From: a virus
IMG/VR virus record: IMGVR_UViG_3300000052_000004
Coordinates: 1-31,449 of that record
DNA: 31,449 bases
Strand: one strand, 5' to 3'
The stretch's first letter is position 1; every line of letters begins with the position of its first letter. The notes under the pieces are model-generated. The model was not told where the DNA came from, made no database searches, and saw nothing but the letters and a program-made list of their open reading frames with translations. The translations under genes were made by a program, and so were the position numbers. This document shows, in pieces, positions 1-31,449 of this stretch.

Positions 1-40
1 AACGGAGGCGAGACTATAAACTTTGGAGACGATCCGATTT
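1..40. repeat. terminal direct repeat, copy 1 (identical to 31410-31449)
   Basis: AACGGAGGCGAGACTATAAACTTTGGAGACGATCCGATTT occurs at both ends of the window, compared base by base. Confidence 0.95.
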
Positions 41-189
41 ATCAAAATCTTAAGGCCGACCTTAAAGAGCGCGAGGAGCTGCTTAAATTGGCTTTAAAAC
101 AAACCCAAACAATTTTCGACGCTTATGGTAACGAGGTGCCTCAAGTATCAGTAACGCCTCGCAAATCAAGTATAACATTAAAATTTTAA
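1..189 (+). CDS. 3' part of a junction-spanning hypothetical protein (continues the ORF starting at 31149)
   Basis: Frame 1 is open from base 1 to TAA 187-189. Bases 1-40 duplicate 31410-31449 in the same frame as ATG 31149. The combined product is 149 aa on the 31,409-bp circle. No motif recognised. Confidence 0.6.
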   Translation, partial: NGGETINFGDDPIYQNLKADLKEREELLKLALKQTQTIFDAYGNEVPQVSVTPRKSSITLKF

Positions 190-191
190 TT

Positions 192-398
192 ATGCAAGTA
201 GGATCAAAAGTAAGATTACGCGAAACAAGTATTTTCGTAGCACTGGAAGACCGACACAACCCGAGCGACAAATACGGAACAGTTGTCGAAATAGGCAACG
301 AGTCAAAGGACAAACGCCGCACGCTGGAGCTGCCAATCGTTGTTGATTGGGGCGGGTTTACAAATAGTTACCGATACCTCGATTTATATGAAGTCTAA
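192..398 (+). CDS. hypothetical protein (68 aa)
   Basis: The ATG lies 3 nt after the previous stop, in tight operon packing. No motif recognised. Confidence 0.5.
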   Translation: MQVGSKVRLRETSIFVALEDRHNPSDKYGTVVEIGNESKDKRRTLELPIVVDWGGFTNSYRYLDLYEV

Positions 399-813
399 TC
401 GGCCCAATCAAATCGCCAAGACAATCAAAGACGTCACGAATATTGATGTCTTTGATAAAAGGCGCACGCTCGAAGTGGTTGACTCCCGCGCGTTGTTCTG
501 CTATATCCTGCGCCACGATATGAAATACAAATCGGTGCAAGTGCGGGACATCATTCGTAAACGCCGACCATACGACCACGCAACGGTCCTGTATAATGTC
601 AAACTATACGACACCGATGTAAGATATCGACGGCCAGACCTTGAGGAGTTAAGGCTGCAACTGGTCAACTTATACTCGCCCTATTTTACAATGCTTAAAA
701 AGGTCAACGCTTTGACCGACGAGGAACTAATGCAACAAATTATTAATTTAATAGATACTTATGAAACCACAAAACAAAAAAGAGTTGATCTTTGTGACGC
801 GAGCTGCGATTGA
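388..813 (+). CDS. DnaA domain IV-like helix-turn-helix DNA-binding protein
   Basis: The track ORF is 340..813. I prefer ATG 388 (MKSNRPNQ...), which overlaps the upstream stop by 11 nt. RRTLEVVDSRALFCYILRH...YDHATVLYNVK resembles the DnaA C-terminal HTH pattern (R..v.aRqiamYL.r...DHtTVlha). Confidence 0.5.
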   Translation: MKSNRPNQIAKTIKDVTNIDVFDKRRTLEVVDSRALFCYILRHDMKYKSVQVRDIIRKRRPYDHATVLYNVKLYDTDVRYRRPDLEELRLQLVNLYSPYFTMLKKVNALTDEELMQQIINLIDTYETTKQKRVDLCDASCD

Positions 814-871
814 GGCGGCTGCATTTTTACTAATCATAACCGCAATAGCATGGCTAATATCACACCTTTAA
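761..871 (+). CDS. possible 36-aa single-pass membrane peptide
   Basis: ATG 761 to TAA 869-871 gives MKPQNKKELIFVTRAAIEAAAFLLIITAIAWLISHL with a hydrophobic core. It is below the track threshold and overlaps the 3' end of the previous gene. Confidence 0.2.
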   Translation: MKPQNKKELIFVTRAAIEAAAFLLIITAIAWLISHL

Positions 872-1046
872 CCAGGATTAAAAGAGTAATGCGATTTTAC
901 TACAACAGGGGAGTAAATTCGGAACGAGTTAACGATTTATACAAAAAAATTTTGTCAGATAAATATAAATCAGTAATTTAGCATAATCATAATAACGGAT
1001 GCACGGCTCGAGCATCATAATTTCGTGCCATTAAAAAATTAATATT

Positions 1047-1763
1047 GTGAGTAATTCAAACAGACGCGCTGCATTCTCGCAGCCAACAACAAACCCAGCA
1101 GTTAAATTTTTAGAATGGAAAAGCAATGATAAATGCTTTGGCTATTTTGACAAATCAATTGCAGAATCTTTAAAAGGTTTAACCGCAGAGGAAATTAAGA
1201 AAAAAGCAAATGTAAAAATTGAGCTTCCGTTTAAATTTTTAGTTCTCGACGAACTGCACACCGTGAAAGGTTGGAACGACGCAACCGAGAGTGGGATTTA
1301 TTCTAACGAGGTAAAATATATCTCAAAGGATGAGTTAATCGTTAAGCCTTTCAAAGGCAATGAGATTGCTCGAGGTCTTTACAAAGACATTAAAGAAAAA
1401 GCAAAGGCCGCAGGCGGTCACTACGTTAAGAGTATTTATATAATGCTTGAGGGTGGCGAGATTGCAAACATACAACTCAAAGGTGCAGCCTGTCAAACGT
1501 GGGGCGATTTTACCGCAAAGAGTAAAAGCCGACTCGTTGACGAGTGGGTTTCAGTAGTTGGCTTTGACGAGGCTAAAAAAGGAAGCGTTAAATACACAAC
1601 ACCAAAGTTCGGTTATCTTTGCTCACTTGATGGAGCGGAGGCTGACCTTGCAGACGAAGCGTTTAACACTTTGGAGGCTTATTTAAAAACTTACCTCACG
1701 AAATCGGAGCCAGTTATAGCCGAGATTGAGGTTGAGGTTGAGGTTGATGACTTAGAGTTTTAA
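1047..1763 (+). CDS. putative ssDNA-binding protein (T7 gp2.5-like)
   Basis: GTG start, 238 aa. The C-terminal tail ...AEIEVEVEVDDLEF is strongly acidic and ends in Phe, like the gp2.5 tail. The size is similar and the gene heads the replication module. Function is inferred. Confidence 0.45.
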   Translation: MSNSNRRAAFSQPTTNPAVKFLEWKSNDKCFGYFDKSIAESLKGLTAEEIKKKANVKIELPFKFLVLDELHTVKGWNDATESGIYSNEVKYISKDELIVKPFKGNEIARGLYKDIKEKAKAAGGHYVKSIYIMLEGGEIANIQLKGAACQTWGDFTAKSKSRLVDEWVSVVGFDEAKKGSVKYTTPKFGYLCSLDGAEADLADEAFNTLEAYLKTYLTKSEPVIAEIEVEVEVDDLEF

Positions 1764-1767
1764 TTTA

Positions 1768-1822
1768 AAACCCCCGAAGTAACTCGAAATCCTGGTAAAT
1801 TAAAAGCACAGTTCGGGGGTTT
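1768..1822 (+). repeat. 11-bp inverted repeat with a 33-nt loop
   Basis: AAACCCCCGAA (1768-1778) pairs with TTCGGGGGTTT (1812-1822), immediately after the SSB stop. Confidence 0.7.
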
Positions 1823-1851
1823 ATTAATTTTGATTTGGTTAAATAGTTGAG

Positions 1852-1879
1852 AAAGCGGTCTTCGGATCGCTTTTTTTAT
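1852..1879 (+). terminator. rho-independent terminator
   Basis: The stem is AAGCGGTC / GATCGCTT (one G-U pair) around a TTCG tetraloop (1861-1864), followed by a T7 run. Confidence 0.65.
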
Positions 1880-1886
1880 TTATACG

Positions 1887-1998
1887 AAAGTGCTTTAGGG
1901 CACATCAAAAGGGGCTACTCTATTATATAGAAATAATCACTTTTTAAAATAAATTTTTTTTTTGAAATTTTGGGTTTCAATGTGCCCTAAAGCACTTT
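1887..1998. repeat. perfect 19-bp inverted repeat flanking a 74-nt AT-rich spacer (candidate ori/operator)
   Basis: AAAGTGCTTTAGGGCACAT (1887-1905) is the exact reverse complement of ATGTGCCCTAAAGCACTTT (1980-1998). The spacer contains a T10 run (1954-1963). A third half-site GGGCACAT lies at 2037-2044. Confidence 0.9.
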
Positions 1999-2197
1999 GA
2001 TAGGTTAAAACGCTGAAAATCATATACTTTAGTACGGGGCACATTATTTTTTTTTGATTTTATATTTTGTATTAAAATAAATACTATATTTGCTGAGTAT
2101 TGTATTGGTGGATACGATATATTTGAAGACATTTTTAATAATCCTTTCGGGAGTAGTTGCCACCACAACGAAACCGAAGGGATTTATTTTTTAATTT

Positions 2198-4585
2198 ATG
2201 AATGTAACTATTTACAAAAAAGCTACTGACGTCTCCAATGGGTTTACCAAAGACGTTTTCTTTTGTCTTGAAAGAATAAAGCAAGGCAAGAGTAAAGAAA
2301 TGGTTGAGCAACTTCGGTTGATGCCAAAAGAGGAATACGACAAAAGCAAATCAAAACTTCCTGGTGTTTGTTTTAACGGTGTTTTTGAATATCGTTCGCT
2401 GACAGGAATCAAAGAGCATTCGGGATTGATTATTTTGGATTTTGATAAATTCAATTCGAATCATGATGCTATCAATTTCCGCGACTCGATTTCCGATGAC
2501 GAGTTTATTTTTGCGACTTGGATTTCGCCAAGCGGTAAAGGAGTAAAAGCTTTAGTTAAAATACCAGCATCAATTGAGAATCACAAAGAGTATTTTAAAG
2601 CTCTTAAAAATTACTTTAATCATTCTAATTGGGATGACTCGGGGAGTGATGTGAGTCGATTTTGTTTTGAGTCTTACGATCCCGATTTATATTTGAATAA
2701 AGAGTCAAAACTTTGGGACACAATTGAGGCACCCGATTTGGCTGACGTAGGAAGTTATGAGGTTTCAATAGCAGTTAAGTCGGACAATATCATTATTAAT
2801 AACCTGCTAAAATGGTTCGATAAGAAATTCCCTTTATCAAATGGGAATAGGAATAACAACGTCTATAAATTGGCCGCAGCTTTCAACGATTTTGGAATCA
2901 ATAGGTCAGTTGCAGAACAAACCTTGTTCCAATTTGAAAGCCAAGATTTTGACCGCAAAGAGATTGCCACTATTTTAAATTCAGCCTATAAAAAGTCGGC
3001 TAATTTTGGAACTAAATTTTTTGAAGATTTAACCGTAAAAGAGAAAATTGAGAAGCAAATTCGAAGCGGTAAAAATCGCAAAGAGGTAATCGAGTCCAAT
3101 TCTGAATTTGATAAAAAAGACGTTGAAAAATGCATCGATGAAATAAAGGAAGAAATAAGCGTCTCTGACTTTTGGGAATACAATGACAAGGGGCGCATAT
3201 CTTTAAAGCCGCACAAGTTTAAATTTTGGCTACAACAAAACAATTTTTATAAGTACTTCCCGACTAACACCAGTACGTTTACATTCATAAAAATTGAGCA
3301 AAATTTGGTTGAGGAGACAAGTGAAAAACGCATCAAAGATTTTGTTTTAAATAGTTTGCTATCTCGAGACGATATAGGATTTACTCCTTACGACTTTATG
3401 GCATCGTCAAATAAATACTTCCAAAGTGATTTCCTTGCTTTGCTCGAATCAACGGAAGTAAATATAAAAGAGGACACGCAAGAGGAGTGCTTTTTATACT
3501 TTAACAACTGCGTTGTGCGAGTGACTGACACCGATATATCAAAAATCGATTATATTGACTTAGATGGCTTTGTTTGGAAGCGTCAAATCATAAACCGAGA
3601 GTATATTGAAAGCGACCACCATAGCTCGACGTTTAGAAAATTCCTTTGGCTAATTGCTGGGCAAGATGCTGAGAAATATAACTCATTCAAATCGGTAATT
3701 GGTTACCTATTGCATTCGTTTAAAACCTCAGCAAACAACAAAGCGATTATTTTTAACGATGAGACTATCTCGGAAAATCCAAATGGAGGAAGCGGAAAGG
3801 GTTTATTTTGGAACGCACTCGCTCAAATGAAAAAAGTAAGCTCGATTGATGGTAAAACTTTTGAATTTACAAAGTCATTTCCATACCAAACCGTATCAAC
3901 CGACACGCAAATACTTGTATTTGATGACGTGAAAAAGAACTTTAATTTTGAGAGCTTATTTTCTTTGATTACTGAAGGCATTACACTTGAATACAAAGGT
4001 CAAGACGCTATTAAATTGCCTGTTACAAAGAGCCCAAAAATACTAATTACAACCAATTACACCGTTGGAGGTGTTGGAGGATCATTTGAGCGTCGAAAGT
4101 TTGAGGTTGAAATGAGCGACTATTTTAGTTTTAAGCACACTCCAGTAGATGAGTTTGGGCATTTATTGTTTGACGATTGGGATGCTGAGGAGTGGTTGAA
4201 ATTTGATAACTTTATGATTACTTGCGTTCAATTTTACTTGCAAAATGGATTGACTAAGCACGACTTTAAAAACTTAGAAGTTCGCAAGTTTATCAAAAAC
4301 ACTTGCTTTGAGTTTTACGAATGGAGTAGGCCCGATCAAGACGGAAAAAATGAAAATATCGAGTTCAACGTTCGTTGCAATAAGCAAAGTTACTACGACA
4401 ATTTTGTAAATGAATATCCTGATTTTAGAACGTACAAGCTATCTCAAAAACGTTTCTCACAATGGATTGAGCATTATTGCAAATTTTATGATTATAAATA
4501 CTTAACAGGCAAATCAAATGGAGACCGTTGGTTTGAAATTGTAAACGAAAATTCTAAAACTAAAGACGATGAATTATACTTTTAA
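2198..4585 (+). CDS. DNA primase-helicase (BT4734/VirE_N-like primase domain + P-loop NTPase)
   Basis: 795 aa. PGVCFNGVFEYR..GLIILDFDKF..ATWISPSGKGVKALVKIP fits the BT4734/VirE N-terminal primase-like domain. Walker A is NPNGGSGKGLF and the Walker B-like motif is ILVFDDV. Confidence 0.75.
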   Translation: MNVTIYKKATDVSNGFTKDVFFCLERIKQGKSKEMVEQLRLMPKEEYDKSKSKLPGVCFNGVFEYRSLTGIKEHSGLIILDFDKFNSNHDAINFRDSISDDEFIFATWISPSGKGVKALVKIPASIENHKEYFKALKNYFNHSNWDDSGSDVSRFCFESYDPDLYLNKESKLWDTIEAPDLADVGSYEVSIAVKSDNIIINNLLKWFDKKFPLSNGNRNNNVYKLAAAFNDFGINRSVAEQTLFQFESQDFDRKEIATILNSAYKKSANFGTKFFEDLTVKEKIEKQIRSGKNRKEVIESNSEFDKKDVEKCIDEIKEEISVSDFWEYNDKGRISLKPHKFKFWLQQNNFYKYFPTNTSTFTFIKIEQNLVEETSEKRIKDFVLNSLLSRDDIGFTPYDFMASSNKYFQSDFLALLESTEVNIKEDTQEECFLYFNNCVVRVTDTDISKIDYIDLDGFVWKRQIINREYIESDHHSSTFRKFLWLIAGQDAEKYNSFKSVIGYLLHSFKTSANNKAIIFNDETISENPNGGSGKGLFWNALAQMKKVSSIDGKTFEFTKSFPYQTVSTDTQILVFDDVKKNFNFESLFSLITEGITLEYKGQDAIKLPVTKSPKILITTNYTVGGVGGSFERRKFEVEMSDYFSFKHTPVDEFGHLLFDDWDAEEWLKFDNFMITCVQFYLQNGLTKHDFKNLEVRKFIKNTCFEFYEWSRPDQDGKNENIEFNVRCNKQSYYDNFVNEYPDFRTYKLSQKRFSQWIEHYCKFYDYKYLTGKSNGDRWFEIVNENSKTKDDELYF

Positions 4586-5042
4586 AGCAAAAGAGCAATT
4601 TTATAACGGTGTAAAATTTAGAAGTACACTTGAGGCAAGATGGGCAATTTTTTTTGATGCCTGCGGATTAAACTGGGTTTATGAGCCCGAATGTTTTGAG
4701 TTAGATGCAGGAAATTATACTCCCGATTTTTATTTAAAAAAATATGATTTGTTTGTTGAAATCAAACCCAATTTAGATTGGTTAAAAGATGAGTATAATG
4801 TAAAAAGATATAATCAATGCCCTAAACAATTACTTGTTTTATCAGTTCCGTTTCCATCAATTAGCGAAGTAAGCGCGTGTTATGGATTATATGGAGATGA
4901 CTATCAACCTGTAAATTTTTGTCCTAATAGTAAATATGAGCCGTTTTATATATCGGGTTATGATATTGGTTGCGATGAGGAGTATTGGAATGAGGACTAT
5001 AAAAACGAACTCAATGCAGTTAAACAATACCGATTTTTCTAA
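4569..5042 (+). CDS. PD-(D/E)XK family nuclease
   Basis: 157 aa. FRSTLEARWAIFFD..YTPDFYL..LFVEIKP gives the D...E-x-K core typical of phage restriction-endonuclease-fold nucleases. Confidence 0.5.
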   Translation: MNYTFKAKEQFYNGVKFRSTLEARWAIFFDACGLNWVYEPECFELDAGNYTPDFYLKKYDLFVEIKPNLDWLKDEYNVKRYNQCPKQLLVLSVPFPSISEVSACYGLYGDDYQPVNFCPNSKYEPFYISGYDIGCDEEYWNEDYKNELNAVKQYRFF

Positions 5043-6277
5043 TGGAACTACGACACTACCAAACTAAAATCTCAGCTGAGGCGGTTGAGATTTTACGAAA
5101 TAAACACATCGTGTATTTGGCGATGGAGGTGCGAACAGGCAAGAGTTTGACCGCACTCAATACGGCCCAATTGTACGGAGCTAAGCGAGTCTTGTTTTTA
5201 ACAAAAAAGAAAGCGATTTCATCAATACAATGGGACTACGATAACTTCGGATTTACGTTTGATTTATCCATCATTAACGATGAATCAATGCACTTAGTGA
5301 CGGGAAATTTCGACTTAATTATACATGACGAACACCATCGCTTCGGTGCCTTTCCTAAACCCAACGCAACGGCTAAGGAGTTTAAAAAACGTTTCAGTAA
5401 ACTGCCTATGATATTCCTAAGCGGTACGCCAACGCCCGAGAGTTACTCGCAATGGTACCACCAGTTTTGGGTAAGTGATTACTCGCCTTATAAAAACTAT
5501 GCGAATTTTTATAAGTGGGCCGCTGAGTACGTCGACATAAAAGAAAAACGCTTAGGCTATGCGGTTGTAAAAGACTACTCAAACGCAAAAGAGAATCTCG
5601 TACGAAGATCCACACGGCCGTATATTATAACTTTCACACAAAAAGAGGCAGGCTTTACGACCAGTGTCAACGAGATGGTACTGGAGTGCGAGATGCAGCC
5701 AATCACTTATGAGGTCATTCGCAGACTTAAGAAGGACTTGATTGTTCGCAACGGACAAGGACAAATAATTTTAGGGGATACAGGCGTTAAGTTGATGCAA
5801 AAAGTGCACCAACTGTCAAGCGGCACTTGTAAGTTTGAGGACGGTACGTCTAAAGTGATTGACGACTCAAAGGCCAGGTTTATCAAGGAGAAGTTTAAAG
5901 GCGAAAAAATCGCAATCTTTTATAAATTCAAGGCCGAATGGGATGCGCTGCTGCAAGTATTTGGAGCCGATTACTTGACAAATTCAGTTGAGGAGTTTGA
6001 TGCAACCGATAAAAATATCGCGCTTCAGATAGTATCGGGCAGGGAAGGGGTGTCTTTAAAAAATGCAAAGTATCTTGTTTACTATAACATCGATTTTAGC
6101 GCAACGAGTTACTGGCAAAGCCGTGATCGCATGACCACAATGCAGCGACAAGAGAACGAGGTCTTTTGGATATTCTCAAAAGGCGGCATCGAATACGATA
6201 TTTATAAGACCGTGCAACAAAAAAAAGATTATACACTAAAAATATTTAAACAAAATGAACGTACTATCTCTATTTGA
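5042..6277 (+). CDS. superfamily II DEAD/DEAH-type (SNF2-like) helicase
   Basis: Motif I is MEVRTGKS, motif II IHDEHHR and motif III LSGTP. The C-terminal QIVSGREGVSL and QSRDR match motifs V/VI. Confidence 0.8.
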   Translation: MELRHYQTKISAEAVEILRNKHIVYLAMEVRTGKSLTALNTAQLYGAKRVLFLTKKKAISSIQWDYDNFGFTFDLSIINDESMHLVTGNFDLIIHDEHHRFGAFPKPNATAKEFKKRFSKLPMIFLSGTPTPESYSQWYHQFWVSDYSPYKNYANFYKWAAEYVDIKEKRLGYAVVKDYSNAKENLVRRSTRPYIITFTQKEAGFTTSVNEMVLECEMQPITYEVIRRLKKDLIVRNGQGQIILGDTGVKLMQKVHQLSSGTCKFEDGTSKVIDDSKARFIKEKFKGEKIAIFYKFKAEWDALLQVFGADYLTNSVEEFDATDKNIALQIVSGREGVSLKNAKYLVYYNIDFSATSYWQSRDRMTTMQRQENEVFWIFSKGGIEYDIYKTVQQKKDYTLKIFKQNERTISI

Positions 6278-7430
6278 TGGGATGTCTTGCGGTCAGCAAG
6301 CTCTCGAAAGAACAGGAATAAAAGTCGATAACTACTACGCAAGTGAGATTGACAAATACGCCATTCAAGTGACAATGGCAAACTATCCAAATACAATTCA
6401 ACTCGGAAGCGTTGTCGATGTGAATGGGTACGACTTACCAAATATTGATTTATTAATTGGCGGATCGCCTTGTCAGTCGTTCTCATTTGCTGGCAAGCGC
6501 AAAGGAATGAGTACAAAAGACGAGCAGGAAATTTTAACGCTTGAGCATTACTTACAATTAAAATCCGAAGGCTATGAGTTTGAAGGCCAATCGTATTTAT
6601 TTTGGGAATATATGCGATTGATTTACGAGGTAAAGCCTAAATACTTTTTACTTGAGAATGTAATGATGGGGGAGAAGTGGGAGAAAGTTTTAAGCAAAGC
6701 GATTGGAGTTACTCCGATTATGATTAATAGTTCACTTGTCTCAGCTCAGAATCGCAAGCGATTATATTGGACAAATATCGGAATGGAATCCGCTGGGTTA
6801 TTTGGTTACCCAGTCAGTATAATTGAGCAGCCAAAAGACAAAGGCATATTGCTTAAAGATATACTCGAAAGCGAAGTTGATGAAAAGTATTTTTTGAGTG
6901 ATGAAAGAATTAATACTATTAAAAAAAGCGAAAGGTGCGTTGATTTTTTATCATATGAATCAAGAAAACATAATTGTTTAATTGCTGGATATTCTAAAAT
7001 TCCTACCGATGGACAGTACATCGTTCATAATACTATGCCTCGCTCATCAACAACAGGTAAAGGAGGAACAGGCCCGCTTAGTCGAACTGATGGTAAGACT
7101 TATTGCTTCGATACTGGTAGTACTAATGCGATTGAGGTTAGACAAGTAAAACAATTAAATACATCCTTAGAAAGTGGAGGAGTTCAGCCGTATCAACAAA
7201 ATAGAGTTTATGACTCAAATGGTATAATGACCGCTTTAGATTTAGATAGTTCAAGAAAATCAGTTTATGTAGATTCACAAATTCGTAGGCTTACACCGAT
7301 TGAATGCGAGCGATTGCAAACAGTTAATGATAACTATACAAATTATGTGAGTGATTCGCAACGGTATCGAATGCTGGGTAACGGATGGACTGTTGATGTA
7401 ATTGCTCACATATTTGGTTATTTAAAATAA
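6255..7430 (+). CDS. DNA (cytosine-5)-methyltransferase
   Basis: Motif I is LSLFDGMSCG, IV GGSPCQSFSFAGKR, VI LLENV and VIII QNRKRLYW. Motifs IX/X are RRLTPIECERLQ and MLGNGWTVDVIAHIF. A variable region of about 170 aa lies between VIII and IX. Confidence 0.95.
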   Translation: MNVLSLFDGMSCGQQALERTGIKVDNYYASEIDKYAIQVTMANYPNTIQLGSVVDVNGYDLPNIDLLIGGSPCQSFSFAGKRKGMSTKDEQEILTLEHYLQLKSEGYEFEGQSYLFWEYMRLIYEVKPKYFLLENVMMGEKWEKVLSKAIGVTPIMINSSLVSAQNRKRLYWTNIGMESAGLFGYPVSIIEQPKDKGILLKDILESEVDEKYFLSDERINTIKKSERCVDFLSYESRKHNCLIAGYSKIPTDGQYIVHNTMPRSSTTGKGGTGPLSRTDGKTYCFDTGSTNAIEVRQVKQLNTSLESGGVQPYQQNRVYDSNGIMTALDLDSSRKSVYVDSQIRRLTPIECERLQTVNDNYTNYVSDSQRYRMLGNGWTVDVIAHIFGYLK

Positions 7431-7443
7431 ATTTGTATATTTG
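7413..7443 (+). promoter_or_regulatory. Bacteroidetes-type promoter candidate
   Basis: TTTG (7413-7416), then N19, then TATATTTG (7436-7443). This matches the TTTG / TAnnTTTG consensus with spacing inside the 19-21 range. Confidence 0.35.
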
Positions 7444-7526
7444 ACCACCGCCAAGAGAAAACACACAACTAACAACACCCTTCTTTTGCACTTGGCGGTC
7501 AATTGAGGGGTGTTTGTTTTTTATAT
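7441..7526 (+). terminator. structured RNA with interleaved stems ending in a T-run terminator
   Basis: Stem A pairs TTGACC(acc)GCCAAG (7441-7455) with CTTGGCGGTCAA (7491-7502). Stem B pairs AACAACACCC (7471-7480) with GGGGTGTTTGTT (7507-7518) with a 1-nt bulge, followed by T6. Confidence 0.45.
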
Positions 7527-7552
7527 AAGCAAATTTATTTGATTATTCACTT

Positions 7553-7735
7553 ATGATAGAACTAACAACAATAGGAAATACAAAAATACTAATAGACATT
7601 AAAGATATTAGAGCGGTTCTTGAATCTAATAATGAAACTTCAATATTTATTTATTCAGATAATAAAGAAAAAATACCTGTAAAAGAAGATTACAACACAG
7701 TAAGAAAAATGATTGAAGATTATTATAATAGATAA
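7553..7735 (+). CDS. hypothetical protein (60 aa, very AT-rich)
   Basis: ORF track entry. My hand count gives about 22% G+C. No motif recognised. Confidence 0.5.
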   Translation: MIELTTIGNTKILIDIKDIRAVLESNNETSIFIYSDNKEKIPVKEDYNTVRKMIEDYYNR

Positions 7736-7738
7736 CCA

Positions 7739-7993
7739 ATGACCGAGCAGCAAATACAAACGAAGATTAAACGCAAACTAATTGAGCGGGGTTGGTATGT
7801 CACGAAATTGATTAAGACATCAACCAACGGCATTCCCGACCTACTGGCAATCAAATACGGCAAGGCGATGTTTATAGAAGTAAAACGCGAAGGCGGGAAG
7901 CTATCGCCTATTCAAGAGCTGCGCATTGAGGAACTAAAAGCCGCAGGAGCGATTGTAAAGATTTGGACTGACTTTGATACTGATTTTAACTAA
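7739..7993 (+). CDS. VRR-NUC domain nuclease
   Basis: GIPDLLAIKYGKAMFIEVKREGGKLSPIQ..L..AG matches the VRR-NUC pattern (PD...E-x-K followed by LS..Q). Confidence 0.8.
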   Translation: MTEQQIQTKIKRKLIERGWYVTKLIKTSTNGIPDLLAIKYGKAMFIEVKREGGKLSPIQELRIEELKAAGAIVKIWTDFDTDFN

Positions 7994-8008
7994 AAATGCA
8001 TTGACTAT

Positions 8009-8218
8009 ATGACACCAAAAGAGAAGTTAATATTTGAACTTGATAAAATACTTAATCAAATACCAAAAAACTTTGATTTTATTGATTATGTTTTTGTTTG
8101 TTCTAAATCTTTTGAATGTAAAATAATAGCTTATAAAGGAATACAAATATACTTTGATGGCAGAATAAAAGAAAATACTATTTATTACATGGAAAACCCA
8201 TATTTTGATTTTAAATAA
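8009..8218 (+). CDS. hypothetical protein (69 aa, AT-rich)
   Basis: ORF track entry. No motif recognised. Confidence 0.5.
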   Translation: MTPKEKLIFELDKILNQIPKNFDFIDYVFVCSKSFECKIIAYKGIQIYFDGRIKENTIYYMENPYFDFK

Positions 8219-8219
8219 T

Positions 8220-8432
8220 ATGACACCAAAACACTACGACAACCAGCAGCAATACGACGTCATCGACATCATTAAGGACTACGACCTCAACTTTAACGAG
8301 GGAAATGCAGTCAAGTATATCGTAAGGGCAAGACGCAAAGGCGCACACCTTGACGATCTACGCAAAGCAATGCACTACCTTGACCGCGAAATAATACACC
8401 ACGAAACGAAACTAAAATTTAAAAATAAATAA
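8220..8432 (+). CDS. DUF3310-like phage protein
   Basis: MTPKHYDN...DVIDII..Y.LNFNEGNAVKYIVRA.RKG...DL.KA.HYL fits the DUF3310 signature. ATG 8220 lies directly after the upstream stop at 8216-8218. The track start of 8205 is the alternative. Confidence 0.7.
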   Translation: MTPKHYDNQQQYDVIDIIKDYDLNFNEGNAVKYIVRARRKGAHLDDLRKAMHYLDREIIHHETKLKFKNK

Positions 8433-8436
8433 GATT

Positions 8437-8622
8437 ATGATGCAAGGATTAAAAATAATTAATAGAAAATTTGATATTAATTGGGAAAAAGTAGAAACAT
8501 TTGATGATATAAAAATTCTTTTAAAAGCACTTCAAATGCAAGTTTATTTAAATTCAGAAACAATACCAGAACATTTAAAAGAATGTTTTGAAAAAGATTT
8601 ACTTATAGAACAAAACATTTAA
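8437..8622 (+). CDS. hypothetical protein (61 aa, AT-rich)
   Basis: ORF track entry. No motif recognised. Confidence 0.5.
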   Translation: MMQGLKIINRKFDINWEKVETFDDIKILLKALQMQVYLNSETIPEHLKECFEKDLLIEQNI

Positions 8623-8633
8623 AAACGAATAAT

Positions 8634-8873
8634 ATGAAAGAAACAGCAGTAAAATTTTTAGTTTGGAAACTAAATAATATAAAAAGCACATCAACTGACC
8701 AATATAGTAAAATAACATTTTTGGAAAAAGAATTTATTAAATTACTTGATCAGGCAATAGAAATGGAAAAACAGCAGATAATACAATCAAATAGAGATGG
8801 TGTTGATATGATTATAAATGAAAAACATTTTATTTCAGGAGAAAAATACTACAACGAAACATTCAAACAATGA
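8634..8873 (+). CDS. hypothetical protein (79 aa, AT-rich)
   Basis: ORF track entry. Its stop overlaps the next start (ATGA). Confidence 0.5.
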   Translation: MKETAVKFLVWKLNNIKSTSTDQYSKITFLEKEFIKLLDQAIEMEKQQIIQSNRDGVDMIINEKHFISGEKYYNETFKQ

Positions 8874-9061
8874 GAGCAGGCTCTAAAATGTATAAAGGTC
8901 TTGAGGTGCCAATCAACGCACCGATCCACATCAATAAGCAAGGGCGTGAGTTTTATATAAGTGGACTTTGTTACAATACCGCATTTTGCCGTTATATAGA
9001 TACAGGAGAAATAATTGAGATAAAAAGTAGTTTGGTATCGAAATATTTAGTAGGTTTGTAG
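8870..9061 (+). CDS. hypothetical protein (63 aa)
   Basis: ORF track entry. The start could instead be the internal Met at 8888. Confidence 0.45.
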   Translation: MRAGSKMYKGLEVPINAPIHINKQGREFYISGLCYNTAFCRYIDTGEIIEIKSSLVSKYLVGL

Positions 9062-9065
9062 CGAT

Positions 9066-9299
9066 ATGGTAAAACCGCACACTATAAGTACACAAATGTG
9101 GCTTGAACAAGAGGACGATGATCTTGGAATGGGTGGAAGCTTTGTCGAGTTTCGGGTAATGGTTGACGCAATCAACGGCTACTGGGTTGAGAACGAAAGC
9201 GAAATTTGTATCGTAGTGCAAGGGACAGTCTACTATGTCGAAAATAACGAGGCCTTGCTGCTCTTTTTATCGGAGTACTTTAACCCTATGCGGTTATGA
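9066..9299 (+). CDS. hypothetical protein (77 aa)
   Basis: ORF track entry, with an ATGA overlap onto the next gene. Confidence 0.5.
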   Translation: MVKPHTISTQMWLEQEDDDLGMGGSFVEFRVMVDAINGYWVENESEICIVVQGTVYYVENNEALLLFLSEYFNPMRL

Positions 9300-9724
9300 T
9301 ACTGGCAGAGTTAGCCAAAAAGGATGCCCAATGGCGAAAGATGGCTTTCCAAATATGCAAAGACAAGGATTTGGCTGACGAGTTAGTACAAGAAATGTAT
9401 CTTAAATTGTATCAAAATACCAATCTAATAAAAGAAGGGTATATTTATACAGTATTAAGAAACCTATTCTATGACTATACTAAAAGTCAAAAGGATATAA
9501 TAATCGACTTTAGTAATATAGAGATTGAGGACACTGAATACATCGAGCCAGTGGATTACTTTCAACTTATGAAAGGGTTAACTTGGTATGAGCGCACAAT
9601 GTTTGAGCTTTCAACTTTGGTAGGTCAGCGTGAACTCAGCCGACAAACAGGCATACACTTACAAACTATCCATCGAGTTAATAAGATGGTCAAATCTAAA
9701 ATAAATGGCAAAAAGAAGAACTAA
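9296..9724 (+). CDS. ECF-like sigma-70 family RNA polymerase sigma factor
   Basis: Region 2-like segments are DLADELVQEMYLKLYQ and YIYTVLRNLFYDYTKSQK. The region 4-like HTH is LTWYERTMFELSTLVGQRELSRQTGIHLQTIHRVNKMVKSKI. Confidence 0.7.
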   Translation: MILAELAKKDAQWRKMAFQICKDKDLADELVQEMYLKLYQNTNLIKEGYIYTVLRNLFYDYTKSQKDIIIDFSNIEIEDTEYIEPVDYFQLMKGLTWYERTMFELSTLVGQRELSRQTGIHLQTIHRVNKMVKSKINGKKKN

Positions 9725-10079
9725 AAAAGAGATACAAGGCTTAGGCGATGTTATCGCAAACATTACCAACTCAGTTGGTATTGAGCCTTGTCAAGATTGC
9801 AAAGAGCGTCAATTCGGACTCAATCGTTTATTTAACTTCAAAAGAGTTAAAAGCGAGATGTCAGCAGAAGACAAAGAATCGTTTAAAACCTTCCTTGAGC
9901 TTAAAGGGCAACGCGTAATAGATGGAAAACGTACCGAGTTAAACTTTGACGACGTGACCTATTTAAACGCCTTATATCTCAAATACTTTGGTTTAGACAA
10001 TAGCAATTGCCCAACGTGTTCAAAGGTGCATGAGCAAATAATAAAAGACCTCAACAAACTATCGAATTATGGAGGATAA
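9705..10079 (+). CDS. hypothetical protein with two CxxC pairs (zinc-ribbon-like)
   Basis: CQDCKER and CPTCSKVH lie about 80 aa apart. The gene overlaps the sigma gene by 20 nt. Confidence 0.5.
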   Translation: MAKRRTKKEIQGLGDVIANITNSVGIEPCQDCKERQFGLNRLFNFKRVKSEMSAEDKESFKTFLELKGQRVIDGKRTELNFDDVTYLNALYLKYFGLDNSNCPTCSKVHEQIIKDLNKLSNYGG

Positions 10080-10284
10080 CCAATTCGGTCTATTGTGTGA
10101 ATTTTTAGACAAATTAATCGACAACAAACCCGAAGACGTTACTCACAACGAGCTTTGGCTATCTCACAACCTGTATGATATTTTAAAACTCAAGGAATAC
10201 CGCGATTTTAAGATACAAACCGACGAAAATATACCAGTTAACCAAGTAATCATAGGACAATGGCTTACTCCCAGCAACAAATAG
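10069..10284 (+). CDS. hypothetical protein (71 aa)
   Basis: ORF track entry. It overlaps both neighbours. Confidence 0.45.
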   Translation: MEDNQFGLLCEFLDKLIDNKPEDVTHNELWLSHNLYDILKLKEYRDFKIQTDENIPVNQVIIGQWLTPSNK

Positions 10285-10670
10285 ACGACACTTTCGACGA
10301 AATCTTAAGAGAAATAGAGCAAGGAAACTCACTTATCTCGATTTTAAGACGTAAAGAGTTCCCAAGTACTGCTACATTTTATCAGTGGTTGGAAGCAGAC
10401 GAAGACAAAGCAAAAAGATACGTGCGCGCGTGCGAAATCCGAGCTGACGTTATCTTTGAGGACATCATCGACATTGCTGATCACTCCGACGAAGACCATA
10501 CACCCTTTACTGGAGCGAATGTAGTGCAACGTGACCGCTTAAAAATCGACGCTCGCAAATGGATCGTTGCAAAATTGCACCCTAAAAAATACTCCGATAG
10601 AGTATATCAAGACATCACAACGCACCAAGAGCAACCACTATTTCCAGATGTAATTACCGATATTAAATAA
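10260..10670 (+). CDS. terS: terminase small subunit
   Basis: SLISILRRKEFPSTATFYQWL..D...AKRYVRACEIRADVIFEDIIDIAD......VQRDRLKIDARKWIVAKLHPKKYSDR matches the widespread HTH-type small terminase family (..RLrIDaRKW..sKL.PKKYGD.). It lies directly upstream of terL. Confidence 0.75.
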   Translation: MAYSQQQIDDTFDEILREIEQGNSLISILRRKEFPSTATFYQWLEADEDKAKRYVRACEIRADVIFEDIIDIADHSDEDHTPFTGANVVQRDRLKIDARKWIVAKLHPKKYSDRVYQDITTHQEQPLFPDVITDIK

Positions 10671-10676
10671 GAGCTT

Positions 10677-11883
10677 ATGTTTATAAGAACTACAGTAATA
10701 AATAAGGTTCTCCAATTAACCAAATTCACAAAGGGCGTGCAAGGTGGCACGTCCGCTCTATAGTCCCTCTTTATTAAATTAAAGGGGGACAAAAATAGTA
10801 GGAAAAACATTCGGAATCCTTCCAATACTTATTGACTTATGCTGCAAGACCGAACTCCTCGAGATTTCGGTTGTAGCGGAGTCGATACCACACCTCAAAA
10901 GAGGGGCAATAAAAGACTTCAAAAAAATAATGGTGTTAACAGGTCGATGGAATCCACAAAGATGGAACGCGACCGACTTTAAATACACCTTTGCGAACAA
11001 CTCAGCAATCGAATTTTTTAGCGCAGAGAACGACTCAAAACTTAGAGGTGCGCGTCGTGATTATTTGTACATGAACGAGGCCAATAACATGACCTTCCAC
11101 GCTTACACCGAACTCGCCTCACGTACAAAAAAAGGCGTTTATTTGGATTGGAATCCAGTCAATGAGTTTTGGTTTCACACCGATTTAATGAACGACCACG
11201 ACGTCGATTTCTTAATTGTAAACTACGAAGACAACGAGGCTTGCCCCGAATCAGCGCTAAATTTTATTCTCAAAGCAAAAGAGAAAGCCAAGACATCAAC
11301 TTTTTGGGCAAACTGGTATAACGTTTACGGCTTAGGTCAACTCGGCTCACTTGAGGGCGTTGTGTTCCCTAATTGGGAACAAATAGATACAATCCCAGCA
11401 GAGGCAAAATTCTTAGGTTGTGGCCTCGATTTTGGCTACTCAAACGATCCATCGGCTTTGATTGGAGTATACGAGTACAACGGCAAAATAATTGCAGACG
11501 AATTGATTTATTCGACCTCACTTTTGAACTCGGACATCATTCGATTAATGAAACAAGACAAACGCCTTCCGATTTGGGCCGACTCAGCCGAGCCGAAATC
11601 AATTGAGGAGATACGCCGAGCGGGTTTTAACATCAAACCAGTTGTAAAAGGTGCCGACTCAATCAATTTCGGTATATCGGTATTGCAGGAACGTAACTTA
11701 TTAGTTACTAAGCAAAGCACCAACCTAATAAAAGAGCTGCGAAATTACTCTTGGGATACCGACAAAACAGGAAAGCGACTAAATGTCCCAATCGGAGAAT
11801 ACAATCACGCCATCGATGCGATGCGCTACTTTGCAATGATGGGCCTTTCGATAAGAAAATCGCGTAAAGTTATCATAACGTAG
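10677..11883 (+). CDS. terL: terminase large subunit, reading frame interrupted inside Walker A (functional product needs a join such as 10677..10760 + 10801..11883)
   Basis: ATG 10677 gives MFIRTTVINKVLQLTKFTKGVQGGTSAL, then UAG at 10761. The +1 frame, open from 10783, reads GKTFGILPILIDLCCK..ISVVAESIPHLKRGAIKDF and runs into track ORF 10930..11883. That ORF has a Walker B-like RRDYLYMNEA and nuclease-type GLDFGYSNDPSA and NHAIDAMRY. An intact G-x4-GKT exists only after joining. Confidence 0.8.
10761..10800 (+). other. non-coding gap inside terL: UAG stop plus 11-bp hairpin (candidate translational bypass element)
   Basis: Stops occur in all three frames (UAG 10761, UAA 10775, UAA 10780). 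The hairpin pairs 10763-10773 with 10780-10790 around a 6-nt loop. AUAGU is repeated at 10760-10764 and 10795-10799. Confidence 0.6.
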
Positions 11884-11965
11884 TACAAGTGCATGAATTT
11901 TTCCAAATTTTGCACACAAGCGGGTACAAAAAATAAACAAAACAACATTTTTCAGTTATATAAGT

Positions 11966-12658
11966 ATGAGAGTAGTTATTCCAACAAGCTTAAGCGAGAT
12001 AAAATTATCGCAATATTCACGATACCAAAAGGTATTGAAGGACAACCTCGACGACGAGACCTTCGTTTGCATTCAAATGGTAGCGATATTTTGCAACCTA
12101 ACGGTGGCCGATGTAATGAAAATCCCTGTTAATGATTTTACTGATATTATTGAGACTCTTGCAAAAGTTTTGGATCAAAAACCGAAGCTCGTTCGCACGT
12201 TCAAAATGAATGGCGTTCACTACGGATTTATTCCGAATTTTGATAAGATTACACTCGGCGAACACGCAACGATTGACACGCTACTCGGAACTGATGAAAA
12301 TATACCGCTATTAATGTCGGTACTTTATAGACCTATTAAACGTAAAGCAGGCGAATTTTATGAGATTGAGGAATACGATGGCGACGAAAGCAAGGCTGAT
12401 TTTTATAAGGATGTCACAATGGATGTTGTGGTTGGTTCGATGCTTTTTTTTTGGACTTTAAACAAGGAATTGTTGAGCAATACCCTATTGCATTTGGAGG
12501 CCAAAGCAGCGAGGGAGGGACTGAATTTGGAGGAAATTTTGGAGAACGCTGGGGTTGGTATCAAAGCTTTGTTAGATTGTCGCGAGAACTTAGAGTCCAC
12601 GTTCGAGATGTGGGAAAAGAGCCTCTTCATGAATCACTCACGCTACTATCATATTTAA
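11966..12658 (+). CDS. putative tail assembly chaperone (zero-frame product, 230 aa)
   Basis: It contains an internal U9 slippery run with a long open -1 frame, which is the G/GT hallmark of tailed phages. The chaperone assignment rests on that recoding architecture only. Confidence 0.4.
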   Translation: MRVVIPTSLSEIKLSQYSRYQKVLKDNLDDETFVCIQMVAIFCNLTVADVMKIPVNDFTDIIETLAKVLDQKPKLVRTFKMNGVHYGFIPNFDKITLGEHATIDTLLGTDENIPLLMSVLYRPIKRKAGEFYEIEEYDGDESKADFYKDVTMDVVVGSMLFFWTLNKELLSNTLLHLEAKAAREGLNLEEILENAGVGIKALLDCRENLESTFEMWEKSLFMNHSRYYHI

Positions 12659-12708
12659 TAGACGAGTCTTTGGAGGAAGCTAAACAAATTAAAAAACAAA
12701 TGAAATAA
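12445..12708 (+). CDS. -1 frame extension of the 11966 gene (predicted trans-frame product 247 aa)
   Basis: The slippery heptamer U_UUU_UUU (12445-12451) sits inside T9 (12444-12452). The -1 frame is open for 86 codons and its stop TAA 12706-12708 overlaps ATG 12708 of the next gene (TAATG). Confidence 0.4.
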   Translation, partial: FFLDFKQGIVEQYPIAFGGQSSEGGTEFGGNFGERWGWYQSFVRLSRELRVHVRDVGKEPLHESLTLLSYLIDESLEEAKQIKKQMK

Positions 12709-13172
12709 TGCGAACATTTTACCAAGCAATAGACTACATAAAAACCACGCTCGAAAGTGCGCCGCTGCTTAACACAATCACTCAAGGCACGGACATAATC
12801 GACAACGTAAAAAAGAACATATTCCCATTAGCTCACATCAATGTACTCTCGTCAGTCGTTAGTACTGGCGTTGTGACTTTCACTTTTGAGGTGGCGGTGG
12901 TTGACATTCGCAATATGTCAAAGGTGCAAATCAAGGACAAATTTTTAGGCAACGACAACGAACTCGACAACCTAAACACCTGCCACGCGATACTGAATTA
13001 CATGATCACGAAAATGCAGCTCAGACGCAACGAGAACGACATCGAACTTTTGAATGAGCCTAATTTGCAGCCGATATTTATGGCGTTCACAAATGCGCTC
13101 GACGGTTGGAAGTGTGACATTGAGTTGAGCGTTCCAAACGACCAATTCTCAGTTTGTTGCGATGGAAACTAA
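12708..13172 (+). CDS. hypothetical virion protein (possible head-tail/tail-completion protein)
   Basis: 154 aa, assigned from its position in the structural operon only. Confidence 0.35.
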   Translation: MRTFYQAIDYIKTTLESAPLLNTITQGTDIIDNVKKNIFPLAHINVLSSVVSTGVVTFTFEVAVVDIRNMSKVQIKDKFLGNDNELDNLNTCHAILNYMITKMQLRRNENDIELLNEPNLQPIFMAFTNALDGWKCDIELSVPNDQFSVCCDGN

Positions 13173-13692
13173 AATAGTTCAACAGGCCCTTAACGAATTT
13201 GGCGCGTCAGTTGTAGAGCGAGCGCAAGCCAATTTGAAACGAGGGGGCAAATATGGTACACACAACGCAAGCGGTAACCTATCGAGGTCGCTCACGTTTA
13301 AAACAAAGATAAACCCGAACTCGTTAGAGTTTGACTTCTTTGCCGAGTCTTACTGGAAGCTATTGGACTACGGAACAACAGGAAGCCAATCGAGTAGAAA
13401 GGCACCACAATCGCCGTACAAGGCCAGCGCGTCAACAGGTGCGATTGATAAGTGGGTGGTTAGAAAGGGATTGAAAGGCAGCCGAAGTGCAAGCGGCCAA
13501 TTTACAAGCCGCAAATCGATGGTTGCAGCGATAACACGCTCGATAAATAAAACAGGAACACCCGAGACTAAATTTTTTCGCTCGGCATTTGATTTAGAAT
13601 ACCAAAACTTTGACCAAGTTATCGCCGAAAAATACGGCTTAGACTTAGAATCATTTTTAAAATACGTAGTAAATGAAAATATTAAACGTTAG
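13162..13692 (+). CDS. HK97 gp10-like head-tail/tail-completion protein
   Basis: ASGNLSRSLTFK...FFAESYWKLLDYGTTG resembles the HK97 gp10 family signature (tG.LrrSI ... Ya.yvEyGT). Confidence 0.5.
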   Translation: METKIVQQALNEFGASVVERAQANLKRGGKYGTHNASGNLSRSLTFKTKINPNSLEFDFFAESYWKLLDYGTTGSQSSRKAPQSPYKASASTGAIDKWVVRKGLKGSRSASGQFTSRKSMVAAITRSINKTGTPETKFFRSAFDLEYQNFDQVIAEKYGLDLESFLKYVVNENIKR

Positions 13693-14773
13693 AAGCCCCT
13701 ATTTTTTGCGAATCTTAGAATCTACTCAAGTGGCTGCGCAAGTTAAGTTATACATTTGGCATAAAGGCGAAACGCAACCAACCGAGCCTAATTATACCCT
13801 TGAGAAAAAAATCCCTTCGCCAACTCAAAGCATGATTTATTTTAACATCGCGCCATTTATAGCTGAGCAAATCAACCCGATTGACGCCGAGATTGAGATA
13901 GGGCCTCAAGAGGAAAACGACAACGCTTGGGTATATGTGTACGCTGAAACTTACTACCAACTTGCAGGCGATAAAACTTGGATCCCATATCTTGAATATA
14001 ATTTTATAGGCGTTACAGGTTTCACTTCCTACATGGGTGGCTATAATCAGTTAACCGATACAAAAGTTCACTACTTGACAAACGCCGATATCACTTATTA
14101 TTTTGATGAGGTGTTGCCACAAAGCGAAATCCCTTACTATAACGTATTGATTGACCACGATGGAGAGTCGATAACTCGAGCGAATTGGCAGAATTTACGC
14201 ACAACAGGCGTCACTTCGCAAGTGATTTTAGATGATACCGATCCTGCGGACATTTATATGTTTAAAATACCCGCCAAAAATTCAGCTATCTCAGACCATA
14301 GCTTTGGGAATAATGTGTACATCACAACGGACTTGTTTGAGGATGAGTTGCCAAAGGTTAAAATGATGCCAATTTGCGAGGCAAAATATACGCCAGTAGT
14401 GTGCGAGTATTTGAATCGATACGGCGGCTGGCAGTTCCTTACATTTTTCAAAGCTCAAACAAATAGTTTGCAGGTTGAAAACTCGACCTTTCACTTATTG
14501 CCCGATGAGTTAAATTATAACCCGCTGCGCAATCAGTTCCAATCGTTCAATTTCAGCGGTAAGCAATCAGTCACTTTGAACACAGGTTGGGTTTATGAGA
14601 ACTACGCCAATTTAATCAGCGATTTGATGCTGAGCGAAACGGTGCTATTGGATAACAAACCCGTAAACGTGAAGACCAAATCGACTGCGCTTAAGACTCG
14701 CCTCAAAGACAAAAATATCAACTACACTGTTGAATTTGAGTACTCGTATAACCTTATAAACGACGTGATTTAA
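13673..14773 (+). CDS. structural protein, possible distal tail protein (Dit-like)
   Basis: 366 aa, immediately upstream of the Tal-like gene. The call is by position and size only. Confidence 0.3.
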   Translation: MKILNVRSPYFLRILESTQVAAQVKLYIWHKGETQPTEPNYTLEKKIPSPTQSMIYFNIAPFIAEQINPIDAEIEIGPQEENDNAWVYVYAETYYQLAGDKTWIPYLEYNFIGVTGFTSYMGGYNQLTDTKVHYLTNADITYYFDEVLPQSEIPYYNVLIDHDGESITRANWQNLRTTGVTSQVILDDTDPADIYMFKIPAKNSAISDHSFGNNVYITTDLFEDELPKVKMMPICEAKYTPVVCEYLNRYGGWQFLTFFKAQTNSLQVENSTFHLLPDELNYNPLRNQFQSFNFSGKQSVTLNTGWVYENYANLISDLMLSETVLLDNKPVNVKTKSTALKTRLKDKNINYTVEFEYSYNLINDVI

Positions 14774-17080
14774 ATGGTTGCATTATACATCTACGACTTT
14801 GACGGCCAAGCGGTAAATCGAATTGAGTTATTCAACGATGAGAAAATCTCAATTACATCGTCAATTCAAAATTTCAACGACATCGGCAAGCTTTTTACCG
14901 ATTATTCTCAGACGTTTACAGTCCCAGCGAGCAAACATAATAACACCATTTTTAAACATTGGTACGAGTCAGCCGTTGGACTTACAAGCGATGAGGACCC
15001 GCTCGATGTGGATTTCGCTTTTGATCACAGGATAAAATACTACGGCTATATTGAGATTGACTCAATTCCATTTCGAGACGGTAAATTCTTAATGCAAAAA
15101 GCGAATAAGAAAAACAATTTTATCGAGAGCTATACGATTAATTTCGTGGGTAATTTGGTCCAACTTAAAGACAAATTTAAGGAGGACAAATTAAACGTTA
15201 TTAACGGGTATGAATCTTTGAATTTTGAGTATAATTTTACCAATGTAATTGATGGGGCCTATCCAAATATAAAGTTCCCGCTTATTGCCTCAACGCGTCG
15301 ATTTGAATTTGAGACAGGAACGGCGAGCGATGTAACTACAACCGCTGGAGCGATACCTTATACTGAGTTATTCCCTGCAATTCGAGTAAGCAAAGTTTTT
15401 GATTTTATCGAAAGCACATACGGCTTAAATTTTGTAGGTGATTTTTTAAATTATGCTTTATTCAAAGAGCTATTTTTGTTTTGTAAAAACTCTGAGGAGT
15501 TCAATTTTTATAGCGAGCCACAAAGCCCTGTATTTGACAGTAAAGACTCAGGCTTTGGCAATTTTGATTTAGCACTTGGACAATGTACAATTTCTTTTTT
15601 AGATCCTCTTGCTGATCGATTAGAGTCTTGGATAAAAGTTGAGCCAACTGACTTAACCATAAAATACACCGTTCAGATATTTGATAACGGAGAATTATAT
15701 GCGACTTACCAAGACTTGGAAGGCAATAGCGATTTAGGTTATTACTCAAAATGGAGGGATCAAGAGAACACTATAAACGGTCAATATATAACGCGACGAT
15801 TTACTTACAAAATAAGTTCGCAGCTTCCAATGACTTACGACGCGTTTATAAATTTAAAAAGAAACTATGGCACTTCCAATTTCTTTTACAAGACAGCATT
15901 TTCTTACGACAACACCACATCGGGGGATTTACAAATCCGCAAATACATTCCAGACTTAACGGTTGAGGCTTTTGTAACCTCAATTGTAAAAGCGTTGAAT
16001 TTAGTTGTAATTCCAATCAACGAAAATACTTTTGAATTTCAACCGCTTGAGGCATTTTATCAAGAGGGCAGAATCGTAGATTTAAGCGAGTACATTCACG
16101 CTGAAGACATCGAGATAAACAGGCCAAATCTATTCCGACAAATCTCATTTAAATACGAGAAATCGGACAACGTTTTAAATACAAATTTCCGTAACACTTT
16201 TAATCGTGACTATGGCGATTTAACTTTTGACAATCCCAACTCGGCTTATACTACAAATTATGAGGTAAAACTGCCGTTTGAGAATATCATGTGGGAGCGT
16301 TATACTGGTTATGATTTTATAACGGCAACGTGTTGGAATATAAACCTTCAGCCTTACGTTCCAAAGCCAATTTTAATGTATTATAACGGCATTCAAGAGT
16401 TAAGCGATGGCAATATTTACTACACGGACGGAACGACTCCTTCCTTGTATTTAGATTACCCACGCTTTACAAATGAACTTGGAGCAGGCGGTAGCGATTT
16501 GGCGTACTTGCAAACACTCAACTGGGGCGAAGAGATTTCAACGTGGTTTTTAGGAAGGGCGCCAAGAGGCTTATTCCAAAGATACTATCAAAACTCAATT
16601 TTTAATATTTACAACCAAAGAACGCGAGTAATAAAAGCAAAGGCTCAGCTCGACACATACTGGCTTACATCGTTAAAACTAAATGATCGCATTGTAGTAT
16701 CAAATAAACGCTATTTAATCAACACAATGACAACCGACCTTACAACAGGTGCAGTCGATTTTGAGTTGATTAATGATTTTAGAGATATTCAAGGCGCGGT
16801 TGCAAGACGATACTCAAACATTCAAGGACTTGAGCTTGACAATACCTTGCAAAATATCGAGGTACAATTGTATCGAATCGACTTTGACTATTTTAACGTA
16901 GTCTCGTCAGGTGGGTTTTTGAGTTACCCACTAACATCAAACAACGATACGGACATAATTTTAAAGTTGACAGTTCCCGCCAACACATCGGGAGTTGATC
17001 GAGATGACACAATCGCTTTGCAGTACTATTTAAATGGAGTAGAAACCGAAGTAAAAATACCAGTTTTTCAATATGCTTAA
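14774..17080 (+). CDS. tail tip / minor structural protein (Tal-like N-terminus)
   Basis: 768 aa. The N-terminus MVALYIYDFDGQAVNRIELFND..ISITSSIQNFNDIGKLFTDYSQTFTVPAS resembles the start of siphovirus tail-associated/minor structural proteins. Confidence 0.45.
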   Translation: MVALYIYDFDGQAVNRIELFNDEKISITSSIQNFNDIGKLFTDYSQTFTVPASKHNNTIFKHWYESAVGLTSDEDPLDVDFAFDHRIKYYGYIEIDSIPFRDGKFLMQKANKKNNFIESYTINFVGNLVQLKDKFKEDKLNVINGYESLNFEYNFTNVIDGAYPNIKFPLIASTRRFEFETGTASDVTTTAGAIPYTELFPAIRVSKVFDFIESTYGLNFVGDFLNYALFKELFLFCKNSEEFNFYSEPQSPVFDSKDSGFGNFDLALGQCTISFLDPLADRLESWIKVEPTDLTIKYTVQIFDNGELYATYQDLEGNSDLGYYSKWRDQENTINGQYITRRFTYKISSQLPMTYDAFINLKRNYGTSNFFYKTAFSYDNTTSGDLQIRKYIPDLTVEAFVTSIVKALNLVVIPINENTFEFQPLEAFYQEGRIVDLSEYIHAEDIEINRPNLFRQISFKYEKSDNVLNTNFRNTFNRDYGDLTFDNPNSAYTTNYEVKLPFENIMWERYTGYDFITATCWNINLQPYVPKPILMYYNGIQELSDGNIYYTDGTTPSLYLDYPRFTNELGAGGSDLAYLQTLNWGEEISTWFLGRAPRGLFQRYYQNSIFNIYNQRTRVIKAKAQLDTYWLTSLKLNDRIVVSNKRYLINTMTTDLTTGAVDFELINDFRDIQGAVARRYSNIQGLELDNTLQNIEVQLYRIDFDYFNVVSSGGFLSYPLTSNNDTDIILKLTVPANTSGVDRDDTIALQYYLNGVETEVKIPVFQYA

Positions 17081-17093
17081 TAATATATTACAA

Positions 17094-17210
17094 ATGCTCC
17101 AAATTGCGGAGCAATACGAGAACAACGAGACGATATCTATTGCCAAGGGGCGATACGAATACACGCGCAACTATTTACAACTATTTAAAAAAGCACTGAA
17201 ATGGCAATAG
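17094..17210 (+). CDS. possible 38-aa ORF
   Basis: ATG 17094 to TAG 17208-17210 gives MLQIAEQYENNETISIAKGRYEYTRNYLQLFKKALKWQ. It fills the gap before the tape measure gene and overlaps its start by 10 nt. Confidence 0.25.
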   Translation: MLQIAEQYENNETISIAKGRYEYTRNYLQLFKKALKWQ

Positions 17211-19063
17211 AGAAGGTAATTGATATAAAAGTACAAGGCAACGTCAACGAGGCTGTTGGCTCTTTACGCTCACAACTTAGAGCAGCTCAACAAGAGGTTG
17301 CTGCGTTGTCCGATAAATTTGGAGCAACGTCAGCCGAAGCGGTTAACGCTGCAAAAAGAGCGGGAGAACTTAAAGACCGAATTGGAGACGCAAAGGCGTT
17401 GACTGACGCGTTCAATCCCGACGCTAAATTTAAGGCTTTGACCTCTTCTTTGTCGGGTGTTGCCGCTGGGTTTTCAGCGTATCAAGGTGCGCTCAATTTG
17501 GCGGGTGTTGAAAATAAAAACTTAGAGGAGTCACTTTTAAAAGTGCAAAGCGCGATGGCTTTGTCGCAAGGATTGCAAGCGTTAGGCGAAAGCCGCGACT
17601 CATTCAAACAACTTAAGGCCGTTGCAGTTGACGCGCTTAAAGGGATCAAAGCGGGAATCGGTGCAACTGGTATCGGTTTGCTTGTTGTTGCTTTGGGAAC
17701 TATTGCAGCGAATTGGGAGGATATTGTAATCGCAGCAAAAGAGGCGTTCCCTGCGCTTAATAACGTGGGTAATGTTTTTAACAAATTAAAGGAGTACGCA
17801 TTTGGGGCGGGTAATGTAATTAAAAACTACATACTTTCACCGTTCAAAGCGTTAGGCCAATTGATTGCAGGCGATTTTAAAGGCGCAATTGAGGAGATTA
17901 AAAAAGGCTTTGATGTAGTTGGAAACTACGAGGCAGGCGCAGCCAAAGAACGTCAAAACCAAAGAGACTCGGCAGCTGCTGAGTCGTTGGCTAAATTGGT
18001 AAAAGATAACGAAAACCGAATAGCCGTTTTAAAAGCAAGTGGCAAAGATACTTATTCCTTAGAACTTGAAAATTTAAAAAATAAGCAAAAGCTATACAAA
18101 GACGATCAAGAGAAACTTGACCAAGCTTTGCAAGACGAGCGCGTTTTAAGAGCCACACACGGTAAACAATTGACCGACGCTCAAGCGGCAATAAATAAAA
18201 AATTAGCTGAGGAGCAATATGCAGCAAGACAAAAAGAGGCTGAGGAATTAGCGGAATTACAAAAGAAAAAAGTCGAAAAAATACAAGAGGATTTTGACAA
18301 TTTGTACAAAGCAAATCAAGACGCAAATCAATTAATTGCCGAGTCTACAATGACAAGGGAGGAAATTGAACTTGCGGCAATTGATAAAAAATATCAAGAC
18401 CAAATCGCACTCGCCACAAAATTAGGTCAAGACACTACAACTTTGACCGACGCATTTGCCCTTGAGCGAACAGGTGTAATGCAAAAATATGCAAGCGAGG
18501 AGGATAAAATTAGAGAAGAGCAAAAAGTAAAAGATGAGGAGCTTGCAAAAGCTAATATCCAATTAGCTGAAAAAGAGGCCGCAGCAAAACAAGCTATTTT
18601 CGCAAAAACTGCAAGCGTATTAAGTCAAGGCGCAGACCTATTGGGTAAAAATACCGCAGCGGGTAAAGCGATGGCAATTGCAGCAGCGACAATAAACACA
18701 TATCAAGGTATTACCGCTGAACTTGCGACCAAAACCGTAACGCCGTTTGAGATTGGTTTGAAAATAGCAAACGTTGCAATTATTGCCGCAACAGGATTTA
18801 AGGCGGTAAAAGATATTATATCGGTAAAAGTCCCAGGCGGTGGAGGCGGTGGAGCTGCTCCAAGTATGGGATCAATGAGTGGAGCAGGCGGTGCAACTGC
18901 TCCTCAATTTAACGTTGTTGGCTCAACAGGTGTCAACCAATTAGCGGGTGCATTAGGCAATCAACAGGCGGCACCAGTGCAAGCGTATGTCGTTGCAAAT
19001 AATGTGACAACGGCCCAAAGTTTAGACCGCAACATTATTCAAAGTGCAACGCTTGGGGGGTAA
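17201..19063 (+). CDS. tape measure protein
   Basis: 620 aa, Ala/Gln/Lys-rich with coiled-coil character. It has hydrophobic segments (GIGATGIGLLVVALGTIAANW and AMAIAAATINTY..IGLKIANVAIIAATGF) and a Gly-rich C-terminus, the usual TMP composition. Confidence 0.65.
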   Translation: MAIEKVIDIKVQGNVNEAVGSLRSQLRAAQQEVAALSDKFGATSAEAVNAAKRAGELKDRIGDAKALTDAFNPDAKFKALTSSLSGVAAGFSAYQGALNLAGVENKNLEESLLKVQSAMALSQGLQALGESRDSFKQLKAVAVDALKGIKAGIGATGIGLLVVALGTIAANWEDIVIAAKEAFPALNNVGNVFNKLKEYAFGAGNVIKNYILSPFKALGQLIAGDFKGAIEEIKKGFDVVGNYEAGAAKERQNQRDSAAAESLAKLVKDNENRIAVLKASGKDTYSLELENLKNKQKLYKDDQEKLDQALQDERVLRATHGKQLTDAQAAINKKLAEEQYAARQKEAEELAELQKKKVEKIQEDFDNLYKANQDANQLIAESTMTREEIELAAIDKKYQDQIALATKLGQDTTTLTDAFALERTGVMQKYASEEDKIREEQKVKDEELAKANIQLAEKEAAAKQAIFAKTASVLSQGADLLGKNTAAGKAMAIAAATINTYQGITAELATKTVTPFEIGLKIANVAIIAATGFKAVKDIISVKVPGGGGGGAAPSMGSMSGAGGATAPQFNVVGSTGVNQLAGALGNQQAAPVQAYVVANNVTTAQSLDRNIIQSATLGG

Positions 19064-19164
19064 AAAGTCAATTTAAAAATTGAAAAATGAGTTAAGTATT
19101 TAAACTTGAAAGTTTAAAACGAAAAAAAGTTTATAACAAAAAATTAAAAATCAGTTATTAGGGT

Positions 19165-20262
19165 ATGGACACTTACAAAGTAATGTTTAATGAGGAAGAT
19201 AACGAGGGCGTTTATGCCGTTTCACTCGTATCCGATCCAGCAATTGGGGTGCAGTTTATCACTTTATCACAACAAAAAGAGATAAAGCTCGCAACCATAA
19301 ACGAAGAGCAGCGTATTTTATTAGGCGCGGTATTGATACCAAACCAACCAATCTACCGCAACCAAGACGGACACGAATTTAACATCGTATTCCCAGCGGA
19401 AACGATTAAGCAAGTGCAACAAAATTTCAGTCGTCAAGGATACCAGAACAACTCAACAATTGAGCATTCTGGTACACAAATCGAAGACGTTACATTTGTT
19501 GAAACGTGGATAAAAGAGGATGAGGTACACGACAAATCAACAATGTACGGATTTAACGAGCCAGTTGGGACGTGGTTTGCTGCGATGAAAGTAAACAACG
19601 ACGAGATTTGGAACGATTACGTTAAAACAGGCAAAGTCAAAGGCTTCTCAATTGATGGGGTTTTTGATTTAGAACAAGTAAATTTAAAAAGTGAATATAG
19701 TATGAATTTAAATGAAATCGTTAACGCGATAAAAGACGGTTTCGCTTCGGTAAAGTTATCAAGCGAGACTGAGCAAGTGGAAGTTGCAATGGCTACCATG
19801 ATGCTCAAAGATGGTGTTACCGTTTTGGAGGCTGAATCATTTGAAGCGGGCGTGCCTGTTTTTATTGTGGCTGAAAACGGAGACAAAGTTCCTGCTCCAA
19901 TTGGAGAACACGAACTTGAAGACGGACGAGTTTTGGTAATTACCGAGGAAGGTATGATCGCCGAAATTAAAGAAATGGAAGTTGAAGAGGTAGAAGTTGA
20001 AGAGGCTCCTATCGAAATGACAAGCGAAAATCAATTCGCTGAGTTAGTAAAATCAATCGTTACATCAATGAGCGTTGAAGTTGCTAAACAAATCGAAGCG
20101 GTAAGAACTGAGTTAAGCTCACAAATCGCTGATGTTAAAACTTCTCAAGTTGAGGTTAAGGCTTCAACAAAAGCAAAGCCCGAAGTTGCTCAAACTTTAA
20201 ACTCAAACGTCAAAATGACGAGATCACAAAAAATTCAAAATAATCTTAAAAACTTAAACTAA
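19165..20262 (+). CDS. XkdF-like prohead protease fused to an acidic scaffold-like C-terminal region
   Basis: The N-terminus VYAVSLVSDPAIGVQF...LLGAVLIPNQPIYR.....FNIVFPAETIKQVQQNF......STIEH....IEDVTFVETWI fits the XkdF family pattern. The C-terminal half is acidic and helical (EIKEMEVEEVEVEE). The gene lies directly upstream of the capsid gene. Confidence 0.6.
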   Translation: MDTYKVMFNEEDNEGVYAVSLVSDPAIGVQFITLSQQKEIKLATINEEQRILLGAVLIPNQPIYRNQDGHEFNIVFPAETIKQVQQNFSRQGYQNNSTIEHSGTQIEDVTFVETWIKEDEVHDKSTMYGFNEPVGTWFAAMKVNNDEIWNDYVKTGKVKGFSIDGVFDLEQVNLKSEYSMNLNEIVNAIKDGFASVKLSSETEQVEVAMATMMLKDGVTVLEAESFEAGVPVFIVAENGDKVPAPIGEHELEDGRVLVITEEGMIAEIKEMEVEEVEVEEAPIEMTSENQFAELVKSIVTSMSVEVAKQIEAVRTELSSQIADVKTSQVEVKASTKAKPEVAQTLNSNVKMTRSQKIQNNLKNLN

Positions 20263-21161
20263 TGCCTACAACTACAACTGTAAGTTCTAACTACGCTGGC
20301 CGTGATGCGGGTGTAATTATTGGTCAAGCGTTCAAAACGATTGACACTATCGAAAAAAATGCGGTAACTATCGCAGAAAATGTAAACTACAAATTGTCTT
20401 TGCGTAAAATCGCATACACTGACGGAACAACTGCATACACTTGCGGATTTGCTCCAGCTGGGACAATCGTATTAAACGAAAACTTAATCGAGCCTTTCAA
20501 ATTCAAAAATGATTTTGATGTTTGTAAAGAAGATTTCCGTGCTACTTGGTCTGATGGAATTATGGGTGCAGGTGCTGCAAATGGTACTGCTCCTTCTGAC
20601 ATTATGGACGCTATCCAAGCTGAGGTTTTGGGTGCTATCGGAGAAAAATTGGAAACTGACATTTGGCAGTCATCTACAAACTTCGACGGTTTCTTAACTT
20701 TGTTCGCTGACGATGCTGACGTAAACAAACCAACTGCTGACGCCGTTGTAACTGAGGCTAACGTTTTGGCTAAGTACTTGAAACCTGCTTTAGCTGCTGT
20801 GCCAATCGCTTTGAGAAACAAAGAATTGATTTTCGCTGTATCTCCTGACGTTGCTCAGTACTATGCTTTCTACTTGTCAACTCAAGGTATCGTATACGGA
20901 AACGGAAATACTGATTTCGCTTTAACTTTCGGACGTCACACAATGACCGTATTGAATGGATTGCCTGCAAATACAGTTGTTATCTACGAGCGTAAAAACT
21001 TAGTTTTCGCTACTGGTTTGACTGCTGATCACAACCAAGTTGCTTTGGTAGACGAAGACGAAATCGGTCTATTGACTGGTAAAGTTCGCGGCAAGGTAGT
21101 TTACAACGTTGGTGTTGGATACTACAACGCTGAGGAGATTGTTTACTTGACTTTAGACTAA
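20262..21161 (+). CDS. major capsid protein
   Basis: 299 aa. The start overlaps the stop of the protease/scaffold gene (TAATG) and a strong terminator follows. The codon usage is biased and looks highly expressed. Confidence 0.6.
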   Translation: MPTTTTVSSNYAGRDAGVIIGQAFKTIDTIEKNAVTIAENVNYKLSLRKIAYTDGTTAYTCGFAPAGTIVLNENLIEPFKFKNDFDVCKEDFRATWSDGIMGAGAANGTAPSDIMDAIQAEVLGAIGEKLETDIWQSSTNFDGFLTLFADDADVNKPTADAVVTEANVLAKYLKPALAAVPIALRNKELIFAVSPDVAQYYAFYLSTQGIVYGNGNTDFALTFGRHTMTVLNGLPANTVVIYERKNLVFATGLTADHNQVALVDEDEIGLLTGKVRGKVVYNVGVGYYNAEEIVYLTLD

Positions 21162-21170
21162 TTAATAATA

Positions 21171-21198
21171 AAGACCGCCTCTTAAGTGGGGCGGTTTT
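21171..21198 (+). terminator. rho-independent terminator
   Basis: The stem AAGACCGCC / GGCGGTTTT encloses a 10-nt loop and ends in a T-run. Confidence 0.65.
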
Positions 21199-21215
21199 AA
21201 ATACCTAAAATATAT

Positions 21216-21740
21216 ATGGCCTGTTTAATAACAAAGGGTAAATTATTGGGTTGCAAAGACCAACGCGGTGGAATTAAAAATTTGTATTTTGCAAATTATG
21301 CCGATTATGGTTACACTATTGCAGCTCAAGTATTGACCGACTTAGGAGACCTCGAAGAGGTTTTCAAATACGAGGTAAAGGCTACAACAAACGCCTTGAC
21401 CGAAACTGGTACAAGTTCAGAGGACAACGGAACATTTTTAAACGCCCAATCTTTGGCCGTTACGCTTCCGAAATTAGGCGCTGACTTGCAAGCTCAAATC
21501 CAATTGATTTGCGCTGGTAGACCTCAAGTTTTCGTTGAAGATTACAACGGAAATATAATGTTGATTGGTGCTACTAATGGCACAATGTCAAACTGCACAA
21601 AAGTAAGCGGAGGAGCAGGTGCCGATTTAAGTGGATACACTTTGACCATCGCTGCTGAGGAATCGAATTTATCTCCATTCTTAAATTCATCGATGATTAC
21701 TGCGCTTTATGCGTTAGTTTCTGAAGACGTTGTTTCTTAA
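21216..21740 (+). CDS. putative major tail (tube) protein
   Basis: 174 aa, bracketed by terminators on both sides, which suggests an abundant product. It lies downstream of the capsid gene. The N-terminal GG(I)KNLYFA motif is common in tail tube proteins. The call is inferred. Confidence 0.4.
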   Translation: MACLITKGKLLGCKDQRGGIKNLYFANYADYGYTIAAQVLTDLGDLEEVFKYEVKATTNALTETGTSSEDNGTFLNAQSLAVTLPKLGADLQAQIQLICAGRPQVFVEDYNGNIMLIGATNGTMSNCTKVSGGAGADLSGYTLTIAAEESNLSPFLNSSMITALYALVSEDVVS

Positions 21741-21762
21741 TTCTTTTCATAGTTTTGTCATT

Positions 21763-21789
21763 AAACGCTCCTTTAAGGGGCGTTTTTTG
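21763..21789 (+). terminator. rho-independent terminator
   Basis: AAACGCTCC / GGGGCGTTT (one G-U pair) with loop TTTAA, followed by a T6 run. Confidence 0.7.
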
Positions 21790-21820
21790 TTACAAAACAC
21801 TATTTTTTAGTTATTATAGT

Positions 21821-22129
21821 ATGTGGATATTCAATTTAACTGCGCCTTATCAATTCCGATGCATTCCAAGAGGCTACAATAGTGGCGAAATCACGTTTTT
21901 ATTGCGTGATGAAACGCGAGACATCACTCACGAAATTGATGTAACTGGCGTATATTACCAAAACAACGTTTTAGTGTTGGTATTTGATGAGCCGATCATG
22001 AAAGAGGGCCAATCGTTTGAGGTTACAATCAACGAGGATGACAATTTAATTTATAGAGGCAAGGCTTACGCAACGTCTCAGACTGACTTAGAGAATTTTG
22101 AACTCAATAAAGGAGTTTTAAAAGTATAA
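21821..22129 (+). CDS. hypothetical structural protein (102 aa)
   Basis: The track ORF 21755..22129 starts inside the terminator. The first ATG after it is 21821 (MWIFNLTAPYQ...). Confidence 0.45.
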   Translation: MWIFNLTAPYQFRCIPRGYNSGEITFLLRDETRDITHEIDVTGVYYQNNVLVLVFDEPIMKEGQSFEVTINEDDNLIYRGKAYATSQTDLENFELNKGVLKV

Positions 22130-22133
22130 TTTT

Positions 22134-23846
22134 ATGGAAAAATTACAGATTATAAACCTATCGAATTACATTCGCCCTGAGATTAAAGAGGTGTCGGGTA
22201 AAAAGTGGGTATTAAATGGAGACAAAAACTCGTTTTATCAAGTGATTATTGACGCTTATAACGGATCGCCAACAAATTCGGCAATCATCGACAGTTATTC
22301 GCAATTCATTTATGGTAAAGGTTTGACCTCAAAAGACAAGGCACGCAAGCCGAGCGAATGGGCGGCAATTATATCACTCGTTTCTAAAAAAGATTTGCGT
22401 AAAATATGCAAGGATTTCGAGATGTTTGGCGAGGCTTCACTGGAGGTCAAATATGTGAACGGAAAAATCCAAAGATGTTTTCACGTAGCCAAACAACGAA
22501 TTGCTCCCGAAGTCGCAAACGAGGAGGGAGATATTACAGGGTATTATTATAGCTACGACTTTGCAAACGTAAACAAATACAAGCCCGAGCGTATGGACGC
22601 GTTTGGTTTTGGCGAAGGAATGGGCGAACGCTCAGAGATTTACATTATTCGCGATTACCAAGTTGGGCAATTTTACTATTCAAACCCGAGTTATGTGTCG
22701 GGTATTAGTTGGGCCAAAATGGAGGAGGAAATTAGTAACTATTCAATCAACCACATTCAAAAAGGGTTGAGTTTTGGACATATTATAAATATGAACGCTG
22801 GAGTACAAGAGAGTCCTGAAACGATTATGGAGAACACACGCCAAATTCGTAACCACCTAACAGGATCACAAAACGCGGGCGCATTCTTTTTAAATTGGAA
22901 CGATAACAAAGACTCCGAGATTACAATCTCAGCTTTGGAAGTTAGCGACGCACATCAACAATACCAGTATTTAAGTGCTGAGGCAAGACAACAACTTTGC
23001 ACCTCGCACAAACTTACATCGCCAATGCTCGTAGGAGTAAAAGAGTCGAGCGGATTTAGCTCAAACGCGGAGGAAATTAAAGTCGGATTTGAGGAGTTAA
23101 TGATCAATGTAATTAGACCAAAGCAAGAGATTATACTCGACGGATTGATGGAGATTTTTGCCGTTAACGGAATTACTTTGGACTTACAATTTGAAAGTTT
23201 GAGAAGTGAAGAGCAAGTAATTGTTGAAGCTCCAACCACAGCGGTTACGCAGTTATCAAACCAAGGCTTTGACGACTTAGGAGAGGACATCGATTTAAAC
23301 GAATGGGAACTTATAAGTTCCGAAGCGGTTGACTACGATAAGGAGGCCGAGCTTGACGCTGAACTTGATCGCTTAAATGGAGTTAGCACTCAACTTATGA
23401 GCGTTGCAATGGCTTCGGTATCAACAGGAACGGCAAGACCAAACGCAAAAAGTTATCAAGACGGCGCGCTTTTCAAAAGTCGCTACCGTTATAGCGGAAA
23501 TCCATCGCCAGAGCGTGAATTTTGCAAAGCTATGATGTCAAAAGACAAGCTTTATCGTAAAGAGGACATCGAAATGATGAGCCAAAGAAACGTAAACCCT
23601 GGCTTTGGAATGCACCCTAATCCGAATCAGCCTTATGATATCTTCCTTTGGAAAGGCGGAGGCTTACAAAGTGAGGCATTTCCCTTTGGAACTTGCAAAC
23701 ATTTTTGGACTCGCGAGACCTATCGTAAAAGAGCGGATGTAAACAACCCACTTGCGGAGACAATTACACCAGCACAAGCGAGAAAAGCAGGCGAAATCCT
23801 ACCAACAAATAACCCTAAAGCGTACATCGCGCCTCACGACATGTAA
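22134..23846 (+). CDS. putative portal protein with MuF-like C-terminal domain
   Basis: 570 aa and the only remaining protein of portal size in the head module. After an acidic linker, the C-terminal ~130 aa (REFCKAMM..YRKEDIEMM..NPGFG..YDIFLWKGGG..GTCKHFW) resembles minor-head (MuF/SPP1 gp7) domains. Confidence 0.5.
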   Translation: MEKLQIINLSNYIRPEIKEVSGKKWVLNGDKNSFYQVIIDAYNGSPTNSAIIDSYSQFIYGKGLTSKDKARKPSEWAAIISLVSKKDLRKICKDFEMFGEASLEVKYVNGKIQRCFHVAKQRIAPEVANEEGDITGYYYSYDFANVNKYKPERMDAFGFGEGMGERSEIYIIRDYQVGQFYYSNPSYVSGISWAKMEEEISNYSINHIQKGLSFGHIINMNAGVQESPETIMENTRQIRNHLTGSQNAGAFFLNWNDNKDSEITISALEVSDAHQQYQYLSAEARQQLCTSHKLTSPMLVGVKESSGFSSNAEEIKVGFEELMINVIRPKQEIILDGLMEIFAVNGITLDLQFESLRSEEQVIVEAPTTAVTQLSNQGFDDLGEDIDLNEWELISSEAVDYDKEAELDAELDRLNGVSTQLMSVAMASVSTGTARPNAKSYQDGALFKSRYRYSGNPSPEREFCKAMMSKDKLYRKEDIEMMSQRNVNPGFGMHPNPNQPYDIFLWKGGGLQSEAFPFGTCKHFWTRETYRKRADVNNPLAETITPAQARKAGEILPTNNPKAYIAPHDM

Positions 23847-23849
23847 TTT

Positions 23850-24359
23850 ATGGCAACTATTATACTACTTAAAGAAAACGAACTCACTAAAAACACCCTA
23901 CTCGGGGGTAATATCGATATAGATTTATATATACCATGTATAGCCGATGCCCAAAGGACAAGGCTCGAGGAAATTTTAGGCGAGACATTATACGATAAAA
24001 TTTGCGACGACTTCGATAACGACGATTTGGTGGATGATTACTTAATTTTATACGAAGATTACATTAAACCTTTTTTAATCGCTGCAAGTGCCGTAGAATA
24101 CCTCCTAATTGGGGCGTATAAAGTAAACAACAACGGTATATTTAAGTCGCAACCCGACAACTCGGTGGCGATTGACAAAACCGAGGTTGACTATTTGGTT
24201 AATAATATGCGATTAAAAAGCGAAATGTATCAAGATCGCATGTTACGCTGGCTTAATAAATTCCATTTACCTGAGTATGTAAGTAATTCCAATAATATCG
24301 TCAACCCTTTGCGTTCGCGTTTGATTTGTGGCAAATGGTGGCTTGATCGACCATACTAA
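23850..24359 (+). CDS. hypothetical virion protein (possible head-tail connector)
   Basis: 169 aa, just after the portal. The N-terminus (..LLGGNIDIDLYIPCIADAQRTRLEEILGETLY) is reminiscent of gp6-like connectors. Confidence 0.3.
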   Translation: MATIILLKENELTKNTLLGGNIDIDLYIPCIADAQRTRLEEILGETLYDKICDDFDNDDLVDDYLILYEDYIKPFLIAASAVEYLLIGAYKVNNNGIFKSQPDNSVAIDKTEVDYLVNNMRLKSEMYQDRMLRWLNKFHLPEYVSNSNNIVNPLRSRLICGKWWLDRPY

Positions 24360-24422
24360 ATATGAGAAAAGTAGACAAACGAACTGAGGAAAACATCAAA
24401 AAATTAAAACTATTTTTAAAAA

Positions 24423-24746
24423 ATGGCATCGACATTAAATTTCACGACCAAAAGAGGGGACACGTTCAAACAAACGGACTTCCAAATAAACGTTAACGAG
24501 GCACCTCTGAATCTTACTGGTGGCGATGTTAGAATGCAGCTCAGAAAAGAGGCAGGCGGTGTCGTTGCGCTTGAGGTGCCGATTACTATTTTTGACGCTA
24601 CCAATGGCGAGTTTTGTATTGATGAGCAAATCATCGACATACAAGCCTGCACCTATAAATATGATATTCAAATCACTCAAGATAGTGGCGAGGTTGATAC
24701 TTGGATAAGTGGACTCTTTACAGTAACCGACGACATCACACGATAA
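24423..24746 (+). CDS. small beta-rich tail/baseplate-associated protein
   Basis: 107 aa. The pattern RGDTF....F.I......LNLTGGDVRMQLRK....V.......I.DATNGEF.......I.....YKYDIQIT...GEV.TW.SG.F.V is typical of the small Ig-like/BppU-N-like modules encoded next to fibres. Confidence 0.35.
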   Translation: MASTLNFTTKRGDTFKQTDFQINVNEAPLNLTGGDVRMQLRKEAGGVVALEVPITIFDATNGEFCIDEQIIDIQACTYKYDIQITQDSGEVDTWISGLFTVTDDITR

Positions 24747-24750
24747 AACT

Positions 24751-26865
24751 ATGGCGGATAACGTTAACATTATAGTACAAGACACAATCAACGACATCGT
24801 AGTAAATGCAGCCGTTGTAGTTGAGACAATCGACATCAACGTACAAGCTGCGGTCGATGTGGTTGACATCGTAGCCAATCCAAATAACTACGTTGTAAAT
24901 ATCAACCGAATAATTGGCGAGCAAGTTCAAAGCGATTGGAATCAGTCGGACAATCAAGCTCCCGACTACATAAAAAACAAGCCGAGCATTCCGACCTTAA
25001 CAAGCGATTTAACAAACGACGGCGAGGATGGCGTTAATCCGTTTATAACGGCTGCCGATGTAACGCCTCAAGTCAATTCGGATTGGGATGCAACCACTGG
25101 AGTGGCTCAAATACTTAACAAACCCACTTTGGCAACCGTTGCAACAAGTGGCAGTTATAACGATTTGATAAACAAGCCTACAATCCCTGCGGCCCAAGTT
25201 AATAGTGATTGGAACGCAACGAGCGGAGTGGCTGAGATTTTAAACAAGCCGACTATTCCTGCGGCAGTTACAAAAACAAGCGACCTAACTAACGATGGCG
25301 AGGATGGTATCAATCCATTTATAACGGCTGCCGATATACCTCCAGTAACAGGCTTCGTACCTTACACAGGTGCAACGTCTAACGTCGATTTAGGAACACA
25401 TACTTTAAGCGCAAAAGATTTAGTTATAAACCATTCAAGTGGCAGCGGTGTAGCGGCTTCAATTACAAAGGGCGGAGCAGGCGAAGCGTTGACTATTAAC
25501 AAAACAAGCGGTAGCGGTAACGCAATGAGTGTAACAGGTGGCGTTACGCAGTTAGATGAGTTGCATTTAACTACTGATTTGGCAGATTCTTATATTGCAA
25601 GCGCAGTAACTTGGAACGGCAAACAAGCGGCTTTAGTAAGTGGCACAAACATTAAAACTATAAACGGCAGTTCAGTTTTAGGAAGTGGCGATTTGGTTGT
25701 TGGAGGTACAAATATTTATGGCTCTGACGGTAGTTTAACGGCTGCTCGAACTTTAACTTTAAATGCTTTTCCTTTAACTTTTGCGGGTACAACATCAACT
25801 CGATTTTATGCAAATGGCAATATTGGGGTTAACCAATTAACCGATATTGCAAGCGCACAATTATCAATTTCAAGCACTACAAAAGGAGTTTTAATACCGA
25901 GAATGACACTCGCACAACGTAACGCTATAAGTACACCTGCTGCGGGATTGCAAGTAGTTGTAACGGGCGAAACTTTTGGAGAATTTTTATCGTTTTATAA
26001 TGCTGATAGGGTTATTTGGGAAAGAGCTGTAATGAGTAGAAGCAGCGTTTTGAGTTGCGTTTTTGTTGGTCAAGCCTCGGGGTTCAATGTGACTGCGGTA
26101 ACGAACTCAAATTTTATAGGCAGTGAAGCGGGTAGTACTGCAACCGCTGCAAACGGTTCTAATTTCTTAGGTAATACTGCGGGTAAAAACGCAACCAATG
26201 CAGCTAATTCCAATTTCTTAGGTACAGGAGCGGGTTTAAGTGCGACAAATGCACAACAATCAAATTTCTTAGGACTTAGTGCGGGCGAAGGGGCAACAGG
26301 TGCATTACAAAGTTTTTTTGTTGGTTCATACACGGGCTATCAAGCAACAGGGGCAAGTGGTTCGGTTTTTCTTGGTAATGGTGCGGGTATTTCAGCAACT
26401 AATGCAAGTAACTCAAACTTTATTGGTAGAAGTACGGGTACGGGTGCTACGGGTGCAAACAACTCAAACTTCTTTGGTAATAATGTCGGTAATAGTTCGA
26501 GGCACGCAATCACAGGAGCAAATAATATATTGATAGGTACAAACATAACTACACCAACTGCGGCAACTGCAAATAGTGCAAATATAGGAGGTGTTCTTTA
26601 CTTAAATAATACATACGGAACAACAAGCGGAAACCCACAAGCAACTGCACAAACAAATGGTAAGGTTGGAATTAATACAACTACACCCGTTGCGAGTGCA
26701 GTTTTAGAAATTGTAAGTACTACGGCAGGGGTTTTGTTTCCGAGAATGACAACCACGCAAAAGAACGCAATAGTTACACCAACTGCGGGACTTGTTGTTT
26801 ACGACACAACACTTGCAAAATTATGTTTATATACAACAACTTGGGAAACCATAACATCACTTTAA
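24751..26865 (+). CDS. tail fibre / receptor-binding protein with internal repeats
   Basis: 704 aa. It has three SDWN/D...I(K/L)NKP(S/T)(I/L)P motifs common in phage fibres. It also has two TSDLTNDGEDG(V/I)NPFITAAD copies and about eight 17-aa SNFLGxxAGxxATxAxx repeats. Two STT(K/A)GVL(I/F)PRMT..Q(R/K)NAI..P.AGL modules are also present. Confidence 0.75.
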   Translation: MADNVNIIVQDTINDIVVNAAVVVETIDINVQAAVDVVDIVANPNNYVVNINRIIGEQVQSDWNQSDNQAPDYIKNKPSIPTLTSDLTNDGEDGVNPFITAADVTPQVNSDWDATTGVAQILNKPTLATVATSGSYNDLINKPTIPAAQVNSDWNATSGVAEILNKPTIPAAVTKTSDLTNDGEDGINPFITAADIPPVTGFVPYTGATSNVDLGTHTLSAKDLVINHSSGSGVAASITKGGAGEALTINKTSGSGNAMSVTGGVTQLDELHLTTDLADSYIASAVTWNGKQAALVSGTNIKTINGSSVLGSGDLVVGGTNIYGSDGSLTAARTLTLNAFPLTFAGTTSTRFYANGNIGVNQLTDIASAQLSISSTTKGVLIPRMTLAQRNAISTPAAGLQVVVTGETFGEFLSFYNADRVIWERAVMSRSSVLSCVFVGQASGFNVTAVTNSNFIGSEAGSTATAANGSNFLGNTAGKNATNAANSNFLGTGAGLSATNAQQSNFLGLSAGEGATGALQSFFVGSYTGYQATGASGSVFLGNGAGISATNASNSNFIGRSTGTGATGANNSNFFGNNVGNSSRHAITGANNILIGTNITTPTAATANSANIGGVLYLNNTYGTTSGNPQATAQTNGKVGINTTTPVASAVLEIVSTTAGVLFPRMTTTQKNAIVTPTAGLVVYDTTLAKLCLYTTTWETITSL
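24922..25341 (+). repeat. coding repeats in the fibre N-terminal region
   Basis: SDW-NKP motifs fall at about aa 61-81, 110-125 and 152-170. The TSDLTNDGEDG.NPFITAAD copies fall at aa 84-103 and 176-195. Confidence 0.85.
26060..26545 (+). repeat. tandem 51-nt (17-aa) coding repeats, about 8 copies
   Basis: The copies read NSNFIGSEAGSTATAANG / SNFLGNTAGKNATNAAN / SNFLGTGAGLSATNAQQ / SNFLGLSAGEGATGALQ / SFFVGSYTGYQATGASG / SVFLGNGAGISATNASN / SNFIGRSTGTGATGANN / SNFFGNNVGN... Confidence 0.85.
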
Positions 26866-26876
26866 AATAAATAAAA

Positions 26877-27146
26877 ATGGCACTAATTGAACCGATTAAT
26901 TTCCCTTTCACTGGAGAGGCTACTGAACTAAAAGTATTAGTTTTGAATTTTGCAACCGATGCGACTACTTGCGCAACTTATAACCAACTATTAACCGAGG
27001 AGGGTGTAGTTTGTACCGAATGGAACTACGCTTTAACCACCGAGGAGTTTTCAGCGTGGGGAGAGGATAACACTTGGGTTGAGCAATGCGTTGCAAAAGA
27101 TAAAGGAATAGTAATTTTAAAACCCTTAGACTTATGGAAGAGTTAA
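26877..27146 (+). CDS. hypothetical protein (89 aa)
   Basis: ORF track entry. No motif recognised. Confidence 0.45.
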   Translation: MALIEPINFPFTGEATELKVLVLNFATDATTCATYNQLLTEEGVVCTEWNYALTTEEFSAWGEDNTWVEQCVAKDKGIVILKPLDLWKS

Positions 27147-27271
27147 ATGTAATTAAACAAGCGATTGAAATCGCAGTAAAAGCGGGAGTTTATCAAATGG
27201 CTGACGTGGTTGCTTTGTCACAAATACTTGACAAATTAGTGACAAAATTACAAGACAATGAAACAAATTAA
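27134..27271 (+). CDS. possible 45-aa protein
   Basis: ATG 27134 to TAA 27269-27271 gives MEELNVIKQAIEIAVKAGVYQMADVVALSQILDKLVTKLQDNETN. It bridges an otherwise non-coding gap and overlaps both neighbours. Confidence 0.3.
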   Translation: MEELNVIKQAIEIAVKAGVYQMADVVALSQILDKLVTKLQDNETN

Positions 27272-27455
27272 GGAGCATTTACTGCCGATTATTTTAATCG
27301 TTTTGGGGATACTTGACCAAACGACTGACCTATTGGTGGAACTGATATCGCAATTTGGCTTGCCAGATTATTTTGGAACAATCCTAAAAATTTTAGTTAT
27401 TACTTTGGGAGGTATTAAATTATATCTTTCACAGCCAAACAAATTTAACCAATGA
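27258..27455 (+). CDS. putative holin (two transmembrane segments)
   Basis: 65 aa. The hydrophobic segments are LLPIILIVLGIL and FGTILKILVITLGGIKLYL, with a polar C-terminus. The gene lies 2 genes upstream of the endolysin. Confidence 0.45.
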   Translation: MKQIKEHLLPIILIVLGILDQTTDLLVELISQFGLPDYFGTILKILVITLGGIKLYLSQPNKFNQ

Positions 27456-27742
27456 GCATTGAAAGCGAACGCCTCGACCGAATAGAGCAACACATCAAAG
27501 AAATTAAAAAAGATTCCGAGATTCGCTCGGCTGACATCAAAGAGATTAAGCAAGCCCTACTCGGGAACGACCTCAACGGATTTCGTGGCCTTGTTTGGAA
27601 AATCTCAGACATTGACACGCGAGTGATTGATTTGGAGGAGAACGACGCCGAGCTTAAGGTGTACATTAAACAAGCCAAAGTCATTGCCGTAGCTTTTACC
27701 GCTGCGCTCGTTACATTATTATTCAAAGCATTTGCAAAATGA
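27452..27742 (+). CDS. coiled-coil protein with C-terminal membrane anchor (lysis-cassette accessory)
   Basis: 96 aa. The N-terminal part is charged and helical and the C-terminus VIAVAFTAALVTLLFKAF is hydrophobic. ATGA overlaps link it to both neighbours. Confidence 0.4.
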   Translation: MSIESERLDRIEQHIKEIKKDSEIRSADIKEIKQALLGNDLNGFRGLVWKISDIDTRVIDLEENDAELKVYIKQAKVIAVAFTAALVTLLFKAFAK

Positions 27743-28188
27743 AACTAAATAACGCGGGTTATCGACTGATTTGTAAATTTGAGGGGTTTAGTTCTAAACC
27801 GTATTTGTGCAGCGCGAAAGTGCCGACCATAGGTTACGGAAATACTTACTACCTAAATTCGAAACGCGTTACTTTACTCGATAAGCCAATCACTGAACTC
27901 GAAGCGTTTGAGATGTTTAAAGTAATTGCGGACAAATTTGCAGCAAGAGTGAGTAAATTAGTAACGGCTCCGCTTGATCAGGGACAGTTTAACGCCCTTG
28001 TGTCTCTCTGTTATAACATAGGCCCATCCAGTTTTGAGAAATCCACGCTATTGCGTAAGGTCAACTTCAACCACTTTGATCCGTCAATTCGGGCCGAGTT
28101 CCTAAAATGGAATAAAGCAGGCGGGAACGTTTTAAAAGGTCTCACAATTCGACGCAAAGCCGAAGCCGACATATATTTTGGAGAATAG
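27739..28188 (+). CDS. endolysin, GH24 (T4/lambda-type) lysozyme
   Basis: LICKFEGFSSKPYLCSAKVPTIGYGNT gives the E-x8-(D/C)-x5-T catalytic signature. The C-terminal LKGLTIRRKAE is typical of the family. Confidence 0.9.
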   Translation: MKLNNAGYRLICKFEGFSSKPYLCSAKVPTIGYGNTYYLNSKRVTLLDKPITELEAFEMFKVIADKFAARVSKLVTAPLDQGQFNALVSLCYNIGPSSFEKSTLLRKVNFNHFDPSIRAEFLKWNKAGGNVLKGLTIRRKAEADIYFGE

Positions 28189-29182
28189 AACCACATACAA
28201 GGGCGAAATTGCCCGCGAGTATATAGCAAAGTTCCCAAAGTCATCAACGATGGCAATTTCAAGACTATTGCACCAGGATTTTCCGATTGATTTCACAAGC
28301 GTTGACAATGCGCGCGGTATTGTGCGAACACATCGCAACGAACGCTCAGATCGTCAAGACAAAAACGCAATCGGAGAACGGACTGAACAAGAAAAAAAAG
28401 ACTTTATGAAAACAAGTGCATTTGAATTACCCGAAAGCGACTATGAGAAGCAAGGCACGGTCATCGTTCCAAACAAAAACATTCTCTTTTTAACCGACAT
28501 ACATTTCCCCTACCAAAACAATGACGCGCTCCGACTTGCTATCGACTACGGCAAGGCTGAGAACGTCGACTGCGTTTACTTAAATGGGGACACTATCGAC
28601 ATGTATATGCTTTCGCGTTTCATAAAGGATCGCCGCTTGCGAAATATGGCCGACGAGCTTGAGATGACGCGCAACTTTTTAAAGAATTTGCAAGACCATT
28701 TCCAATGCCCGATATATTTTAAGATTGGCAACCACGAGGATCGCTGGCAAAACTTCCTTAAAATGCAGGCTCCCGAATTGTTAGGCATTCCTGACTTTGA
28801 ACTTGCAACGATTTTGCGCTTTGGCGAGTTTGGTGTGCAAGAGGTCAAGTCAAAACAAATCGCAAAGGCTGGTAAATTGCCACTATTGCACGGACACGAA
28901 TTTTTTAGCGGCTTTGCTCCACCTGTTAACCCAGCACGTGGCCTTTATATGAAAGCCAAAGAGTCTTGTATTATTGGCCACCACCATAGAACGAGCGAAC
29001 ACACCGAGGTTAATCTTAGCGGAGACGTTACGACTACCTGGAGCGTGGGTTGCCTGTCAGGATTAAGCCCGGATTATATGCCTTTCAACTCTTGGAACAA
29101 CGGATTTGCCCACATTCACGTTGAAAAGGGCGGAGATTATGAGGTCAACAACTTGCGAATTGTAGAGAATAAAATCCGATAA
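28178..29182 (+). CDS. calcineurin-like metallophosphoesterase
   Basis: The motifs LFLTDIHFP (DxH), LNGDTID (GD), KIGNHEDRW (GNHE), LLHGHEF and IIGHHHRTSEH are present. The track start is TTG 28178, and ATG 28250 is the alternative. Confidence 0.8.
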   Translation: MENRTTYKGEIAREYIAKFPKSSTMAISRLLHQDFPIDFTSVDNARGIVRTHRNERSDRQDKNAIGERTEQEKKDFMKTSAFELPESDYEKQGTVIVPNKNILFLTDIHFPYQNNDALRLAIDYGKAENVDCVYLNGDTIDMYMLSRFIKDRRLRNMADELEMTRNFLKNLQDHFQCPIYFKIGNHEDRWQNFLKMQAPELLGIPDFELATILRFGEFGVQEVKSKQIAKAGKLPLLHGHEFFSGFAPPVNPARGLYMKAKESCIIGHHHRTSEHTEVNLSGDVTTTWSVGCLSGLSPDYMPFNSWNNGFAHIHVEKGGDYEVNNLRIVENKIR

Positions 29183-29183
29183 A

Positions 29184-29639
29184 ATGAGATATTTATTCAT
29201 ATTGCTATTATTGGCGAGCTGCGGGGCGCGTAAAGTCAACAAAAGCACAACCGAAACCGAGACAAAAAGCGAGATTACTGTTGTTGATTCCGCAAAAGTA
29301 TATACAAATGAGGTATCCGAAGGGGATATACACACCGATGAGTTTGAGATAACGCCAGTAGATACCCTCAAACCGATTATTATTATAGACAGTCAAGGCA
29401 AAAAGACTACAATCAAGAACGGCCGTATTAAGAAACGAAAGCAAATAAGCCGATTTAAGGCTTTAAAATCTCAAAGCGTACACAATACACGCAAAACTCA
29501 AAAAACTGCCACACAATCGACCAAAGCAAGCGAAAAACACGTTGAGCGTAAAGAGTGGTTCGGTTGGATTTGGTTGATCCTTATTATTGCGGCAATTCTA
29601 TACATTTACCGCCGCTTTTTTATCTCCCGATTTATTTAG
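29184..29639 (+). CDS. putative unimolecular spanin (lipoprotein signal + C-terminal TMD)
   Basis: MRYLFILLLLASC carries an L-A-S-C lipobox. The C-terminal WFGWIWLILIIAAILYIY followed by RRFF is a TMD. The region between is Thr/Lys-rich and soluble. The gene is last in the late operon. Confidence 0.5.
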   Translation: MRYLFILLLLASCGARKVNKSTTETETKSEITVVDSAKVYTNEVSEGDIHTDEFEITPVDTLKPIIIIDSQGKKTTIKNGRIKKRKQISRFKALKSQSVHNTRKTQKTATQSTKASEKHVERKEWFGWIWLILIIAAILYIYRRFFISRFI

Positions 29640-29682
29640 AATTTGTATAAATAAGCATTAAAAACAAACTTTGTTTAATTTT

Positions 29683-29715
29683 TTGTTGTTTAATTAATTT
29701 ATTGTTATAGATTTG
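29683..29715 (+). promoter_or_regulatory. Bacteroidetes-type promoter candidate (early promoter)
   Basis: TTTG (29683-29686), then N21, then TAGATTTG (29708-29715). It sits in the 110-nt AT-rich gap between the last late gene and the first small early ORF. Confidence 0.4.
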
Positions 29716-29749
29716 TACTCAGATAACAACAAATAAAAACACAAACACT

Positions 29750-29920
29750 ATGACAACTACAATTTATCAATTAGTATCAACTGGAAATTATGATGAAAAA
29801 GCAATCACTAAATTTCACGCTAAACAAGTTAAATTAAATAATGGAAATATAGATTTAGCGGATGCAATGGTTAGAATTTACAAACATAATTTTTTAATAA
29901 GAACTAAAAAATCGTTTTAA
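29750..29920 (+). CDS. possible 56-aa protein
   Basis: ATG 29750 to TAA 29918-29920 gives MTTTIYQLVSTGNYDEKAITKFHAKQVKLNNGNIDLADAMVRIYKHNFLIRTKKSF. It is below the track threshold and is followed 2 nt later by the next ATG. Confidence 0.35.
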   Translation: MTTTIYQLVSTGNYDEKAITKFHAKQVKLNNGNIDLADAMVRIYKHNFLIRTKKSF

Positions 29921-29922
29921 TT

Positions 29923-30219
29923 ATGAAAACAATTAACCCACCGCAGTTTTTAGAAAAAATAACTGAATTAGAAAATAGAGCATATAAAATAAACGATGTC
30001 TATTGTATTGATTTAATTCATCATTTTGAAATATTATTTAGCAAGCAACAAAATGAATGGTTCAAAGCAGACAATAAAGCTTTTACTCAAACTTATGATG
30101 TTTGTATAAAACTTTTTGAAATGAATTTAATCTGTAAAAAAGAAGAGCCAATTTATAGAAATAGTAGTTTTTGTGGCAATAACGTTTACTTTAAATATAA
30201 TAAAAATCTAAAATATTAA
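29923..30219 (+). CDS. hypothetical protein (98 aa, AT-rich)
   Basis: ORF track entry. No motif recognised. Confidence 0.5.
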   Translation: MKTINPPQFLEKITELENRAYKINDVYCIDLIHHFEILFSKQQNEWFKADNKAFTQTYDVCIKLFEMNLICKKEEPIYRNSSFCGNNVYFKYNKNLKY

Positions 30220-30223
30220 TACT

Positions 30224-30430
30224 ATGACTCCAAAACAAAAAGCTCATGAATTATTTTTAAAATGTCCTATTGTTAAAATTGTAGACACAGAACATACTGT
30301 AATAAATTCTTTATCAATTGTAGAATTAAAACAAGTATTATTATTTTTAGTTGATGAAATAATAAGATTATCTAATCATATTGAAGTTTATTATTGGAAC
30401 GAAGTTAAAAACGAAATCAACCAACTATGA
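30224..30430 (+). CDS. hypothetical protein (68 aa, AT-rich)
   Basis: ORF track entry. No motif recognised. Confidence 0.5.
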   Translation: MTPKQKAHELFLKCPIVKIVDTEHTVINSLSIVELKQVLLFLVDEIIRLSNHIEVYYWNEVKNEINQL

Positions 30431-30519
30431 AATACTTTTTACAACATCGCAAACCGCAGTACATTTTTTGTTTAATTATGGCCGCTTATTTTATCGGTCA
30501 ACTAATCTTTAGATCATAA
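30427..30519 (+). CDS. possible 30-aa membrane peptide
   Basis: MKYFLQHRKPQYIFCLIMAAYFIGQLIFRS. It has an ATGA overlap with the upstream stop and a TAATG overlap with the downstream start. Confidence 0.35.
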   Translation: MKYFLQHRKPQYIFCLIMAAYFIGQLIFRS

Positions 30520-30734
30520 TGGAAAATTTAGAACTTGAAATTAAAAAACACGAACGCGCTATCAAAATACTTGAGGCGTTTAAAGAATCAGACCGACGCT
30601 TTAATGACCACAAAAGTCGAATCGAACGTAACGAGCGTTTATTTGGTTTAGACGTGCAAGACTGGAACAAACAAAGAATGATTGCTAACTTTAATATTGG
30701 CCTTAGATTGGCCCGAATGTATGAGAATTTATAG
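30519..30734 (+). CDS. hypothetical protein (71 aa)
   Basis: ORF track entry. The sequence is charged and helical. Confidence 0.45.
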   Translation: MENLELEIKKHERAIKILEAFKESDRRFNDHKSRIERNERLFGLDVQDWNKQRMIANFNIGLRLARMYENL

Positions 30735-30891
30735 ACTTTATTACTACACCGAGCAGTTCGATGAGTGTTTTGATTATGACATGGACATCGAAGCCAGCAG
30801 CATCGCCGAGGCAATACTTATTTTTAATCAATCCTCAATAGTTTGTAAGCGCGTTTGGCGCGTTGAGGAGTTACCATTTAGACACAAATAA
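30721..30891 (+). CDS. hypothetical protein (56 aa)
   Basis: The track ORF is 30682..30891. ATG 30721 (MRIYRLYYYTEQ...) keeps the overlap with the upstream gene to 14 nt. Confidence 0.4.
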   Translation: MRIYRLYYYTEQFDECFDYDMDIEASSIAEAILIFNQSSIVCKRVWRVEELPFRHK

Positions 30892-31040
30892 TGAGAAACG
30901 AACGAGGCGCAGGCCGTAAAACTAAATTCGAGGAAGGAACGCAGACAAAAATACTGCACAAGCTTATCCCAGTAGACTCGGAGAACGAGGTTAAACAATC
31001 AATAGATAAAATTATTTTAAAATGGATGAGAAAAAAATAA
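30891..31040 (+). CDS. possible 49-aa basic protein
   Basis: MRNERGAGRKTKFEEGTQTKILHKLIPVDSENEVKQSIDKIILKWMRKK. The ATG overlaps the upstream stop (TAATG). The basic N-terminal arm looks like a small DNA-binding protein. Confidence 0.3.
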   Translation: MRNERGAGRKTKFEEGTQTKILHKLIPVDSENEVKQSIDKIILKWMRKK

Positions 31041-31147
31041 ACCTCAAAGAGGCTAAAAAGTTCGATAAGTGGATGAAAAAAACCGTTAAATCGGTTTACT
31101 ATTCCGATCACAAAAAAATGACTAACGCATACTTAAAATTAAATTAA
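31022..31147 (+). CDS. possible 41-aa protein
   Basis: MDEKKINLKEAKKFDKWMKKTVKSVYYSDHKKMTNAYLKLN. Its stop lies 1 nt before ATG 31149. Confidence 0.3.
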   Translation: MDEKKINLKEAKKFDKWMKKTVKSVYYSDHKKMTNAYLKLN

Positions 31148-31148
31148 A

Positions 31149-31449
31149 ATGGGAGCAAACGCAAAACTATTCCTGGAAAATTCAGAACAACTAATCACGA
31201 TGTACGAGCCATCGTTCACAAAAAAAGACGCAATCCTTACTGGCAAGCGCATGGTCGACAACGTACTCGAAGAGGGCAACGTTGACAAGCACATGTTTAT
31301 GGCGAACATTTGCCGACTTAAAGAGGTCGTTAATTCAGCCGACGCCGAAATGCGTAAGCACTTGCCCGAAGAGAAAATGACTTGCTACGGCGTCGAGTTC
31401 ACACCAGTAAACGGAGGCGAGACTATAAACTTTGGAGACGATCCGATTT
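31149..31449 (+). CDS. 5' part of the junction-spanning hypothetical protein (continues at base 41)
   Basis: ATG 31149 is open to the end of the window, and the last 40 nt repeat bases 1-40 in frame. Confidence 0.6.
   Translation, partial: MGANAKLFLENSEQLITMYEPSFTKKDAILTGKRMVDNVLEEGNVDKHMFMANICRLKEVVNSADAEMRKHLPEEKMTCYGVEFTPVNGGETINFGDDPI
31410..31449. repeat. terminal direct repeat, copy 2
   Basis: Identical to bases 1-40. Confidence 0.95.

Follow-up and report, generated by a model that had tools for sequence, protein, structure and literature searches.

The locus described here raises the question of how a phage can produce its large terminase when the reading frame of terL is broken inside the Walker A P-loop. 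The window, that is, the whole 31,449-nt stretch of viral DNA analysed, is a complete circular genome with a 40-nt terminal repeat in which no second terminase was found, and the split terL is its sole gene for a DNA-packaging ATPase. The initial annotation proposed a ribosomal hop resembling that of T4 gene 60, or some other removal of 43 nt, and this proposal gains strong support from the recurrence of the gap, selection, covariation, matched flanking codons and neighbouring endonuclease genes. Judging from these features of the sequence, we consider it quite likely that the 43 nt at 10758-10800 form a programmed translational bypass cassette that is skipped by ribosomes. The features of the locus are as follows:

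10260..10670, + strand: terS, small terminase subunit (Pfam Sf6_terminase, E = 6.5e-35); its stop lies 6 nt ahead of the terL ATG
10648..10676, + strand: 29 nt at the terS/terL junction, present in carriers and not in cassette-free relatives by alignment
10677..10757, + strand: 5' part of the terL coding sequence (27 codons), MFIRTTVINKVLQLTKFTKGVQGGTSA, which aligns colinearly with the N-terminus in homologues lacking an interruption
10733..10754, + strand: 5' stem-loop GGGCGUGC/GCACGUCC, 8 bp, made of carrier-specific synonymous codons, directly ahead of the proposed take-off codon
10755..10757, + strand: proposed take-off codon GCU (Ala, final native codon ahead of the gap), placed by the family rule
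10758..10800, + strand: 43-nt coding gap (putative bypass cassette), consisting of CUA UAG, hairpin, A-rich spacer and GUA; missing in about 50 colinear relatives
10761..10763, + strand: in-frame UAG stop, the G of which is the first base of the hairpin stem
10763..10790, + strand: gap hairpin GUCCCUCUUUA/UAAAGGGGGAC, 11 bp (10763-10773/10780-10790) with one G-U pair and the 6-nt loop UUAAAU
10798..10800, + strand: proposed landing codon GUA, placed by the family pattern
10801..11883, + strand: 3' part of the terL coding sequence, which begins GKTFGIL... and runs for 360 codons, with its stop at 11881-11883 (Pfam Terminase_3C, E = 7.7e-13), comprising the remaining ATPase domain and the nuclease domain

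The anatomy of the split is as the initial annotation described it. The ATG at 10677 starts a 28-codon ORF, MFIRTTVINKVLQLTKFTKGVQGGTSAL, which is closed by TAG at 10761-10763; the +1 frame contains TAA at 10780-10782 and is open thereafter until the stop at 11881-11883, reading GKTFGIL... from 10801, with no ATG, GTG or TTG before 10930; and the third frame has TAA at 10775-10777, leaving all three frames closed within the gap. Within the Walker A motif (GGTSA/GKT), the insertion separates the Ala codon from the Gly codon. FpV9 TerL is colinear across this motif (..VVPGGTSAGKTFGIIPILID..), and therefore the extra DNA amounts to exactly 43 nt. About 50 IMG/VR relatives are likewise colinear and cassette-free, a comparison that had been suggested with the original proposal. 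Joined, the two halves do give a Walker A motif as claimed, but the companion claim that neither half has a P-loop by itself does not stand: the downstream frame from 10783 reads RGTKIVGKT, a G-x4-GKT motif in its own right, although one without a start codon. The window contains zero tRNA genes and therefore no suppressor or frameshift tRNA. Reassignment of TAG was considered and rejected; readthrough stays out of frame with GKT and meets TGA at 10833.

The general prior that split genes in metagenomic assemblies are usually errors is all that favours tracing the gap to faulty sequencing or assembly, or to a small insertion that arose by chance in a single genome. However, the same 43 nt occur in at least 8 other independent contigs from different samples, varying at just two sites (CUA/UUA and a base in the loop), and a 28-nt match to the hairpin would not be expected to arise by chance, 100 shuffles having produced 0. 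Moreover, degenerate scans of DNA, in which a first pattern proved too loose (at least 120 matches, mostly chance) and its matches were then filtered by context, yielded a family of 31 distinct gaps of 36-44 nt, that is, thirty variants besides that of the window, all at the identical codon boundary and representing 42 or more non-redundant loci, which come from about 50 samples. Because the same cassette recurs in 8 other independent contigs and 31 gaps share one boundary, the split terL is real rather than an artefact, and we attach practically no weight to the error explanation. The gap lengths span 0, 1 and 2 modulo 3 and the gaps contain stops, so that no single frameshift or readthrough rule works for the family. 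Every carrier is an uncultured metagenomic contig; when 50,697 phage records were searched with tblastn, the cassette turned up in no isolate, and scans with the CAA pattern gave 2 matches in metagenomes and 0 in genomes, the CAA form of the cassette being found in no bacterial genome or prophage. No further copies of the cassette are present in the window, and it is therefore not a dispersed MITE.

The possibility, raised at the outset, that terL is simply a disrupted pseudogene did not survive comparison of the carriers. In all 34 carriers that reach the terL 3' end, both halves are intact: a 5' ORF of 26-31 codons begins with ATG, the downstream frame stays open over 358-371 codons, and further lesions in either half were seen in 0/34. 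Among type-A carriers, differences in the 5' part are nearly all synonymous and dN/dS is 0.007-0.075, with dS of 0.24-0.72 for all pairs but the near-identical L019/L020; because the carriers are mosaic, recombination may have passed on part of this signal of purifying selection from ancestors without the cassette. As in gene 60, a non-coding gap thus resides within a conserved, selected ORF with colinear flanks. Given the intact halves, the low dN/dS, the complete genome and a second terminase not being found, the split terL is not a pseudogene. A more elaborate variant holds that cassette-bearing terL is non-functional, that defective or selfish genomes persist by co-infection with cassette-free relatives supplying the terminase, and that homing alone spreads the cassette. 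This would fit the shared sample series of carriers and non-carriers, which recombine, the selfish spread shown by the endonuclease link described below, and the lack of the cassette in any isolate. It is nevertheless highly improbable in view of the lesion count, the dN/dS values among carriers with dS up to 0.72, and the diversification of the family to 31 variants in about 50 samples; furthermore, compensatory changes keep both the gap hairpin and the 5' stem-loop, as a dead gene would not.

If ribosomes skip the gap, the family as a whole indicates where they would leave and rejoin the message. A GCN codon precedes 27 of the 31 distinct gaps, and these 27 end in GCN, GUA or GUU, and the flanking codons are matched in 31/31 gaps (GCN to GCN in 21, GCN to GUA or GUU in 6, and GGN to GGA in 4). 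GUA ends 5 distinct gaps and GCN 21, most relatives having GCA at the landing site. Matched codons flank every gap, and therefore exact skipping restores the native P-loop, yielding GGTSAGKT in every variant. The 40-nt pairs initially preferred, CUA to GUA, ACG to ACA and GGC to GGG, are disfavoured, each adding a residue to the P-loop; in their place, the family rule gives GCU (10755-10757) as the proposed take-off and GUA (10798-10800) as the proposed landing codon, a 43-nt displacement that would produce native GGTSAGKT. The GCU/GUA pair of the window is only near-cognate; GUA can pair with the UGC anticodon of tRNA-Ala via a G-U pair at the middle position. Rather than being selected landing sites, the matched codons could also have arisen incidentally through the duplication by which the element was formed. 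Two repeats were rejected as take-off/landing matches. AUAGU occurs at 10760-10764 and 10795-10799, as had been noted, but its 35-nt spacing leaves the frame unrestored, and a 28-nt hop between the GGGCAAU repeats of L083 is unlikely, as it adds three residues to the P-loop.

The initial annotation placed the stop beside the take-off codon. The UAG is indeed present in the window, but one sense codon separates it from the proposed take-off (GCU CUA UAG), so that the stop does not lie directly 3' of the take-off codon as it does in gene 60, and at this position the 31 variants have UAG (12), UAA (5), UAU (10) or other sense codons (4), i.e., a sense codon in 14/31. Take-off at CUA would make the stop adjacent in the window, yet would leave the 42-nt class without a matched landing codon. 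Several variants (L238, L248, L264, L243) carry a stop in the landing frame just ahead of the landing codon, and the downstream frame therefore cannot be entered from farther upstream. As to stimulatory elements, the G-rich arm GGGGGA (10784-10789) ends 8 nt ahead of GUA, and in Gly-group gaps such as that of L083, GGGGG lies 6 nt ahead of GGA. A Shine-Dalgarno (SD)-like role for GGGGGA in the window phage is doubtful because this phage hardly uses SD sequences (an SD-like motif precedes only 2 of the 29 window genes), and the SD-type stimulator of gene 60 may have no counterpart here. The nascent chain at the proposed take-off would be basic and 27 residues long in total.

These same sequences bear on the possibility that TerL consists of two separately translated polypeptides: an N-terminal peptide of 28 residues, and a C-terminal protein initiated at a non-canonical start within the gap, using RGTKIVGKT as its own P-loop and assembling non-covalently with the peptide. 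The downstream frame does provide a G-x4-GKT motif from 10786, the G-rich arm lies 5-11 nt ahead of AUA 10795 and GUA 10798, and in L142 an in-gap AUG opens MKLVVGDDNAGKT. However, the downstream frame of the window lacks any ATG, GTG or TTG ahead of 10930, most 42-nt variants have UAA two codons after an in-gap AUG or GUG, and several variants carry the downstream-frame stop right ahead of the landing codon. With the scarcity of SD use in this phage, and with colinearity of the N-terminal ORF through GGTSA being needless under such a scheme, we regard separate synthesis as very unlikely.

The RNA structures of the locus are conserved across the family. The 11-bp hairpin described in the initial annotation, with the G of the UAG as its first base, was recovered; the segment 10755-10803 folds at -17.9 kcal/mol (z = -4.2), with 0/200 shuffles equally stable. 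A homologous C-rich/G-rich hairpin is kept in 31/31 gap variants (-15 to -24 kcal/mol), so that, as in gene 60, a take-off stem-loop stands at the 5' end of the gap in every variant. Within the 42-nt class, 98.6% of cells are paired vs 52-70% in slid controls, with compensatory changes at 3/9 pairs and 22 double-change cells vs 0 in controls; across the gap family, the first stem base, the G of the UAG in the window, covaries with its partner (G:C, A:U, U:A). When the 5' stem-loop is included (10715-10830), the fold reaches -34.9 kcal/mol (z = -4.8). The 5' stem-loop is more stable in carriers than in cassette-free relatives (-8.8 vs -2.1 kcal/mol, p = 9e-8), and other carriers show compensatory synonymous variants in it.

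A conserved, covarying hairpin that juxtaposes both junctions is also what would be expected of a processing substrate, and the gap might accordingly be removed from the mRNA, by hairpin cleavage and re-ligation or by an unknown type of mini-intron, with the continuous terL then translated normally. Hop and splice look the same at the level of sequence. Still, a search against Rfam, whose families include group I and II introns, gave no match at 10400-11100 or elsewhere in the window, where neither an RNA ligase nor a splicing endonuclease was found. Any self-splicing intron we know of is far larger than the gap of 36-44 nt, which contains stops, and there is no Hint domain as would mark an intein. 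Thus, we consider removal at the RNA level very unlikely and translational bypassing the better reading.

The genes next to the cassette suggest how it spreads. An endonuclease gene lies directly upstream of the cassette in 16 of 41 de-duplicated carriers (HNH in 13, GIY-YIG in 3) vs 1 of 50 cassette-free loci (Fisher p = 2e-5, with two carrier loci fetched with an endonuclease query left out). The HNH genes have the architecture HNH_3 + NUMOD4 + NUMOD1; the GIY-like ORF has only sub-threshold Pfam matches and owes its identity to PHROGs, a PDB profile match and a fold search. Examples are the HNH gene at 3471-4019 of L142 and the GIY-YIG gene at 2553-3038 of L060. In five loci (L214, L222, L251, L256, L258), truncated terL 5' copies ending in Q-G-G are stranded upstream of the HNH gene, indicating that, as with MobA, the ORF was split and a new N-terminal coding segment was supplied. 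Near terL, L018 and L003 differ mainly by a 170-nt patch, L251 and L230 differ by loss of the endonuclease with the cassette kept, and carriers and non-carriers occur in the same sample series and recombine. L085-L089 and L039 represent a free-standing endonuclease state, with neighbouring ORFs intact. The window itself has no endonuclease gene adjoining the cassette. The 29-nt segment at its terS/terL junction is probably the scar of endonuclease gene loss: terS overlaps the terL start in cassette-free relatives, and the segment has the break point GATGTA and the AATAAGAGCTTATG motif in common with L060, where the GIY-YIG gene comes next. Ahead of GKT, the gap encodes VVGGDNA or RGTKIV in its 3' half. 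This suggests, though no more than that, that the gap could have been copied from the P-loop codons and have degenerated; in the stranded old copies, Q-G-G is already retained on the 5' side. The endonuclease link points to a selfish mobile cassette, and the control point for late packaging envisaged in the initial annotation finds no support.

In the mechanism we propose, ribosomes would translate the 27 N-terminal codons of terL, and peptidyl-tRNA-Ala would come off GCU (10755-10757), with help from the hairpin beginning 6 nt farther downstream, the UAG and the re-formation of the 5' stem-loop behind the ribosome. The mRNA would then slide 43 nt through the ribosome, the tRNA would re-pair at GUA (10798-10800), and decoding would restart at GGA 10801, so that a single 387-residue TerL carrying the native GGTSAGKT as its Walker A motif would result. 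The cassette itself would have originated as the 3' end of a mobile element that combines a homing endonuclease gene with a replacement copy of the 5' end of terL and with the gap, and that integrates where the P-loop is encoded. The gap probably also abolishes the target site of the endonuclease, to judge by the analogy with T4 mobA/gene 60, and possibly protects the carrier from cleavage. In the lineage of the window, the endonuclease gene would have been deleted later while the cassette stayed.

The closest parallel is T4 gene 60, whose 50-nt translational bypass was reportedly described by Huang in 1988 and reportedly tied to a MobA homing endonuclease cassette by Bonocora in 2011. In both cases, a gap of about 40-50 nt resides in an essential conserved ORF, a few dozen codons into it (in T4 at codon 46 and here at codon 27), a stop lies at the 5' edge of a stem-loop with a separate 5' stem-loop upstream, and the take-off codon is matched to the landing codon such that the native protein would be restored. 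The mobile element is alike too, with a homing endonuclease gene immediately upstream, an N-terminal coding segment of its own, frequent loss of the endonuclease with retention of the cassette, and recurrent insertion at one site involving more than one endonuclease family. However, no sign of homology was noticed, and the two are set apart by gene, host phylum and endonucleases. The gene here encodes the TerL Walker A motif, that of T4 the TOPRIM region of a topoisomerase; the phages are of about 31-34 kb and related to Bacteroidota phages, as opposed to T4-like myoviruses of Proteobacteria; the proposed take-off is at Ala or Gly, one sense codon from the stop, which is missing in 14/31 variants; the stem is a C5/G5 helix instead of a UUCG-capped one; and the window phage uses SD sequences minimally. 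The bypass proposed here is predicted from sequence. In a 2022 survey by Manning and Atkins, homologues of the gene 60 bypass were found only in topoisomerase genes of T4-like phages (10.1101/2022.08.31.505936).

Three other systems share some of these properties. The byp elements of Magnusiomyces capitatus mitochondria were reportedly described by Lang in 2014 and Nosek in 2015. They are short inserts (27-55 nt) that fold into hairpins within conserved coding regions and have a landing codon matched to that of take-off, their presence varies between relatives, and they are thought to be mobile (10.1101/2022.08.31.505936). Unlike the single site in a single gene found here, byp elements number dozens per mitochondrial genome over many genes, have an unassigned sense codon, not a stop, in the A site, and are not known to be linked to homing endonucleases. 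In Streptomyces phage Hau3, a frame-disrupting insert in the large terminase gene, with flanks colinear with uninterrupted homologues, was likewise proposed to be bypassed (Smith 2013; PMC10732093), but the inserts measure just 10 nt, or 7 nt in the case of related prophages, and lie at other protein positions, the trigger is a rare UUA codon without its tRNA, with host growth-stage sensing proposed, and there is neither a long hairpin gap nor an adjacent endonuclease (PMC10732093). Free-standing endonucleases (Seg/Mob, I-TevI-like GIY-YIG, I-HmuI-like HNH) resemble the present elements in their GIY-YIG + HTH and NUMOD4 + HNH_3 + NUMOD1 architectures, the site between terS and terL, the patchy distribution and the co-conversion patch of about 170 nt; they differ in leaving neighbouring ORFs intact, whereas here the P-loop is split and a replacement 5' end and a non-coding gap are supplied.

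Taken together, these comparisons make it fairly likely that the cassettes constitute a second, evolutionarily independent family of efficient long-range (36-44 nt) programmed bypass elements, located at the terL Walker A motif in uncultured relatives of Bacteroidota phages, spread by HNH or GIY-YIG homing endonuclease elements, and operating by a variant mechanism with Ala/Gly take-off not adjacent to a stop, a C5/G5 hairpin and little SD pairing. To our knowledge, T4 gene 60 was for decades the only bacterial-virus example of efficient long-gap bypassing. If the family is independent, its 31 natural variants, in all three frames, with and without an adjacent stop and in two take-off classes, would be a comparative data set for the signals that bypassing truly needs, and since the closest cultured relatives infect Bacteroidota, with little Shine-Dalgarno pairing, they would allow a direct test of the role of SD sequences in landing. 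Gene callers will label such terL genes truncated or missing, and phage annotation pipelines must therefore take account of such genes. If true, the combination of a homing endonuclease with a bypass gap would have arisen more than once, as a selfish route into essential genes.

In the window, terL is interrupted within its Walker A motif by 43 extra nucleotides (10758-10800), which separate the Ala codon from the Gly codon. The features of this region, derived from the reading frames and from RNA folding, are:

Ending at 10670, + strand: terS, Sf6-type small terminase gene, upstream of terL
ATG 10677 to UAG 10761-10763, + strand: terL 5' ORF of 28 codons, MFIRTTVINKVLQLTKFTKGVQGGTSAL
10733-10754, + strand: 5' stem-loop with an 8-bp helix
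10763-10773 paired with 10780-10790, + strand: 11-bp hairpin, its first base being the G of the UAG
10775-10777, + strand: UAA closing the third frame
UAA 10780-10782, then open to 11883, + strand: downstream (+1) terL frame, reading GKTFGIL... from 10801

On rechecking, this anatomy (short ORF, three closed frames, no start codon, hairpin) was as described in the initial annotation: the downstream frame contains no ATG, GTG or TTG before 10930, and 10755-10803 has a folding energy of -17.9 kcal/mol (z = -4.2). The statement that neither piece has a P-loop required correction: RGTKIVGKT, encoded in the downstream frame starting at 10783, is a G-x4-GKT of its own, although that frame has no start codon. 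The joined TerL protein contains a Terminase_3C nuclease domain. In the closest cultured relatives, the FpV9-group phages of Flavobacterium psychrophilum, TerL is uninterrupted, reads ..VVPGGTSAGKTFGIIPILID.. and is colinear; therefore, the 28-codon ORF encodes the genuine N-terminus of TerL, and the surplus in the window amounts to exactly 43 nt. The window at 10783-10809 and the corresponding VVGGDNAGKT of the 42-nt gap class both resemble the native IQGGTSAGKT, and the gap may have derived its 3' half from the P-loop codons as a degenerate copy.

The window begins and ends with the same 40 nt (1-40 and 31410-31449), which makes it a complete circular (or circularly permuted) phage genome assembly of about 31.4 kb. 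Among its larger ORFs, Pfam and PHROGs scans identified portal, protease, tail proteins, primase, helicase and methylase, and no second terminase; tRNA genes and Rfam matches were absent from the window. Shortly upstream of the packaging module, the ORF at 9296-9724 matches Sigma-70 region 2 (E = 1.9e-6) and may encode the phage's own late-gene sigma factor. The C-5 cytosine DNA methylase gene (6255-7430, E = 9e-45) is followed by ~1.9 kb (7431-9295) without a + strand ORF of at least 90 aa, the rest of the genome being tightly packed.

A protein-guided IMG/VR scan returned 80 loci, including ~50 relatives with 70-98% amino-acid identity that are colinear at terL. The same 43 nt occupy the same place in seven contigs from different samples, and a later pattern scan added an eighth (L218). 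Among these carriers, only two cassette positions vary: the codon preceding the UAG (CUA or UUA, both Leu) and a single loop base, in L218. Over the 360 downstream terL codons, dS between these carriers is 0.24-0.72 (L019 and L020, which are nearly identical, give 0.03), with dN/dS at 0.007-0.075, demonstrating purifying selection, and changes in the 28 upstream codons are almost only synonymous. The split terL is neither an artefact, which has practically no chance of being the explanation, nor a pseudogene; the recurrent cassette, low dN/dS and retention of both halves exclude these alternatives, which the initial annotation had raised. A non-functional selfish allele rescued by co-infection is, next to this conservation, highly unlikely.

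We scanned for interruptions of 25-55 nt between degenerate Q-G-G-T-S-A codons and G-K-T-F/Y-G codons and, with one additional metagenome scan, obtained 67 locus rows comprising 31 distinct gap sequences from at least 42 non-redundant loci and ~50 samples. Gap lengths (36, 37, 38, 39, 41, 42, 43 and 44 nt) cover all three residues modulo 3, so that no single frameshift or readthrough rule repairs them. Exact gap removal always restores GGTSAGKT; such removal could conceivably occur by excision at the RNA level, which we regard as improbable. A 5' ORF of 26-31 codons that starts with ATG is present in every carrier, and 34/34 carriers whose contig spans the 3' end keep 358-371 codons of open downstream frame. 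The gaps, with folds of -15 to -24 kcal/mol, share a common plan: take-off codon, ~5 nt, C-rich arm, loop, G-rich arm, A/U-rich spacer and resume codon. In the 42-nt class (16 distinct members), the 9-bp stem is 98.6% paired compared to 52-70% with slid partner columns, and it covaries, with compensatory double changes at three pairs (G:C/U:A/A:U, in which one partner is the final stop-codon base; C:G/U:A; and A:U/C:G/G:C) amounting to 22 double-change cells versus none in any slid control. In one carrier only, L142 (4105-5214), an ATG inside the gap starts an uninterrupted ORF, MKLVVGDDNAGKTF..., so that gene callers would annotate a plausible-looking, N-terminally truncated TerL and miss the split.

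This anatomy, together with the recurrence, purifying selection, covariation and an endonuclease link, is probably explained by a programmed translational bypass of the 43-nt gap that would yield native TerL, the cassette having arrived on a homing-endonuclease element. Folding of the 35 nt up to and including the Ala codon gives a mean of -8.8 kcal/mol in carriers (26 distinct sequences) compared to -2.1 in cassette-free alleles (27 distinct; Mann-Whitney p = 9e-8), and the 5' stem-loop is carrier-specific. Its 8-bp helix in the window is made by codon choices (GGC GUG ... ACG UCC) unused in cassette-free relatives, is kept in other carriers via compensatory synonymous changes (GGGUGUGC/GCACAUCC and AGGCGUGC/GCACGUCU), and explains part of the ~90-nt invariant tract of type-A carriers, those with the window's own cassette.

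An Ala codon (GCU or GCC) immediately precedes 27 of the 31 distinct gaps, with a closing gap triplet of GCA/GCU/GCG in 21, GUA in 5 (window's type included) and GUU in 1; in the remaining 4, the cassette lies one codon further 3', after Gly (GGG, GGA or GGU), with resumption after GGA. The codon preceding the gap lies a conserved 5-6 nt from the stem in both groups. GUA could pair with the tRNA-Ala anticodon UGC through a middle-position G-U pair. Thus, the family-wide matched-codon rule predicts GCU 10755-10757 as the take-off codon of the window and GUA 10798-10800 as its landing codon, a 43-nt displacement by which a hopping ribosome would produce the native protein. The 40-nt pairs proposed in the initial annotation are disfavored: each would add one P-loop residue, and they lack a counterpart in the 42-nt class (CUU/AUU without a matching in-frame triplet).

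The stop position holds UAG/UAA in 17 variants and UAU or another sense codon in 14, most of which carry an in-frame UAA in the loop. Several variants have a landing-frame stop right before the landing codon, which argues against in-gap entry into the downstream frame; a two-piece TerL made via reinitiation is decidedly unlikely. In the 42-nt class (e.g., L234, L225, L247), frame 0 reads A-L/F-Y-P-P-M-N-stop, the C-rich arm encoding Pro-Pro (CCC CCU) just past the take-off region, and a Pro-Pro stall could substitute for the absent adjacent stop codon. The G-rich arm, previously suggested to be Shine-Dalgarno (SD)-like, is present, but a functional SD role is doubtful because only 2/29 window genes have an SD-like motif upstream.

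A subset of carriers encodes an endonuclease beside the cassette. In L060, a type-A carrier, a 161-residue ORF between terS and terL is a GIY-YIG endonuclease, as judged from matches to phrog_314 'homing endonuclease' (E = 5e-7) and, by profile, a PDB GIY-YIG protein (E = 1e-4), and from its AlphaFold model (pLDDT 79), whose top structural hits are GIY-YIG domains without exception, together with the I-TevI DNA-binding domain. A 68%-identical copy precedes a divergent terL with a 37-nt gap in L083 and L084. L142, L214, L222 and others carry at that position an HNH endonuclease gene, with HNH_3, NUMOD4 and NUMOD1 all above Pfam cut-offs. An endonuclease gene lies directly upstream in 16/41 de-duplicated carriers (13 HNH, 3 GIY-YIG) versus 1/50 cassette-free loci recovered via terL (p = 2e-5 by Fisher's test once the two carrier loci fetched with the endonuclease query are left out). 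The two are not obligatorily linked, as endonuclease genes also precede uninterrupted terL (GIY-YIG in L085-L089, HNH in L039). The P-loop Ser codon of L085-L089 is AGT (GGA GGA ACA AGT GCG GGT AAG), which may be a cleavage-resistant target-site variant. Both HNH and GIY-YIG genes are preceded by TTTCGTATATTTG (L083 ~2470-2500; L214 ~9150-9185; L222, reverse strand, just before the HNH ATG), which matches the Bacteroidota -7 promoter consensus, TAnnTTTG; this suggests a dedicated promoter for the endonuclease genes and is consistent with a Bacteroidota host.

An older terL 5' copy, broken off at the Q-G-G of the P-loop, is stranded upstream of the HNH gene in L214, L222, L251, L256 and L258, indicating an element made up of the endonuclease gene, a new copy of the first 27 terL codons and the gap. 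L251 differs from L230, which has the same gap without HNH, by a block of 630 nt flanked by the two N-terminal copies; these repeats can therefore recombine and delete the endonuclease gene, leaving the cassette. The sequence of the window suggests such a post-deletion state, and the 29 nt that it has in addition between terS and terL share the break point GATGTA and a AATAAGAGCTTATG-like motif with L060, a suggestive link. The gap would presumably shield its carrier from the endonuclease. The carrier L018 is 2.1% from the cassette-free L003 and 5.2% from the closest carrier, so the terL backbone does not group the carriers as a single clade. Around terL, L018 and L003 differ mainly in one ~170-nt patch spanning the terS 3' end with a 29-nt indel, all 28 codons of the N-terminal ORF, the cassette and another four codons. 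A second divergent patch, ~1.8 kb upstream of terL (L018 ~1100-1500; 87 differences in a single 100-nt bin), is another recombination mosaic between loci otherwise about 98-99% identical.

The T4 gene 39/60 MobA system has the same layout of endonuclease gene, fresh 5' coding end and gap, and its homologues were found only in T4-like phage topoisomerase genes (10.1101/2022.08.31.505936). Unlike in T4 gene 60, the stop here lies one sense codon past the proposed take-off. The 10-nt, UUA-triggered gaps proposed for Streptomyces phage Hau3 (PMC10732093) differ in mechanism and positions, and a mycobacteriophage tape-measure case is unrelated (PMC4351075). A gap in the terL P-loop is not described in the papers found on bypassing with terminase, gene 60, metagenomes or homing endonucleases, and is absent from the cultured phages of the GenBank collection. 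The terL gaps follow the gene 60/MobA logic but probably have a separate origin; the essential gene, the phages and the host group are all different, and so is the proposed take-off geometry.
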